This document shows, in pieces, positions 1 to 64,000 of a stretch of DNA of 64,000 nucleotides. The stretch spans positions 1,497 through 65,496 of the forward strand of contig DATJHO010000052.1 of assembly GCA_035493835.1 (NCBI GenBank), read 5' to 3'. Under the pieces are notes generated by a model. That model made no database searches and was not told the DNA's origin. It saw nothing but the letters and a program-made list of their open reading frames with translations. This DNA is from Devosiaceae bacterium (GTDB lineage Bacteria > Pseudomonadota > Alphaproteobacteria > Rhizobiales > Devosiaceae). How positions within the stretch are numbered: the stretch's first letter is position 1; the number at the start of each line of letters is the position of its first letter. A program made the translations under genes and the position numbers.

Positions 1-214
1 TGCGGCCGATCATGTCGCTGACCGGCCCATAGATCAGCGTGCCCACGGCAACTGCTATCATGAACGACATGATGCTGGCCTGCACGGCTGCGGTATCGGC
101 CTTGAGCGCAGTGCCTATGGCCGGCAGGGTCGGCAAATACATGTCGATGGCAAACGGGCCAATGAGAGAGAGCAGGCCCAGAAGGATCGCGGCCCGTAAA
201 AGCTTGGCATTCAT
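1..214 (-). CDS. MFS drug-efflux transporter, Bcr/CflA-like; N-terminal fragment only, the gene runs off the left edge
   Basis: Manual minus-strand translation from ATG (212-214) gives MNAKLLRAAILLGLLSLIGPFAIDMYLPTLPAIGTALKAD...GPVSDMIGR, the typical N-terminus and TM1-TM2 motif of Bcr/CflA MFS pumps. Confidence 0.6.
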   Translation of the reverse strand, partial: MNAKLLRAAILLGLLSLIGPFAIDMYLPTLPAIGTALKADTAAVQASIMSFMIAVAVGTLIYGPVSDMIGR

Positions 215-600
215 GGTCAATTCTTTCCGGTTTATCTAACCGATCGGACAAATGGCATTGAATGCGGCGACCGGAGTCAAAAGAGGCACTGAAGGCCTCG
301 CCGCCAGCGAACCGGTACTGGAGCCTACTGCCAAGTTGTGGCAGTAGCGTCTCATCCCGGCTCGATACTCAAATTGGATAGCGCATTCAAGAAACTGAAC
401 GCAGCCCTTTTCGCGGAAGCTGGACAGATTCGCTCCTGCGTCCATCCAATATGCTTGAAGTCCCGCCCTCAAGCCACCCGCTCGGGCGCAGCGCTGCCAT
501 GCACTTCTACAGGGGCGGCGAGGGGGCCTCGGCAACAAACACTACTGTTGGAAATTGGCGGCAGTGCCCCAAGGGGGGGCCGCCGTAGCCCGCCCCGTTC

Positions 601-2520
601 CTAAATCGTCACCTGCGTGCCGATCTCCACCACGCGGCCGGTGGGGATGTGGAAATATTCGGTGGCGTCGGTCGCGTTTCTCGCCAGCGCAATGAACAGG
701 CGGTCGGCCCAGAACGGCATGCCGCCCTTGGGCGACGGCTTGATCGAGCGGCGCGACAGGAAAAACGAGGTCGACATGATGTCGAATTTCCAGCCGAGCT
801 TGCGCGCCAATCCCAGCGCCTTCGGGATGTTCGGCGTCTCGACATAGCCGAAGGTGACGATCACCCGGTAGAACAGCTCGCTCATCGATTCGATGCGCAC
901 CTTCTCGTTGTCGGGCACCCGCGGCAGGTTGGAGGTCTGCACCGTCAGGATGACGTTCTTTTCGTGCAGCACCTTGTAGTGCTTGAGGCTGTGGAGCAGC
1001 GCGGTGGGCGCGCCCGTCGCGTCGCTGGTGAGAAACACCGCCGTGCCCGGCACGATGATCGGGCGCTTCTTGGTCAGGTTCTGCACCAGGAACTCGAGCG
1101 GCACCTCGTCGCGCCGGGTCTTTTCGATCAGCCGCTGGCGGCCAACCATCCAGACGATCATGATCAGCGCGATCCAGGCGGCCACGCCCGCCGGCACCCA
1201 GCCGCCATCCAGGATCTTGCCCATGTTGGCAACGACGAACCCCAGGTCGACGATGAAAAGCGGGATCATCACTGCAAAGATCGCCGGCTTCGGCCATTTC
1301 CAGATTCGCCACATGACGATAGCAAGAAAGACAGAGGTGACCAGCATCACGCCCGACACCGAAATGCCGTAGGCGGAAGACAGCGCTGCCGAACTCTTGA
1401 AGCCGACCACAAGCAGCAGCACCGAGACCAGCAGCATCGAGTTGACCTGCGGCATGTAGATTTGCCCCAACGCCGTCTCGGAAGTGTGCCGGACGGTCAT
1501 GCGCGGCAGCAGGTTAAGGGCAATTGCCTGTTGGGCCAGCGAATAGGCCCCCGAGATCACCGCCTGGCTCGCAATCACGGTCGCCGCCGTGGAAAGCACC
1601 ACCACCGGAATGCGGGCCCACTCCGGATGCATTTCGAAGAAGGGATTGGCGGCAGCCGATATGCCGCCCTGCAAGACGAAGGCGCCCTGCCCGAAATAAT
1701 TGAGCAGCAGGCAGGGGAATACCAGGCTCAACCAGGCGACTGCCACCGGCCGCCGGCCAAAATGCCCGAGATCGGCGTAGAGCGCCTCCCCGCCCGTCAC
1801 GGCCAGGAAAACCGCCCCAATCACCACTCCCGCAATCCCCCAATGCGTCGCCAGGAAATGGAGGCCGTAATAGGGATTGATGGCCAGCAGCACCTGCGGC
1901 GTCGCGACGATGTGGACGAGGCCGCTCAGTCCAATCACCAGGAACCACACCACCATGACCGGCCCGAACACGCTCGCAACGGTCGCGGTGCCGAAGCGCT
2001 GGAACATGAACAGCGCCAGAAGGATCACCACGGTCGCCGGCAGCACCCAGACCGAGAGGCTCGGCGCAATGGTTTCGACGCCTTCGACGGCCGACAACAC
2101 CGAAATCGCTGGCGTGATGATCGAGTCGCCGAAAAACAGGGCCGCCCCAAGCACGCCAAGCGCAATGATCCAGGTTGTCTTGCCGGTAAATCCGGTCTTG
2201 GCCAGCGACATCAGCGAGAGGATGCCGCCCTCGCCCCGGTTGTCGGCCCTGGTGACGAAGATCACGTATTTGATCGTCACCGTGATGATGAGCGCCCAGA
2301 CGATCAGCGAGAGGAGGCCAAGCACATCGCTGGCGAGAGTTGCCTGGCTCGCCCCATCCGCCAGCGCCTGGCGAAAGGCATAGATCGGGCTGGTGCCGAT
2401 ATCACCATAGACGACGCCAATTGCCCCCAACACCAGAATCGGCAGGTTCTTGTTAGCGTGGCTGGATTGTTCCGTAGCGTCGAGGTCGGCTTCCGCGCCG
2501 GCCACATTCGTCTGCGTCAT
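601..2520 (-). CDS. kup: KUP/HAK/KT potassium uptake transporter
   Basis: ORF 601..2580 contains the LGAIGVVYGDIGTSPIYAFR signature, about 12 TM segments and a C-terminal cytoplasmic domain. Start trimmed to in-frame ATG MTQTNVAG (2518-2520). Confidence 0.9.
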   Translation of the reverse strand: MTQTNVAGAEADLDATEQSSHANKNLPILVLGAIGVVYGDIGTSPIYAFRQALADGASQATLASDVLGLLSLIVWALIITVTIKYVIFVTRADNRGEGGILSLMSLAKTGFTGKTTWIIALGVLGAALFFGDSIITPAISVLSAVEGVETIAPSLSVWVLPATVVILLALFMFQRFGTATVASVFGPVMVVWFLVIGLSGLVHIVATPQVLLAINPYYGLHFLATHWGIAGVVIGAVFLAVTGGEALYADLGHFGRRPVAVAWLSLVFPCLLLNYFGQGAFVLQGGISAAANPFFEMHPEWARIPVVVLSTAATVIASQAVISGAYSLAQQAIALNLLPRMTVRHTSETALGQIYMPQVNSMLLVSVLLLVVGFKSSAALSSAYGISVSGVMLVTSVFLAIVMWRIWKWPKPAIFAVMIPLFIVDLGFVVANMGKILDGGWVPAGVAAWIALIMIVWMVGRQRLIEKTRRDEVPLEFLVQNLTKKRPIIVPGTAVFLTSDATGAPTALLHSLKHYKVLHEKNVILTVQTSNLPRVPDNEKVRIESMSELFYRVIVTFGYVETPNIPKALGLARKLGWKFDIMSTSFFLSRRSIKPSPKGGMPFWADRLFIALARNATDATEYFHIPTGRVVEIGTQVTI

Positions 2521-2799
2521 GAAACCATCGCTCACCTCGGGAAGAGGCGGGCGCCTCTCTACACCGCTCGACTGCCACACTCAACCCTGTGCCAATGTCT
2601 TGGTTGCAGAGCGGCTTCGGCATCTAGTGAACAATAGCTCTTGGTAGATGAGACAGTTAGTCTGAAAACCGGCTGACTTCTGCAATCTAGTTTGCCTAAT
2701 GCACGGCATTTGCTTTAAACGACTAACCCGATATTCTTTACAAAACCACCAGCCGCCTTACCCGAAAACGGCGGTTTCCCCCAGCGCAACCTCCTGTGC

Positions 2800-2840
2800 A
2801 AAAAAAATGAGCCCCGCTTCGATGCAGCGAAGCGGGGCTC
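2800..2840 (-). terminator. Rho-independent terminator
   Basis: Perfect 13-bp stem GAGCCCCGCTTCG/CGAAGCGGGGCTC (2809-2840), followed on the minus strand by T8 (A-run 2800-2807). Confidence 0.8.
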
Positions 2841-3000
2841 GGAGCTGACTTTGGAGGGTCTTGGTCAGCGAACTGAAACGCGCAACCAACCTCCGAGGAG
2901 CCTGGTGGCGCGAGCAGGATAGGCGGTTACCGCCCTTCCTGATCGAACGCCAATAAACAAAAGTTCAGCGACATTCGATTCCATCGAAAGGGCTAGGGGT

Positions 3001-3603
3001 CTAGGCAGCAGCGGCCTTGGCTGCATCGGCCTGGCGTGCCGTCTTGGTGGCGTTGGTCCACCAGAGCAGGTTATCGAGCAGATCCGGCACGAACGGGTCG
3101 ATATTGCCCTTCACGTCGTCCCAGCTCTTCTGGCCCATCAGCACGGGAATGAAATCCGAGCCGCCGATGTGCACGCCTTGGCGCACCGGCACGGCCTGCA
3201 GCTCGACCACGATGTTGCGCAGGTGCTCGACCGCGCGGGCGCCGCCGACCGAACCATAGCCCACAAAGCCGACGGCCTTCTTGATGAACGGGGTATAGGC
3301 CCAGTCGATGGCGTTCTTCAGCGCGCCGGGAATCGAGCGGTTATATTCGGCGGTGATGATGATGTAGCCGTCGAATTCCTTCAGCTTGGCCTGCCAGCGG
3401 GCGGCCTCGGCGTTGGGCGTGGGCATCCACATGTCGGAAGCCGGCGCATCGAACAGCGGCAGGTTGTAGTCCTTCAGGTCCACCAATTCGACGTCCATGT
3501 CGCCGCGCGCCTTGGCGTGATCGAGAATCCACTTTGCCGGCTTGTCGCCGAAGCGGGTGGGACGGGTGCTGCCGATGATGACGGCGATCTTTGGTTTGGA
3601 CAT
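3001..3603 (-). CDS. NAD(P)H-dependent FMN reductase family oxidoreductase
   Basis: 200-aa ORF. N-terminal KIAVIIGSTRPTRFG flavodoxin-like fold and EYNRSIPGALKNAIDW motif are typical of the FMN_red family. Paralogous to ORF 42588..43157. Confidence 0.75.
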   Translation of the reverse strand: MSKPKIAVIIGSTRPTRFGDKPAKWILDHAKARGDMDVELVDLKDYNLPLFDAPASDMWMPTPNAEAARWQAKLKEFDGYIIITAEYNRSIPGALKNAIDWAYTPFIKKAVGFVGYGSVGGARAVEHLRNIVVELQAVPVRQGVHIGGSDFIPVLMGQKSWDDVKGNIDPFVPDLLDNLLWWTNATKTARQADAAKAAAA

Positions 3604-3868
3604 GATTGCGTTCCTCTCTCAGTCACAAAATGTAACTGAGTGGAAATATGTTCCCGCGTTGCTTTGCCGCAAGGAGGCACGGACCTGTCACGTGGGAACA
3701 CGGAGCAGCGCTGCGCTCGTATCGAAGGCAAGGAACATTTTTGTTCCCACCAGTTTTACAATCAAATTTGACTTTTCCGACACTGGTCGTGACGCTCGTC
3801 GCGTCACTGCGCCTGATTGGCAAGGCATTGGCGTCGGACCGTCCAACAAAAACGAACGATGGAAGGCC

Positions 3869-3943
3869 GTCATGGTGAGCCTGTCGAACCACAAGGGCCA
3901 ACGGACCGCGCCGGCCTCGTCCTTCGACAAGCTCAGGATGAGG
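3869..3943. repeat. REP-like inverted-repeat element, family C (GTGAGCCTGTCGAACC ... CCTTCGACAAGCTCAGGATGAG)
   Basis: The two arms are reverse complements. The half-site CCTTCGACAAGCTCAGG recurs inverted at 8717-8744, with a degenerate copy at 7484-7516. Confidence 0.6.
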
Positions 3944-3966
3944 CCTCAGTGCGTACGGCGCTTCCC

Positions 3967-4704
3967 CTAACCCAGCACGGCCCTGTACAGGCGCACCGCT
4001 TCGGGAAATCCCATCAGCAGCGCGTCGGCGGTGATGGCGTGGCCGATTGAAACCTCGTCCACGCCCAGCACTGCCTGCTGGAAAGCCGGCAGGTTGGCGA
4101 GCGTCAGGTCGTGCCCGGCATTGAGGCCGAGCCCCTTGCCGGCTGCCCGGGCGGCCCGTGCGGTTTCGCTCAGCTTGTTGAGTTCGTCCGGCCCGGTGGT
4201 CGTGCCATAAGTTGCGCCATAGGGCCCAGTATAGAGCTCCACCCGGTCGGCGCCCACCGCCAGCGCTTCAGCCGGCAAGGCCGGATCCGCGTCGATGAAC
4301 AGCGACACCCTGATCCCCAGCGCCTTCATCACGTCGATCGCCCGCTCCAGCAGTTCGCGGTTGGCCGCGATGTCCCAGCCATGGTCCGACGTCGCCTGCG
4401 CCGGATCATCGGGGACGAACGTCACCTGGTCCGGCCGCGCCTCTTCTACCAGTTGCAGGAACTCTTCGCTGGGATATCCCTCGATGTTGTACTCAGCCTG
4501 GGGAAATTCCGTCCGGATCAGCCGCTCCAGCTCGAACACGTCGCTTCGACGTATATGCCGCTCGTCCGGCCGGGGGTGGATGGTGATGCCGTCCGCACCC
4601 GCCTCCAACACCAGCCGACCGATGCCGGTGACGCTCGGCCAAGGCAGGTTGCGGCGGTTCCTGAGCTGGGCGACGGCGTTGAGATTGACGGAAAGCGCGG
4701 TCAT
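3967..4704 (-). CDS. pdxJ: Pyridoxine 5'-phosphate synthase
   Basis: LSVNLNAVAQLRNRRN...GITIHPRPDERHIR...GHDLT motifs. ORF starts with TTG at 4710; the ATG at 4704 is preferred. Confidence 0.9.
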   Translation of the reverse strand: MTALSVNLNAVAQLRNRRNLPWPSVTGIGRLVLEAGADGITIHPRPDERHIRRSDVFELERLIRTEFPQAEYNIEGYPSEEFLQLVEEARPDQVTFVPDDPAQATSDHGWDIAANRELLERAIDVMKALGIRVSLFIDADPALPAEALAVGADRVELYTGPYGATYGTTTGPDELNKLSETARAARAAGKGLGLNAGHDLTLANLPAFQQAVLGVDEVSIGHAITADALLMGFPEAVRLYRAVLG

Positions 4705-4767
4705 GTCCAAATCCCGGTTACAAAGGGCTCGCCTCCATAACGCCTGACCACGCCCTTCGTCACGGGG

Positions 4768-5322
4768 TCACATTTTCTCGGGGCCACGCGAGATGGCGGC
4801 AACGCCCGTGCGCACCACCTCGATCAGCCCGAGCGGCACCATCAGCGCGATAAAGCTGTCGATCTTGGTGGGCTTTCCCGTCACCTCGAAGACAAAGCTC
4901 TCGACGGTAGCATCGACGATCTGCGCCCGGAAAGCATCGGCCAGCCGCAGCGTCTCCGCCCGATGCTCGCCGGTGCCGCCGACCTTGATCAACGCCAGCT
5001 CGCGCTCGAGGTCCTTGCCTTCGGCCGTGAGGTCGTGCACCCGGTGCACCGGCACCAGCCGCTCGAGCTGCAGTTTTATCTGCGACAGCACTTTTGGCGT
5101 CGCCACCGTCACCAGCGTAATGCGCGACAGGCCTTTGTCGTGCTCGACCTCGGAGACCGTCAGGCTCTCGATATTGAACCCCCGCGCCGAGAACAGGCCG
5201 GCGATGCGGGCAAGGATGCCCGGCTCGTTGTCGACCATCACCGAAAGCGTATGGCGCTCGGGGGCCATGGTCTCCTTGGTGAGAAAATACGCCGATCCGG
5301 TCGGCTGCAGCTGTGCGTTCAT
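4768..5322 (-). CDS. ilvH: Acetolactate synthase small (regulatory) subunit
   Basis: HTLSVMVDNEPGILARIAGLFSARGFNIESLTV ACT domain. Lies directly downstream of the large subunit. Start trimmed to ATG MNAQLQPTGSAYF (5320-5322). Confidence 0.9.
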   Translation of the reverse strand: MNAQLQPTGSAYFLTKETMAPERHTLSVMVDNEPGILARIAGLFSARGFNIESLTVSEVEHDKGLSRITLVTVATPKVLSQIKLQLERLVPVHRVHDLTAEGKDLERELALIKVGGTGEHRAETLRLADAFRAQIVDATVESFVFEVTGKPTKIDSFIALMVPLGLIEVVRTGVAAISRGPEKM

Positions 5323-5383
5323 CTTGTTCCGTTCCTCGATTCCATTCTGAGCTTCCGGCCCGCCCCCCACCCGGCTGCCGCCG

Positions 5384-5451
5384 CCCTCCCCTCAAGGGGG
5401 AGGGGCGATGCGGGCCGGCTCCTTCGTCTCCCTCCCCCTTGAGGGGAGGGA
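5384..5451. repeat. Pair of G/C-rich palindromic hairpins, family D (CCCTCCCCTCAAGGGGGAGGGG and TCTCCCTCCCCCTTGAGGGGAGGGA)
   Basis: Two near-identical self-complementary units at 5384-5405 and 5427-5451, inside the 163-nt ilvI-ilvH spacer. Confidence 0.7.
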
Positions 5452-5485
5452 TCAAGGGTGGGGGTTGTTGCCCCAAGCGCTGCCT

Positions 5486-7255
5486 TCACACCAATTGCCG
5501 CCCCTTGGCGTCGATGATCGAACCGATATCCTCCTCGAAATCCGGCAGGATCATCTCGTTATGCGGCTTGCCCGAGGGGATCATCGGCAGGCAGTTTTCG
5601 TGCTTTTCCACGAGGCAATCGAACAGCACCGGCCTTGGCGAATTCACCATCTCGGCAATCGCGTCATCGAGCTCCGCCGGGTCCGAGCAGCGGATGCCGA
5701 CGCCGCCATAGGCTTCCGCCAGCTTGACGAAATCCGGCAGGCTCTCGGAATAGCTGTGCGCATAGCGCCCGCCATGCAGCAGGTCCTGCCATTGCCGCAC
5801 CATCCCCATCCGCTCGTTGTTGAGGATGAAAACCTTGATCGGCAAGTCGTACTGCACCGCGGTTGACATCTCCTGCATCGTCATCTGGACGCTGGCCTCG
5901 CCGGCGATATCGATGACGAGCGCATCCGGATGCGCGACCTGCACGCCGATCGCGGCGGGAAGGCCATAGCCCATGGTGCCGAGGCCGCCCGAGGTCATCC
6001 AGTGGTTCGGCAGCTCGAACGGAAAATGCTGCGCTGCCCACATCTGGTGCTGGCCCACTTCCGTGGTGATGTAGACCTCGCGGCCCTTCACCGCCTCATG
6101 GAGTCGCCTGATGGCGTGCTGCGGCTTGATGATGGTGGAAGAGCTCTTGAAGCCGAGCGAGTTCCGCTTGCGCCACTCGCCGATCTGGCCCCACCAGGGT
6201 TTTAGCGCCTCAATCCGCGCCTCGTTGGTGCGGCTGCGCCAGACACGGATCATCTCCTCCATCACATGGGCGCTATCGCCCACGATGGGCAGGTCGATCA
6301 AGACGTTCTTGTTGATCGAGGACGCGTCGATATCGACGTGGATCTTCCGGCTGTTCGGCGAGAACGCATCGATCCGCCCGGTGATGCGGTCATCGAACCG
6401 CGCACCGATGCAGATGATGAGGTCGGCATCGTGCATGGCCATATTGGCCTCGTACGTGCCGTGCATCCCCAGCATCCCCATCCACTGCGGATTGGAGGCA
6501 GGGAAGGCGCCGAGCCCCATCAGGGTGGAAGTCACCGGAAAGCCGGTCAGCTCGGCCAGTTCGCGAAGGTGCTGGCTGGCTTCCGGCCCGGCATTGATCA
6601 CCCCGCCGCCGGTATAAAAGATCGGCCGCTCGGCCTTCAGCATCATGTCCACGGCCGCCGAGATCGCGCGCACATCGCCCTCGACCTGCGGGTGATAGCT
6701 CTTGTGCCGCTCCACCTGCACCTCGTCCGGCGAGCGATAGGTGCCGAGTGCGAACTGCACGTCCTTCGGGATATCGACCAGAACCGGCCCCGGCCGCCCG
6801 GAATTGGCGATGTAGAACGCTTCGTGCAGCACCCGGCTCAGCTGGTTGACGTCCTTGACGAGGAAATTGTGCTTGGTGGCGCTGCGGGTGATGCCGACCG
6901 TGTCGCATTCCTGGAACGCGTCCGAGCCGATGAGCGTCGTCGGCACCTGCGCGGTCAGCACCACCAGCGGAATGGAATCCATCAGCGCGTCGGTGAGCGG
7001 GGTAACGACATTGGTCGCCCCCGGACCCGAGGTGACCAACACCACGCCCACCTTGCCGGTCGAGCGCGCATAGCCCTCGGCCATATGGCCGGCGCCCTGC
7101 TCATGCCGGACAAGGATGTGCTGCACCTTGTCCTGCTGGAACAGCGCGTCATAGATCGGCAGCGCCGCGCCCCCCGGATAGCCGAAGATATGCTCGACGC
7201 CCTGGTCCGCCAGCGCCCTGATCACTATTTCCGCGCCGGTCATCTGCTCGGCCAT
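5486..7255 (-). CDS. ilvI: Acetolactate synthase large (catalytic) subunit, ThDP-dependent
   Basis: 589 aa. GAEIVIRALADQGVEHIFGYPGGA N-terminus, GLGTMGYGLPAAIGVQVA ThDP motif. GAGGAG SD upstream of ATG 7253-7255. Confidence 0.95.
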   Translation of the reverse strand: MAEQMTGAEIVIRALADQGVEHIFGYPGGAALPIYDALFQQDKVQHILVRHEQGAGHMAEGYARSTGKVGVVLVTSGPGATNVVTPLTDALMDSIPLVVLTAQVPTTLIGSDAFQECDTVGITRSATKHNFLVKDVNQLSRVLHEAFYIANSGRPGPVLVDIPKDVQFALGTYRSPDEVQVERHKSYHPQVEGDVRAISAAVDMMLKAERPIFYTGGGVINAGPEASQHLRELAELTGFPVTSTLMGLGAFPASNPQWMGMLGMHGTYEANMAMHDADLIICIGARFDDRITGRIDAFSPNSRKIHVDIDASSINKNVLIDLPIVGDSAHVMEEMIRVWRSRTNEARIEALKPWWGQIGEWRKRNSLGFKSSSTIIKPQHAIRRLHEAVKGREVYITTEVGQHQMWAAQHFPFELPNHWMTSGGLGTMGYGLPAAIGVQVAHPDALVIDIAGEASVQMTMQEMSTAVQYDLPIKVFILNNERMGMVRQWQDLLHGGRYAHSYSESLPDFVKLAEAYGGVGIRCSDPAELDDAIAEMVNSPRPVLFDCLVEKHENCLPMIPSGKPHNEMILPDFEEDIGSIIDAKGRQLV

Positions 7256-7391
7256 ATTTCTGCTCCTCGTCCGAACGGCGCCCCTGGGCCGCCGCCTTCA
7301 CCAAAACCACTATTGTCGGCTCCGGCGCCACCGCCATCGCCACATCCATCGCCGTCATCCTTAACCGCCAGCATCGCGGCGCGGCATCAAG

Positions 7392-7418
7392 ATGGATCCC
7401 GGCCTTCGCCGGGATGAC
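7392..7418. repeat. REP unit, family A (ATGGATCCCGGCCTTCGCCGGGATGAC), single copy
   Basis: Self-complementary core. Same architecture as the units at 21069, 21153, 23339, 46483, 46555, 59593 and 59651. Confidence 0.7.
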
Positions 7419-7483
7419 GCCGTGCTCGGGGCCGGCGCCCTGCCCTGCTCGGCATCGCGGCCGGGCATCAACCCTGCCACGCC

Positions 7484-7516
7484 CTCACCTCGTCCGAAGG
7501 CTGTCGAAGGGCGGGC
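7484..7516. repeat. Degenerate family C REP half-site (GGCTGTCGAAGGGCGGGCC)
   Basis: Resembles GCTTGTCGAAGGGCGAGGG at 8717-8744. Confidence 0.4.
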
Positions 7517-7547
7517 CACAAACCGCACGCCCCCGGAATCGCGGCCA

Positions 7548-7573
7548 ATAAAAAAGGCCCCGAAAGGGACCTT
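7548..7573 (-). terminator. Rho-independent terminator
   Basis: Minus strand reads AGGUCCC-UUUC-GGGGCCU followed by UUUUUUAUU. Confidence 0.7.
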
Positions 7574-7670
7574 GGCGCGCACCGACCTTCGCGGGATTTT
7601 ATCCCACGTGACCGATGCGCCTACCTACTACGAGAATGAGTGCCCGCACGGGACTGCTCCATTGATTGAG
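7550..7670 (-). ncRNA. Candidate about 120-nt small RNA; family unknown
   Basis: Bounded by a sigma70-like promoter (7677-7706) and the terminator (7548-7573). Internal 8-bp stem GCGCAUCG/CGGUGCGC encloses the hairpin GGGAU-AAA-AUCCC. The only ORF is a 13-codon peptide. Confidence 0.35.
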
Positions 7671-7676
7671 GTTCAA

Positions 7677-7706
7677 TTGATAGGCACCGGCGGGGATGAG
7701 TGTCAA
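7677..7706 (-). promoter_or_regulatory. Sigma70-like promoter: TTGACA, 18-nt spacer, TATCAA
   Basis: Minus strand reads gcccTTGACActcatccccgccggtgccTATCAAttgaacc. The -35 is a perfect consensus; the spacer is one nt longer than optimal. Confidence 0.4.
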
Positions 7707-7771
7707 GGGCAAGCCACCAAAAACGAAACTCCCCGCCGTAGAGCCACAAGGGCGAGGCGGAAGGACCTCCC

Positions 7772-8566
7772 TTACGCCCGCGACACCTGCGCGATGAAAT
7801 CGGCAACATGCCGCTCGATCTCCGCGGGCGGCAGCCCGTAGCGCGCCACCCCGTCGGCAAAACCCAGATTGCCGCTGATGACAAAGGCACGCAAACCCGC
7901 CCGCGCCAGCTCAACCGCCTGCTCGACCGTCAGCCCGCCGACGACCTGCACCGAGGCCCGGTCCCCGACCCGCTCGAATACCGCCCGGGCGGCATCGGCG
8001 AGATAGCCCGAACCGAACAGCGCCGGGTTCCGCCGCCGCGCATCGAGTTGCAGGTGGACGCCGACCCCGTCCACTCCCGCATCGAGCAGGCGTTCCGCTG
8101 CATCGGCGACCTGCGCCATCGGCCCCTGGTGGTGCAGCAGGATGTCGGCAAACACCAGCCGCGGGATCGCCGGCTCAGCCGCGCGAAATTCATCCCGCAC
8201 CTCGCAGATGTTTTTCGCCGTCGCGACCCCGGCCATCCCCAGAAAATCAATGATGTTGCCCCCGCCGGAAAACACCGCCCGCGCCTCCCCGGCGCCGCCA
8301 TCCATGGTCTTCATATCCGCCAGCAGCAGCGCCTCGGGAAATTTCCGCCGGAACGCCGGCACTACATTCAACACCCCCTCCAGCTTCAGCAACGGCGTCC
8401 CCATCTCCACCAGGGTCACCCCGCCGGCCAGCGCGGCCTCCGCCACGACCAGGCCCTGCGGCAGGTTGTCGGTATCGACGGAGATTTGGAACGTTTGCTG
8501 GGTGCGCAGCAGGGTACGGACGCGATCAGAGGCGGCAAGGTGGTCGTCTACATTGGGCGACGTCAT
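7772..8566 (-). CDS. Orotidine-5'-phosphate decarboxylase / 3-hexulose-6-phosphate synthase (HUMPS) family protein
   Basis: VEMGTPLLKLEG ... LLLADMKTMDGG pattern resembles the HPS/KGPDC active-site region of the OMPDC suprafamily TIM barrel. Start trimmed to ATG 8564-8566. Confidence 0.5.
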   Translation of the reverse strand: MTSPNVDDHLAASDRVRTLLRTQQTFQISVDTDNLPQGLVVAEAALAGGVTLVEMGTPLLKLEGVLNVVPAFRRKFPEALLLADMKTMDGGAGEARAVFSGGGNIIDFLGMAGVATAKNICEVRDEFRAAEPAIPRLVFADILLHHQGPMAQVADAAERLLDAGVDGVGVHLQLDARRRNPALFGSGYLADAARAVFERVGDRASVQVVGGLTVEQAVELARAGLRAFVISGNLGFADGVARYGLPPAEIERHVADFIAQVSRA

Positions 8567-8716
8567 GATTTTCCTCCCGTGGCGCGCAGCTAAGGCGTGC
8601 AACACCGCCCACTCGACACCAAAAGGATCGTGCGGGCAAAGACGGAGTCGGTCAAGAATGCTTCCCCGCCCCGCTCCCTGCGAGGCTGCCCAAATTATCG
8701 GCGGCCCATGAAACCT

Positions 8717-8744
8717 TCACCCTGAGCTTGTCGAAGGGCGAGGG
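8717..8744. repeat. Family C REP half-site
   Basis: CCTGAGCTTGTCGAAGG is the exact reverse complement of CCTTCGACAAGCTCAGG at 3921-3937. Confidence 0.6.
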
Positions 8745-8785
8745 ACCAGCCCTGCCCGCAGGTGGAAGCCACCTGCTCCTGCCTC

Positions 8786-8883
8786 GTCACGGCCGGGCTT
8801 GACCACCCATGATGAGGCGCCAATCCCGCTCGGGTACGTGTCCTGATTGGAGGGCCCCCCGGGTCAAAACCCAGGGATGACGG
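8786..8883. repeat. Family B REP doublet (degenerate copy)
   Basis: GTCACGGCCGGGCTTGACCACCCATGATG ... CCCCCCGGGTCAAAACCCAGGGATGACGG. Two inverted arms related to 30351-30450. Confidence 0.55.
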
Positions 8884-9014
8884 TTGGGGACAGAAATGCT
8901 GCCGGCGAACCCGACAGCCACCGCAATCCTGCGCCGCAAGCATCCACGAAGAAAGGAGAACATTGGCCGGGAGGCTGGCGGACCCGGATCGTGACCTGAT
9001 CCGCACCCGTGCGG

Positions 9015-9680
9015 CTAGCCGCTCACTTTCGTCAGCGTGTCCTCGTCGGTATGGTCAAACGGCTTGCCATAGACGAACAGGCGCGTCTCGTAATTGTATT
9101 TCAGCGTATTGCCAGATACCGCCAGAGACATCTTGACGAAGTTGGTGGAATCCTTGTGGACCAGATATTGCGTCTGGGCGATCCCTTGGCCCTTGGTCCT
9201 CATGGTCATCGTGGCGCCAGGCCGGCCCTCGGCCACGACGCAAATAGCGCGTGGAAGGCAGAAGGTGTCATAGACCATGTTGTTCGCCTGATCATAAGTC
9301 AGATAGCCGATCTGATCATGGAAATGATGGTTGTTGGTCGTCCGGTACACCGCCTGATGATAAGCCACTGAAATTAAATTCTGATCGCTATTATTGGTGA
9401 TGGGCACGCTTGGCGTAAAGGTGATGGTCTCATAGAAGGGTGAAACCGCCTTGCCACCTTTGCCGACATCGGATCCGGTCTGGCCCGGAGCAACATCCGT
9501 CCCGTTGGAAGGGTTGGATTTCCAGGTTCCAATCAGCGCGGTGAGCGGGCCGTAATCCTGCACCTGCCCATTGATGATGATGCCCTTTGCAGGCGTTGCG
9601 GCAAGGCTCGGCGCGCTGGTCGCGGCGATGGGAGCAGCAAACGCCGCGGCCGCGGCGATGACGTTGAACAGGGGCTTCAA
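9015..9680 (-). CDS. Secreted beta-barrel protein, nitrobindin/THAP4-like heme-binding (DUF1794-like) fold suspected
   Basis: Signal peptide MKPLFNVIAAAAAFAAPIAATSAPSLAA. LIGTWKS...FYETITF...AYHQ...HDQIGYLTY pattern resembles lipocalin-like nitrobindin domains. TTG start. Local GC is visibly lower than in the neighbours. Confidence 0.45.
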   Translation of the reverse strand: MKPLFNVIAAAAAFAAPIAATSAPSLAATPAKGIIINGQVQDYGPLTALIGTWKSNPSNGTDVAPGQTGSDVGKGGKAVSPFYETITFTPSVPITNNSDQNLISVAYHQAVYRTTNNHHFHDQIGYLTYDQANNMVYDTFCLPRAICVVAEGRPGATMTMRTKGQGIAQTQYLVHKDSTNFVKMSLAVSGNTLKYNYETRLFVYGKPFDHTDEDTLTKVSG

Positions 9681-9795
9681 GGCGGTATCCGGTCTCTGGT
9701 GTTGCTGGATCAGGGAGCGCCCAGACTACCCGCATCGCAAAAATTGTCATCGTAGCTGCTGGACATAATGTGTTGATCGGCACACCACAGGGCGA

Positions 9796-9855
9796 TAACC
9801 ATCCCTTGATCAGCGCGCAATAAGACGTAACCATCCCGTGATCTTCGCACAATAA
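9796..9855. repeat. Two 28-nt imperfect direct repeats with a 32-nt period
   Basis: TAACCATCCCTTGATCAGCGCGCAATAA (9796-9823) and TAACCATCCCGTGATCTTCGCACAATAA (9828-9855), 116-175 nt upstream of the 9680 start. Confidence 0.6.
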
Positions 9856-10329
9856 TGGCTCTGCCTATATTCGGTTCCGCTCGCCCCGCCGCCCGATGCC
9901 GCAAAATGCGGAGCCCTAGAACTTGCGTTCCATGTCTCTTTATCGCCAATGTACAGGCCAGCCCGACGATCGCCCGACGCGACTACTTTCCGCGCTCATC
10001 TCAGGAATCTCGCCCCCTCGCGGGTCTTGAACAGGACTACCGCGCCCGGAAAGCAGAAGCGCCCGGCTTCCGGAGGGCGCGAAGCGGACCTTGCGCGGGC
10101 GGTGAACATGTCCCGGGTGGCGAGAAACGCGGGATGAGGGTTCTTTCCCGGCCGGCCCCGGCACCCTCTCTGCCACAAGGGGCAAGAGACGCTGCGGCAT
10201 GGATTGTGGACAGATGCAATCGCCCTGCCTTATCGGGGAAGGGCCGGGGAGCGGTTGTTTTCGGCGCGGCCCCTTGATCAGGTCCGAGAGAACTGCGGCA
10301 GGACATTGCGCAGGCCTAGCCCAGGGCAA

Positions 10330-10354
10330 CAAAAAAGGCCCCTTCCGGGGCCTC
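10330..10354 (-). terminator. Rho-independent terminator of cspA, possibly bidirectional
   Basis: AGGCCCC-TTCC-GGGGCCT hairpin (10336-10353). T6 follows on the minus strand and a T-rich tract follows on the plus strand. Confidence 0.8.
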
Positions 10355-10395
10355 TTCATTTTCATTCCTCCACCCGTCGCCGGGCGGAAATGAAC

Positions 10396-10605
10396 TTAGC
10401 GCAGCGACAGGTTCGTTGCCGAAACCTTGCCGTCGCGGCCCTTTTCGAGGTCGTACGAGACCTTCTGGCCTTCGTTGAGCGAGGAGATGCCCGAGCGCTC
10501 GAGCGCGGTCACGTGAACGAACGCGTCCTTGCTGCCGTCATCCGGCTGGATGAAACCAAAGCCCTTGGTGGTGTTGAAAAACTTTACGGTGCCGTTGATG
10601 GCCAT
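10396..10605 (-). CDS. cspA: Cold-shock protein, CspA family
   Basis: 69 aa. GTVKFFNTTKGFGFIQPDDG...DAFVHVTAL carries the RNP1/RNP2 motifs. About 220 nt of untranslated spacer lies upstream. Confidence 0.95.
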   Translation of the reverse strand: MAINGTVKFFNTTKGFGFIQPDDGSKDAFVHVTALERSGISSLNEGQKVSYDLEKGRDGKVSATNLSLR

Positions 10606-10824
10606 GGGGGGATACCCTTGATTGCGTTCCGCACGGGGTCTCTAACCCGCGCGACAGAACGTCATTACCGCCCGGCGACATTGCAGGGCGGGTCTAAACG
10701 TTCCGGTGGCATCGAGAGTAGCCAATGGGGCGGCTCAGGCCAGCCCCGGATTCAACGCAAGATAATTGCGAAACGTATCCAAACACTATGGGCCTTCGGC
10801 CGCCAATTGGCAACAGGCAATCGC

Positions 10825-11172
10825 TCAATCGATCGGACTGAGATCGGCCTCGTCCACCACGCGCTCATGACTCTCGGCATCGCTGCGCACACGATAGAGG
10901 AACGGTCCGCCCTCGTTCGGCAACAGCGCCACCACCTGGCAATCGGCCTGCTGGCGCGCCCAGTGATTGCCGCCGCCGCGCAGCATCAGCCGCTGGCCAA
11001 TGGCATAGAGCGGTCCCTGGCCCGGCGTCACCGGCCCCGCGACACGCCGGTGCGGCCCCACCGATCCGCCTACCCGATGTTCCGGCATCTCCGCCGGATG
11101 CCCTGCCCGCTTCGGCTTTGGCGCCCCGCGCCGGCCGGTCACCGGCACGGCAATGCTCTTGATCTTGTCCAT
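10825..11172 (-). CDS. Hypothetical protein
   Basis: 115-aa ORF with an ATG start. Basic, Pro/Gly-rich N-terminal half and a compact C-terminal about 60 aa (YAIGQRLMLRGG...FLYRVRSDAESHERVVDEADL). No family recognised. Confidence 0.45.
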   Translation of the reverse strand: MDKIKSIAVPVTGRRGAPKPKRAGHPAEMPEHRVGGSVGPHRRVAGPVTPGQGPLYAIGQRLMLRGGGNHWARQQADCQVVALLPNEGGPFLYRVRSDAESHERVVDEADLSPID

Positions 11173-11388
11173 GCTACGTCCAGGAACTTCTCGATCTCGC
11201 CGGCCAATTTGCCGGCTGAGCGTCCGCGACGCTTTCGTTAGCTTATCACGTCCTCGCCCGGGAGGGGCGGAAATATGGGCCGGCGGGGGACTACACTACG
11301 CCAAGTAGTACGCAGGTCCTCTCGCCGTTCGATTTCGGCGATCGTTTGACTTTCCCGTATTCGGCACGCCCCCGCCCTCATTCCCAAC

Positions 11389-11421
11389 GAAAAAGGCCCG
11401 CAAGCTTTCGCCTGCGGGCCC
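11389..11421 (-). terminator. Rho-independent terminator
   Basis: GGCCCGCAGGC-GAAA-GCTTGCGGGCC followed by TTTTT on the minus strand, 42 nt after the stop of the lipoprotein gene. Confidence 0.75.
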
Positions 11422-11462
11422 AATATATCTGGAGGAAGCTCAGCGCCCCCGCCGGATCCGGC

Positions 11463-11732
11463 TTAGTAGCCGCGCGGGCAATGATTTTTCCAACGGCCGT
11501 GATGGTAACGGTCCGGACCGTACCAGCAATAGCCATCTTCCCCGACGACGTGGCCGAGCACCGCACCCGCCGCCGCACCGACGCCAGCGCCGATGGCCGC
11601 GCCCGCCACCGAGCCGGTCGTCGCCGCGCCAACCAGGCCACCGGTCAATGCGCCGATGCCGGCGCCCTGTTCAGTGGTCGAGCAGGCAGACAGCGACAGC
11701 GCCGCAACGAGGATGACGAGAATTTTTTTCAT
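11463..11732 (-). CDS. Glycine-zipper lipoprotein, 17-kDa surface antigen-like
   Basis: MKKILVILVAALSLSAC lipobox, then a GxxxG-rich GAGIGALTGGLVGAATTGSVAGAAIGAGVGAAAGAVLG segment. Start trimmed to ATG 11730-11732. Confidence 0.7.
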   Translation of the reverse strand: MKKILVILVAALSLSACSTTEQGAGIGALTGGLVGAATTGSVAGAAIGAGVGAAAGAVLGHVVGEDGYCWYGPDRYHHGRWKNHCPRGY

Positions 11733-11872
11733 GGAGTCCCTCCAGTTTACCCTTAACGCACGCAAATGCAGAGCCGCCGAGGAAAGTTCCACGATCCGGC
11801 GGCCCCAGGCGACCTTGTCCCAAGCATTGTGGCGACTTTGCTACAGAGGGAAACATCGAGACAGATTGCGGG

Positions 11873-12766
11873 TTAGTTTGTGACATTAGGGTCACGCCAC
11901 AGCCAGGCCCCCATTCGATTGCGAAACCAGGTGCGCTGCCGCTTGGCATATTGGCGCGTCGCGATCACCGCCCGCTCGATGGCCGCCTCGCGGGACATCT
12001 CGCCGGCGAGCCAGGCGCCGATCTCGCGCACCCCGATCGCCTTCATCGCCGGCAGGTTCGGGTCGAGCCCGAGAGCGAGCAGCGCCTTTACCTCTTCGAC
12101 CGCGCCACCATCGAACATTGTGGCAAAGCGCCTCGCGATCCGCTGCCGCAACACCTCGCGGTCTGGGTTGAGCACGATGCGCTCGACGGCAAAATCCTCA
12201 AGCAGGCCCGCCTGTTCGCCCGCCTGAAAGCTTGCGAGCGAGCGGCCGGTGGCCGCCAGCACCGCCAGCGCGCGCGCCACCCGTTGCGGATCGGGGGCCT
12301 GCAGCCGGGCCGCCATTTCGGGATCGCGCGCCCGAAGCAGCCGGCCGCGCGCCTCGGCATCGAGCCCTTCAAGCTCGGCGGCCACCCTCGCGTTCACCTC
12401 GTCCGGGATCGGCGGCACATCGGCAAAGCCGCGCTCCAGCGCCTCGAAATAAAGCCCGGTGCCGCCAACGAAAATCAGCGTTCTGCCGTCTGCCCCGGCG
12501 ATCACGTGCGCGGCGGCATCGCGCCATGCGCCGGTGGAAAAGCGGATCGCCGGATCGACGAAGCCGTAGAGAAGATGCGGCGCCTCGGCCGTTTCCAACC
12601 CCGAAGGCCGGGCGGTGACCACGCGCAACACGTCATAGACCTGCATCGCATCGGCATTGACCACGAGGCCCCCGGTCTCGCGCGCCATGGCGAGCGCCAA
12701 CGCCGACTTGCCGCTGGCGGTCGGACCCGCTATCAAAACCGCTCGCTTTTGCTGGCCCGCAGCCAT
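11873..12766 (-). CDS. miaA: tRNA dimethylallyltransferase
   Basis: AVLIAGPTASGKSALALAMA P-loop, VNADAMQVYDVLRVVTARPS, AKRQRTWFRN C-terminus. The 453-aa track ORF is an artefactual 5' extension; the real ATG is at 12764-12766. Confidence 0.9.
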   Translation of the reverse strand: MAAGQQKRAVLIAGPTASGKSALALAMARETGGLVVNADAMQVYDVLRVVTARPSGLETAEAPHLLYGFVDPAIRFSTGAWRDAAAHVIAGADGRTLIFVGGTGLYFEALERGFADVPPIPDEVNARVAAELEGLDAEARGRLLRARDPEMAARLQAPDPQRVARALAVLAATGRSLASFQAGEQAGLLEDFAVERIVLNPDREVLRQRIARRFATMFDGGAVEEVKALLALGLDPNLPAMKAIGVREIGAWLAGEMSREAAIERAVIATRQYAKRQRTWFRNRMGAWLWRDPNVTN

Positions 12767-12794
12767 CGTTCCCTCATTCGAGATTCGGCCCACC

Positions 12795-13667
12795 ATGTCG
12801 GTTCTTTGCCTCATCGCCAATCCCGTCGAGCCGATGTTCGATGTCAAGCTTGCCGCCGCCATCCAGCGGGAGGTTGGGGGTGAGCTCAACTGGCTCAACC
12901 ACGGCGTTGCTTGCGAAATCGTTTCGCCTCGCGTGTCCGATCCCACGGCCATCGCCCGCGCCATGCTCGGCAACGCGCCGATCGACGTCGCCCTGGTCCC
13001 GCTGGAACGGCGCCGGAAAAAGCTGCTGATCGCCGACATGGATTCCACCATGATCGAGCAGGAATGCATCGATGAGCTCGCCGATGCCATCGGCATCAAG
13101 GCCGAAATCGCCGCGATCACCGAGCGGGCGATGCGCGGCGAACTCGATTTCGAGGCGGCGCTCAGGACCCGGGTGGCCCTGCTCAAGGGCCTCGGCCGCA
13201 AGGCGATCGAAGAGGTACGGCGGGAAAAGATCACGATGACGCCGGGCGGGCGCGCGCTGGTCCAGACGATGAAGGCCTATGGCGCCTATACCGCGCTGAT
13301 TTCGGGCGGGTTCACTTTCTTTGCCGACCATTTCGCCAAGCGGATCGGCTTTGACGAAGCCACCGCCAATACGCTCGAATTCGAGGGCGACGTGCTCGCC
13401 GGAACGGTCGCTTCCCCCATCGTCGACAAATCGATCAAGCTCAAGCGCCTCAACGCGCTCATCGCCGAGCGCGGGCTGAAGCCGGAGGAGACGCTGGCGG
13501 TGGGGGACGGCGCCAACGACCTCGACATGATCACCGCCTCGGGCCTGGGCGTTGCCTTCCACGCCAAGCCCGCCGTGGCCGCCGCTGCCCATGTGCGGAT
13601 CGACCATGGCGATCTCACCGCCCTGCTCTATCTCCAGGGCTATGCGGACGAAGAGATCGTAAGGTGA
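12795..13667 (+). CDS. serB: Phosphoserine phosphatase, HAD family
   Basis: LLIADMDSTMIEQECIDELA (DxDxT), SGGFTFF and VGDGANDLDM motifs. Divergent from miaA as in many Rhizobiales. ATG at 12795. Confidence 0.9.
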   Translation: MSVLCLIANPVEPMFDVKLAAAIQREVGGELNWLNHGVACEIVSPRVSDPTAIARAMLGNAPIDVALVPLERRRKKLLIADMDSTMIEQECIDELADAIGIKAEIAAITERAMRGELDFEAALRTRVALLKGLGRKAIEEVRREKITMTPGGRALVQTMKAYGAYTALISGGFTFFADHFAKRIGFDEATANTLEFEGDVLAGTVASPIVDKSIKLKRLNALIAERGLKPEETLAVGDGANDLDMITASGLGVAFHAKPAVAAAAHVRIDHGDLTALLYLQGYADEEIVR

Positions 13668-14224
13668 TCCGGCTCGAGACCGAGCGCCTCATACTCCGCC
13701 CGTGGGAGAATCGGGACCGGGAGCCGCTGGCAAGAATCCTCGGCGACCCGCATGTCCGGCGTTTTTATCCGGCGGTCGCGACGCCAGCCGAGACCAGCGC
13801 CCAGATCGATGCCGCCATCGCCAAGGCCGAGGCCAATGGCTTTCACCTGCAAGCCGCCGAACTGAAAGCGACCGGCGCCCTGATCGGGCTCATCGGCATC
13901 GGCGTCATCCCCGACGAAACCCGCGCTGCTATCCCGGGCCATCCCCGGGTCGAAATCGGCTGGCAGCTCGACAAGGCCGTCTGGGGCCAGGGTCTTGCGC
14001 CCGAGGGCGCCCGGGCCTGGCTCGATTACGCGTTTCGGGTGGCGGGCCTCGACGAGGTCGTGGCCTTCACCGCGGCGATCAATCTGGCGTCACAGCGGGT
14101 GATGGAAAAGATCGGTATGGCGCGGGACCCTGCCGATGACTTCAACCATCCGCGCGTGGCAACGGGGCATGTCCTGCGGCCGCATGTCTTGTATCGGATG
14201 GCAAATCCGCTGCGCGACGCCTAG
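13664..14224 (+). CDS. GNAT family N-acetyltransferase, RimJ/RimL-like
   Basis: RLETERLILRPWENRD N-terminus and WGQGLAPEGARAWLDYAF acetyl-CoA motif. GTG start overlaps the serB stop (GTGA). Confidence 0.8.
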   Translation: MIRLETERLILRPWENRDREPLARILGDPHVRRFYPAVATPAETSAQIDAAIAKAEANGFHLQAAELKATGALIGLIGIGVIPDETRAAIPGHPRVEIGWQLDKAVWGQGLAPEGARAWLDYAFRVAGLDEVVAFTAAINLASQRVMEKIGMARDPADDFNHPRVATGHVLRPHVLYRMANPLRDA

Positions 14225-14262
14225 GGCATTGTCCGGTCTGAAGCATTCACCGCGCTTCCTTC

Positions 14263-14366
14263 GTCATGGCCGGGCTTGACCCGGCCACCCATGATGCCTC
14301 GCCAAGTCCACTGCGGCTATTTGAAAGGCAGCATGGGTCCCCGGATGGAGCCCGGGGCTGACGATG
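14263..14366. repeat. Family B REP doublet
   Basis: GTCATGGCCGGGCTTGACCCGGCCACCCATGATG ... CATGGGTCCCCGGATGGAGCCCGGGGCTGACGATG. Inverted arms around a spacer of about 35 nt. Confidence 0.65.
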
Positions 14367-14479
14367 TGGCAAGGGGAGCGACCAAATGCCGACGCCGCGT
14401 GGGTAGCACCACGCCCAAGCGTTCGCGACCTGCGGAAACTCAACGCGATCGCGCTCCGCGCGCGCCCAGGGAAGCCCCG

Positions 14480-15958
14480 CTACCCCGTAAGCTTGACGCC
14501 GATGAACCGCCTTGCGCCGCTGGGGTCCACCACCCGGAAAAGCACCGCCTTTCGGCCCTGCTTGCGCGCGGTATCGACGATGGCCTCAACCTCGGTGACC
14601 TTGCTGACCTGCTTCTGGTTGACGCCCGTCACGACGAGGCCCGCCACCAGCCCGTTCTGATCGGCCTCGCTGCCGGATTTGACGCTGGTGATAACGAGGC
14701 CACGCGCTGCTTCGGGTAGCGCATAGGTCTTGCGGTTGACACTATCGATCGGCGCCATGCGGAACCCCAGAAGCTCGTCCAGCGTCAGGGGCGCGGAAGA
14801 TTTGGGCGCCGGCTTGGTCTCAGTGCTGCCGAGGCTCGAGACCGGCTCGTCTTCCTTCAGCCGGCCCAGCGTAACCGTCACCACCTGCTCCTTGCCGTCC
14901 CGCACCACCTTGATCGGCACGGCCTTGCCGATTTCCGTTTCGGCGACCACCCGCGGCAGGTCGTGCATGCTGTCGACCGGCTTGCCGTCGAAATCGAGGA
15001 TGATGTCGCCCTCTTCAACCAGCCCGGCGGCGGGGCCCGGCTTGGTGACGTCGGTCACCATTGCGCCATGGGTATCGGAGCGGCCCAGGCTTGCGGCAAT
15101 GTCGTCGGTCACATCCTGGACGTCGACACCGAGCCATGCGCGGCGCGCCTCGCCGTATTTTTCGAGCTGCACGACGACGGGTTTGGCGAGATCGATGGGA
15201 ATGGCAAAGCCGATGCCGATCGAGGCTCCCCCTTCGGCAACGATCGCAGTGTTGATGCCGATGACATTGCCGTTCATGTCGAACAGCGGCCCGCCGGAAT
15301 TGCCCTGATTTATCGAAGCGTCGGTCTGGATGTAGCTGTCATAGGGGCCGGACTGGATGTTGCGATTGCGTGCCGAAACGATGCCCAGCGTCACCGAACC
15401 GTCGAGCCCGAAGGGATTGCCGATCGCCATTACCCAGTCGCCGACCTCGGCGGTGTCGCTGTCGCCCAGATTGACGAATGCCAGGGGATGCCCGGCATCG
15501 ATCCTGAGCACGGCAAGGTCGGTCTTGGCGTCCGTCCCGACCACCCGGGCAGGAAAGTGCGACCCATCCGTCAGGGAAACCTGAACCTGGTCCGCGCCGG
15601 CGACCACGTGATAATTGGTAACGACCAGCCCATCGGCGCTGACGATGAAACCGGAGCCCAGGCTCTCGGTGTCCTCGTCAGGGTCGGCCTGGCCGCCCGT
15701 GGCGCCGTTCTGGCTGTCATCTTCCGGGGGCAAGCCCTCCGTCGACTTGGGCGGCAGGTGGCCGTGAGTGCCGGCAAGGTGGGTGGAACTGACGTTGACC
15801 ACCGCAGGCAGCAGTTTCTTGGCCAGGGCCGAAACCGGCGGCGGCCCCTGCGAGGGCGCAGGCACATCGGCCTGCGCATTGCCTGCCGCCGCCACCGCCA
15901 GGAGCACCGCCGCAAGCGCACTTACTACCCAACGCAATCGAATCGCCACTCGCTTCAT
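14480..15958 (-). CDS. degP: Periplasmic serine endoprotease, DegP/HtrA family, two PDZ domains
   Basis: TNYHVV, DLAVLRI and GNSGGPLFD catalytic triad motifs, with a signal peptide after MKRVAIRL. Start trimmed to ATG 15956-15958. Confidence 0.9.
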   Translation of the reverse strand: MKRVAIRLRWVVSALAAVLLAVAAAGNAQADVPAPSQGPPPVSALAKKLLPAVVNVSSTHLAGTHGHLPPKSTEGLPPEDDSQNGATGGQADPDEDTESLGSGFIVSADGLVVTNYHVVAGADQVQVSLTDGSHFPARVVGTDAKTDLAVLRIDAGHPLAFVNLGDSDTAEVGDWVMAIGNPFGLDGSVTLGIVSARNRNIQSGPYDSYIQTDASINQGNSGGPLFDMNGNVIGINTAIVAEGGASIGIGFAIPIDLAKPVVVQLEKYGEARRAWLGVDVQDVTDDIAASLGRSDTHGAMVTDVTKPGPAAGLVEEGDIILDFDGKPVDSMHDLPRVVAETEIGKAVPIKVVRDGKEQVVTVTLGRLKEDEPVSSLGSTETKPAPKSSAPLTLDELLGFRMAPIDSVNRKTYALPEAARGLVITSVKSGSEADQNGLVAGLVVTGVNQKQVSKVTEVEAIVDTARKQGRKAVLFRVVDPSGARRFIGVKLTG

Positions 15959-15974
15959 GGCGTCGGAATCTGGA

Positions 15975-16160
15975 CTAGCTGCGGACCATCCACAAGAGCA
16001 CCAACCCCACAGCGGCGCACCCAAGGGCGACGCCGCGAATACGAACGACCGGCTGCGCATTCACCGCAGCCAGCCATTTCTTCATTTGCTCCGGAAACGC
16101 GGCATAGGCGAGGCCTTCGATGACAAAGACCAGCCCCAATGCCGAGAGAAAGTCCGTCAA
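15975..16160 (-). CDS. DUF2065 small membrane protein
   Basis: 61 aa with two TM segments (ALGLVFVIEGLAYAAFP ... GVALGCAAVGLVLLW). Conserved position between hflC and degP. TTG start overlaps the hflC stop. Confidence 0.65.
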   Translation of the reverse strand: MTDFLSALGLVFVIEGLAYAAFPEQMKKWLAAVNAQPVVRIRGVALGCAAVGLVLLWMVRS

Positions 16161-17305
16161 TTGGCAGGTGCCGGACTGATTGCCGGAGCAGGCGGCGCCG
16201 GCGGCGTCGTCCCACCGGCGCCGCCATTGGTGATCGGCGGTGTCGGCGCGTTGTTGGCGGCCGGATCCGAGTTGGTCAACGGCGGTGTCGGCGCGCCCTG
16301 CGGGACCGGGACCGGGTCCGGATTGACGGTCATGTCGGTCGGCGCGTTGATATCCGCCGGCGGGATCACGTCCGGCACCGGGGCCACCGTGGGCTGGGCC
16401 GAGGACTGAGCCGGAACGCCACCGGCAGGCACCGTCGCCTTTCCGGCGTTGTCGAAGTAGTGGAAGAACTCCGAATCCGGCGTCAGCACCATCGTGGTGC
16501 CGACCTTGCTCAGCCCGGTGCGGTAGGCCTGCAGCGACCGATAGAAGTTGAAGAACTCCGGATCGGCATTGTAGGCCAGCGCATAGATCTGGCTGCGCTG
16601 GGCGTCGCCCTGGCCGCGCAGGATGTCGGCGTCCTTGGTGGCATCGGCGACGATCTCGATCGACTGGCGGCTCGCGATGGCGCGAATGCTCTGCGCCGCC
16701 TGCTGGCCGTTGGCGCGCAGCAGCGCCGCCTGGGCCAGGCGCTCGGCCTTCATACGGGCATAAGTCTGTTCTGACACCGGCTCGGTGAGGTCGGTGCGGA
16801 GAATGCGCACATCCACCACTTCGATGCCGAGGTCGGCCATGTCGGGGCGGATAAGGTCCCGCGCCTGGTTCATCATTTCGAGCCGCTTGGCCGACAGCGC
16901 ATCGGCGAAGCCGCGAAGGCCATAGACCTGGCGCAGCGCCGCGTCGAACCGAGCCGAGAGGCGGGCCTCGACGACGTCGAGGCTGCCGAGCGCGCGCTCG
17001 CGGAACTTGCGCGGATCGGAGATGCGGTAGGTGACGAAGGCGTCGACGACATACTGCTTACCGTCGCTGACCTGCAGCGTCATGTTGTCGAGGTCGTAGC
17101 GCTGCAGCCGGTTGTCGATAATCTGCACATCGTCGACCAGCGAAGTCGGCAGCTTGAAATAAAGCCCGGGTTCGCTCCGCACCGCCGTGATCTGGCCGAA
17201 GCGCGTGACGATGGCCTGCTGGCGCGGATTAACCACGTACAGCGAAGAGAACAGCAGATAGAGAGCGATTACGGCAACGACGGCCGCGGCGATGAGGCGG
17301 TTCAT
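16157..17305 (-). CDS. hflC: Protease modulator HflC (SPFH/band-7) with a Pro-rich tail of about 90 aa
   Basis: N-terminal TM then SPFH domain (YVVNPRQQAIVTRFGQ...). Follows hflK. Residues from about 290 to 382 are low-complexity P/A/T/N. Confidence 0.9.
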   Translation of the reverse strand: MNRLIAAAVVAVIALYLLFSSLYVVNPRQQAIVTRFGQITAVRSEPGLYFKLPTSLVDDVQIIDNRLQRYDLDNMTLQVSDGKQYVVDAFVTYRISDPRKFRERALGSLDVVEARLSARFDAALRQVYGLRGFADALSAKRLEMMNQARDLIRPDMADLGIEVVDVRILRTDLTEPVSEQTYARMKAERLAQAALLRANGQQAAQSIRAIASRQSIEIVADATKDADILRGQGDAQRSQIYALAYNADPEFFNFYRSLQAYRTGLSKVGTTMVLTPDSEFFHYFDNAGKATVPAGGVPAQSSAQPTVAPVPDVIPPADINAPTDMTVNPDPVPVPQGAPTPPLTNSDPAANNAPTPPITNGGAGGTTPPAPPAPAISPAPAN

Positions 17306-17308
17306 GGC

Positions 17309-18505
17309 TCAGTTCCCCGTCGTCATCGTGGTGTTGGAATCGGCCGCATTGGAGGGGCTCCCCACAGCGTCAGGCGACGACGGCAAGGGATTGCTCGCTC
17401 CATTCGAATTTTGATTGGTGCCCGCGCCAGCCGCCGGTCGGGCCGGAGGCTGTGCCGGCTGGAGTTGTGGCAGCGGGAGGTAAGGCACGACGCTGCTCGC
17501 CCCCTTGTCGACGATGACCTTGTTGGCCCCACCCATCACCTGTTCCATCGTCTCGAGGTAGAGACGTTCGCGCGTCACTTCGGGCGCCTTGGCATATTGG
17601 TCATAAATCGAGGTGAAGCGCGCCGCCTCGCCCTGCGCCTGCTTTACGACCTGATCCTTGTAGGCAGCCGCATTTTCGCGGATTTGCGAGGCCTGGCCGC
17701 GGGCGTTGCCCAGCAGCGTATTGGCGTATTGCCGCGCTTCTTCCTGGAAACGGTCCTCGTCCTGCTCGGCGCGCTGCACTTCGTCATAGGCATCGGCCAC
17801 TTCGGCCGGCGGCGCGACGTTCTCGATCGCGATCTGGTCGATCCTGACGCCGGTGCCGTAACTGTCGAGCACGCCTTGCGTGATGCGCTGCACCTCGGTG
17901 GCGATGTCGGCGCGCGCGTCGCGGAAAATGTCCTGCGCGGGGCGGCGCCCCACGACTTCGCGCATGGCGCTTTCGCCCGCGGCGCGGACCATGTCCTCCG
18001 GATCGCGGACATCGAACAGGTACTTGGCCGGATCACGCACCGACCACAGCACCGAGAACTTGACGTCGACGATGTTCTGGTCGGCCGACAGCATCAGCCC
18101 CTCATTGTCGCGGCGGTTGGCGCCACTGGCGACGGAGCCGATCTCGGTCTGGTTTTCGGTGGTAACCACCCGCTCGACGGTCTCGATCGGCCAGAACAGG
18201 AAGTGCAGGCCCGGCTGGCTCAGTTGGGGCTGGGGTTTGCCCAACAGCAGTTCGACGCCAACTTCCTGCGGCGCAACGGTATAGAAGCTTTGGGACACCC
18301 AAAGACCGACCAACACCACAACGACGCCCAGGATACCCCAGCGGCCGCCCGGTAGCTGACCGCCAAAGCGATCCCGGCCGCGGCTCAGCAACTCCTCGAG
18401 ACTTGGGGTTCCGCCGCTCCGTCTGGGACCGCCGCCGCCGGACGGCTGTCCCCACGGTCCCCCACTGTTTCCGCGGCCGCCACCCGTGTTGTTGTCCCAG
18501 GGCAT
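17309..18505 (-). CDS. hflK: Protease modulator HflK (SPFH/band-7)
   Basis: MPWDNNTGGGRGNSGGPWGQP Gly-rich N-terminus, a TM segment, an SPFH domain and ARGQASQIRENAAAYKDQVV. Confidence 0.9.
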   Translation of the reverse strand: MPWDNNTGGGRGNSGGPWGQPSGGGGPRRSGGTPSLEELLSRGRDRFGGQLPGGRWGILGVVVVLVGLWVSQSFYTVAPQEVGVELLLGKPQPQLSQPGLHFLFWPIETVERVVTTENQTEIGSVASGANRRDNEGLMLSADQNIVDVKFSVLWSVRDPAKYLFDVRDPEDMVRAAGESAMREVVGRRPAQDIFRDARADIATEVQRITQGVLDSYGTGVRIDQIAIENVAPPAEVADAYDEVQRAEQDEDRFQEEARQYANTLLGNARGQASQIRENAAAYKDQVVKQAQGEAARFTSIYDQYAKAPEVTRERLYLETMEQVMGGANKVIVDKGASSVVPYLPLPQLQPAQPPARPAAGAGTNQNSNGASNPLPSSPDAVGSPSNAADSNTTMTTGN

Positions 18506-18560
18506 GTCTAACCTTTTGGTCGTTGTGCGATGCCCTATATAGGCAAGCGCCGGGGCCCGA

Positions 18561-19085
18561 TCAATGCGTGGGGCCTGTCACCCGCTCATATACCCTAACG
18601 AGAAATGCAGCCTCGTCTTTTGGCGACGGCTCTACGGCCGGCTCGTCGACTATTCGCCACGCCGCGGGATCGACGGCCGGGAACCGGATTTCGCCCTCCG
18701 GAGCTAGCGCGATATGACTAATATAGAGCCTCTCGGCGTAGCGCAGCGCCTGCGAATAAATCTCGCCGCCGCCGATGATCATCACTTCGGATGCCCCATC
18801 GGCCTGGGCGATGGTGCGGGCGTGTTCGATCGCCGCCTCGAGGTCGTTGACGACGATCACGCCCTCCGGCTGGTAGCCGGGCTGGCGGGTGACGACGATA
18901 TTGGTGCGGCCCGGCAGCGGCTTGCCGACGCTCTCATATTGCTTGCGGCCCATGATGATGGGCTTGCCCATCGTCATGCGCTTGAAAAACCCCATGTCGG
19001 AGGGAATGCGCCAGGGGATCCGCCCGTCTGCGCCGATCACCCCGTTCTCGGCGACGCCGGCAATCATGGCCACGACGACGCTCAT
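18561..19085 (-). CDS. folA: Dihydrofolate reductase
   Basis: VAENGVIGADGRIPWRIPSDMGFFKRMTMGKPIIMGRKQYESVGKPLPGRTNIVVT. ATG 19083-19085 overlaps the upstream GNAT stop (ATGA). Confidence 0.9.
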   Translation of the reverse strand: MSVVVAMIAGVAENGVIGADGRIPWRIPSDMGFFKRMTMGKPIIMGRKQYESVGKPLPGRTNIVVTRQPGYQPEGVIVVNDLEAAIEHARTIAQADGASEVMIIGGGEIYSQALRYAERLYISHIALAPEGEIRFPAVDPAAWRIVDEPAVEPSPKDEAAFLVRVYERVTGPTH

Positions 19086-19564
19086 GGCACCGTCCCCAGC
19101 CGCTTCAGCGCTTCCCCGTCCACCCGGCATTTGGTCCATTCATCCTGCAGCACCGCCCCGCGGGACTTGTAGAACTCGATCGAGGGCTCGTTCCAGTCCA
19201 AAACCCACCACTCCAGCCGGCCGAGATTTTCTTTGACGCAGCGCTTCGCCAGGTTTTCGAGCAGCGCCTTGCCGATGCCCCTACCCCGAGCCTCGGGCGC
19301 AACGAACAGATCCTCGAGCCAGATGCCGCGGCGACCCTGGAAGGTCGAATAGGTATAGAACCAGAGCGCAAAACCCGCCGGCTCGCCCTCCCACTCGGCA
19401 ATGTCGCAGAACGCCTTGGGCGAAGGCCCGAACAGGTCGCGAAGAATGTCCGCCTCGCTCGCCTGCACCTCGTGCTCAAGTTTTTCGTAAGTCGCCAAGT
19501 CCATGATGAATTGGACGATTAACGCCGCATCCGTCGCCGTCGCTTCGCGAATAATCAGGCTCAC
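19082..19564 (-). CDS. GNAT family N-acetyltransferase, diamine/SSAT-like
   Basis: IIREATATDAALI ... LEDLFVAPEARGRGIGKALL ... FYKSRGA. The track ORF starts with TTG at 19588. GTG 19564 is preferred because an AAGGTGG SD lies 8 nt upstream. Confidence 0.75.
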   Translation of the reverse strand: MSLIIREATATDAALIVQFIMDLATYEKLEHEVQASEADILRDLFGPSPKAFCDIAEWEGEPAGFALWFYTYSTFQGRRGIWLEDLFVAPEARGRGIGKALLENLAKRCVKENLGRLEWWVLDWNEPSIEFYKSRGAVLQDEWTKCRVDGEALKRLGTVP

Positions 19565-19740
19565 TCTTGGCCCACCTTGCCATTCCAAAGGAACGACACA
19601 GTCTGTTCAGACTGCCCCTTGTCAAGGCTACGCGGAAAGCATGTCAACATGGCCGGGATGACAACGTCGGTCCGGCTGCTAAATGCCCACTCGGCAATTG
19701 CAGCTCGGCGCTCTTCACTCGCCAGCCGGGACCAAAAGTC

Positions 19741-20535
19741 TCACACCGCGACCTCGGCCTTGATCGCCGGATGGGGATCATAGCCGGTGATGCGGAAATC
19801 CTCGAACTCGAAGCCGAAAATGTCCGACCGATCCGGGTTGATCGTCAGGTGAGGCAGCGGCTTCGGCTCGCGAGTGAGCTGCAGCCGGGCCTGCTCGAAA
19901 TGGTTCGAATAGAGGTGGACGTCACCAAAGCTGTGGATGAACTCGCCCGGCTTCAGCCCCGTCACCTGCGCCATAATCTCTGTAAGCAGCGCATAGGAGG
20001 CGATGTTGAACGGCACGCCGAGGAAAACATCGGCCGAGCGCTGGTAGAGCTGGCAGCTCAACTTGCCATCCGCGACATAGAACTGGAACAGGCAGTGGCA
20101 GGGCGGCAACGCCATGTCCTCGACCTCGGCCGGGTTCCAGGCCGTGACGATGTGCCGGCGCGAATTGGGGTTTTTCCTGATTGAGTCGACCACGGCTGCG
20201 ATCTGGTCGATGGTGCCGCCCTTGCCATCCGGCCAGCTGCGCCATTGCGAGCCATAGACCGGCCCGAGATCGCCATTTTCGTCCGCCCATTCGTCCCAGA
20301 TACGGACGCCGTGCTCTTGCAGGTAGCGCACATTGGTGTCGCCGCGCAGGAACCACAGCAGTTCGTGGATGATCGACTTGATGTGGAGCTTCTTGGTCGA
20401 CAGCAGCGGAAAGCCGGCCGACAGGTCGAAGCGGAGCTGATAGCCGAACAGCGAGCGTGTACCGGTGCCCGTCCGGTCGGAGCGGTCGGTCCCCTTGAGG
20501 AGCACGTCGTTGAGAAGGTGCAGATACTGGCGCAT
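19741..20535 (-). CDS. thyA: Thymidylate synthase (ThyA type)
   Basis: [31 protein letters not shown]...[12 protein letters not shown]...DVHLYSNH. The 418-aa track ORF is a spurious extension that runs across the tmRNA gene. Confidence 0.95.
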
Positions 20536-20658
20536 GGCATTTTCCCGCGCGTCGATTCGCGTGAGGCGATTATCTCTCGTGTTGACCGTCGGCGCGATGG
20601 GCAAGTGGGTGCGCCCGCCCGCATCCGCAAGGAAATCGCCATCCGCCCCGCCAAGCAT

Positions 20659-20687
20659 TTGCATCGCCGGGCCGGCGGCCATATATA
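20659..20687 (+). promoter_or_regulatory. Sigma70-type promoter of ssrA: TTGCAT, 17-nt spacer, TATATA
   Basis: Near-consensus hexamers with optimal spacing, immediately upstream of the tmRNA acceptor piece. Confidence 0.6.
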
Positions 20688-20693
20688 AGACCT

Positions 20694-21010
20694 GCCGGCA
20701 ACGGCTACGGCGATAAACGGTTATCGTAATAAACCCATCGGACCCGGGGGCAGTACCCGGCGCCTCCACCATCTCCCCTCCTTCGCGGGAGGAGCCTATG
20801 GGGGCGAAACAGGATCGACGAGGGCGTAAAGGGTATTCTTTCGCTCGGCATGGTACCGCCGTTATCGGACCAAACCTATAGTTGCGAATGATAACAACTA
20901 TGCTCCGGTCGCTCTCGCCGCGTAAGCGGTGCGAGTCCGGGAATTGAAGCCCTCTTGCTCTAGCAGGTAAGAGGCGGGGTCCGCAGGCACCTGGCAACAG
21001 AAGCCTGTAT
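20694..21010 (+). ncRNA. ssrA: Two-piece (circularly permuted) tmRNA gene, alphaproteobacterial type
   Basis: Acceptor piece ends in a T-arm-like hairpin CCGGG-GGCAGUA-CCCGG (20744-20760) plus CGCCUCC-ACCA (20761-20771). After a 28-nt spacer the coding piece starts GGGGGCGAAACAGGAUCGACG (20800-). The two acceptor strands pair with a G:U at position 3. Tag ORF AUAGUU-GCG AAU GAU AAC AAC UAU GCU CCG GUC GCU CUC GCC GCG UAA (20884-20925) encodes [13 protein letters not shown]. Ends are approximate. Confidence 0.9.
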
Positions 21011-21068
21011 TTTCTCCTTTTTTCGCGCGGATTGTTTCCCCCAAAAGGCTGAAACGGCTGGCCGCAAG

Positions 21069-21179
21069 ATGGATTCCCGCGTTCGCGGGAATGACGCGCT
21101 GTTTTGTGGGAACGGCGGGCGCTTGAGGGCAGCCCCTTGCCCCACTCACAGCGTCATTCCCGCGAACGCGGGAATCCAT
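21069..21179. repeat. Family A REP doublet
   Basis: ATGGATTCCCGCGTTCGCGGGAATGAC (21069-21095) and its reverse complement GTCATTCCCGCGAACGCGGGAATCCAT (21153-21179), separated by 57 nt. Confidence 0.8.
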
Positions 21180-21278
21180 CTTTTTTGGCACGAGCGGTCG
21201 CGAAAGCCCCCATCGCAACTACTTGGCGCGTCGTTATATCAAGCTCTAAGCTGCCCCCATCCACTCGTGAGGGGCCCG

Positions 21279-22418
21279 ATGAGCGAGCGATCCACAACGA
21301 TTACTGCGGCCGAGGCGCGCCGCATCTGGCTCAAGGCCCAGCGGCTCGATGGCGCCGCCCCCTTCGGCGAGGGCCCTGACGCGACCCGGCGCGCGGTCGA
21401 GCACCTGGGCTATGTGCAGATCGACACCATCAATGTCCTCGAGCGCAGCCACCATCACATTCTTTACACCCGCATTCCCCAATATCGCCGGACCGACCTG
21501 GCACAGGCGCAGTCCGTCGACCGGTCCGTGTTCGAATATTGGACGCATGCGCTCGCTTACGTGCCGACCCCCGATTACCGGTATTTCCTGCCGGCGATGA
21601 AGCAGCGTCGCGAAAAGCCGGACAACTGGTTCGGTGCGGTCGACCCGCAAAATTATCGCGACCTGATCAAGCGCATCCGCACCGATGGCCCGCTCTCCAT
21701 CCGCGATATCGATGATGACGTGCTGGTCGAAAAGGAGCACCCCTGGGCCAGCCGCAAACCCTCCAAGCGCGCCCTGCAGCTCGCCTTCTACACTGGCGAT
21801 CTCACGATCAGCGCCCGCTCGGGGATGGTGAAGACCTATGAGCTCCCCGATCGCCATTTCGCCTGGGCCCATCGCCCCCGGCCGGCGACCGAGAATCAGT
21901 ATCATCAATATCTGCTTGCCCGAGGCTTGCGCGCACAGGGCATCGTCAGCCTCGATTCCCTCAGCTATGGCGACCTGAAGCGCAAGGCCGGCCTTGCCCA
22001 ATTGATCGAGGCCGCGGTTCGCCGGAAGACTTTGGTGCCGGTGCGGATCGAGGGAGCGGAAAAGCTCCATCACTGGGTGGAGCCGGCCCTTCTGGAGCCA
22101 GCCGAAGCCCGGGACGCGCCGGTCCACATTCTCTCACCCTTCGATCCCTTGGTGATCCAGCGCAAGCGGCTGGCCCTGTTCTTCGGCTACGAGCATCGCT
22201 TCGAGGCCTATGTGAAACCGGAAAAGCGTGTTCTCGGCTATTTTGCCCTGCCCGTGCTCGCCGGCGACCGCATCGTTGCCGCTCTCGACCTCAAGACCGA
22301 TCGGCAGGCCCGCAAGCTGCTGGTGCAGCGATGGACATGGCTGGAACCCGGTGCCGAACGCTGGCGTCAAGAGATCGAGGAGGAGCTGCATCGCTTCGAG
22401 GCGTTCCAGCTTGGCTGA
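21279..22418 (+). CDS. ycaQ: Winged-helix DNA-binding protein, YcaQ/DUF1006 family (interstrand-crosslink DNA glycosylase-like)
   Basis: AVEHLGYVQIDTINVLERSHHHILYTRIP, FEYWTHALAYVP and YVKPEKRVLGYFALPVL are family-typical segments. Start trimmed past the REP-derived [10 protein letters not shown] extension to ATG 21279. Confidence 0.7.
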   Translation: MSERSTTITAAEARRIWLKAQRLDGAAPFGEGPDATRRAVEHLGYVQIDTINVLERSHHHILYTRIPQYRRTDLAQAQSVDRSVFEYWTHALAYVPTPDYRYFLPAMKQRREKPDNWFGAVDPQNYRDLIKRIRTDGPLSIRDIDDDVLVEKEHPWASRKPSKRALQLAFYTGDLTISARSGMVKTYELPDRHFAWAHRPRPATENQYHQYLLARGLRAQGIVSLDSLSYGDLKRKAGLAQLIEAAVRRKTLVPVRIEGAEKLHHWVEPALLEPAEARDAPVHILSPFDPLVIQRKRLALFFGYEHRFEAYVKPEKRVLGYFALPVLAGDRIVAALDLKTDRQARKLLVQRWTWLEPGAERWRQEIEEELHRFEAFQLG

Positions 22419-22511
22419 GCGAAGCCTGTGCGAGTTCGCCATAGGCCCCGGTTTATGCTTGAAACTGCCCTGCCCTTTGGAGTGTTATGCGCGGATCGGA
22501 TTCCCGGCCGG

Positions 22512-23012
22512 ATGAACACCATGCCCGAAGATCACATTCGCTACGACATTCTTGCGCAGGAAGCCCTGCGCGGTGTCGTGCGCAAGGTTTTGTCCGAGAT
22601 TGCCAAGACCGGGCTGCCGGGCGAGCACCACTTCTTCATTTCCTTCGTCACCCGCGCGCCTGGCGTGCGCATCTCGCAGCGCCTGCTCGAGCAGTACGAC
22701 AAGGAAATGACCATCGTGCTGCAGAACCAATTCTGGGATCTCAAGGTGCACGAGGCCTCGTTCGAGGTGGGGCTCTCGTTTGACGGCCACCCCGAAACGC
22801 TCGTCATCCCCTTCACGGCGATCAAGGGCTTCTTCGACCCCTCGGTGCAGTTCGGCTTGCAGTTCGATCCCGCGACGGCCACCGCCACGGCGGTCGAACA
22901 CGTCCCCGCCGCCGAGCCCGAGCCGTCCACCGGGGAACCGCTGCCTGCCCCCTCGTCCGAGCCTGCGGGCGAAAAAGTCGTGAGCCTCGACAGCTTCCGC
23001 AAAAAACCCTGA
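22512..23012 (+). CDS. sspB: ClpXP adaptor SspB, alpha-proteobacterial type
   Basis: IRYDILAQEALRGVVRKVL...GEHHFFISFVTRAPGVRISQRLLEQYDKEMTIVLQNQFWDL. Disordered acidic/Pro linker and a C-terminal VVSLDSFRKK ClpX-binding-like tail. Confidence 0.8.
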   Translation: MNTMPEDHIRYDILAQEALRGVVRKVLSEIAKTGLPGEHHFFISFVTRAPGVRISQRLLEQYDKEMTIVLQNQFWDLKVHEASFEVGLSFDGHPETLVIPFTAIKGFFDPSVQFGLQFDPATATATAVEHVPAAEPEPSTGEPLPAPSSEPAGEKVVSLDSFRKKP

Positions 23013-23019
23013 TCCGGCC

Positions 23020-23235
23020 GTGCAGAAGCGATCCCTCTCGATCGCCGGCCACCGCACCAGCATCGCGCTCGAACCCGAATTCTGGGCCGGCCTCGAAGCC
23101 ATGGCCGCCGACCGGCATCTGGCGCTGGCGGCACTGATCCGCACCATCGACGAACAGCGCGCCACCCCCAACCTCTCCTCGGCCCTGCGCCTCGCCGTGC
23201 TGAAATGGTATCAAGCGGGCGCAGCAGAACACTGA
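23020..23235 (+). CDS. Ribbon-helix-helix domain protein (RHH_4-like)
   Basis: 71 aa. KRSLSIAGHRTSIALEPEFWAGLEAMAADRHLALAALIRTIDEQR matches the pattern of small RHH proteins found next to sspB in alphaproteobacteria. Confidence 0.6.
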   Translation: MQKRSLSIAGHRTSIALEPEFWAGLEAMAADRHLALAALIRTIDEQRATPNLSSALRLAVLKWYQAGAAEH

Positions 23236-23338
23236 TCCCTCGGGCGGCGATTGTGACCGTCGCAAACACCGCCCCCACCCACGGCGACGAACGTCGGGAT
23301 CCATCGCCGGGCCACATCCCCCGCGGTGGGCCGAAAAG

Positions 23339-23365
23339 ATGGATTCCGGCGTGCGCCGGAATGAC
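23339..23365. repeat. Family A REP unit, single copy
   Basis: ATGGATTCCGGCGTGCGCCGGAATGAC. Confidence 0.7.
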
Positions 23366-23430
23366 GTCGGGGTGGGGAAAGGCGGCTCACGCATGGCGCC
23401 GCCCCGGCCCGCGCTGCCCCCGATCACGCC

Positions 23431-26400
23431 CTAAAAAAACGGCGCCTGGGGCAGGCCGAGTTCGAGGGGAGGCGTTGCGGGAACCGGAGGCGACTGTTTG
23501 GCGGTCTCGTCGGCCGCGGCCTTTTTGGCGGCGGCATCGGCTGCGGCCTGTTGGGCGGCGGCCGCGTCGGCCTTTTTCGCCGCAGCGTCCGCATCTGCTT
23601 TTTTCTGGGCGGCGTCGGCGGCCGCCTTCTTCGCGGCGGCATCGGCGGCGGCCTGCCTCGCTTCGGTAGCCGCGGCAGCTGCCGCCGCTTTCTGATCCGC
23701 CAATTGCTGGGCCGCCTGATCCTCGGCCGTTTCCTTGTTGGCCTGGGCTGATGCCTTGGCGCGGGCATCATCCTGCGCCTTGAGCGCTTCCAGCCGGGCG
23801 ACTTCGACCTCGAGCGCCTTCATCTTGACCGCATCGACCATGCTGGCGACGTCGAGGCTGCGCTTGGGCGCCAGCAGCGTACCCGAAAGATTGGCGGTAA
23901 CCCTGGAAGTGGTCTCGCTGACGAGGCCAGCCTTGTCGAGCGTGCCGACCGGGGTCAGCGCAAACCCGCCGCCGAGTGAAAGATCGGCAAGTTTCAGCGT
24001 CACGCCGCCGAACAGTCTCGCGGCGGGCGTTCCGGCCGAAACGTTGGAGACGCGGACAGTGCCGCCGGCAATGGTCAATCCACCGCTCACCTTGGGCGCA
24101 CCGAACGGTCCTTGATCCAGCGCCGCCGACACCTTCGAGGTCAGATCCTTGGGATCAAGCTCGGCGATATTGTCGATTGCCGCAATCGCGGCGAACGCCT
24201 CGGGATCGAAATGCTGCAGCTTGAGGTCGGAGACCGCAAAGCTGCCATCGCCCGCGAGCCCTGAAAGCACGGCGGCGATGCTGTCGCCGCTGCCGTTGAA
24301 GCGCACGCTGCCATCGACGCTGCCGGAAACCGTGGCCGCGGAGGCCGGCGGCAGCAGCGCCGCTGTCGCCACGCCCTTGAGCGAGGCCTGCCCGGTCACG
24401 TCCTTGTCGGCCACCGAACCGGCGCAGCAGAGGCCGACATCGAACGATACCGTCCCGCCGCCGAGCTTGCCCGCAAAACCATTCACGCCGACATTGGTCG
24501 CGCTCCAGTCGAAACCAAAACTCGCATCGTTGATGAGCGGCCGGCCGCCGAAGGTGACGGCCGGAGTCTTGATATCGATCTGGCCGGTCGTGGTGCGCGG
24601 CGTATCGCCGATGGCAAGCGGCCCATCCGGCCAGCGTTGGCCCGCCGAGGTGATGAGCGAGGTCGGCCCGCCGACCGCCGCCGCCAGGGCGGCGGCATCG
24701 ATGCTGTCGATGCTGAGCGCGCCCGAAGCCACGGCACCCTTGCTGTCGCCGTTCAGCGCCAGATTGCCGGAAAATCCGGTATTTTTCGACTGGCCCGCGA
24801 TATTGTCGAGGGCGATCGAGCGGCCCGCCGTGAATTTGAGATCGGCGCTGCCCTGGAGTGGGGGCGTATCGATGCCAACGATCCCGGCATCCGCAGCAAG
24901 AACCGAGCTATCGGAAAGCGCCACCTTCAGCTTGCCGCTGCCGCTCATGGCCGAAAGATCGCCCGGAGTGACATCACCATCGAACGCGATCGAGTCGCTG
25001 CCGCCCACAAGGTCCAGCGTCGTCTTCAACGTCGCGCCCGGATCCCCGTCGATGCTGGCGGACAGCTTGAGGGGGGCACTGTCCGAGAGGAGGCTGACGT
25101 CGCCGAGGCCAAGCTGGGCGGTAAGCGCACGCGGATCGGCCGAGCGCAGGTCGAGCGTTGCCGATATCGGCGCCGAAAGCACCCTGCCGATACCGCCCCG
25201 AAGTTGCGCAACCAGCGTTGCGTCCGCCGCCCCGGCCTTGCCGGAAAGCGAGAGCCCCTGCCCGCCATTGTCTTCGGGCTTGTCGAGATGTGCCTTGAGA
25301 TCGACCGGCAGCGATCGCGCCAGCAGTGTCCGCACCGGCCGGGGCGTACCGAGCATGTCGAACAGGCGATCGAGCGCCGGCCCGCCATTCGCCCCGATCT
25401 TGACGTCCCCGTCGCCGGCGATCCTCGGCGCGGTCATGGTGCCGCTCAGCGCCAGCGAGAGATCTACATCGGCGCCGCCCAAATCGGCAGCGGCGAACTT
25501 GCTGATTTCGACCGCCCCATCGCCCCATTTGCCCTCGAGCGCCAGCCCTCTGCCCGGCAAGCCGAATAGCGTCGCCGAATTCGCGGTCAGCGAGACCGCC
25601 CCCTGCGGGAAGGTCAGGGGAGCGCTCGCGTCTTGCTGCAGGTCGGGCAGCAGCGCCAGAAGCGCGGCGCTGTCTTCGGCCGATACATCCTTGAACTGGC
25701 CGCTGAGATCGATCCGCCGCTGCGCCCCGAAAGTGACCAGCGCGGTGAGCGAATGGGTAACGCCGTCGAGCGTCAGCTGCCCATCGGTGAGCGCCATCGT
25801 CTGCCCGAGCAGCGACACTTTCGACTGAAATGAACCCGGCATGTTGAAGAGCGGGTTGTCCGGGGCGGGCTTCCGCCAGAGGGTTGCGAGCGTATCGAGC
25901 CGGTCGGTCGCGATCGAAAGCGTGCCGGAAAAATTCGGCCGCCCGTCCGGCGCATTGAGATCGCCGGAAAGCAGCACATTGCTGCCCCCCGGCAATTGCC
26001 CGGAAAAGCGCTTGATCGACCATTTGCTGGCATCGGTGGACGCCAGCAGGCCGACTTTCTGCAAAGCGAAAGAACGCAGCCCAAGCTCATCGGCACTGAC
26101 GGAAACCGTCCCCGCGATCGGCGGCACCGGCACCGCCGGCAATTCGCCCAGCATCCGCACCAGCTCATAGGGTTGCGGCCCCTGCTCCGTCGTCGCATCG
26201 CGCGGCGGCATGTCGAGCGCCCCGCCCGTGAGCGTTGCCGCAAAGCTCGGCGTCGGTCCGAAATCCACCGTCGCCGAGCCCGTCAGGCGGGTGACGGCAC
26301 GGTTTTCGTCCGGCACCAGGGTGAAATCGGCGAGCGCCATCCGCGCCGGCGTCGCATCCAGCTTGCCGGCCAGCGTCAGGTCACCGATGACGTTGTTGGG

Positions 26401-27174
26401 ATTCTTGTCGGCCGGCGGCGACCGTCGATAGTTGAGATCGCCGGAGAAATGCGGTCCCCCGGCCGTTGCCAGCGTCCCGTTCGCATCGACGGAAAAGCCG
26501 TTCCCGTCGGGCTGCGCAAACAGCGAGAGCTGTGCACTACCGTCGGCAGCGAACGGCCCGGCGGTCACGTGAAAGCCGTAGTGCTGCTCCCCGATCGAGC
26601 CGCCGCCGCTGAAGCCGAAGGGGCCGCGCAATGCGCCGATCGACAATTCGCCGTTGATCCCCTCGAGTGCGTATTTCCGGCCCGAAACGGCGTCCGACAC
26701 ATTGATCCTGCCGACGGAGATTTCCGCGTCGGCGACCGAGATCACGGCCTTGCTGTCGCCGCTCGCGAGGTTCAGCCCGGTATTGAGGCTGCCATCGGGT
26801 TCAATCTGCAAATCGAGCACCGGATGATCCAGCACCAGCCGGGTCATCGTGTAGCGGTCGCGCAGAAAATCCATCAGCGAAAAATCGGCGTCCGCCGAAT
26901 TGATCGAGATGACGGGGCGCCCGGCATCCCCCACCGCCACGTCCTTCAGTTCAAGATGGGGTTGCGGCAGCAGCAGGAAGTGGATGTCGCCATTGATCTT
27001 GACGTCGGCGCCGAGCGCCTGGCCCGCGAGCATTTCCATGCGGCCGCGATAATTGCCCCAGGGCACCAGGTTCGGCACGATGAATGCCGCAGCCAGCACG
27101 ACGATGGCGACGATGCCGACGACAATGTAGAGGCGGTTCAGCACCTTGCATGAATCTCCGGCAGCCCGCGGCAC
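23431..27174 (-). CDS. AsmA-family envelope protein with an Ala/Lys-rich C-terminal tail
   Basis: 1247 aa. N-terminal anchor LNRLYIVVGIVAIVVLAAAFIVP followed by LAGQALGADVKINGDIHFLLLPQPHLELKDVAV (AsmA N-domain). Long beta-rich body. Last about 110 aa are KKAAADAA-type repeats. GTG start; an alternative GTG lies at 27144. Confidence 0.8.
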   Translation of the reverse strand: MPRAAGDSCKVLNRLYIVVGIVAIVVLAAAFIVPNLVPWGNYRGRMEMLAGQALGADVKINGDIHFLLLPQPHLELKDVAVGDAGRPVISINSADADFSLMDFLRDRYTMTRLVLDHPVLDLQIEPDGSLNTGLNLASGDSKAVISVADAEISVGRINVSDAVSGRKYALEGINGELSIGALRGPFGFSGGGSIGEQHYGFHVTAGPFAADGSAQLSLFAQPDGNGFSVDANGTLATAGGPHFSGDLNYRRSPPADKNPNNVIGDLTLAGKLDATPARMALADFTLVPDENRAVTRLTGSATVDFGPTPSFAATLTGGALDMPPRDATTEQGPQPYELVRMLGELPAVPVPPIAGTVSVSADELGLRSFALQKVGLLASTDASKWSIKRFSGQLPGGSNVLLSGDLNAPDGRPNFSGTLSIATDRLDTLATLWRKPAPDNPLFNMPGSFQSKVSLLGQTMALTDGQLTLDGVTHSLTALVTFGAQRRIDLSGQFKDVSAEDSAALLALLPDLQQDASAPLTFPQGAVSLTANSATLFGLPGRGLALEGKWGDGAVEISKFAAADLGGADVDLSLALSGTMTAPRIAGDGDVKIGANGGPALDRLFDMLGTPRPVRTLLARSLPVDLKAHLDKPEDNGGQGLSLSGKAGAADATLVAQLRGGIGRVLSAPISATLDLRSADPRALTAQLGLGDVSLLSDSAPLKLSASIDGDPGATLKTTLDLVGGSDSIAFDGDVTPGDLSAMSGSGKLKVALSDSSVLAADAGIVGIDTPPLQGSADLKFTAGRSIALDNIAGQSKNTGFSGNLALNGDSKGAVASGALSIDSIDAAALAAAVGGPTSLITSAGQRWPDGPLAIGDTPRTTTGQIDIKTPAVTFGGRPLINDASFGFDWSATNVGVNGFAGKLGGGTVSFDVGLCCAGSVADKDVTGQASLKGVATAALLPPASAATVSGSVDGSVRFNGSGDSIAAVLSGLAGDGSFAVSDLKLQHFDPEAFAAIAAIDNIAELDPKDLTSKVSAALDQGPFGAPKVSGGLTIAGGTVRVSNVSAGTPAARLFGGVTLKLADLSLGGGFALTPVGTLDKAGLVSETTSRVTANLSGTLLAPKRSLDVASMVDAVKMKALEVEVARLEALKAQDDARAKASAQANKETAEDQAAQQLADQKAAAAAAATEARQAAADAAAKKAAADAAQKKADADAAAKKADAAAAQQAAADAAAKKAAADETAKQSPPVPATPPLELGLPQAPFF

Positions 27175-27417
27175 ACTAGAGCGCGCTCGGAACGGTCAGT
27201 ACCATTTTTGTACGTGGAAAAAGCGTCAGCTCAACCAGTTGGCAACACTTTTCCTTGCGCACGGAGAATTCGGACACCGAACTTCCCGGTCCCGCATCGC
27301 CTGGGGCTGGTTTTGGAACGCTCCGGCGACGCCTTGGGCCGCCCCTCGCATGTACAGGACCGAGCTTGGCGCCTATATAGGAGACGATGAGAACAAATCC
27401 AGATTCGAATCGGGTAC

Positions 27418-29754
27418 ATGGCCGCTGAACCGCAACGCATAGAGGCGCGACGCGAGGGGCCGATCACCGGCCAGTTCGGCCGGCGGGACGCCACTTACCT
27501 CGATGGCCTCAACCCCGAGCAGCGCGACGCGGTGCTGACGATCGACGGCCCCTTGCTGGTGCTGGCCGGTGCCGGCACGGGCAAGACGCGCGTGCTGACG
27601 ACCCGCATTGCCCACATTCTTTCGACCCGCAAGGCGCGCGGCGGCGAAATTCTCGCCGTCACCTTCACCAACAAGGCCGCGCGCGAAATGAAGGAGCGCG
27701 TCGGAAGTCTCGTCGGCTCGGGCGTCGAGGGCATGCCCTGGCTCGGCACATTTCACTCGATCGGCGCGCGCATTATCCGCCGCAACGCCGAGCTGGTCGG
27801 GCTGAAATCCGATTTCACCATCCTCGACACCGACGACCAGATCCGGCTGATCAAGCAGCTGATCGAGGTGGAAAACCTCGATGAGAAGCGCTGGCCGGCC
27901 CGCCAGTTTGCCGGGCTCATGGACAATTGGAAGAACCGCGGCCTGCTGCCCAAGGACATTTCGGCCGCCGAGGCGAGCCAGTTCGCCAATGGCCGTGGGC
28001 AAAAACTCTACCAGGCCTATCAAGACCGGTTGAAGGCCCTGAACGCCGCCGATTTCGGCGACCTGCTGCTCGAAGGCATTCGGCTGTTCCGCGAAAACCC
28101 GAGCGTACTTGCCGAATATCACGAGCGCTTCCGCTACATGCTGGTCGACGAATACCAGGACAGCAATGTCGCCCAATACCTCTGGCTGCGCTTGCTGGCA
28201 CAGGGAAAACCCGCGAGCGAGGCCAATATCTGCGTCGTTGGCGACGACGACCAGTCGATCTATGGCTGGCGCGGCGCCGAGGTGGACAACATCCTCCGGT
28301 TCGAGAAGGATTTTCCCGGCGCCAAGGTGATCCGGCTGGAGCGCAATTACCGCTCGACCTCCAACATCCTCGCCGCCGCCAGCCACCTCATCGCCCACAA
28401 TGAGAGCCGCCTCGGCAAGACCTTGCAGACCGATGTCGGCGAAAAAGGCGAGCTTCTCGGCGTCACCTCCGTCTGGGATTCCGAGGAGGAAGCCCGCCAG
28501 GTTGGCGAGGAGATCGAGCAGTACCAGCGCCGGGGCGAAGACCTCAACTCAATGGCGATCCTGGTCCGCGCCTCCTTCCAGATGCGCGAGTTCGAAGAGC
28601 GCTTCATCACGCTCGGCCTCAATTATCGGGTGATCGGCGGTCCGCGCTTTTACGAGCGCCGCGAGATCCGCGATGCGCTGGCCTATCTGCGCCTCACCGT
28701 GCAGCCGGCCGATGACCTCGCCTTCGAGCGCATCATCAACACGCCCAAGCGCGGTATCGGCGATTCGACGCTGAAACTGCTGTTCGATACCGCTCGCGCG
28801 CAGCAGCAGCCTTTGCTCGCCGCCACTCGCATGCTGGTCGAGACCGAGGAACTGAAGCCCAAGCAGCGCACGACGCTGCGCGATCTCGTCGGCCAGTTCG
28901 ACGATTGGGCCGAGCGCAGCCGGCACATCCCGCACAACGAACTCGCCGAGCAGATCCTCGACGAGAGCGGCTACACCGCCATGTGGCAGGCCGACAAATC
29001 GCCCGATTCCCCTGGCCGGCTGGAAAACCTCAAGGAACTTGTCCGCTCCATGGAAGAGTTCGAAACGCTCGGCGGCTTCCTCGAACACATCGCCCTGGTG
29101 ATGGACCGCGACAGCAACGACGCTGCCGACGCGGTCTCGATCATGACGCTGCACTCGGCCAAGGGCCTCGAGTTCAACACCGTGTTCCTCCCCGGCTGGG
29201 AAGAAGGCCTGTTCCCCAGCCAGCGGACGCTCGACGAAGGCGGCCGCGCCGGGCTCGAGGAGGAGCGGCGCCTCGCCTATGTCGGCCTCACCCGCGCCAG
29301 GAAACGCCTGCGGCTGTTTGTGGCGCAGAACCGCCGTGTCCGCGGCCTGTGGCAGGCGGCCATCCCCTCCCGTTTCCTCGACGAATTGCCGCCCTCGGCG
29401 GTCGAGGTGAAAGACACCGGCTCGTCCTATGGCGGCTATGGCTATGGCGGGCGCACCGCCGGCCGCTTCAATGCCGGCGACCCGTTCGACAGCGCCTATG
29501 AGACGCCCGGCTGGCAGCGCGCCCGCGCCCAGCAGGCCAACCGCCGCTCGCCCGGCCCGCTGACCATCGACGGCGATCTCGTCGCCCGCTCGGTCGACGA
29601 CGGCCGCGGCTCCCGCTATTCGACCGGCGAGCGGGTCTTCCACCAAAAATTCGGCTATGGCACCATCGCCGCCGTGGAAGGCAACAAGCTCTCGATCGAT
29701 TTCGAGCAAACGGGGCGCAAGAAGGTGCTCGACAGCTTCATCAGCAAGGGGTGA
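27418..29754 (+). CDS. uvrD: ATP-dependent DNA helicase II (UvrD/PcrA/Rep superfamily 1)
   Basis: VLAGAGTGKTRVLT Walker A, MLVDEYQDSN, VGDDDQSIYGWRGA, NYRST, TLHSAKGLEF and AYVGLTRAR helicase motifs. Confidence 0.95.
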   Translation: MAAEPQRIEARREGPITGQFGRRDATYLDGLNPEQRDAVLTIDGPLLVLAGAGTGKTRVLTTRIAHILSTRKARGGEILAVTFTNKAAREMKERVGSLVGSGVEGMPWLGTFHSIGARIIRRNAELVGLKSDFTILDTDDQIRLIKQLIEVENLDEKRWPARQFAGLMDNWKNRGLLPKDISAAEASQFANGRGQKLYQAYQDRLKALNAADFGDLLLEGIRLFRENPSVLAEYHERFRYMLVDEYQDSNVAQYLWLRLLAQGKPASEANICVVGDDDQSIYGWRGAEVDNILRFEKDFPGAKVIRLERNYRSTSNILAAASHLIAHNESRLGKTLQTDVGEKGELLGVTSVWDSEEEARQVGEEIEQYQRRGEDLNSMAILVRASFQMREFEERFITLGLNYRVIGGPRFYERREIRDALAYLRLTVQPADDLAFERIINTPKRGIGDSTLKLLFDTARAQQQPLLAATRMLVETEELKPKQRTTLRDLVGQFDDWAERSRHIPHNELAEQILDESGYTAMWQADKSPDSPGRLENLKELVRSMEEFETLGGFLEHIALVMDRDSNDAADAVSIMTLHSAKGLEFNTVFLPGWEEGLFPSQRTLDEGGRAGLEEERRLAYVGLTRARKRLRLFVAQNRRVRGLWQAAIPSRFLDELPPSAVEVKDTGSSYGGYGYGGRTAGRFNAGDPFDSAYETPGWQRARAQQANRRSPGPLTIDGDLVARSVDDGRGSRYSTGERVFHQKFGYGTIAAVEGNKLSIDFEQTGRKKVLDSFISKG

Positions 29755-29757
29755 CGG

Positions 29758-30282
29758 TTGCTCTACGTGGTCTGCTATCCGGTCCTGGCCCCGGCCGATT
29801 TGGCAGCGATCGAGGCATTCAGGCATCGCCACGAGCCGCGCCGCGCGAAAGCCATCCTGCCGCACGTGACGCTGGTGTTCGGCGCCGGCGCCATTCCCGA
29901 GGACGAACTGGTCGGCCGGCTTTTCGACGAAGCCTCGACGACCGCCCCCTTCCCGCTGACGCTCGATAGTCCCGAGCCCTACCGCGATCCCCTGCGGGGT
30001 GAACGCAAGGTGTTCCTCAAGGTGAAGGGCGGCCGCGAGCAGGTGAAGCGGCTCTATCGCGCGCTCAATCGCGACGCCCCGCTCGCCCCCTACGCGTTCG
30101 ATCCGCATATGACGATCGCCAGCCCCGAGAGCGAGGGCGCGCTTGCCACCGCGGTTTCCGAGGCCGCGAGCCTGCCGGTCCCCATCAGCGCCATGGCGAC
30201 AGCGCTCCAACTCCTGCGCTTCGACGGCGACCGTATCGTGCCGCTCGGGGAATTTGCCTTTGGTCCGCAGCCCGGACCCTAG
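29758..30282 (+). CDS. 2H phosphoesterase superfamily protein (LigT / 2'-5' RNA ligase-like)
   Basis: Two H-x-T-x motifs (PHVTLVF and PHMTIAS) about 70 residues apart. TTG start 3 nt after the uvrD stop, with an AAGGGG SD. Confidence 0.6.
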   Translation: MLYVVCYPVLAPADLAAIEAFRHRHEPRRAKAILPHVTLVFGAGAIPEDELVGRLFDEASTTAPFPLTLDSPEPYRDPLRGERKVFLKVKGGREQVKRLYRALNRDAPLAPYAFDPHMTIASPESEGALATAVSEAASLPVPISAMATALQLLRFDGDRIVPLGEFAFGPQPGP

Positions 30283-30350
30283 CGCCGTTGAGCTTCTAAT
30301 ACTGCGGAACACACGCCCTCCCTCGGATGAGGCAGTGCCTCTCCCCCATC

Positions 30351-30450
30351 GTCATTCCCGGGCTTGACCCGGGGACCCATGCAGCCTTGTGCCCACCTGA
30401 GAGGAACGGGCGCGGCATCATGGGTGGCCGGGTCAAGCCCGGGCATGACG
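30351..30450. repeat. Family B REP doublet
   Basis: GTCATTCCCGGGCTTGACCCGGGGACCCATGC (30351-30382) and CATCATGGGTGGCCGGGTCAAGCCCGGGCATGACG (30416-30450) are inverted arms around 33 nt. Confidence 0.8.
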
Positions 30451-30566
30451 AAGGAGAGGGGAGCGCCTCGTCTCAAAGCCCCGTTGGAAACTCAGCCTGC
30501 GCCCAAAACATTGACTTCGCCCCCTCTACCGGCAACAACGCCAAAGCCCCCAGCCCGGATCCGCCA

Positions 30567-31436
30567 ATGCCCCTTTCGCAGCTCTCCGTTCCCCTCACCA
30601 AGGCTCAGGCCTATGCCCTCGTCGATGCCGTGATGGAGCGCGATGATCTGGCGATCACGGCTTCCGCGCACGAAAACGAAGAAACGGGCGAGTGGATTTT
30701 CGAGGCGACCTGCGAGGCCCAGCCCGACCTTGAAGGGTTCTCCGCACTGGCGCGGCAAACTCTTGGCGGGGACGTCGCATTTTCCGTCGAGCCGATCGAT
30801 CCCGAGGTCAATTGGGTAGCCAAGTCGCTGGAAGGACTGGCTCCGGTCACCGCCGGCGGCTTTTATGTCTATGGCAGCCACGAAACGGGGCCCGTGCCCG
30901 CCGGCCTCACCGGCCTCCGGATCGATGCCGCCCAGGCCTTTGGCACCGGCCACCATGAAACCACGACCGGCTGCCTTGAGGCCATTGATCGCACGCTGAA
31001 GCGCGTCCGGCCGCGCGCGCCCCTCGATATCGGCACCGGCACCGGCGTCCTCGCCATTGCGATCGCCAAGCGTATCCACATCTCCGTTATCGCCAGCGAC
31101 ATCGACCCGATCGCGGTCGAAACCGCCGCTCAGAACGCCAAGGACAACGGCGTTGGCCGCCATATCCTTGCGGTCGAAGCGGCCGGGCTCGAACACCGCA
31201 GCATCGCCCGGCACGCGCCTTACGACCTGATCGTCGCCAACATCCTCGCCGGGCCGCTGCAGAGCCTCGCCCCGGCCGTCGGCCGCGCCGCGGCGCGCAG
31301 CGCAACCATCATCCTGTCAGGCATTCTCAACGAGCAGGCCGCGCGCGTGATCGCCGCCTACCAGCGCCAATCCATGGTGCTGCGGCACCGGATCATCAAG
31401 AAGGAATGGACGACGCTGATGCTGGAAAAGCTCTGA
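30567..31436 (+). CDS. prmA: Ribosomal protein L11 methyltransferase
   Basis: IDAAQAFGTGHHETTTGCLEAID, DIGTGTGVLAIAIAK and ASDIDPIAVETA SAM-MTase motifs. Start trimmed past the REP-derived extension to ATG 30567. Confidence 0.85.
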   Translation: MPLSQLSVPLTKAQAYALVDAVMERDDLAITASAHENEETGEWIFEATCEAQPDLEGFSALARQTLGGDVAFSVEPIDPEVNWVAKSLEGLAPVTAGGFYVYGSHETGPVPAGLTGLRIDAAQAFGTGHHETTTGCLEAIDRTLKRVRPRAPLDIGTGTGVLAIAIAKRIHISVIASDIDPIAVETAAQNAKDNGVGRHILAVEAAGLEHRSIARHAPYDLIVANILAGPLQSLAPAVGRAAARSATIILSGILNEQAARVIAAYQRQSMVLRHRIIKKEWTTLMLEKL

Positions 31437-31508
31437 CGGGTCGCGAGAGCTTGGGAGACGTGCTGCAAGTGCGGCGTGGGCATCAGGTCGCACCCTTCGC
31501 CACATCGC

Positions 31509-31607
31509 CATCCCCGGGCTTGACCCGGGGACCCATGCTGCCTTTCCAATAGCTTCGGCGGACTTGGCGAGGCATCATGGGTGACCGGGTCAAGCCCGGC
31601 AATGACG
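31509..31607. repeat. Family B REP doublet
   Basis: CATCCCCGGGCTTGACCCGGGGACCCATGC (31509-31538) and CATCATGGGTGACCGGGTCAAGCCCGGCAATGACG (31573-31607). About 60 nt of 5' flank (CTTGGGAGACGTGCTGC...CTTCGCCACATC) is shared with the copy at 33935-34008. Confidence 0.8.
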
Positions 31608-31707
31608 CGGCAGCGCGGTGAATGTTTTAACTCAACGGGATCGCGCTCCAGGGACCCGGTGCCAGACGGAAGCCCTTGTCACCCCGAGGAACACCCTTGC
31701 ATCGAGC

Positions 31708-31740
31708 AAAAAAAATCCCCGAACAAGTGGGCCCGGGGAT
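31708..31740 (-). terminator. Rho-independent terminator
   Basis: Minus strand reads AUCCCCG-(12-nt loop)-CGGGGAU followed by U8. Confidence 0.7.
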
Positions 31741-31795
31741 CGCGAATCCTGCCTGCATGGGCGGAGGATTGCATTGGCGCACGGGGCGCCGAAAG

Positions 31796-31927
31796 TCAGG
31801 GGCGCTTGGTTACCGCGCCAATCAACTGGTGCTGCCGGCGAAAGCCGATCTGCGGTCCGGCCTCGCGGGCGCGTACATCGACGATCGCGCTCAACGCCTT
31901 GCGAAAATTGTTCTTGCTCTGGCCCAT
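31796..31927 (-). CDS. Unannotated small ORF (43 aa), unknown function
   Basis: Below the 60-aa track cutoff. ATG 31925-31927 is preceded by a TTGGAG SD at 8-9 nt. Peptide MGQSKNNFRKALSAIVDVRAREAGPQIGFRRQHQLIGAVTKRP. Stop at 31796-31798, terminator 55 nt downstream. Confidence 0.4.
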   Translation of the reverse strand: MGQSKNNFRKALSAIVDVRAREAGPQIGFRRQHQLIGAVTKRP

Positions 31928-32070
31928 CAGGGCGCTCCAATTCAAAGGAAACTTCGATGCCAAAGCATCACGAATGGGTAATTAGTATAATGCCGGCCCT
32001 GCCGGTAGAGGCTCCGCAACAAGCCAGCCATGCCGAATGTGCAAGGCACGCCAAGGAAAGCTGAATCGAT

Positions 32071-33894
32071 ATGGCCGACGCGTTCTCCCCCACCCGCTTC
32101 CAAAGCTTCGAGAACAAGAGTGATCGGGGAGCGGTAGCCCCCCGGGTGCAGGCGCTGCGGCAGGAAATCGCCGCCGCCGGGCTCGATGCCTTCCTCATCC
32201 CCCGCGCCGATGCGCACCGCAATGAATCGGTGCCGCCGAGCGAAGCCCGGCTCGCCTATGTCACTGGTTTCACCGGTTCGGCGGGGCTGGCGATCCTCGG
32301 CATGAAGCACGGCGGCCTGTTCGTCGACAGCCGCTATACCTTGCAGGCGCCCGCCCAGACCGACACGAAAATGTTCGAAGTGTTCGAGGCCCCTCCCGCT
32401 TCGCTCGCCGACGAGATCGGCCGCTTCGTGCCCAAGGGTGGCAAGATCGGCTACGATCCGTGGCTGCACACGCCGGGCGAGATCAAAGAGCTGGAGCAAA
32501 AGCTCGACGGCAAGGCGGTGCTAATCCAGACGGAAAACCTCGTCGACCGCATCTGGTCCGATCGTCCGGCCTCACCGGCCAGCGCTATCGAGTTTTTGGG
32601 CGACAACCGCACCGGTAAATCCGCCGCCGACAAGCTCGCCGACCTTCGCGGCGCCCTCGCCCAGGAAAACGCCGACGCCGCCGTGCTGACGCTGCCGGAA
32701 TCGATCTGCTGGCTGTTCAACATGCGCGGCCGCGATACGCCCAACACCCCCTTCGTCCTCGGTTATGCCATCGTGCCGCAGAAGGGCACGCCGACGCTGT
32801 TTCTCGACAAACCGCGCATTGATGCGGAGCTGAAATCCGGACTCGACGGCGTCGCCAAGCTGGCCGACACCGAAACCCTGGTTGCCGCGCTCCGGCGGCT
32901 CGGGGCGGCCGACAAGCGCGTGCTCATCGACCCCGCGAGCGTTCCGGCTGCGATTGCCAAGGCGCTCGATGGCGCCGGCGCCGTGCTGGTCGAAAAGCGC
33001 GATCCAGTGCTGCTGCCAAAAGCACGGAAAAACGCGGCCGAGATCGGCGGCATGCGCGAGGCGCATCGCCTCGATGGCGTGGCGATGGCCAAGTTCCTCA
33101 GCTGGTTCGATGGCGAGGCGCCCAAGGGCGAACTGACGGAAATCGACATCGTCACCGCGCTCGAAGCCTTCCGCCGCGAGGAGCCGTCGGTGGTGGATGC
33201 GAGCTTCGATACCATTGCAGGGGCGGGTCCGAACGGCGCGATCGTCCATTATCGGGTCACCAATGAGACGAACCGCCGGCTCAATGCCGGAGAACTGATG
33301 CTGGTCGACAGCGGCGCGCAATATCTCGCTGGGACCACCGACATCACCCGCACGCTCTCGACCGGCCCCGCCACTGACGAGCAGAAGGACCGTTTTACCC
33401 GCGTGCTAAAGGGCATGATCGGCATCGCCACGGCGCGGTTCCCCCGCGGCACCTCAGGCGCCCAGCTCGACATCCTCGCCCGCCAGCATCTCTGGCAGGC
33501 CGGCGTCACCTATAGCCACGGCACCGGCCACGGTGTGGGTGCATTCCTTGCCGTGCACGAAGGTCCGATCGGCATCTCCCCGCGCTACACCCAGGCGCTG
33601 GAGCCCGGCATGATCGTCTCGGACGAACCCGGCTACTACAAGGCCGACGGCTTTGGCATCCGGATCGAAAACCTGGTGCTGGTGACCGAAAGCGGCATCG
33701 GCGACGGCAAATATCTCGAGTTCGAAACGCTGACCCTCGCGCCGATCGACACGCGGCTCATCGCTCGGGAACTCCTGACCGACGCCGAGCGCGACTGGCT
33801 CAACGCCTACCACGCCCGGGTTTTGAAAGAAATCGGCCCGCTGGTCGAGGGCAGGGTCAAAGCCTGGCTGGAGCAGGCGACGAAAGGGATTTAG
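32071..33894 (+). CDS. pepP: Xaa-Pro aminopeptidase (aminopeptidase P, M24B family)
   Basis: 607 aa. N-terminal creatinase-like domains. LVDSGAQYLAGTTDITRT, HGTGHGVGAFLAVHEGP and SDEPGYY...GIRIENLV metal-ligand motifs. Confidence 0.85.
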   Translation: MADAFSPTRFQSFENKSDRGAVAPRVQALRQEIAAAGLDAFLIPRADAHRNESVPPSEARLAYVTGFTGSAGLAILGMKHGGLFVDSRYTLQAPAQTDTKMFEVFEAPPASLADEIGRFVPKGGKIGYDPWLHTPGEIKELEQKLDGKAVLIQTENLVDRIWSDRPASPASAIEFLGDNRTGKSAADKLADLRGALAQENADAAVLTLPESICWLFNMRGRDTPNTPFVLGYAIVPQKGTPTLFLDKPRIDAELKSGLDGVAKLADTETLVAALRRLGAADKRVLIDPASVPAAIAKALDGAGAVLVEKRDPVLLPKARKNAAEIGGMREAHRLDGVAMAKFLSWFDGEAPKGELTEIDIVTALEAFRREEPSVVDASFDTIAGAGPNGAIVHYRVTNETNRRLNAGELMLVDSGAQYLAGTTDITRTLSTGPATDEQKDRFTRVLKGMIGIATARFPRGTSGAQLDILARQHLWQAGVTYSHGTGHGVGAFLAVHEGPIGISPRYTQALEPGMIVSDEPGYYKADGFGIRIENLVLVTESGIGDGKYLEFETLTLAPIDTRLIARELLTDAERDWLNAYHARVLKEIGPLVEGRVKAWLEQATKGI

Positions 33895-33980
33895 CCATCA
33901 TCCGCCTGAGTTGACACAGATCGCGAACGCTTGGGCGAGGTGCTGCCGACGGCATTTGGCCGGCTCCCTCGCCACATCTT

Positions 33981-34008
33981 CATCCCGGGCTTGACCCGGG
34001 GGGACCCC
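33981..34008. repeat. Family B REP unit, single arm
   Basis: CATCCCGGGCTTGACCCGGGGGGACCCC. No intact partner arm is seen. Confidence 0.6.
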
Positions 34009-34122
34009 AATCTGCCTTTCCACGAGCCGGGTGGTCCTCGCCGCACACCGCAGTGATCCCTAGTCCGAGGCCGACCGGCCGCGTCTCACCACCAAAATTG
34101 CCGGCCAGATGCGTTGGGCGAA

Positions 34123-34677
34123 CTATTGCCCTTGCGGCGGCGTCGGGGCGTCATCCCCCCCACCCTGGTCCGAACCATCGCCATCCTGCCCCGAGGAATC
34201 GCCCGAGCCGGAATCGTCGGGCGCGAGCAGCGTGGTCAGCCGCCAGGTCGAGCCGGGGGTCAGCGATTCGATGTCGTTGATCTTCCAGCCACCGCCTTCC
34301 CTGACGAGGTGATAGACCAGCGATTGCGGATCGTTGAAATTCTTGAAGGTCACCGGCACGCTGACGCCCTCGCCCTCGGGGGCCGGATCGCCGATCTTCA
34401 GCTCGCTGAGCTGATAATCCTGGCCGTTGACGAAGACATCGAAATCGACCGGCCCCACGTCATCGGCGGGCGTGTTCGCCTCGGCCGCGGCGAATTGGGC
34501 GTTGAGGTCGCTGGAATAGAGCAGGTTGGTGTCGTCCGCGAACTTGCCGGTCGCATAGGGTGCGTAGGCAAACTCCAGCAGCGCCTTGGGCGTATCGAAA
34601 ACCGGCACCTTGGGGGCGGCCAAAACCGGCGTGAGCAACAGCAGGACCAGGCCGACGGCCGCCACCAGAATACGCAC
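34123..34677 (-). CDS. Secreted protein, DUF3828-like, with an acidic Gly/Ser/Asp tail
   Basis: GTG 34675-34677 has a strong AAGGAG SD 8 nt upstream. Signal peptide VRILVAAVGLVLLLLTPVLAAP. FDVFVNGQDYQLSELKI...LVREGGGWKINDIE pattern. The longer track ORF would overlap ligA. Confidence 0.5.
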   Translation of the reverse strand: MRILVAAVGLVLLLLTPVLAAPKVPVFDTPKALLEFAYAPYATGKFADDTNLLYSSDLNAQFAAAEANTPADDVGPVDFDVFVNGQDYQLSELKIGDPAPEGEGVSVPVTFKNFNDPQSLVYHLVREGGGWKINDIESLTPGSTWRLTTLLAPDDSGSGDSSGQDGDGSDQGGGDDAPTPPQGQ

Positions 34678-34771
34678 GCCCGACTCTCCTTCGAGGACAG
34701 CGCGAATCAGCGGCGCCGGCGGCAAGCTTCGCATTTCCGGCCGAAGCCGTCTGCCGCTACCTACCGTCCGA

Positions 34772-38655
<3,884 letters not shown>

Positions 38656-38734
38656 CCGGCAACCCGCTCCGTACCCTGCGCGTGGCGGAGTTCGTTGAGG
38701 TCGCCGTCACGCGCTGACGAATTTGCATGTACCA

Positions 38735-38749
38735 GAACAAACAAGCAAC
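38735..38749. promoter_or_regulatory. Candidate alphaproteobacterial LexA (SOS) box, GAAC-N7-CAAC
   Basis: GAACAAACAAGCAAC lies 80-94 nt upstream of the recN ATG. It has one mismatch to the GAAC-N7-GAAC direct-repeat SOS box described for Rhizobiales/Rhodobacter. Confidence 0.35.
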
Positions 38750-38759
38750 GCTATTTTGT

Positions 38760-39620
38760 TCAGCTCGTCTTGGCCTTGGTCTTTGGGTTGAGCGCGGTAG
38801 CGAGCGTGCTGCCCGGATTGACCTTGGGCGAAACGCCCTGCTTCTGCAGCAGCTGATAGGCGCTCTGGTACCAGGAGCTGGCGGGATAGTTGTGCCCCAG
38901 CACCGCGGCGGCCGTCTGCGCCTCGCTGACCAGGCCCAGCGCCAGGTTTGCCTCGGTCAGCCGGTAGAGGGCTTCCTCGATCTGGCTAGAGGTCTGGTAG
39001 TTGTCGACAACGTCACGGAAGCGGCCGATGGCGGCGGCGTATTGGCCATTGCCTTCATAATAGCGCCCGACCGACATGTCCTTGCCCGCCAGCTGGTCAT
39101 AGCCGATCTTCAGCTTGGCCGCGGCGTCCTTGGCATAGGGCGACTTGGGATAGGTCTGCACGATCTGCGTGAACGCATCGATCATGTTCTGCGAATTCTG
39201 CTGGTCGCGGGTGATGTCGGTGAGCTGGTTGAAGTACGACATCCCCTTCAGATAGAGCACATAGGGCATGTTCTCGGAAGCCGGGAACAGGGCCGTGTAT
39301 TGGTCGGCAGCCAGAATCGCATCGGGATAGTGCTGCAGCTGGAAATCGGCGAAGACCTGCATCAGCTTGGCCTTCTCGTTGTACTGCGAGTAGGGGTGCT
39401 GCGATTCGAGGGTCTTCAGCGTAGAGAGCGCAGTGTTGTAATTCTGCGCGTCCATGTCCGCGATCGCCGCGTTGTAGAGCGTATCGGGCGGAACGATCGG
39501 CTCTTCCTTGATTTTGGTGCCACCAAAAAGGTCACAGCCTGCCAGCACGACAAGCAGCCCACCCACAGCCACGAACCGCGCTGCGCGGCCGGTATTTACC
39601 GCAAGAGCCTCGAACTTCAC
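38760..39620 (-). CDS. bamD: Outer-membrane protein assembly factor BamD
   Basis: Lipobox LVVLAGC, TPR-like repeats and the YRLTEANLALGL segment. GTG start. Confidence 0.85.
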   Translation of the reverse strand: MKFEALAVNTGRAARFVAVGGLLVVLAGCDLFGGTKIKEEPIVPPDTLYNAAIADMDAQNYNTALSTLKTLESQHPYSQYNEKAKLMQVFADFQLQHYPDAILAADQYTALFPASENMPYVLYLKGMSYFNQLTDITRDQQNSQNMIDAFTQIVQTYPKSPYAKDAAAKLKIGYDQLAGKDMSVGRYYEGNGQYAAAIGRFRDVVDNYQTSSQIEEALYRLTEANLALGLVSEAQTAAAVLGHNYPASSWYQSAYQLLQKQGVSPKVNPGSTLATALNPKTKAKTS

Positions 39621-39688
39621 TTACTGCTCCGCATATTTAGCGACCGCCCAGGCGGCCTTGTACGATGATTCGATCAGAACTGTGACCG

Positions 39689-40645
39689 TCAGCCGACGGA
39701 GCGCAGATAAGGGCTCACGGAAATGCCTTCGGGCATGTCGTCCAGCGCGTCAAACGCCAGGGGAAGATCCTCGGCACTCACTATTTCATAATTGGCTTCG
39801 CTCGCAAACAGCCCGGCCAGCACCAGCGCATTGAGCGCGTGGCCACCGCGATAGGAGCGGAACCGGCCATAGATCGGCAGGCCGCCGAGGGCGAGATCAC
39901 CGATGGCGTCGAGCAGCTTGTGGCGGACGAATTCGTCCTCGTAGCGCAGGCCGCCCGGATTGAGGATTCGATCCTCATGCACCGTGATCGAATTGTCGAG
40001 CGAGGAGCCCAGGGCATAGCCGGCCTGGCGCAGGATCTTGGCATCGCGGACGAAGCCGAAGGTGCGCGCACGGGCGACGTCGTCATAATACTTGCGCGGC
40101 GTCCAGTCGAAGATCATCCGCTGGCGGCCGATCACCTTGCTGTCGAAATCGATCTCAAGATCGAGCGCGCGGCCGTTATAGGGCTCGAGCGCGGCGTGCG
40201 CGTCGTTGTTGCGCACCATCACCGCCCGCATGATCTTGATGTAGCGGCGGTTGGCCGGCTGCACCTCAAGACCGACGCGCATAATTCCCTCAACGAAGGG
40301 CGCGGCGCTGCCGTCGAGGATCGGACATTCGGGGCCGGTCACCACCAGCAGCACGTTGTCGACGCCGATGCCGGAAAGGGCCGAGGTCACATGCTCAATG
40401 GTGGCGACGCTGACGCTGTCGCCGAGGTCCAGCGTCGTGCACAGCGTAGTGCGGGTAATGCGCGAGAAATGGATCGGCACCGGACCAACGCGGCTGCCGT
40501 CTTCCATGCGGCGGGCGATCTGGAAACCTGAATTCGGGGGAGCGGGGTGGAGAGTGAGGGTAACGGGCAGAGCACTATGGACGCCAATACCGGAGAACTC
40601 TAGCGGGGCTGCAAGGGTCCGCTGGCGTGCCGATAATTTCTGCAT
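39689..40645 (-). CDS. lpxC: UDP-3-O-acyl-N-acetylglucosamine deacetylase
   Basis: RQRTLAAPLEFSGIGVHSALPVTLTLHPAP, TIEHVTSAL, FVRHKLLDAIGDLAL. Confidence 0.95.
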   Translation of the reverse strand: MQKLSARQRTLAAPLEFSGIGVHSALPVTLTLHPAPPNSGFQIARRMEDGSRVGPVPIHFSRITRTTLCTTLDLGDSVSVATIEHVTSALSGIGVDNVLLVVTGPECPILDGSAAPFVEGIMRVGLEVQPANRRYIKIMRAVMVRNNDAHAALEPYNGRALDLEIDFDSKVIGRQRMIFDWTPRKYYDDVARARTFGFVRDAKILRQAGYALGSSLDNSITVHEDRILNPGGLRYEDEFVRHKLLDAIGDLALGGLPIYGRFRSYRGGHALNALVLAGLFASEANYEIVSAEDLPLAFDALDDMPEGISVSPYLRSVG

Positions 40646-40753
40646 ACTTATTTACTCCAATTCCCACTGGCACGAGCCAACGCACTCATACTCAAAAACA
40701 AACCGGCGCGGAAGCCGCGCCGGTTGGGGTTTTCAACCGACTTTGACGATCGG

Positions 40754-42427
40754 TTAACCGTGCTTGCGCAGGAACGCCGGGATCTCCAGACGCTCCTTCT
40801 GCGGCGCCGCCGCCGCCGGGCGACCCTGCGGATCGAGCTGGCCGCGCGCGCCTTCCGGCATGGCCTGGGCGCGCGAAACCCTTGCGCCGCCTGCTTCTAT
40901 GGCGCTTCGGGCTGCCGCGTCATCGCTCGCGCTATAGGTGGTTTCGTCCTGCCCCTGATCGTGCTGCTGGCGCAGGTTGATACCCACATTCGAGGCAAGG
41001 CGCTTGAACAGCGCACGGGCATTGCGGGGCTCCGCCTCCTGCCGATCTGTGGCCTCAAGTGACCTTCGTGCAACAGCCGGAAGCTCCTCCGTGCGCGGCA
41101 TGCGGCGCTGTCCATCCGGACGAGCCGCATGCGAGGGTACGTAGACGCTCGGAACTGGCGCCTCATCGACTCGCACGTGGTCCTCGAAGTGCTCGTGAGT
41201 CGCCGAGGGGATGTAGGGCTCGACGAGCACGCCGTCGTCTTCGACATAGGCGGACTGCGTATCGCCAAGGCTGATCGCCTCGGCCACAGCGGCCTCGACC
41301 TGGCTCTCGATTTCAGGCTCAGGGCGGTAGGATTCGGCGCGCGGCGGCTGCTGAACCTCGGTCTGGACACGGTGGTGCGGCTGGACTTCGAGCGGCGGAC
41401 GCCGCACGGAAATCGCCGCGCGATTTGCATTCGGCGTCACCGGATCCATGGCCTGCACCATGGTGGCATCCGTCCCCGTAGCAACCACGGACACCCGAAT
41501 GCGCCCATCGAGGTTGTTGTCGAACGTCGCGCCGAGAATGATATTGGCGTCGGCGTCCACTTCTTCGCGGATGCGGCTCGCGGCCTCGTCCACTTCATAA
41601 AGAGTGAGGTCGGGACCGCCGGTGATCGAGATCAGCAACCCCCTCGCGCCGTGCATCGACACGTCGTCGAGCAGCGGGTTGGCAATAGCGGCTTCGGCGG
41701 CATGGCGCGCACGATCTTCGCCCGATGCCTCGCCCGTACCCATCATCGCCTTGCCCATGCCGCGCATGACGGCGCGCACGTCGGCGAAGTCGAGATTGAT
41801 GAGGCCTTCCTTGACCATCAGGTCGGTGATGCAGCCGACGCCGGAATAAAGCACCTGGTCGGCCATCTTGAAGGCATCGGCGAAGGTGGTCTTCTCGTTG
41901 GCCACCCGGAATAGATTCTGGTTCGGGATGACGATCAGCGTATCGACATGCCGGTGCAGTTCATCGATGCCGTCATCGGCCAGACGCGTACGGCGATTGC
42001 CTTCGAACTGGAAGGGCTTGGTCACGACGCCAACGGTCAGGATGCCCTGCTCGCGCGCCGCCCGCGCGATCACAGGCGCCGCACCCGTACCGGTGCCGCC
42101 ACCCATGCCCGCGGTGATGAACACCATGTGCGAGCCCGAGAGGTGGTCGTTGATTTCGTCAAAACTCTCTTCGGCCGCCGCCCGACCCACTTCCGGATGC
42201 GAGCCCGCACCGAGGCCCTCGGTGACCGACACGCCCAGCTGGATAATGCGCTGCGCCTTGGACAACGCCAGCGCCTGCGCGTCGGTGTTGGCACAAACGA
42301 AATCGACCCCCTCAAGCCCGGAGGTGATCATGTTGTTGACCGCGTTGCCGCCTGCCCCACCGACACCGAAAACCGTAATGCGCGGCTTGAGTTCCTGAAT
42401 GTTCGGGATCGATAGGTTGATCGTCAT
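40754..42427 (-). CDS. ftsZ: Cell division GTPase FtsZ with a long alphaproteobacterial linker
   Basis: [15 protein letters not shown] and [15 protein letters not shown] tubulin signature, about 200-aa disordered linker, C-terminal LEIPAFLRK peptide. ATG at 42425-42427. Confidence 0.95.
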
Positions 42428-42576
42428 GAAGGGCCCCATGCTGGCGGTTTAGTGCTACTTTTAGTCACCAAATCGTTAACCAGACCCTAACGAATGCGTC
42501 GAAATCCTTAACGGACGTGCAATTTGCAACGCCTTGGGAGGCATCGATTACCGCCCGTTAAGGCATGAAATTCAGG

Positions 42577-42599
42577 CAAAAACGGCCTCAGGCGGCCGT
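42577..42599 (-). terminator. Probable rho-independent terminator overlapping the stop codon of the FMN reductase gene
   Basis: Minus strand reads ACGGCC-GCCUGA-GGCCGU followed by UUUUUG. The stem is only 6 bp. Confidence 0.45.
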
Positions 42600-43157
42600 G
42601 CGCATGCCCTTGAGCGGCCCCGTCCACTTCTTTAACTCGGCCAGCATCGCGGCGGCGCCCTGCAGCATCTGGTCGTTCGGCGTAAGCACGCCGTCGGGGT
42701 CGATGAACTGCGTAAAGAAGGGCACGTGAACCGCTTCCGGGAGCGGTACGACCTTGAGCGTGGTGATGATCTGCTTGAACATCTGCAGCCCGCGCGTGCC
42801 GGCCGACACGCCACCATAGCTGACGAAACCCATCGGCTTGTAGAACCACTCGCTGAACAGGTAGTCGAAGGCATTGATCAGCGCCGGCGAGGGGCCATAA
42901 TTGTATTCCGGCACGACGGCGATGAAGGCGTCGGCGGCATCCACCAGCGCACTCCACTGCTTGGTGTGGTCGTAGTGGTAGTGCTTGAGACGGGGATGGT
43001 CGGGCTCGTCCAGCATCGGCAGGTTGAGCTCCTTGAGATCGACTGCAGTGATCTCCCAGTCTTCAGTCTTGCGCGCCACTTCCTCGATCCATTTCGCCAG
43101 GATCGGCCCTTTGCCCCCATCACGGGTAGTTGCCGTGATGATCATCAACTTATGCAT
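42588..43157 (-). CDS. NAD(P)H-dependent FMN reductase family oxidoreductase, located between ftsA and ftsZ
   Basis: 189 aa. KLMIITATTRDGGKG, VVPEYNYGPSPALINAFDYL and SYGGVSAGTRG motifs. Same family as ORF 3001..3603. Confidence 0.75.
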   Translation of the reverse strand: MHKLMIITATTRDGGKGPILAKWIEEVARKTEDWEITAVDLKELNLPMLDEPDHPRLKHYHYDHTKQWSALVDAADAFIAVVPEYNYGPSPALINAFDYLFSEWFYKPMGFVSYGGVSAGTRGLQMFKQIITTLKVVPLPEAVHVPFFTQFIDPDGVLTPNDQMLQGAAAMLAELKKWTGPLKGMRTAA

Positions 43158-43261
43158 GTAGAACTTCCGCTATAGGTACCGCTCCATGGCGGCACCCAAG
43201 CTCGTTGCCGAAAATAGCTTCCCGGTCTAGTCGGATTGACGCATGCGGCGCATGCGTTCCG

Positions 43262-44575
43262 TCAAAAGCTCGTGCGCAGCCAATTGCCGACGCGGGCGAA
43301 ATAGCCGTCGGTGCCGGTGAGCCGGCGGGTGTTGCGCGGCTCGACATATTCCTGGGCGCAGATCTGCGGATAGACCATCATGCCGGCAACCGTTGCAAAG
43401 CCGGCGCCCTTGGCCATTTCCGGCAGGCCGGTGATCCCCATCGGGCGCCCGTTGCGGACATTGCGGGCCAAAAGCCGCCTTGCGACTTCCGGCAGGCCGG
43501 TCAGTTCGCTTGCCCCGCCGGTGAGTACGAAGCGGCGGCCGCACACATCCATCATGCCCGTCGCCTGCATGCGATCGCGAACGGCGGTGAGGATTTCCTC
43601 GATGCGCGGGCGCAGGATCCGGATGATGGCCGAGCGCGGCACCTGCCCGGGAGCCTCGTCGATCGTTGCACCCACCGGCACGATCGGGATCATCTCGCGC
43701 TCGTCGGACTGGCCCGGCAGCACGCTGCCATAGATTGTCTTCATCCGCTCCGCATCGGCCACGCCGATCGAAAGCTGGCGTGCGAGGTCGAGCGTCAGAT
43801 GATGGCCGCCGATGGCGATGGCGTCCGCATAGACGAGGTGGCTGTCGGAAAACACCGAAACCGTGGTCGTCGCCCCGCCGAAATCGATGCAGGCGACGCC
43901 CAGCTGCGCCTCGTCATCGACCAGCGTCGCGAGCCCGCTTGCATAAGGGGTCGCGACCAGCGCCTCGATCTGCAAATGGCAGCGATGCAGCACCAGTTCG
44001 ATATTGCGCATCGCCAGCGTCTCGGCGCTTACCACGGCAACATCGACGCCGAGCTTTTCGCCGACCATGCCGAGCGGCTCCCGGATCCCCCGTTGCCCGT
44101 CGAGCGAATAGCCGATCGGCAGCGCGTGGATGATCGAGCGCTCCGGCCTGACGCTGCGCTCGTTCACCGCCCGCAGCACGCGGACGAGATCGCTCTTTTC
44201 GACCTCCTGCCCGCCCAGCGACACGGCCGCCGAAAACGTCTCCGATCCGAGACGCCCGGCGGTGACGTTGACCAGCACGGATTCGAGCGTCAGCCCCGCG
44301 GCGCGCTCGGCCATGCCGACGACCGATCGGATCGCCTGCTCGGCCTTGTCGAGATCGGTGATCACGCCGCTCTTGATGCCCGAGGATTTGCCATAGCCGA
44401 AGCCGATCACCTCGGCCGAATGGGTGCGGCCCTTGAGCGACTTGCTTTCCGGCTTGGGGGTGAGCCGGGCGATCACGCAGCAGATCTTGGTCGAGCCGAT
44501 GTCGAGCACCGACACCAGGCTCGGACGCCCCGGCTGCACTGGCTTCAGCCTTGCGGTCATTGCTTCAGTCATCAT
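43262..44575 (-). CDS. ftsA: Cell division protein FtsA (actin-like ATPase)
   Basis: VSVLDIGSTKICCVIA phosphate-1 motif, VACIDFGGATTTVSVF, LTGGASELTGL. Start trimmed to ATG 44573-44575, directly after the ftsQ stop. Confidence 0.9.
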   Translation of the reverse strand: MMTEAMTARLKPVQPGRPSLVSVLDIGSTKICCVIARLTPKPESKSLKGRTHSAEVIGFGYGKSSGIKSGVITDLDKAEQAIRSVVGMAERAAGLTLESVLVNVTAGRLGSETFSAAVSLGGQEVEKSDLVRVLRAVNERSVRPERSIIHALPIGYSLDGQRGIREPLGMVGEKLGVDVAVVSAETLAMRNIELVLHRCHLQIEALVATPYASGLATLVDDEAQLGVACIDFGGATTTVSVFSDSHLVYADAIAIGGHHLTLDLARQLSIGVADAERMKTIYGSVLPGQSDEREMIPIVPVGATIDEAPGQVPRSAIIRILRPRIEEILTAVRDRMQATGMMDVCGRRFVLTGGASELTGLPEVARRLLARNVRNGRPMGITGLPEMAKGAGFATVAGMMVYPQICAQEYVEPRNTRRLTGTDGYFARVGNWLRTSF

Positions 44576-44576
44576 C

Positions 44577-45542
44577 TTAATCGCCCGCCGGCGCCGCGTA
44601 ATCGGCGTCCGCTCCCGGATTTTTCTTTTCGCTGTTCTTGAGGTTGTCGAGCCTCGCCTTGGCGGCCGCCGCCAATTGCTGGGCCGCGGCCTGGGACGGC
44701 TCGACCGCCACAATCCCGGGCACGCGCAGATCGACCACCACGATGTCCCGCTGCAACAGCTGGAATTTGTCCTGCAGCGTCATCAGTTGGGCCAGCGCCT
44801 GCGCCACCCCGCTCTCGGGCAGCTGGATGCGGAGCCCCGACTGGTAAATCATGTCCCAGCGCCGGTCGGCGATGCGCGACAGGGCCACCAGCCCCTGCTT
44901 CAACGCCGGATACTGGTTCATCGCCATGAGCATCACCATGGCGTCGTCGCCCGCCGCATCGCCGACGACCAGCGGAAGGCTCGGATAGTCGCCGCCGTTT
45001 TCCGAAATCTTGGCGCCGGTGCTGTCGATCAGATAGGTCACCCCGTTCAGGCGCCAGCGCGCCACCGGCACGCGCTCGGTCACCGACACATAAACATGGC
45101 TGGGATAAACCTTGCGCACGGTCGCTTCGGACACGGCCGGCAGCGCCTCGATCGCCTGGCGCGCCGCATCGGCATCGAAGTTGAACATCGAGGTTTCAGG
45201 CCTGATCGCCAGCGCCGAGACGATTGTCTTCTCGTCGGTCAGGGACATGCCGCTGATCGAAATTCGCGCGATCGCAAAGGGCGAATGCGCCAGCTGCCGC
45301 TCGCCGAGCACGTAGAGATTGCCGGCCTGCGTGCCGATTTCCTCGCGCACCTGATAGAGTCCGCCGCCGACCGCGCAGCAGCCGAGCAGCACCATTCCCT
45401 GCAGCACGCGCTTGCGATGCAGCACCCACACCCGGCCGATGTTCAGGAACGAGCGGCGGCGCGGCGCCGCGATCAGCCCCGGCAGCCGCTTGGGATCGAC
45501 GGCGATGGCACTGGCGAAGGCATCTGCGCCTACCTGTTGCAA
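44577..45542 (-). CDS. ftsQ: Cell division protein FtsQ
   Basis: Single TM ([18 protein letters not shown]), then POTRA/FtsQ domain ([16 protein letters not shown]...[22 protein letters not shown]). TTG start, uncertain. Confidence 0.8.
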
Positions 45543-46450
45543 CTCGCGTCCTCCACCATCCAGCTGACCAGTTCTTCAAAGGAGTGGCCCGCATGGAGAG
45601 CCTGCTCCGGCACCAGGGAGGTGGGCGTCATGCCCGGCTGGGTGTTGATTTCCAGACAGACCAGCTCGCCATCGCCCCCTGCCCGGTCGTTGAAACGGAA
45701 ATCCGTCCGTGTCACGCCTCGACAGCCGAGCGCCTCATGGGCTTTGAGGCTCATTTTCTGTACTTTTTCGTAAATAATCGGTGAAATATTCGCCGGAATG
45801 ATGTGGCGCGACCCGCCTTCGGCGTATTTTGCCTCATAATTGTAGAACGAAAGGTCGGTGACGATCTCCGTCACCCCCAGTGCGACGCCGCCCATCACCG
45901 CGCAGGTCAGCTCGCGGCCAGGAATATAGCGCTCGACCATCACCTCTTCGCCGCCGACCCAATCCTCGCGGAGAATCTCCTGCGGCGGATGGCCGTGATC
46001 GGCCTTGACGATGAAAACGCCAAAGCTCGACCCATCAGCGATCGGCTTGACCACATAAGGCGGCTGCATGGCATGCGCCCGGGCAACCTCGGCACGGTTG
46101 AGGATCAGATGGTCGGTCACGGGAACGCCCGCGGCCTTGAGCATGATCTTGGCCTGGTGCTTGTCCATCGCCAGCGCCGAGGCGAGCACGCCCGAATGGG
46201 TATAGGGAATTTCCAGCAGCTCGAGCAGCGCCTGCATCATGCCGCTCTCGCCAAATGCCCCATGAAGCGCGTTGAACGCCACATCCGGCCGGAGGCGCCC
46301 CAGCACCTCGGCCACGTCGCGGCCGACATCGACCTCGGTCACCTCGTAACCAGCGTTACGCAGCGCCTGCGCGCAGGCCTTGCCCGAACTCAGCGACACC
46401 GGCCGCTCATTCGACCAGCCCCCCATCAGGACGGCGACGTGCTTGGTCAT
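45530..46450 (-). CDS. ddl: D-alanine--D-alanine ligase
   Basis: [60 protein letters not shown]. Confidence 0.95.
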
Positions 46451-46482
46451 CGGATTGCCTCCGCCCGCCCCACAACCTCGGC

Positions 46483-46581
46483 GTCATTCCCGCGAACGCG
46501 GGAATCCATCTCCGGCCCGCGGCGGCAGGCTTGCGGCGGATCAACGGCGGCAAAATGGATTCCCGCGTTCGCGGGAATGAC
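46483..46581. repeat. Family A REP doublet in the ddl-murB spacer
   Basis: GTCATTCCCGCGAACGCGGGAATCCAT (46483-46509) and ATGGATTCCCGCGTTCGCGGGAATGAC (46555-46581). Identical to the units at 21069-21179 but in the opposite arm order. Confidence 0.8.
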
Positions 46582-46610
46582 GCCGTGGAAGATGAAAAGC
46601 TTGGTGCTCA

Positions 46611-47588
46611 TCACACGGCCCCCGTGAACACATCGCCGTCCAAAAACTCCCGCACTTCCTGCCCCGGCACGAAATGCCCCATGCGGCGGATTTCCCATTT
46701 GAGTTCGATGCCGGAGTTCGCCCGCACCCGGTTGCGCACCGTCTCGCCCAGCGTCTCGATGGCATTGGCGTCGGCATCGCCCAGGTTGAGCAGAAAGTTG
46801 GCGTGCATTTCCGACATCTGCGCCCCACGGATGGTGAGCCCACGGCACCCCGCCTCGTCGACGAGCTTCCACGAAGAAAGCCCCTCGGGGTTCTTGAACG
46901 TCGAGCCGCCGGTCCTCGCCCGCGTCGGCTGCGAACCCTCGCGCTTTTCGGTGATCTCGCGCATCCGCGCCAGGATCTCGTCCTTTTCGCCGGGCAGGCC
47001 CTGGTAGATCACGGACGTGAACACCGCGCCGCGCGGCCCGTTCGATTTGCGGTAGAGGTAGCCCATATCGGCATTGGAAAGGGTGATGATCTCCCCTTCC
47101 CGCGTCACCGCGCGAAGCTCCGCCATCCGCTCGCGCGTTTCGCTGCCATAACAGCCGGCGTTCATGTAGAGCGCGCCGCCGATGCCGCCGGGAATGCCGC
47201 GATAAAAGCTCAGCCCGTCAATGCCCGCTTCGGCCGCCGCAGTGGCCACTTTTACGTCAGGCATCGCCGTCCCGACGCGAAGACGATGCCCCTCCAGCAC
47301 CTCGACCCCGCCAAAGCCCTTGGCCGGGAGCCGGATCACCACGCCATCAAGGCCACCGTCACGGATCAGAAGGTTCGAGCCCAGCCCGATCACCGTCACC
47401 CTGATGTGTTGCGGCAAGTGCTTGAGAAAGAAGGCGAGGTCGGCTTCGTCCGCCGGCTGGAAGAACAGCTGCGCCGGCCCGCCCACCCTGAACCAGGTGA
47501 CTTCGCTCAGCGCCTGGTTGGGCGTCAGCCGCCCGCGCACCTCGGAAACCCAAGGTTGAAGTTCTGGTAGAAGATCAGGCCAGCTCAT
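46611..47588 (-). CDS. murB: UDP-N-acetylenolpyruvoylglucosamine reductase
   Basis: [59 protein letters not shown] 47586-47588 overlaps the murC stop (ATGA). Confidence 0.9.
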
Positions 47589-49006
47589 GGCTCCACTTCC
47601 TTGCCCATCAGGGCGCCCAGCTCGGCGGGGAGCGTCGCCGCCCACTGCGTGATGTTGCCCGCCCCGAGGAGGACAACATAGTCGCCCTCCCCGACCCGGC
47701 CGGCGAGCAGCGATGCCAGTTCCTCCGGCCGGTCCATCACGCGCGCGTCGCGATGGCCGCGCGCCCGGATGCGGGAGACGAGTTCCTCATGGGTGACGCC
47801 CGGGATCGGCTGCTCGCCCGCCGCATAGACCGGCGCCACGATGACCGTGTCCGCATCGTTGAAGGCAACGGCGAAATCATCGAACAGGTCATGGAGCCGG
47901 GAATACCGGTGCGGCTGCACCACGGCGATGACGTCGCGCCGGGTCGATTGCCGCGCCGCCCGCAGCACCGAGGAAATTTCCACTGGATGGTGCCCGTAAT
48001 CGTCGATCACGGTCACGCCGCCGACGACGCCGGTGCGGGTGAAGCGCCGCTTTACGCCGGAAAAGGCCTTGAGGCCCTTGCGGATAGCCTCGGCCGGAAT
48101 GTGCAACTGATCCGCCACCGCGATTGCGGCAGTGGCGTTGAGCGCATTGTGCTCCCCCGGCATGGGCAGCGTCAGCCCGTCGATCCGCAATTGCGTCATG
48201 CGGATGCGGTCGCGGATCTCGACCGAGAAATGGCTCTGGCCATCCACGATCTGGAGATCGATCAGCCGCACATCGGCCTGCGGGTTGGTGCCATAGGTGA
48301 TGACGCGGCGATCACGCACCTGCCCCACCAGCGACTGCACCTCGGGGTGGTCGATGCACATGACCGCAAAACCGTAGAACGGCACGTTCTCCACGAAATT
48401 GTGGAACGCCCGCTTCACGCCCTCGAAGTCGTGATAGTGGTCGAGATGCTCGGGATCGATATTGGTGACCACAACCACATCGGCCGGCAATTTAACGAAA
48501 GTGCCGTCGCTCTCGTCGGCTTCAACCACCATCCACTCGCCGCCGCCCAGGCGCGCATTGGTGCCGTAGGCATTGATGATGCCACCATTGATGACGGTGG
48601 GGTCGTAGTTGGCGGCATCGAGCAGCGTTGCCACGAGCGTGGTTGTCGTAGTCTTCCCATGCGTGCCGCCGATGGCGATCGCGTTCTTGAAACGCATGAT
48701 CTCGGCCAGCATTTCGGCCCGCCGCACGATCGGCAGCCCGCGCGCCCGCGCCGCGACCAGTTCCGGATTGTCGCCCTTGATCGCCGAGGAAACCACGACC
48801 ACGGCGGCATCCTTCAAATTCTCGGGCCTCTGGCCGACTTCGACCGGAATGCCCATGTCGCGCAGGCGCTGCACATTAGGATTGAGCGCGCTGTCGGAGC
48901 CACGCACCGCGTAATTCTGGTTGTGCAGAATCTCGGCAATGCCGCTCATGCCGATGCCGCCGATACCGACAAAATGCACCGGCCCGATATTGCGCGGCAT
49001 CTTCAT
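47585..49006 (-). CDS. murC: UDP-N-acetylmuramate--L-alanine ligase
   Basis: [42 protein letters not shown]. Confidence 0.95.
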
Positions 49007-49078
49007 GGTTTTACCCCTGTTCTGGGAGCGTGTCCGGCAAGAAGGATCGTCCGCTTTGACGGTCCGAACGCGCGACGA

Positions 49079-50185
49079 TTACACATTGTGCGGCTTCCTG
49101 CCGGCGGCGAGCTTTTCGGCCAAATCGGCCAGAAGCGCAACTGCGTCCGGCCGTCCGAGCGATTTTGCGACGGCGGCAGCCTTGGCTAGCGACTGCGGCG
49201 CGCTCAAAAGCGCGTTGAGCCGCTCCGCCAATGCCTGCGGCGTCAGCGAGGCCTGCTCGGCGATCCAGCCGCCCCCTGCCTGATCGAGCACCAGGGCGTT
49301 GTTCTTCTGGTCGGCGTCAATGGCACCCGGCAGCGGTATGAGAATCGCCGGACGGCCGATGACGCAGAGTTCGGCGACAGTGCCGCCACCCGAACGCGAA
49401 ATCACCAAATGGCTCTGCGCCATCCGCTCCGGCAAATCGGAGAAGAACGGAGCGAGATCGACATTGATCTTGGCCAGCCGATAGGCGTCCGTCACCTGAT
49501 CCATGTCTTCCGCCCGGACCTGCTGCACCAGCGCCAGTCGCGAGCGCAATTGCGGCGGCAGCAGCGCGATGGCGGCCGGTACGAGCTGCCCGAAAGCGCG
49601 TGCGCCCTGGCTGCCGCCGAAGACCAGCACGCGAATGGCATCGTTAGGGCCGAGCATCGGGTAGGGAACCTTCGCGGCTTCCCGCGCCCGGTCGCGCACC
49701 GGATTGCCAGTGATCACCACCTTTTCGGCAAATTCCTCGCTGCGGGCGGTGTGCTCGAAGCACAAGGCCAGCTTGTCGGCAAAGCGGGCGAGAAGGTGAT
49801 TTGCCCGGCCGAGAACCGCATTTGAGTCATGCACCGCCCCCGGTATCCCCCTGAGCCTTGCGGCAAGGAAGGAGGGGACGGTCGGGTAGCCGCCGAAGGC
49901 GATCGCGGCATCGGCACGAATGCCGCCCAATTGCTGCCAGGCGACACTAATGCCCCAGAGAATTTTGAGAGCCGCCGCAGCAAGCTTCACCGGATTGCGG
50001 ATCGAAGGCGTCGCCGAGGGCACCACATGGGTTTGCTCGGCGAGAAAATTGTCGCCATACCCGGAAACGCGCTCATCGGTCATCAGGTGGATGACATGGC
50101 CCCGCCGGCGCAATTCCTGCGCCAGCGCCATGGCCGGGAAGAGATGCCCCCCCGTGCCTCCAGCCATCAGGACAATGGTGCTCAT
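49079..50185 (-). CDS. murG: Undecaprenyldiphospho-muramoylpentapeptide beta-N-acetylglucosaminyltransferase
   Basis: IVLMAGGTGGHLFPAMALAQEL, VFGGSQGA, SRSGGGTVAEL. Confidence 0.95.
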   Translation of the reverse strand: MSTIVLMAGGTGGHLFPAMALAQELRRRGHVIHLMTDERVSGYGDNFLAEQTHVVPSATPSIRNPVKLAAAALKILWGISVAWQQLGGIRADAAIAFGGYPTVPSFLAARLRGIPGAVHDSNAVLGRANHLLARFADKLALCFEHTARSEEFAEKVVITGNPVRDRAREAAKVPYPMLGPNDAIRVLVFGGSQGARAFGQLVPAAIALLPPQLRSRLALVQQVRAEDMDQVTDAYRLAKINVDLAPFFSDLPERMAQSHLVISRSGGGTVAELCVIGRPAILIPLPGAIDADQKNNALVLDQAGGGWIAEQASLTPQALAERLNALLSAPQSLAKAAAVAKSLGRPDAVALLADLAEKLAAGRKPHNV

Positions 50186-51345
50186 TCTGCAGGCGCCACC
50201 ACGGCGGAGCGGTAAGCCGGCAAGCCCGAGGCGAGGCGCTGCTCCGGCTTCTTGCGGGTCAGCGCCAGCATCAGGCCCATGCCGAAGGCGATGGCGATCA
50301 TCGAGGTGCCGCCGTAGGAAACAAAAGGAAGCGTCATGCCCTTGGGGGGAATCAGGTTGAGGTTGACGCAGAGGTTAATTGCCGATTGCAGCCCGAATTG
50401 GATTGCGATGGTCGAGGCAGCCAGCCGGTTGAAGAGGCTCGACTGCTGTTGCGCCGAGATCAGCGAGCGCACGACGATGAAGCAGATCAGCCCCACCAGC
50501 ACCAGGCAGAACAGCAGCCCGTAGTCGCCGGCGGCGGCCGAAAACACATAGTCGGCGTGCGCGTCGGGGATGAATTTGTTGGCGATCGATTCACCCGGGC
50601 CCCGCCCGAACCAGCCGCCCTCGAGCAACGAATTCAGCGCCTTGTCGACTTGGTAGGTATTTCCCCCGCCCTCAGGGTTGAGGAAGCTGTCGATGCGGTT
50701 GGAAACGTGCGGGAAGGCCAGGTAGGCGCCGTAGCCGAGCCCGACCGCCCCGGCCAAGAGGCTGAAGATGACGATCCAGGAAATGCCCGACATGAACAGC
50801 AGCGCCGCGAGCGTGGACAGCATCAGGGCCGTCTGCCCCACGTCCGGCTGCAGCACCAGCGCGCCGACGATCGGCAGCACCAGTATCGACGCGATGATCC
50901 GGCCGGGGATATCCTTCTTGATCATGCGCTCCGAAAACAGCCACGCCGCAATCACCGCATAGGCCGGCTTGACGAACTCGGAGGGCTGGATCGACTGGCC
51001 GGCGAAATTGATCCAGCGGCGCGCGCCCTTGACTTCGGCACCCAGCTTGAGCGTCGCCCAAAGTGCAAGGACGCTGACCACCAGCGTAATCAGCGCCGCC
51101 ATCCGCACCTGTCGCGCGGTGAGCAGCGAGGCGGCGACCATGACTGCGACCGAGGGCACCGCGAAGGCGCACTGCCTGACGATGAAAAAGTAATAGGGCA
51201 GGTGCAGCCGCTCGGCGACGGCGGGGCTGGCGGCAAAACTCAGCACCACCCCGCACCCGATCAGCAGGATGAGCGCCACCAACAATTCGCGGTCCACCGT
51301 CCACCACCATTCGGCGATCGGCGTTTTCTTCTCGCGTGAAAACAT
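50182..51345 (-). CDS. ftsW: Peptidoglycan glycosyltransferase FtsW (SEDS family)
   Basis: 10-TM FtsW/RodA pattern (RWINFAGQSIQPSEFVKP, PDAHADYVFS, PPKGMTLPFVSYGGTSM). Stop overlaps the murG start. Confidence 0.9.
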   Translation of the reverse strand: MFSREKKTPIAEWWWTVDRELLVALILLIGCGVVLSFAASPAVAERLHLPYYFFIVRQCAFAVPSVAVMVAASLLTARQVRMAALITLVVSVLALWATLKLGAEVKGARRWINFAGQSIQPSEFVKPAYAVIAAWLFSERMIKKDIPGRIIASILVLPIVGALVLQPDVGQTALMLSTLAALLFMSGISWIVIFSLLAGAVGLGYGAYLAFPHVSNRIDSFLNPEGGGNTYQVDKALNSLLEGGWFGRGPGESIANKFIPDAHADYVFSAAAGDYGLLFCLVLVGLICFIVVRSLISAQQQSSLFNRLAASTIAIQFGLQSAINLCVNLNLIPPKGMTLPFVSYGGTSMIAIAFGMGLMLALTRKKPEQRLASGLPAYRSAVVAPAE

Positions 51346-51420
51346 GATGACGCGCCGCCCCCAAGCGAGCGGCCTCCCGGTACTGATACGCAGGGGTTAA
51401 CGATAGCTCACTGTTGGTTA

Positions 51421-51457
51421 GCAAATCGCAAAGTGAATCGCGATTTGCGATTCACTT
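51421..51457. promoter_or_regulatory. Two interleaved perfect inverted repeats; putative Phd/VapC operator in the ftsW-phd divergent spacer
   Basis: GCAAATCGC (51421-29) pairs with GCGATTTGC (51440-48). AAGTGAATCGC (51431-41) pairs with GCGATTCACTT (51447-57). Located 47-83 nt upstream of the antitoxin ATG. Confidence 0.45.
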
Positions 51458-51503
51458 GAGGGGCGGCCCGGCAAGGCCTACGCTGCCGAGAAAGGAGGCG
51501 ATC

Positions 51504-51749
51504 ATGGACCGGGTCCGCGACACCGAAGCCAAGGAACGTTTCGAACTTCTGCTCGACCGCGTCGAGCAGGGCGAAGAAATCATCATCACCCGCGACGGCA
51601 AACCCGTCGCCCGCCTGGTGCAGGCCGAACCCGACTTCGATCGCGCCGCGGCGCTGCAGGCGGCGGAACAGATACAGGAACTCTCGAAGGGGCAAAACCT
51701 TCAAGGTCTCTCAATCAAGGACCTGATCAACGAGGGGCGGAAATATTGA
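51504..51749 (+). CDS. Type II antitoxin, Phd/YefM family
   Basis: 81 aa. AAAGGAGG SD 5 nt upstream. EAKERFELLLDRVEQGEEIIITRDGKPVARLV is the typical Phd/YefM N-domain. Overlaps the toxin start by 4 nt. Confidence 0.85.
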   Translation: MDRVRDTEAKERFELLLDRVEQGEEIIITRDGKPVARLVQAEPDFDRAAALQAAEQIQELSKGQNLQGLSIKDLINEGRKY

Positions 51750-52156
51750 TCGTCCTGGACGCTTCCCTGACACTCTCCTGGTACTTTGAGGATGAGCGAA
51801 CACCGGATCGCCTAGACGTCCTCCAGAAAGTTGCAGGGGCCGGCGCCGTAGTTCCGGCACACTGGCCCTTGGAAGTTGCGAACGGATTTGTGATGGCGGT
51901 CAGACGCGGTCGCATGTTTGCCGATCGCCGTGAGCTTGCATTCGCCGCTCTCGCGGCCTTGCCGATAACGGTCGATCCGGACTCCGCCACCCATGCCTGG
52001 TCGCTGAGCGTCGATCTAGCCGATCGTAGCCGCCTGACGGTCTACGATGCGGCCTACCTGGAACTCTCGCTCCGGCGAAAGCTTTCGTTAGCCACTCTGG
52101 ACATGCAACTCGCGCAGGCGGCCCGAAGCGCTGGCGTTGCCGTACTGCCCTCCTGA
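51746..52156 (+). CDS. vapC: Type II toxin, PIN-domain ribonuclease (VapC family)
   Basis: 136 aa. MIVLDASLTLSW...(E)...TVYDAAYLELSL...LATLD carries the PIN acidic residues (D5, E, D, D). TTG start within TTGA overlap. Confidence 0.8.
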   Translation: MIVLDASLTLSWYFEDERTPDRLDVLQKVAGAGAVVPAHWPLEVANGFVMAVRRGRMFADRRELAFAALAALPITVDPDSATHAWSLSVDLADRSRLTVYDAAYLELSLRRKLSLATLDMQLAQAARSAGVAVLPS

Positions 52157-52157
52157 G

Positions 52158-53243
52158 CTACCGCAGCTTCAGCGAGCTCAGCCCGATCAGCGCCAGCACG
52201 AAGGCGATGATCCAGAAGCGGATCACGACCTGGCTCTCGGTCCAACCGATGTGCTCGAAATGGTGGTGGATCGGCGCCATGCGGAAAACCCGCTTGCCGG
52301 TCAGCCGGAACGAGGTGACCTGCACGATCACCGACACGGTTTCCAGCAGGAACAGCCCGCCGATGATGGCCAGCACGATTTCGTGCTTGGTCGCCACCGC
52401 GATCGAGCCGAGCGCACCGCCCAAAGCGAGCGACCCCGTATCGCCCATGAAGATCTGGGCCGGTGGGGCGTTGAACCAGAGAAAACCGAGGCCGGCGCCG
52501 ATCAGCGCCCCGCAGAGCACGGAGAGCTCGCCGGTCCCCGGCACGAAATCCACCAGCAGGTAATCGGCAAAATTCTGGTTGCCCACGAGATAGGCAATCA
52601 GCCCGAACGAGCCCGCCGCGATCATCACCGGCACGATGGCGAGGCCGTCGAGCCCGTCGGTCAGGTTCACGGAATTGCCCGCCGCGACAACAACGAACCC
52701 GCCGATGAGAAAGAAGAAGATGCCGAAATTGAGCGCCAGCCCTTTGACGAAGGGGAAGAGCAGCGAATGCGAGTAGTGCGTGCCATCCATCATCGACATC
52801 AGATAGGCCGCGATCGCCGCGATGATGAACTCAAGGAGCAAGCGCTGGCGGCCGCCAAACCCCTTGTGCGACATGCGCGTGACCTTGAGATAGTCATCGT
52901 AAAACCCGATTGCCCCGAAGGAAACGGTCACGCCCAAAACGATCCATAGGTAGCCGTTCGCGAGATTGCCCCACAGCAATGTCGAAACAACGGTGCCGGA
53001 GAGGATCATCAGCCCGCCCATGGTGGGCGTGCCCTTCTTGGTCAGCAAGTGGCTCGCCGGACCGTCTTCACGGATGGGCTGGCCCTTGCCTTGCCGGATA
53101 CGCAACCCGGCAATCATTCCCGGACCGAAGAGGAAGACAAAAAACAGCGCCGTTACAACGGCGCCGGCGGTTCTGAAAGTAATGTAGCGAAAGACATTAA
53201 AGGCGGTGAGCTCACCACCCAATTGGCCCAGAAAATAGAGCAT
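52158..53243 (-). CDS. mraY: Phospho-N-acetylmuramoyl-pentapeptide transferase
   Basis: [45 protein letters not shown]. Confidence 0.95.
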
Positions 53244-53279
53244 GCCAGTACGTTTCCTCGTCTAGGCGGCAGCAGTCGC

Positions 53280-54674
53280 TTACTCGAACCTGTTGCGTAT
53301 AGCCTGGACAAGACCCGACAGCCGAACGCCGTTCGATCCTTTGATCATGATTGCGTCGCCGTAATCAAGCTCGTCGAGCACGATTTGAGCGATGTCGTCG
53401 GTCGTATGTGCGTGTCCTGCAACGGCGTTCGGGCCGAGGGTTTCGCCAAGCTCGCCCATATGGGGCCCGACGAGGAAGAGCCGGTCCGCGCCAGCCTCGA
53501 GCACGCTCTGCTTGAGGGCCCGATGCAGCGCCGGCGCCTGGGCCCCGAGTTCGAGCATATCACCGAGCACGAGGACCTTCTTGCCCCCCGGCGCGCGCTG
53601 CGTACCAAAAACGTCGAGCGCGGCGATCATCGAGGCGCCGTTGGCGTTGTAGCTCTCATCTATGAGGAGCAGCGGCCGTTCTGGAGCGCCGAGGCGAAGC
53701 GCCTGCCCCCTCCCCTCCGGCGCGCCGAAGGCATCAAGCGATTTCAGCGCCGCCGCCTGCTCGACCCCAAACAGTTCGCCGACAATCAAAGCCGCAACCG
53801 CGTTGGCGACCATGTGTCGGCCCTTGAGCCCAAGGGTCAAGACGATCGTCTCGCCGCCCCTGCGGATGTGCGCGACGGTTGCGGTCTCGGCGAACTCGAC
53901 GGCCTCGATCCGCCAGTCGGCGCCTGGGGCATAGCCATAGGTGATGATTCGGCCGATGCCACGCGCACGCGCCTCTTCGAGCAGGACCGGCAGGTAGGAA
54001 TGGTCGGCGTTCAGCACGGCCACTCCAGCCGGCTCAAGGCCATCAAATATCTCGGCCTTTGCCCTGGCGATCGCCTCGACGGAGGGAAAGAATTCGAGAT
54101 GCGCTGCCGCAACCGTGGTAATCACCGCTACATGCGGGCGGACGAGCTTGACCAGCGGAGTGATCTCGCCCGCATGGTTCATGCCGATCTCGAACACACC
54201 GAACGAAGCGCTTTTTGGCATGCGGGCCAGGGTCAGCGGCACGCCCCAGTGATTGTTAAAACTCTTGACGGAGGCGTGCGTTTCGCCGGCCTGGGCCAGC
54301 ACGGCCCGGATCGCCTCCTTGGTGGTGGTCTTGCCGGCACTGCCGGTTACCGCGACGATCCGGGCATCGCTCCGCGCTCGCGCGGCCCCGGCGAGATCGA
54401 CCAGACCCTGGAGCGCGTCCGGCACGACGATCAGGCGTTCGCCCAGTCCCGTCGCCTTCTCCTGGCTGACCAGTGCTGCCACGGCGCCGTTTTCCAGGGC
54501 CTTCCCGACGAAGTCATGCCCGTCAAACCGGTCGCCCTTGATGGCGACGAACAGGCCTTCAGGCGCGATCTCACGCGAATCGATGGAGATGCTGCAGACC
54601 TCGTCTCCGGTCAGCCCCTCGGCCCGGCCGCCGGTTGCCGCAATGATCTCGCCGACCGTGTAGAGACGTGCCAT
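53280..54674 (-). CDS. murF: UDP-N-acetylmuramoyl-tripeptide--D-alanyl-D-alanine ligase
   Basis: LFVAIKGDRFDGHDF, VAVTGSAGKTTTKE, NNHWGVPLTLARMP, DESYNANGASM. Confidence 0.95.
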   Translation of the reverse strand: MARLYTVGEIIAATGGRAEGLTGDEVCSISIDSREIAPEGLFVAIKGDRFDGHDFVGKALENGAVAALVSQEKATGLGERLIVVPDALQGLVDLAGAARARSDARIVAVTGSAGKTTTKEAIRAVLAQAGETHASVKSFNNHWGVPLTLARMPKSASFGVFEIGMNHAGEITPLVKLVRPHVAVITTVAAAHLEFFPSVEAIARAKAEIFDGLEPAGVAVLNADHSYLPVLLEEARARGIGRIITYGYAPGADWRIEAVEFAETATVAHIRRGGETIVLTLGLKGRHMVANAVAALIVGELFGVEQAAALKSLDAFGAPEGRGQALRLGAPERPLLLIDESYNANGASMIAALDVFGTQRAPGGKKVLVLGDMLELGAQAPALHRALKQSVLEAGADRLFLVGPHMGELGETLGPNAVAGHAHTTDDIAQIVLDELDYGDAIMIKGSNGVRLSGLVQAIRNRFE

Positions 54675-54732
54675 CGCTTACCCTTCAACGTTTCCGGCAA
54701 ATCGGCGCGGGCTCTGCAGCGGGAGCCGCAAA

Positions 54733-56235
54733 CTATCGCCGGATCGCCTCGGCAACCACCTCATGATCCGAGAAGTGGTGCCTGGTCGTGCCGACGATCT
54801 GATAATCTTCGTGGCCCTTTCCGGCGATCAAAACAACGTCGCGTGACCCCATTGTGGCGATGGCACTATCGATCGCGCGCTTGCGGTCGCCGATTTCTTC
54901 CGCGCTCGCTGCCGCTGCCAGGATTTCCGCGCGGATTGAGGCAGCATCCTCGGTGCGCGGATTGTCGTCCGTGACGATCACCCGGTCGGCGAGTTCCTGC
55001 GCAATGGCGCCCATTTCCGGGCGCTTGCCCTTGTCGCGGTCGCCACCGCAGCCAAAAACCACCGTCAGCTTGCCCTTGGCATAGGGGCGCAAGGCTTCGA
55101 GCGCATTCTTCAGGGCGTCCGGCGTGTGGGCGTAGTCGATGAAGACCGCGCTCTCGTCGCGCTGCGCCACCAGTTCGAGCCGGCCGCGCGCGCCCTTCAG
55201 GGTTTCTAGCCTCCGGAGCGCAACTTCCTTGGGTGCGCCGGTCGCCGCGGCAAGGCCAAGGGCCACCAGAGCATTACTCGCCTGGAAGGCCCCGGTCAGC
55301 GGCAGGTAGAAATCGGCGGGCTCGCCCACCATTCGCCCGCGCACCCGCTGGCCGAACCCCTCATTGACGATTTCCTTGACCTCGTAGAACGCCCCTTCAC
55401 TACCGACGGTCAGCAGGGTCAGCCCGCGGTCGAGCGCCGCGAACATGAACGGCATCGCTTCCGGATCGTCGATGTTGATGACCGCCGCACCGCCCTCGGC
55501 CGAAAGCTCGCGGAACAGGCGCAGCTTGGCCTCTGCATAGGCTTCCATGCTGAGGTGATAATCGAGGTGATCGCGCGTCAGATTGGTGAAACCGACGGCC
55601 TGGAAGCGGAGGCCGTCAAGCCGCCGCTGCTCGAGCCCATGGCTGGAAGCTTCGAGCGCCACGTGGTCGATGCCTTCGGCCTTGAGAGCGCCGAGGTCGC
55701 GATGAAGCGTCAGCGCATCCGGCGTCGTCAGCGAACCCGGCTTCAGACCGTGCAGGGTCTCGATGCCCAGCGTTCCAAGGCTTGCCGCATCGAACCCGCT
55801 GGCCTCCCAGATCTGCCGCACGAAGGCGGCGACCGAGGTCTTGCCATTAGTGCCAGTTACTGCCACCGAGCAGGCCGGCTGCGGCGTGAACCGGCGCGCG
55901 GCGGCGTGCGCATAAGCGGCCTGCACATCGCTCACCACGATGACCGGCACGCCGGGATTGGCATCCAGCTCGCGATCAGTCACGACGGCCGCTGCCCCGC
56001 GCGCCACCGCATCGGCGGCAAAGCCGTTGCCATGCGTCTTGCTGCCTGGCAGGGCAAAAAACGCGTCGCCCGCCTCAATGGCGCGGCTATCGGCATTGAT
56101 GCCGCTTATGCGCAGTTCAGCGTCGGGCCCGGCAGCGCTCGCCCCGTCCAGCAGCGCTCCAAGTGAGAACCACAAATTGGTCTCCCCCTCTACAAGGCTC
56201 GTCATCCCGTCACGGCTCTTTAGTGCTTCGGACAT
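54733..56235 (-). CDS. murE: UDP-N-acetylmuramoyl-L-alanyl-D-glutamate--2,6-diaminopimelate ligase
   Basis: VAVTGTNGKTSV, LEASSHGLEQ, FTNLTRDHLDYH and the meso-DAP-specific DNPR motif (VTDDNPRTED). Confidence 0.95.
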   Translation of the reverse strand: MSEALKSRDGMTSLVEGETNLWFSLGALLDGASAAGPDAELRISGINADSRAIEAGDAFFALPGSKTHGNGFAADAVARGAAAVVTDRELDANPGVPVIVVSDVQAAYAHAAARRFTPQPACSVAVTGTNGKTSVAAFVRQIWEASGFDAASLGTLGIETLHGLKPGSLTTPDALTLHRDLGALKAEGIDHVALEASSHGLEQRRLDGLRFQAVGFTNLTRDHLDYHLSMEAYAEAKLRLFRELSAEGGAAVINIDDPEAMPFMFAALDRGLTLLTVGSEGAFYEVKEIVNEGFGQRVRGRMVGEPADFYLPLTGAFQASNALVALGLAAATGAPKEVALRRLETLKGARGRLELVAQRDESAVFIDYAHTPDALKNALEALRPYAKGKLTVVFGCGGDRDKGKRPEMGAIAQELADRVIVTDDNPRTEDAASIRAEILAAAASAEEIGDRKRAIDSAIATMGSRDVVLIAGKGHEDYQIVGTTRHHFSDHEVVAEAIRR

Positions 56236-56290
56236 CGAAACGCCATCTGCTCCATCTGCGGGTCACGCCCGCTTGTTCGTCGTGCCCGCT

Positions 56291-58018
56291 TTAGCGGATC
56301 GACACCGGCACCATCTGATCATCGAGGGCCTGGTCGAAGTTGGGAGCAACGCCCAGCATCGGCGCCACGCCTGCCACGATCCTGCCCGTAATTTCGCCGG
56401 CGTTCCAGCCCGCCGTATCGCCCGTGGTCGCGCTTTCGCGGTGCGGCTCGTCAATGATCACGACCATCGCGTATTTTGGTGCATCCATTGGAAACGCCGA
56501 AGCGAAAACGTTGAAGTTTTTGCTCCGGGAATAGCGGCCATTCTCAACCTTTTCGGCCGTGCCCGTCTTGCCGCCAACCCGATAGCCTTCCGCTAAGCGG
56601 TTCATTACCGAACCCGAGCCTTCGATGCCATTGAGGCGCATCAGTTCGCGGATCTCGAGGCTGGTCTTAGGCGAAATGAAGCGCTTGGCGAGTTGGGCGA
56701 CCTCTTGGGGCGTGCGCTTATAGACCGTGGGCGGCTCATAGACGCCGTTATTGACGAACGCGGCCATTGCCGCCGCCATGTGCAGCGGGGTGATGGAAAT
56801 GCCGTGGCCAAAGGAGGCCGTCGCAGCCGTGACGTCCGAGAGGGTTTTTGGAATATAGGAAGTTGTCTTTTCCGGCAGTTCGATCGGCAGTGGCGAATCG
56901 AAGCCAACCTTGGTCATGAAGCCGCGGAAATTGTCCTTGCCCCAGGTCTGCTCGATGTGGATGGCGCCGACGTTGGACGAGTATTTGTAGACCTCCGGCA
57001 GGCTCAGCATGCGGTGCTGGCCGTGGAAATCGGTGATGGTGAAGCGGCCGAAGCGGACGCCGAAGCGGGCGTCGAATTGATCGGTCATCTTGATCGCGCC
57101 GGCATCGAGCGCGCCCGCGATCGTCACGGTCTTGAAGGTCGAGCCCAGCTCATATTTGCCGGCGGTGATGCGGTTGAAACGCATCGCCTTCTCGCCATTG
57201 TAGGGGGCGATCATCGAAGAGGGATCGTTGGGGTCGAAATCCGGCAAGGACACCAGCCCGAGCACCTCGCCGGTCTTGACGTCAATCATCACGCCAGCAT
57301 CGGCCTTGGCCTGGTAGCGGGTCAGCGCATCGAGCAGCACCTGCCGCATCACGTGCTGCACGCGCATATCGATGCTGAGCTGCACCGGCTTGAGGTTTCC
57401 CCCGTTGGCGATGCCGACCGACTGCAATTGGGCAAGGCCCTGACTGTCGATATATTGCTCGATGCCGCCAATGCCCTGGTTGTCGACGTTGACCGAACCG
57501 AGAATATGCGAGGCTTCCGGCCCGCCGGGATAGAACCGCTTGCTTTCGGTGAGGAAATCGAGGCCCGGGATGCCGAGCTGATAGATCTTGTCTTCGAGCG
57601 CGGGCGTCAGATCACGCTTGATCCACACGAAACCCTTTTCGCCCGAGAGCTTGTTCCTGAGCCAGGCGGGATCGAGATCGGGGAGGACGGTGCGCAGCTT
57701 TTCGACCGCATCGTCCACGTCGATGATCCGCCGCGGCTCGGCATAGAGCGAGGGCACGCGGATATCGACGGCCATTTCGAGACCGTTCCTGTCGAGAATG
57801 GCAGGCCGGGAAGCGGAAATCGCCTCGCGCGTGCGCCCCTCGATGGTGGTGTCCTGCACGACCATGCCGAGCTGCACCAGGCGTCCGCAAACGATCAGGA
57901 ACAGCGTCACCAGCCCGATGATCACCCAGCGGATGCGGGTCCTGGTGAGATCGCCCCGGAACTTCTTTGCTCCGGTGAGCGAAATCGGCGCGGCATCGCC
58001 GCCCGTCATGATCGCCAT
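56291..58018 (-). CDS. ftsI: Peptidoglycan D,D-transpeptidase FtsI (PBP3)
   Basis: N-terminal TM, dimerisation domain, transpeptidase motifs STFK (ELGSTFKTV), SSN (YSSNVG) and KTG (GGKTGTAEK). Confidence 0.95.
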   Translation of the reverse strand: MAIMTGGDAAPISLTGAKKFRGDLTRTRIRWVIIGLVTLFLIVCGRLVQLGMVVQDTTIEGRTREAISASRPAILDRNGLEMAVDIRVPSLYAEPRRIIDVDDAVEKLRTVLPDLDPAWLRNKLSGEKGFVWIKRDLTPALEDKIYQLGIPGLDFLTESKRFYPGGPEASHILGSVNVDNQGIGGIEQYIDSQGLAQLQSVGIANGGNLKPVQLSIDMRVQHVMRQVLLDALTRYQAKADAGVMIDVKTGEVLGLVSLPDFDPNDPSSMIAPYNGEKAMRFNRITAGKYELGSTFKTVTIAGALDAGAIKMTDQFDARFGVRFGRFTITDFHGQHRMLSLPEVYKYSSNVGAIHIEQTWGKDNFRGFMTKVGFDSPLPIELPEKTTSYIPKTLSDVTAATASFGHGISITPLHMAAAMAAFVNNGVYEPPTVYKRTPQEVAQLAKRFISPKTSLEIRELMRLNGIEGSGSVMNRLAEGYRVGGKTGTAEKVENGRYSRSKNFNVFASAFPMDAPKYAMVVIIDEPHRESATTGDTAGWNAGEITGRIVAGVAPMLGVAPNFDQALDDQMVPVSIR

Positions 58019-58021
58019 GGC

Positions 58022-58396
58022 TTACTGCCCCCCGATCGGTTTGTCGGCCGGATCGACACCGGCTTGCAGCGAGCTGAACAGCGCCGTCATCGCCGCGGTA
58101 TCGGGCTGCACCGGACGCATCGGCAATTCGGAAAGCGAGCCGAACTGCGTCTGCTTGATCGGCTGCAGGTTGAGCTGGGCAATGTGCCGGTCGATGATCG
58201 GCTGGATGTAGGAGGGCTGGTTTAGATAGGACCAGTCGGCCTCGAGCAGCGATAACTGGCCCTTCTGCTGCTCGATATGCCGCTCGAGCGCCTGCTTGTT
58301 CTTGGCCACTTCCTCGACCGAGTATTTGAGACCGTAGACGGCAACGAAGGCTATGCTGCTGGTGATCAGCAGCAGGATGTTGAGCTTCCGGATCAA
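58022..58396 (-). CDS. ftsL: Cell division protein FtsL (alphaproteobacterial type)
   Basis: 124 aa. Single TM (NILLLITSSIAFVAVYGL) then a coiled coil. Located between rsmH and ftsI. TTG start overlaps the rsmH stop. Confidence 0.75.
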   Translation of the reverse strand: MIRKLNILLLITSSIAFVAVYGLKYSVEEVAKNKQALERHIEQQKGQLSLLEADWSYLNQPSYIQPIIDRHIAQLNLQPIKQTQFGSLSELPMRPVQPDTAAMTALFSSLQAGVDPADKPIGGQ

Positions 58397-59391
58397 GTCG
58401 CTCCTCCGATCTGCGGCACGCCAAGGCCAGCCGTGCCCACGGGCCGAGCGGGCGCCGCGGTTCGCAAGGCGCTGCGCAGGGTCGCGGAGCGGGCCCGCGC
58501 GTTGCGGGCGAGTTCGTCCGCCCCGGCCTTGCGCGCCTTGGCGATGTGCGCCCAGCGAGAGTCTTCCACGCGCCGTTCCGGGAGGTGGCGGGACTGCGTC
58601 GGGGCCGATTTTTCGGGCTCGAAGAAGCGCTTGACGATCCTGTCCTCGAGCGAATGGAAGGTGACCACGGCGAGCCGCCCGCCTTCCGGCAGCAGCCGCT
58701 CGGCCGCGAACAGGCCTTCGACCAGCTGGCCGAACTCATCGTTGACGGCGATGCGCAAGGCCTGGAAGCTCCGGGTCGCCGGGTGGGCGTCTCCCGGCTT
58801 GCGGCCGATGGCCTTTTCGATCAGGCGCGCCAGTTCGCCAGTGGTCGCGATCGGCTTTTCGGCACGGGCGGCGGCGATGGTCTTGGCGATGCGACGGGAC
58901 TTCCGCTCCTCGCCATAAGCATAGAGGAGGTTCGCAAGATCGGCCTCGGCAAGCCCGTTCACCAGATCGGCCGCGCTCTCGCCCTCGCCGGCCATGCGCA
59001 TATCGAGCGGCCCTTCGCGCATGAAGGAAAAGCCCCGCTCGGCTTCATCGAGCTGCATGGAAGAGACGCCGATATCGAGGACAACCCCGTCCACCGGCTC
59101 GCCGCTTGCCAAGAGTTCGAGTTCGGCAAATACGCCTGGCACGAAGGTGAAGCGATCCGGATAGGCCTCGGTCAGGCTCGCGGCGAAAGGCGCGACACTG
59201 GGATCGCGGTCGATGGCGACAATGCTCGCCCCCGCTTCGAGCAAGGCGCGGGAATAGCCGCCGGCCCCGAAGGTGCCGTCGACGATCCGCGCGCCGGCGA
59301 GCGGCGACAACGCCTCCAGCACCTCGGCCAGCAATACCGGGGCATGCGGCCCGGCCGCTCCCGAGCTTTCGGGCCTACGAGGCTGACGCAT
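58393..59391 (-). CDS. rsmH: 16S rRNA (cytosine1402-N4)-methyltransferase
   Basis: HAPVLLAEVLEAL, DGTFGAGGYSRALL, LDIGVSSMQLD, VVTFHSLEDRIVK. Confidence 0.95.
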   Translation of the reverse strand: MRQPRRPESSGAAGPHAPVLLAEVLEALSPLAGARIVDGTFGAGGYSRALLEAGASIVAIDRDPSVAPFAASLTEAYPDRFTFVPGVFAELELLASGEPVDGVVLDIGVSSMQLDEAERGFSFMREGPLDMRMAGEGESAADLVNGLAEADLANLLYAYGEERKSRRIAKTIAAARAEKPIATTGELARLIEKAIGRKPGDAHPATRSFQALRIAVNDEFGQLVEGLFAAERLLPEGGRLAVVTFHSLEDRIVKRFFEPEKSAPTQSRHLPERRVEDSRWAHIAKARKAGADELARNARARSATLRSALRTAAPARPVGTAGLGVPQIGGAT

Positions 59392-59394
59392 CTC

Positions 59395-59765
59395 TTACGC
59401 GCAACTCCACTTCGGCCACCGGACCGAGACGCACCGCCCGCACAGAGCGGGCATTGGCGCACTTTGACCAAGGGAGTTTAAGATTCTGTTGCCCATAAGG
59501 GCAGCACTGGTATCTGACCGGACAAAAGTGCCAACGGGGATCTGACTCCCGATGGGTTCGCCATGCGTTGCACGGAGTGCCAATAACACAGCATCATTCC
59601 GGCGAAGGCGGGAATCCCTGTCAGATACCTTCTACTTAGGCCGATAACGGAGATCCCTGCCTTCGCCGGGATGACGCAGGGATGAAGGCGCTCGGCAAAC
59701 ACCTTGGAGGCGACAAAGAACGCGCCCTCATTATTGTTCAGCGGAGCTGGTTAGCTCGCGTCCAT
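59395..59765 (-). pseudogene. mraZ: Probable decayed mraZ remnant
   Basis: Occupies the mraZ position (rnpB, then this region, then rsmH; its TAA lies 3 nt before the rsmH ATG). The frame from ATG 59765 reads MDAS*PAPLNNNEGAFFVASKVFAERL and then runs into a family A REP doublet. After a frameshift the distal 64-aa ORF contains GSQIPVGTFVRSDTSAALMGNRIL, a degenerate match to the MraZ motif GR-x-x-IP-x-x-(F/L)R ... G-x-NR-IEIW. Total length is well below the normal length of about 150 codons. Confidence 0.4.
59593..59675. repeat. Family A REP doublet (variant) inside the mraZ remnant
   Basis: ATCATTCCGGCGAAGGCGGGAATCCCT (59593-59619) and AGATCCCTGCCTTCGCCGGGATGAC (59651-59675). Confidence 0.7.
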
Positions 59766-59790
59766 GCAGCGGACCACAGCGCCAAAAGTG

Positions 59791-60209
59791 CCAGTTGACC
59801 TGTAAGCCGGGTTCTGTAGGGCCGACCAGCCTGCCGGCACGAGGCCGACATGCTGCTCGACGTGGTGGCCATTCATCTGCGACGCCTGTTGCCAGCCGCC
59901 TCATGCAACCAACCCGGGTAGCTGGCCTCGAAAACCGGCCGGCTTACGCCGCGCTACCCCTATTTGGTCTTGCTCCCGGTGGGGTTTGCCGTGCCGTCCC
60001 CGTTGCCGGGGCCGCGGTGCGCTCTTGCCGCACCCTTTCACCCTTGCCTGCCAGATCTACCGAAATAGACCGGGCAGGCGGTTTGCTTTCTGTGGCACTT
60101 TCCCTGGGGTCGCCCCCGCCGGCCGTTAGCCGGCACCGTATTTCGATGGAGCCCGGACTTTCCTCCCCGCAAGGGTTACCCCAAGCGGAGCGGCCACCCG
60201 GTCAACTGG
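59791..60209 (-). ncRNA. rnpB: RNase P RNA, bacterial type A
   Basis: Minus strand reads CCAGUUGACCGGGUGGCC...GGGGAGGAAAGUCCGGGCUCCAUCG...GGUAAGGGUGAAAGGGUGCGG...ACAGAACCCGGCUUACAGGUCAACUGG. All universally conserved P4/J-region blocks are present, and the P1 strands at 60200-60209 and 59791-59800 are complementary. Confidence 0.95.
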
Positions 60210-60241
60210 CATGCGGATGTAGTGAGCGCGTGGGCCCCGCG

Positions 60242-60961
60242 TCAAGCGTTCTCGGCGCGGGCAAGCATCCTCGGCCGCACGATCTGGGCGTAGGCATGGT
60301 TGATCGCCGCCATGCGCGCGGTCGCGACCGCAATCAGTTCCTCGGGCACGCCCCGGGCGATCAGCCGGTCGGGGTGGTGCTCGGCGACCAGCCTGCGATA
60401 GACGCGCCGCACCTCGTCCGTGCTCGCCCCCGGCATCAGGCCAAGTACCACGTAAGGATCGGCGCCGTCATCGAGGTAGATGTGCTGGGCGGCGATCTGC
60501 TCGAAGCGCGCCTCGTCGAAGCCGAAAATATCGCTCACCCGCCTGAGATAGTCGAACTCGGCCTGGTGGAGCATGCCGTCGGCGGTAGCGATGTAAAACA
60601 GCCCGTCGAGCACATGCTCCAGGGTTTCAGGCGTATCAAAGAAGAAGCGCGCGATCTTTTTTGCATAGGCCTCGTAGCCGGCCACATCCTGCTGCGCCAA
60701 GGCGAACAGCTTGTCGACCTGGGTCTCCACGCCCTCCGGAATGACCACCGTCTTCTTGAAGGCCCGGATCTCGGACGCCGTCACCGCGCCATCCGAAACT
60801 GCCATCTTGGCGGATAAGGCAATGAGCGCCAGGGTGAACGCCGCATCACGGCCACCTGGCAGCCAGGTATCCGGATCGAGGGCGTTGGCAAGCGATCCCG
60901 CAACGCCTGTGCGTTGCGAAAACGAGCCCACTGCCTCGCCAATACGATGCCAGATCGACAC
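60242..60961 (-). CDS. djlA: DjlA-like co-chaperone (TerB domain plus C-terminal J domain)
   Basis: VSIWHRIGEAVG N-terminus, TerB-like central domain (ALSAKMAVSDGAVTASEIRAF...FYIATADGMLHQAEFDYL), J domain with HPD (DPYVVLGL...VAEHHPDRL). GTG 60961 with a GGAGAGG SD is preferred over the longer track ORF. Confidence 0.75.
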   Translation of the reverse strand: MSIWHRIGEAVGSFSQRTGVAGSLANALDPDTWLPGGRDAAFTLALIALSAKMAVSDGAVTASEIRAFKKTVVIPEGVETQVDKLFALAQQDVAGYEAYAKKIARFFFDTPETLEHVLDGLFYIATADGMLHQAEFDYLRRVSDIFGFDEARFEQIAAQHIYLDDGADPYVVLGLMPGASTDEVRRVYRRLVAEHHPDRLIARGVPEELIAVATARMAAINHAYAQIVRPRMLARAENA

Positions 60962-61240
60962 AATCCTCTCCGCGCCTTCGGCAGCATGCCGACCAAACGG
61001 GAAACACAGAATTCTCAGATGCAGAACGTCTTGCACGGATAAACCGCCTTTGCGAGCCCCGCTATATCGGGCGACAACCACCCTATGGGGGCAAACATGC
61101 CCGGAGCCTTACTGGCTCCTGAAAAATTGGTTAGTCAGCCCCCAATCTTGCTGCCGGATTGTTCATCCAACCAACAACAATTGGGGGGCCATGGCCCGCG
61201 CCATGACCCTGATGCCCATCACCTGTTAGGGATGCCTGAG

Positions 61241-61933
61241 CTAGTTCCCGCCGGACAGCAGCCCATGGGCGCGGAGGTAATCCTCCAGCGTGCCGGACTT
61301 CCAGTCCTTCAGATCGGCCTCGGTCACTGTCCGATCGACTACATGCGCGACCCGGACCGGCGCCGGTTGTGGCAGTGGCACACTCTGCGGCTCCGAAGCA
61401 ACCCCGCTGGTCGCGGCCCCAGATGCCCTGCCCGGCGAAGGTGCGCTGTCGAAGCGGGTGGCCAGGCGCTGCGCTGCCGGAGTCAGTGAGTTGGGCTGCG
61501 GAGTCTCAGTCGCGGCAACCGGCTTCGATGGCGCAGACGTAATGTAGCTGGGCAGCGCCTTGTTGGTCGCGAGATAATCCTTGACCGGATTCTGCGACAC
61601 CGGCGGGGCAGAGGCTGCGGGTGGCGCCTCAGTGGCAGCGACCGCCACGGGGGCGGCCTTCACCGGCGGCGGCGGAGCCGAAGCAATCGGGGCAGTGTCT
61701 GCCACGTGGCCCGCCGAAGCCGCCGGGCTGGCCGGAGCGGCAACGGTGGGCGCGACCGCCGCTACCGCCTGCGGTTTGGGAACCACGACGTTTGCAGCAG
61801 CTGGGACGTTTGCAGCAGCAGGCTTGACGCCGGAAAGCAGACGCGAACTTACCGTTTCCGCGGCAGGCACGGCTATGACAATGACCAGACCTGCCCATGC
61901 AAGGGCGCCTGTTACTTGCCTACGGAGGCTCAT
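61241..61933 (-). CDS. Membrane-anchored Pro/Ala-rich hypothetical protein
   Basis: N-terminal TM (GALAWAGLVIVIAVPAA), about 170 aa of low-complexity A/P/V/S sequence, and a short ordered C-terminus (VTEADLKDWKSGTLEDYLRAHGLL). Confidence 0.5.
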   Translation of the reverse strand: MSLRRQVTGALAWAGLVIVIAVPAAETVSSRLLSGVKPAAANVPAAANVVVPKPQAVAAVAPTVAAPASPAASAGHVADTAPIASAPPPPVKAAPVAVAATEAPPAASAPPVSQNPVKDYLATNKALPSYITSAPSKPVAATETPQPNSLTPAAQRLATRFDSAPSPGRASGAATSGVASEPQSVPLPQPAPVRVAHVVDRTVTEADLKDWKSGTLEDYLRAHGLLSGGN

Positions 61934-62000
61934 GCTGAGGGGTTCCTAATGCGCAATGACCCTTACCTAGAAAAGACGATTATGATGGCCAATTTGTGAT

Positions 62001-62927
62001 TTAGGCCGTTTCGACTATCGGCGACCGGTCAGGCCTGCGGCCGAGCAGGCGCGCCAGCGCCAGCACGAGGTTCGACCGGTTGAGCGTATAGAAGTGGAAC
62101 TCGGTGATGCCCTCATCGACCAGTTCCAGCACCTGCTCGGCAGCGACCGCCGCGGCCACCAGCGCATGCGTTTCCGGATCGTCCTCAAGTCCCTCGAAGC
62201 GCTCCGCCACCCAGGCCGGCATCACGGCGCCGCAGCTCCTGGCAAATCCGGCAATCTGCTTGAAGCTGTGGATCGGCTGGATTCCCGGCACGATCGGCGC
62301 AGTGATGCCCGCCGCCCTGACCCGCTCGAGGTAGCGCATGAAGTCGCGGTTATCGAAGAAGAACTGGGTAATGGCGCGACTGGCGCCGGCATCAATCTTC
62401 CGCTTGAGGTTGTCGATATCGGTGTCCCAATCCGGGCTCTGCGGATGCTTTTCCGGATAGGCAGCGACGGAAATGTCGAAATCGCCGATCCGCCGAATGC
62501 CTTCAACAAGCTCGATCCCGCTCTGGTAACCCTCAGGATGCGCCACGAAGGGCTTTCCCACGCCTTCCGGCGGATCGCCACGAAGCGCCACGATCCGCTT
62601 GATCCCCGCTTCCTTATAGCCTTCCACTACCGAATCCACGTCGGCGCGCGAGGCACCGACGCAAGTCAGGTGTGCTGCCGCCTCGACGCCCGATTCGGCG
62701 TTTATCTGGCGCACGATCCTGAGCGTACGCTCGCGCGTTCCACCGCCGGCGCCGTAAGTCACCGACACGAAGCGCGGATTAAGCGGCGCCAGCCGGCGCA
62801 GGCTGTCCCAGAACCGTTCCTCCATCACATCGGTCTTGGGGGGAAAGAACTCGAACGAAAGTTCGAACTCGGGCCGGCTGTCCGCGGCCAATCGGCTTGC
62901 GCGCTCATGCGCCAGATCGATCGTCAT
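62001..62927 (-). CDS. metF: Methylenetetrahydrofolate reductase
   Basis: SFEFFPPKT, VSVTYGAGGGTRERT, AAHLTCVG, ALRGDPP, ITQFFFD. ATG 62925-62927 shares one base with the upstream stop. Confidence 0.95.
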   Translation of the reverse strand: MTIDLAHERASRLAADSRPEFELSFEFFPPKTDVMEERFWDSLRRLAPLNPRFVSVTYGAGGGTRERTLRIVRQINAESGVEAAAHLTCVGASRADVDSVVEGYKEAGIKRIVALRGDPPEGVGKPFVAHPEGYQSGIELVEGIRRIGDFDISVAAYPEKHPQSPDWDTDIDNLKRKIDAGASRAITQFFFDNRDFMRYLERVRAAGITAPIVPGIQPIHSFKQIAGFARSCGAVMPAWVAERFEGLEDDPETHALVAAAVAAEQVLELVDEGITEFHFYTLNRSNLVLALARLLGRRPDRSPIVETA

Positions 62928-63889
62928 CAATTACTCCTTTGCGCCGTGCCCTCGGGCGAAAGCCGCCACAGGCATACGGTCAGGCCTTCGACATCGGCCG
63001 GTGGAAATGTTTTGAGCGAGCCGACCTCGAGGCCAGCCGCTTCCGCCCACGCGGTCACCTGCCCCTCGGAGAGCCCGAGGCGGCGATGCGCGTGGTGCGC
63101 GCGCAGGAATTCGAGCTCGTGCGGCGCGAAGTCGACGATCAGCATTTCGCCGTTCGGCTTGAGCACCGGACGGATCTCGGCCAGCAGCCGTCCGGGATCG
63201 TCAAAATAGTGCAGCACCTGATGAATGATCACCGCGTCCGCCGCCCCGACCGAGCGGTCGATATGGCCGATGTCCCCCAGGCGCACCTGTGCATGCTGGA
63301 TCCCCGCCGTCGCCAGTTTGGCGCGCGCTACCGTGAGCATCTCACGGCTGGAATCGATCCCGACGCCCCGCTTGTAGTGGTCCTTGAGCAGTTCCAGCAT
63401 TCGCCCGGTGCCGGTGCCCAAATCGAGCAGCAGGTCCACCTGCCGCCGCGAGAACTCGTCGAGCATCGCCGCCTCGACCGCCGAATCCGGCACGTGCAGC
63501 TTGCGCAACACGTCCCAGCTGTCCGCCACCTTGGCGAAATACGCCGCTGCCTGTTCCTGCTGCTGTGCCCTCACCCAATCGAGACGGGCTTGATCGCGCA
63601 TCCTGTCGGGGTCGTTCGAATCGATCCGGGTGATGAGCCAATTGGCCAATTCCGCGCCCTGGCCTTGTGCCAGCCGATAGCGGGCCCAGGCCCCTTCGGC
63701 ATTGCGCTCGATCAGGTCCGCATCGGCCAGTAGCTTCAGATGCCGGGAAATGCGGGGCTGGCTCTGGCCGAGGATCTCGGTCAGGTCCTTGACGGTGTGC
63801 TCACCGTCCGCCAGCAAGGCCAACAGCCGCAGCCGGGTCCCCTCCCCTGCTGCGCGCAACATGCCAACGATGGTCGACAGCTCAGTCAT
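62927..63889 (-). CDS. ArsR/SmtB-family HTH regulator fused to a SAM-dependent methyltransferase
   Basis: N-terminal LRAAGEGTRLRLLALLADGEHTVKDLTEILGQSQPRISRHLKLLADADLI (ArsR wHTH) and C-terminal LLDLGTGTGRMLELL (MTase motif I). Translationally coupled to metF. Confidence 0.85.
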   Translation of the reverse strand: MTELSTIVGMLRAAGEGTRLRLLALLADGEHTVKDLTEILGQSQPRISRHLKLLADADLIERNAEGAWARYRLAQGQGAELANWLITRIDSNDPDRMRDQARLDWVRAQQQEQAAAYFAKVADSWDVLRKLHVPDSAVEAAMLDEFSRRQVDLLLDLGTGTGRMLELLKDHYKRGVGIDSSREMLTVARAKLATAGIQHAQVRLGDIGHIDRSVGAADAVIIHQVLHYFDDPGRLLAEIRPVLKPNGEMLIVDFAPHELEFLRAHHAHRRLGLSEGQVTAWAEAAGLEVGSLKTFPPADVEGLTVCLWRLSPEGTAQRSN

Positions 63890-63906
63890 CCGTCTCGCCG
63901 CTCCAC

Positions 63907-63922
63907 ATAAAGATATCTTTAT
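63907..63922. promoter_or_regulatory. Perfect 16-bp palindrome ATAAAGATATCTTTAT; putative ArsR-family operator
   Basis: AT-rich perfect palindrome 18-33 nt upstream of the regulator ATG (63889), in otherwise GC-rich DNA. Confidence 0.4.
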
Positions 63923-64000
63923 ATGTAGCGCAGGCGTCAGTCCAGAGCCATGCTCCATCGGCAAGCGGGTCGTTCGATCACGAAAAAGGGGCCTGCGTTT

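Follow-up and report, generated by a model that had tools for sequence, protein, structure and literature searches.

The window, i.e., the whole 64-kb stretch of DNA analyzed here, which comes from a Devosiaceae metagenome-assembled genome, contains a division/cell-wall (dcw) cluster in which a small plus-strand gene pair lies between mraY and ftsW. Pfam and NCBIfam profiles confirmed 13 genes of this cluster in dcw order (rsmH, ftsI, murE, murF, mraY, ftsW, murG, murC, murB, ddl, ftsQ, ftsA, and ftsZ), as had been proposed in an earlier note on this DNA; the ORF that the note took for ftsL (58025-58396) sits at the ftsL position and has no Pfam family match. The canonical order would place murD between mraY and ftsW, and in the window this gene is missing: in line with the earlier note, tblastn with three Hyphomicrobiales MurD queries recovered no fourth Mur ligase in the 64 kb, the only matches being the MurE, MurC, and MurF paralogues (E >= 1e-9). 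An FMN reductase gene is situated between ftsA and ftsZ.

The first gene of the pair, phd (51504-51749, plus strand; ATG at 51504, TGA at 51747-51749), encodes an 81-aa antitoxin of the Phd/YefM family that matches both PF02604 (42.8 bits, E=4.5e-11, cut-off 29.8) and TIGR01552 (40.4 bits, cut-off 20.8). A Shine-Dalgarno sequence, AAAGGAGG (51491-51498, plus strand), can be read 5 nt ahead of its ATG. The second gene, vapC (51746-52156, plus strand; TTG start at 51746, TGA at 52154-52156), encodes a 136-aa PIN-domain toxin (PF01850, 31.0 bits, cut-off 23.6) identical to protein P0001, the NCBI entry 'VapC family toxin [Devosiaceae bacterium]'. The two genes overlap by 4 nt (TTGA), with the vapC TTG start lying across the phd stop. 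Downstream, vapC runs tail-to-tail into mraY (52158-53243, minus strand; TIGR00445, 392.8 bits), the two stop codons being separated by 1 nt; upstream, phd diverges from ftsW (50182-51345, minus strand; PF01098 E=9e-71, TIGR02614), with which the distal half of the cluster begins, across a 158-bp spacer (51346-51503). The profile matches and the sequence itself thus uphold the gene calls, the overlap, and the convergent stop gap given in the earlier note, as well as its remark that no terminator fits between vapC and mraY. A terminator scan returned nothing convincing, its single terminator-like site being weak and no more than chance would give. No direct repeats resembling target-site duplications and no terminal repeats were found around the cassette, and a 24-nt inverted repeat surrounding it, with a complementarity of only 75%, was put down to chance.

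This layout is not an assembly artefact, an explanation the earlier note had kept in view, because an independent metagenome contig (JGI Ga0310811_10015260, here L001) has the same arrangement, differing from window positions 43222-53266 by 28 mismatches and zero indels. The gene caller likewise gives an 81-aa phd product in that contig, and its vapC is identical to that of the window.

With the antitoxin gene first and the toxin gene second, both of them small, overlapping, and on the plus strand, the pair has the gene layout of a type II module, and it is probably an ordinary, working Phd/VapC toxin-antitoxin pair. The acidic residues D5, E43, D101, and D119 of VapC align with those of the PIN protein PAE0151 (PDB 2FE1) and are kept in the VapCs found at the same junction elsewhere, while Phd resembles Mycobacterium tuberculosis antitoxin chains (PDB 3DBO, 6JQY) and Phd of phage P1. 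Solved VapBC examples with a Phd/YefM-type antitoxin (3DBO, 6JQY) have in common with the window pair a small antitoxin gene overlapping a downstream PIN gene, a match to the Phd/YefM N-terminal fold family, and the four PIN acidic residues; the sequence similarity is weak (E about 0.01-0.1), and the window pair differs from them by its position inside a division/cell-wall cluster. By family analogy, VapC would be an endoribonuclease with toxin activity, which the Phd/YefM-type antitoxin would neutralize as in a standard type II module. Rfam returned zero family matches in the ftsW-phd spacer or the phd-vapC cassette.

The pair has a promoter-like site of its own shortly ahead of phd (51456-51484, plus strand), from which its transcription may start and where TTGAGG (51456-51461) and TACGCT (51479-51484) are separated by a 17-nt spacer. 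Of the 8 junction loci with a cassette, 6 have a TTGNNN-N17-TANNNT match at this position, where shuffles predict about 0.1, and this recurrence suggests that the site is used as a promoter; a strict sigma-70 scan detected no promoter.

A variable slot without murD

The absence of murD extends well beyond the window. Among 73 resolved Devosiaceae mraY-ftsW junctions, none carries the gene. The genomes closest to the window belong to Devosia (MraY 82-83% identical), and the mraY-ftsW gap of loci L002, L003, and L005 measures 149-224 bp and lacks murD; in other Hyphomicrobiales (L006 onward) the gap is murD-sized, at about 1.4 kb, and murD was read directly in three of these loci. An alternative MurD2/MurL route, which ligates L-Glu first and epimerizes it afterwards, has been described for Xanthomonas oryzae (XOO_1320/XOO_1319) and is reported also in Devosia, Pelagibacterium, and Parvularcula (PMC8788868); for Devosia and Pelagibacterium, the review reports both murD2 and murL along with the lack of an enzyme that forms D-Glu. 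Such a pathway would account for a division cluster without canonical murD between mraY and ftsW, and we attribute the missing gene to it on the basis of this one review's genus-level statement about Devosia and Pelagibacterium; neither murD2 nor murL was found within the 64-kb window or in the Devosia loci retrieved for comparison. The lack of canonical murD in turn makes mraY and ftsW direct neighbors in the Devosiaceae cluster.

The earlier note had read the cassette as standing in murD's place. That reading is not supported, since murD is absent from every Devosiaceae junction examined (0/73), including 45 that hold no cargo at all and span just 87-348 bp; murD being unlinked from mraY-ftsW throughout the lineage was among the findings that the earlier note had named as refuting it. 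Attractive as it is, the replacement reading misleads: murD is missing as a trait of the family, connected with a known alternative route to peptidoglycan, and did not fall victim to the toxin-antitoxin cassette.

The murD-less mraY-ftsW junction is a variable slot specific to Devosiaceae. Besides the 45 empty junctions, the 73 comprise six with the cassette, 11 with DUF4394 (in some accompanied by ECF sigma/RskA), and 11 in which other cargo is found; two further cassette junctions are cut by a contig end and stand outside the 6/73. Cargo thus includes Phd-VapC, DUF4394, ECF sigma/RskA, a 3-keto-disaccharide hydrolase, a PMT_2 glycosyltransferase, an MFS transporter, and an AraC regulator, and some of the cargo other than Phd-VapC also lies tail-to-tail with mraY. 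Insertion between the mraY stop and the conserved region upstream of ftsW (described below) would spare both coding sequences and that region, which would explain why the slot has gathered diverse accessory genes by lineage. Variable slots between core genes, i.e., hot spots or islets exchanged via flanking homology, likewise combine conserved flanks (here mraY and ftsW) with differing cargo, and here too the cassette alleles are incongruent with the host tree. Unlike typical slots of this kind, the Devosiaceae slot sits inside an otherwise very conserved essential cluster, and unlike typical integration hot spots it is accompanied by no integrase, tRNA gene, or attachment repeats. Even in an essential cluster that is highly conserved, the loss of a single gene can therefore open a permissive slot, where accessory genes then gather, among them a toxin-antitoxin polymorphism that is long-lived and recombining.

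History of the junction cassette

We consider it probable (roughly three chances in four) that the type II module in the murD-less slot of Devosiaceae resides at a permissive site as an accessory or selfish element, and is neither a replacement for murD nor a dedicated regulator of ftsW. The module is of a known kind; its context is unusual and previously undescribed, a literature search having returned no relevant toxin-antitoxin or VapC module inside a division/cell-wall cluster.

The cassette is not unique to this strain, a point on which the earlier note had asked for a synteny comparison: Phd-VapC occupies the mraY-ftsW junction in at least seven Devosiaceae lineages. In a second species (species B, loci L082-85), the boundaries are the same as in the window, with identities of 92% for MraY, 86% for FtsW, 66% for VapC, and 67% for Phd. 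Loci L096, L103, L135, L138, L106, and L134 also carry the junction cassette and are scattered over the FtsW tree. Across lineages the boundaries are near-identical, cassette-only inserts measuring 796-816 bp, and the junction VapCs have the termini MIVxDAS and ...VLP in common. Among the 120 best database relatives, the ...VLP C-terminus was seen in the window protein, a fragment of that protein (P0013), and species B only. Locus L097, which has no cassette, retains a 25-aa remnant of the VapC C-terminus beside the mraY stop; the closest relatives without the cassette (L087-L091) yielded no remnants of it.

Purifying selection acts on the cassette: between the window and species B, phd has a dN/dS of 0.13 and vapC one of 0.16 (0.07-0.19 in flanking genes). 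The synonymous divergence of the cassette is 1.7-2.3, compared with 0.7-1.0 in the flanks, and cassette divergence is uncorrelated with FtsW divergence (Spearman 0.08 for VapC and -0.23 for Phd). The FtsW proteins of L135 and L138 are 95% identical, while their VapCs are only 47% and their Phds 35% identical, and yet the final ~119 nt of vapC are as similar between the two as the flanks are. This mosaic breakpoint inside vapC points to homologous replacement. The cassette is old at this site, some lineages have lost it, and the relationships of its alleles depart from those of the hosts. It would have entered the slot once, early in Devosiaceae; since then, purifying selection would have maintained it in some lineages, others would have deleted it, and recombination would have exchanged it between lineages. 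A single origin is suggested by the shared termini and boundaries, which carry the argument; in a neighbor-joining tree of VapC, built from short sequences and carrying no support values, the junction VapCs are not monophyletic by the tree alone. For the toxin-antitoxin field, the junction is a natural example of how a module persists, is lost, and exchanges alleles at one site bounded by core genes.

The patchy distribution on the FtsW tree and the decoupling of cassette from host divergence would also be expected if related Phd-VapC cassettes had inserted repeatedly and independently at a site-specific hot spot, and the presence of other cargo at the same site, partly tail-to-tail with mraY, lends this some appeal. 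We nevertheless regard repeated insertion as unlikely, because the MIVxDAS and ...VLP termini are otherwise rare, the boundaries nearly coincide, the L135/L138 breakpoint falls within vapC as homologous replacement would have it, and no integrase or recombination-site features were found.

The ftsW-phd spacer and the proposed coupling to division genes

Across 78 distinct Devosiaceae spacers, whether or not they contain cargo, about 110 bp ahead of ftsW (51346-51458, minus strand) are conserved, which lends plausibility to the promoter that the earlier note had postulated in this spacer. In minus-strand orientation, the block consists of a TCGCAAATCGCGA box (51438-51450), TAACCA (51415-51420), a GCTA-type -10-like element (about 51400-51407), a GC hairpin found by hairpin analysis (51354-51373), and an SD-like GGGAGG (51374-51379). 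In 68 Hyphomicrobiales loci from outside Devosiaceae, none of its motifs occurred in the 260 bp preceding ftsW. The conservation suggests a regulatory or promoter region of ftsW that is independent of the cassette, and this conserved Devosiaceae block provides the cell-division field with a concrete internal-promoter candidate. Internal dcw promoters are known from E. coli (the ftsQAZ promoters) and from Caulobacter (the CtrA-dependent ftsQA promoter), and in Devosiaceae a conserved promoter-like block likewise lies directly upstream of an internal cluster gene, here ftsW. A literature search on the consensus of CtrA-type promoters was unproductive; the GTAACCA...GCTAcAAT pattern in the block may resemble a promoter of that type.

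Inside the block lie two interleaved perfect palindromes (51421-51457, no strand assigned), one with 11-nt arms (51431-51441 and 51447-51457) and one with 9-nt arms (51421-51429 and 51440-51448). Both are real and statistically unusual, as the earlier note had seen; nothing marks them as operators of Phd-VapC, the role that it had suggested, and they are ancestral to the ftsW block. Core palindromes (AATCGCGATT or TCGC-N5-GCGA) also occur in the close cassette-less relatives L104, L088, and L091, so they are not operators brought in by the cassette, and they are not conserved in the cassette-bearing locus L084 of species B. A cassette-specific operator was not identified. In the window, one palindrome is longer, its perfect arms reaching 11 nt, and it directly adjoins the -35 element of phd; given this extension and position, co-option of the palindrome as a Phd-VapC operator is possible.

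The palindromes count in favor of the earlier note's fuller model, in which the cassette replaced murD, Phd-VapC bound to the palindromes co-regulates ftsW-murG-murC-murB-ddl-ftsQA, and cassette and mraY transcripts are mutually antisense. They do lie between the -35 element of phd and the conserved block upstream of ftsW, the convergent stops leave no room for a terminator, and the cassette has persisted at the site under purifying selection. Against the model, murD is absent across the family whatever the slot contains, the core palindromes and the entire block exist in relatives without the cassette, the same block runs without any cassette in most relatives, species B carries the cassette and does not conserve the palindromes, and unrelated cargo fills the same slot in other lineages. 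We consider the model improbable. A related reading gives the pair more than a passenger's part: it would have stayed at precisely this position, over a timespan on the scale of the family, because the toxin-antitoxin state tunes the expression of peptidoglycan and division genes or is itself tuned by it. Transcription converging on mraY and a promoter back-to-back with the ftsW block would provide the coupling, and the extended 11-nt palindrome would serve as a co-opted shared operator. To this, too, we give a small chance, and prefer to see the cassette as an accessory resident of the slot.

Recent arrival and decay as unlikely readings

Insertion of a mobile cassette only recently and in this strain alone, without a long-term tie to the locus, would agree with the absence of the cassette from the four closest named Devosia genomes, with its slightly lower GC content (about 0.60, versus 0.64-0.66 in the flanks), and with the related VapCs found elsewhere, those 60-63% identical being located at unrelated metabolic loci. 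Such an event is very unlikely in view of the same-boundary cassette in species B (with its VapC at 66%) and at least five further lineages, the deletion scar in L097, the distinctive termini common to the junction VapCs, and flanks that bear neither target-site duplication nor terminal repeats. That the pair is a decaying, non-functional remnant is hardly credible: vapC of L135 is frameshifted (possibly through sequencing error) and L097 is down to its 25-aa remnant, but in the window both ORFs are intact, the catalytic residues of VapC are present, the promoter-like site and Shine-Dalgarno sequence are conserved, dN/dS is 0.13-0.16, and the independent contig L001 carries the identical vapC.

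Gene layout around the cassette

Within the division and cell-wall gene cluster of the window, a phd-vapC toxin-antitoxin pair lies on the plus strand between two minus-strand genes, ftsW (50182-51345; ORF table and raw sequence) and mraY (52158-53243). A spacer of 158 bp (51346-51503; raw sequence) separates ftsW from phd (51504-51749; 81 aa), which carries AAAGGAGG 5 nt upstream of its ATG and shares a 4-nt TTGA overlap with the TTG-initiated vapC (51746-52156; 136 aa), whose stop codon lies 1 nt from that of mraY. Phd matched PF02604 (42.8 bits; curated Pfam cut-off 29.8) as well as TIGR01552, and VapC matched PF01850 (31.0 bits; curated Pfam cut-off 23.6). The flanking genes were assigned by NCBIfam to MurE, MurF, MraY, FtsW, MurG, and MurC, and Pfam assigned FtsI, MurB, RsmH, Ddl, FtsQ, FtsA, FtsZ, and LpxC in the window; the ORF standing where ftsL is expected had no Pfam family match. 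The layout described in the earlier note, with the cassette between mraY and ftsW and murD missing, was borne out in full by gene calls, Pfam and NCBIfam assignments, palindromes, and a second contig. This contig (L001; JGI metagenome contig Ga0310811_10015260), assembled independently, shows this same layout across window positions 43222-53266, differing by 28 mismatches and not a single indel, which rules out the assembly artefact at the junctions that the note had named as an objection.

Twelve of these 28 differences are packed into 68 nt of murG (49183-49250), pointing to a short tract of recombination or to assembly variation at this spot. A second non-division gene within the cluster, encoding an NADPH-dependent FMN reductase (PF03358, E=3.5e-32), lies between ftsA and ftsZ (42588-43157, minus strand). 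The window also holds a bacterial class A RNase P RNA (301.7 bits; 59787-60209, minus strand), shortly upstream of the cluster's rsmH end, and a two-piece alphaproteobacterial tmRNA (282.8 bits; 20655-21011, plus strand).

The mraY-ftsW junction in Devosiaceae

A tblastn search of the whole 64 kb with three Hyphomicrobiales MurD proteins returned only the paralogues MurE, MurC, and MurF, in agreement with the claim that murD is missing from the window. In a scan of species-representative genomes, the nearest relatives by MraY were Devosia (82-83% identity); Devosia elaeis and two Devosia-like MAGs have mraY and ftsW 149-224 bp apart, without murD. The gap in the other Hyphomicrobiales recovered is typically ~1.4 kb, and murD was directly read in it at three non-Devosia loci (L006, L020, and L078). 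A second scan, with FtsW against metagenome contigs, yielded ~80 further Devosiaceae-like loci, and none of the 73 junctions resolved by the two scans combined contains murD. According to a review of the alternative peptidoglycan pathway, Devosia and Pelagibacterium possess MurD2 and MurL and are without genes for D-Glu formation, L-Glu being ligated by MurD2 and epimerised by MurL (PMC8788868). The murD-less cluster is thus explained by a published pathway, which accounts for the loss of canonical murD from this cluster throughout the family; for the MAG of the window, this explanation is literature-based.

The gap is empty at 45 of the 73 junctions (87-348 bp, median 129). Phd-VapC occupies it at six (one also with DUF4394; two further loci are truncated at the end of a contig), DUF4394 alone at seven, and DUF4394 with an ECF sigma factor and an RskA-type anti-sigma factor at four, namely L004 (Devosia sp. 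YR412; 11083-13270), L130, L131, and L148. The anti-sigma gene of Devosia sp. YR412 lies tail-to-tail with mraY, the two stop codons overlapping. Other cargo fills the gap at 11 junctions, including a 3-keto-disaccharide hydrolase, a PMT_2 glycosyltransferase, an MFS transporter, and an AraC regulator beside an uncharacterised 656-aa protein. REP-like palindromic units such as GGATTCCCGCCTTCGCGGGAATGAC, found in the cassette-less spacers of L087 (288 bp; two inverted copies), L088/L089, and L005 (8866-9089), are a further sign of insertion tolerance at the junction.

Conserved ftsW-upstream block and transcription across the junction

Alignment of 78 distinct spacers revealed that ~110 bp directly upstream of ftsW are conserved regardless of what lies beyond. 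Read in ftsW orientation, this block comprises a TCGCAAAAYGCGA box, TTGGCAAATCGGTAACCA, and a GCTACAAT-type element, followed in many lineages by an SD-like GGGAGG and a short GC hairpin ahead of the ATG; where spacers are shortest, no sequence separates the TCGC box from the mraY stop codon. In 68 Hyphomicrobiales loci from outside Devosiaceae, neither motif was present within the 260 bp preceding ftsW. We infer that the block holds an ftsW-proximal promoter or regulatory site, and it is a property of the family, not of the cassette. The dependence of the distal half of the cluster on the cassette, as envisaged earlier, does not follow, given that 45 relatives have the same block and no cargo.

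The conserved pattern TTGG-N7-GTAACCA...GCTACAAT, with a TCGC-N5-GCGA box upstream (51400-51450, minus strand; 78-spacer alignment), may resemble Caulobacter CtrA-dependent promoters, which carry TTAA-N7-TTAAC and a GCTA-type -10 element. Closer to the gene, at 51354-51379 (minus strand) and the equivalent position of 26 aligned Devosiaceae loci, the SD-like GGGAGG precedes a 5-7 bp GC hairpin, with the ftsW ATG ~6-10 nt further on. Compensatory substitutions affect two of the five predicted hairpin pairs, the window having, for example, GCCGC/GCGGC where L084 (species B) has GCCAC/GTGGC, and the predicted hairpin would draw the distant SD nearer the start codon.

The spacer palindromes that the earlier note called operator-like do exist, with perfect arms of 11 nt and 9 nt within 51421-51457, and fall inside this block, their cores being AATCGCGATT and TCGC-N5-GCGA. 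The cores also occur in cassette-less close relatives (L104, L088/L089, and L091) and the 11-nt arms are not conserved in the cassette-bearing L084, so nothing marks these palindromes as cassette-borne operators. The extension to 11-nt arms adjoins the phd -35 element, and there is a small chance that this extended palindrome has been co-opted.

Between the TCGC box and phd, the pattern TTGNNN-N17-TANNNT was found in six of the eight junction cassette loci (shuffles expect ~0.1 loci), its -10 element ending 19-25 nt before the phd ATG; in the window, it reads TTGAGG (51456-51461) and TACGCT (51479-51484). A stricter promoter scan gave no match, and we therefore term this conserved site only promoter-like. 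The convergent vapC and mraY stops leave no room for a terminator, as had been noted, and no convincing one was found in 51000-52600; mutual antisense read-through between the cassette and mraY may plausibly occur.

Function and history of the cassette

Both ORFs are intact in the window, and vapC has the same sequence in the independent contig L001. The PIN acidic residues D5, E43, D101, and D119 of VapC align with those of the solved PIN protein PAE0151, and Phd resembles Mycobacterium tuberculosis antitoxin chains (PDB 3DBO, 6JQY) and phage P1 Phd. The dN/dS values relative to species B (phd 0.13, vapC 0.16) are similar to those of ftsW (0.13) and murG (0.19). Judging from family membership, VapC is a predicted RNase toxin that would be neutralised by Phd. 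The module belongs to the well-known Phd/YefM-VapC class, and its VapC is identical to an NCBI protein already annotated as a VapC family toxin. Our literature search found no description of a toxin-antitoxin module resident in a division/cell-wall cluster, nor of a family-wide variable slot between mraY and ftsW. The cassette is a known kind of element in a new context and not a new mechanism, and its interest would rise only if it turned out to be tied to the expression of ftsW or mraY.

After the window's own protein, the best VapC match in the protein database is P0002 (66% identity), which is found at exactly this position and in this orientation in four metagenome samples, on contigs that are mutually 99.4-99.7% identical and thus represent one population (species B). 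Identity between the window and species B is 92% for MraY, 86% for FtsW, 83% for MurF, 76% for MurG, 66% for VapC, and 67% for Phd. Same-junction cassettes also occur in L096, L103, L135, L138, L106, and L134, spread over all major branches of the Devosiaceae FtsW tree. The junction VapCs have the termini MIVxDAS and ...VLP in common; among the 120 best database relatives, the latter is confined to the window protein, its fragment P0013, and species B. Other relatives (60-63% identity) lie in unrelated metabolic loci, partnered by Phd or an HTH_37 antitoxin. The cassette-less locus L097 retains a 25-aa VapC C-terminal remnant directly adjoining the mraY stop, which is a deletion scar, and the vapC of L135 is frameshifted. 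The shared termini, the same-site cassettes in many lineages, the scar, and the frameshift together favour a single early insertion, with later losses.

The divergence of the cassette does not track that of its host. Synonymous divergence between the window and species B is higher in the cassette (1.7-2.3) than in the flanks (0.7-1.0), and L135 and L138 share 95% identity in FtsW versus 47% in VapC and 35% in Phd. Their cassette is a mosaic: the 3' part of mraY and the final ~119 nt of vapC share ~85% identity, as do the flanks (L135 1-900 versus L138 3997-4900), and the remaining vapC and the whole of phd are highly divergent. From these sequence comparisons, we read the cassettes as old alleles that were probably exchanged among lineages by recombination via the conserved flanks; a hot spot that received insertions repeatedly is the weaker alternative. 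L138 also has a DUF4394 insertion, with the phd promoter region on one side of it and the ftsW block on the other.
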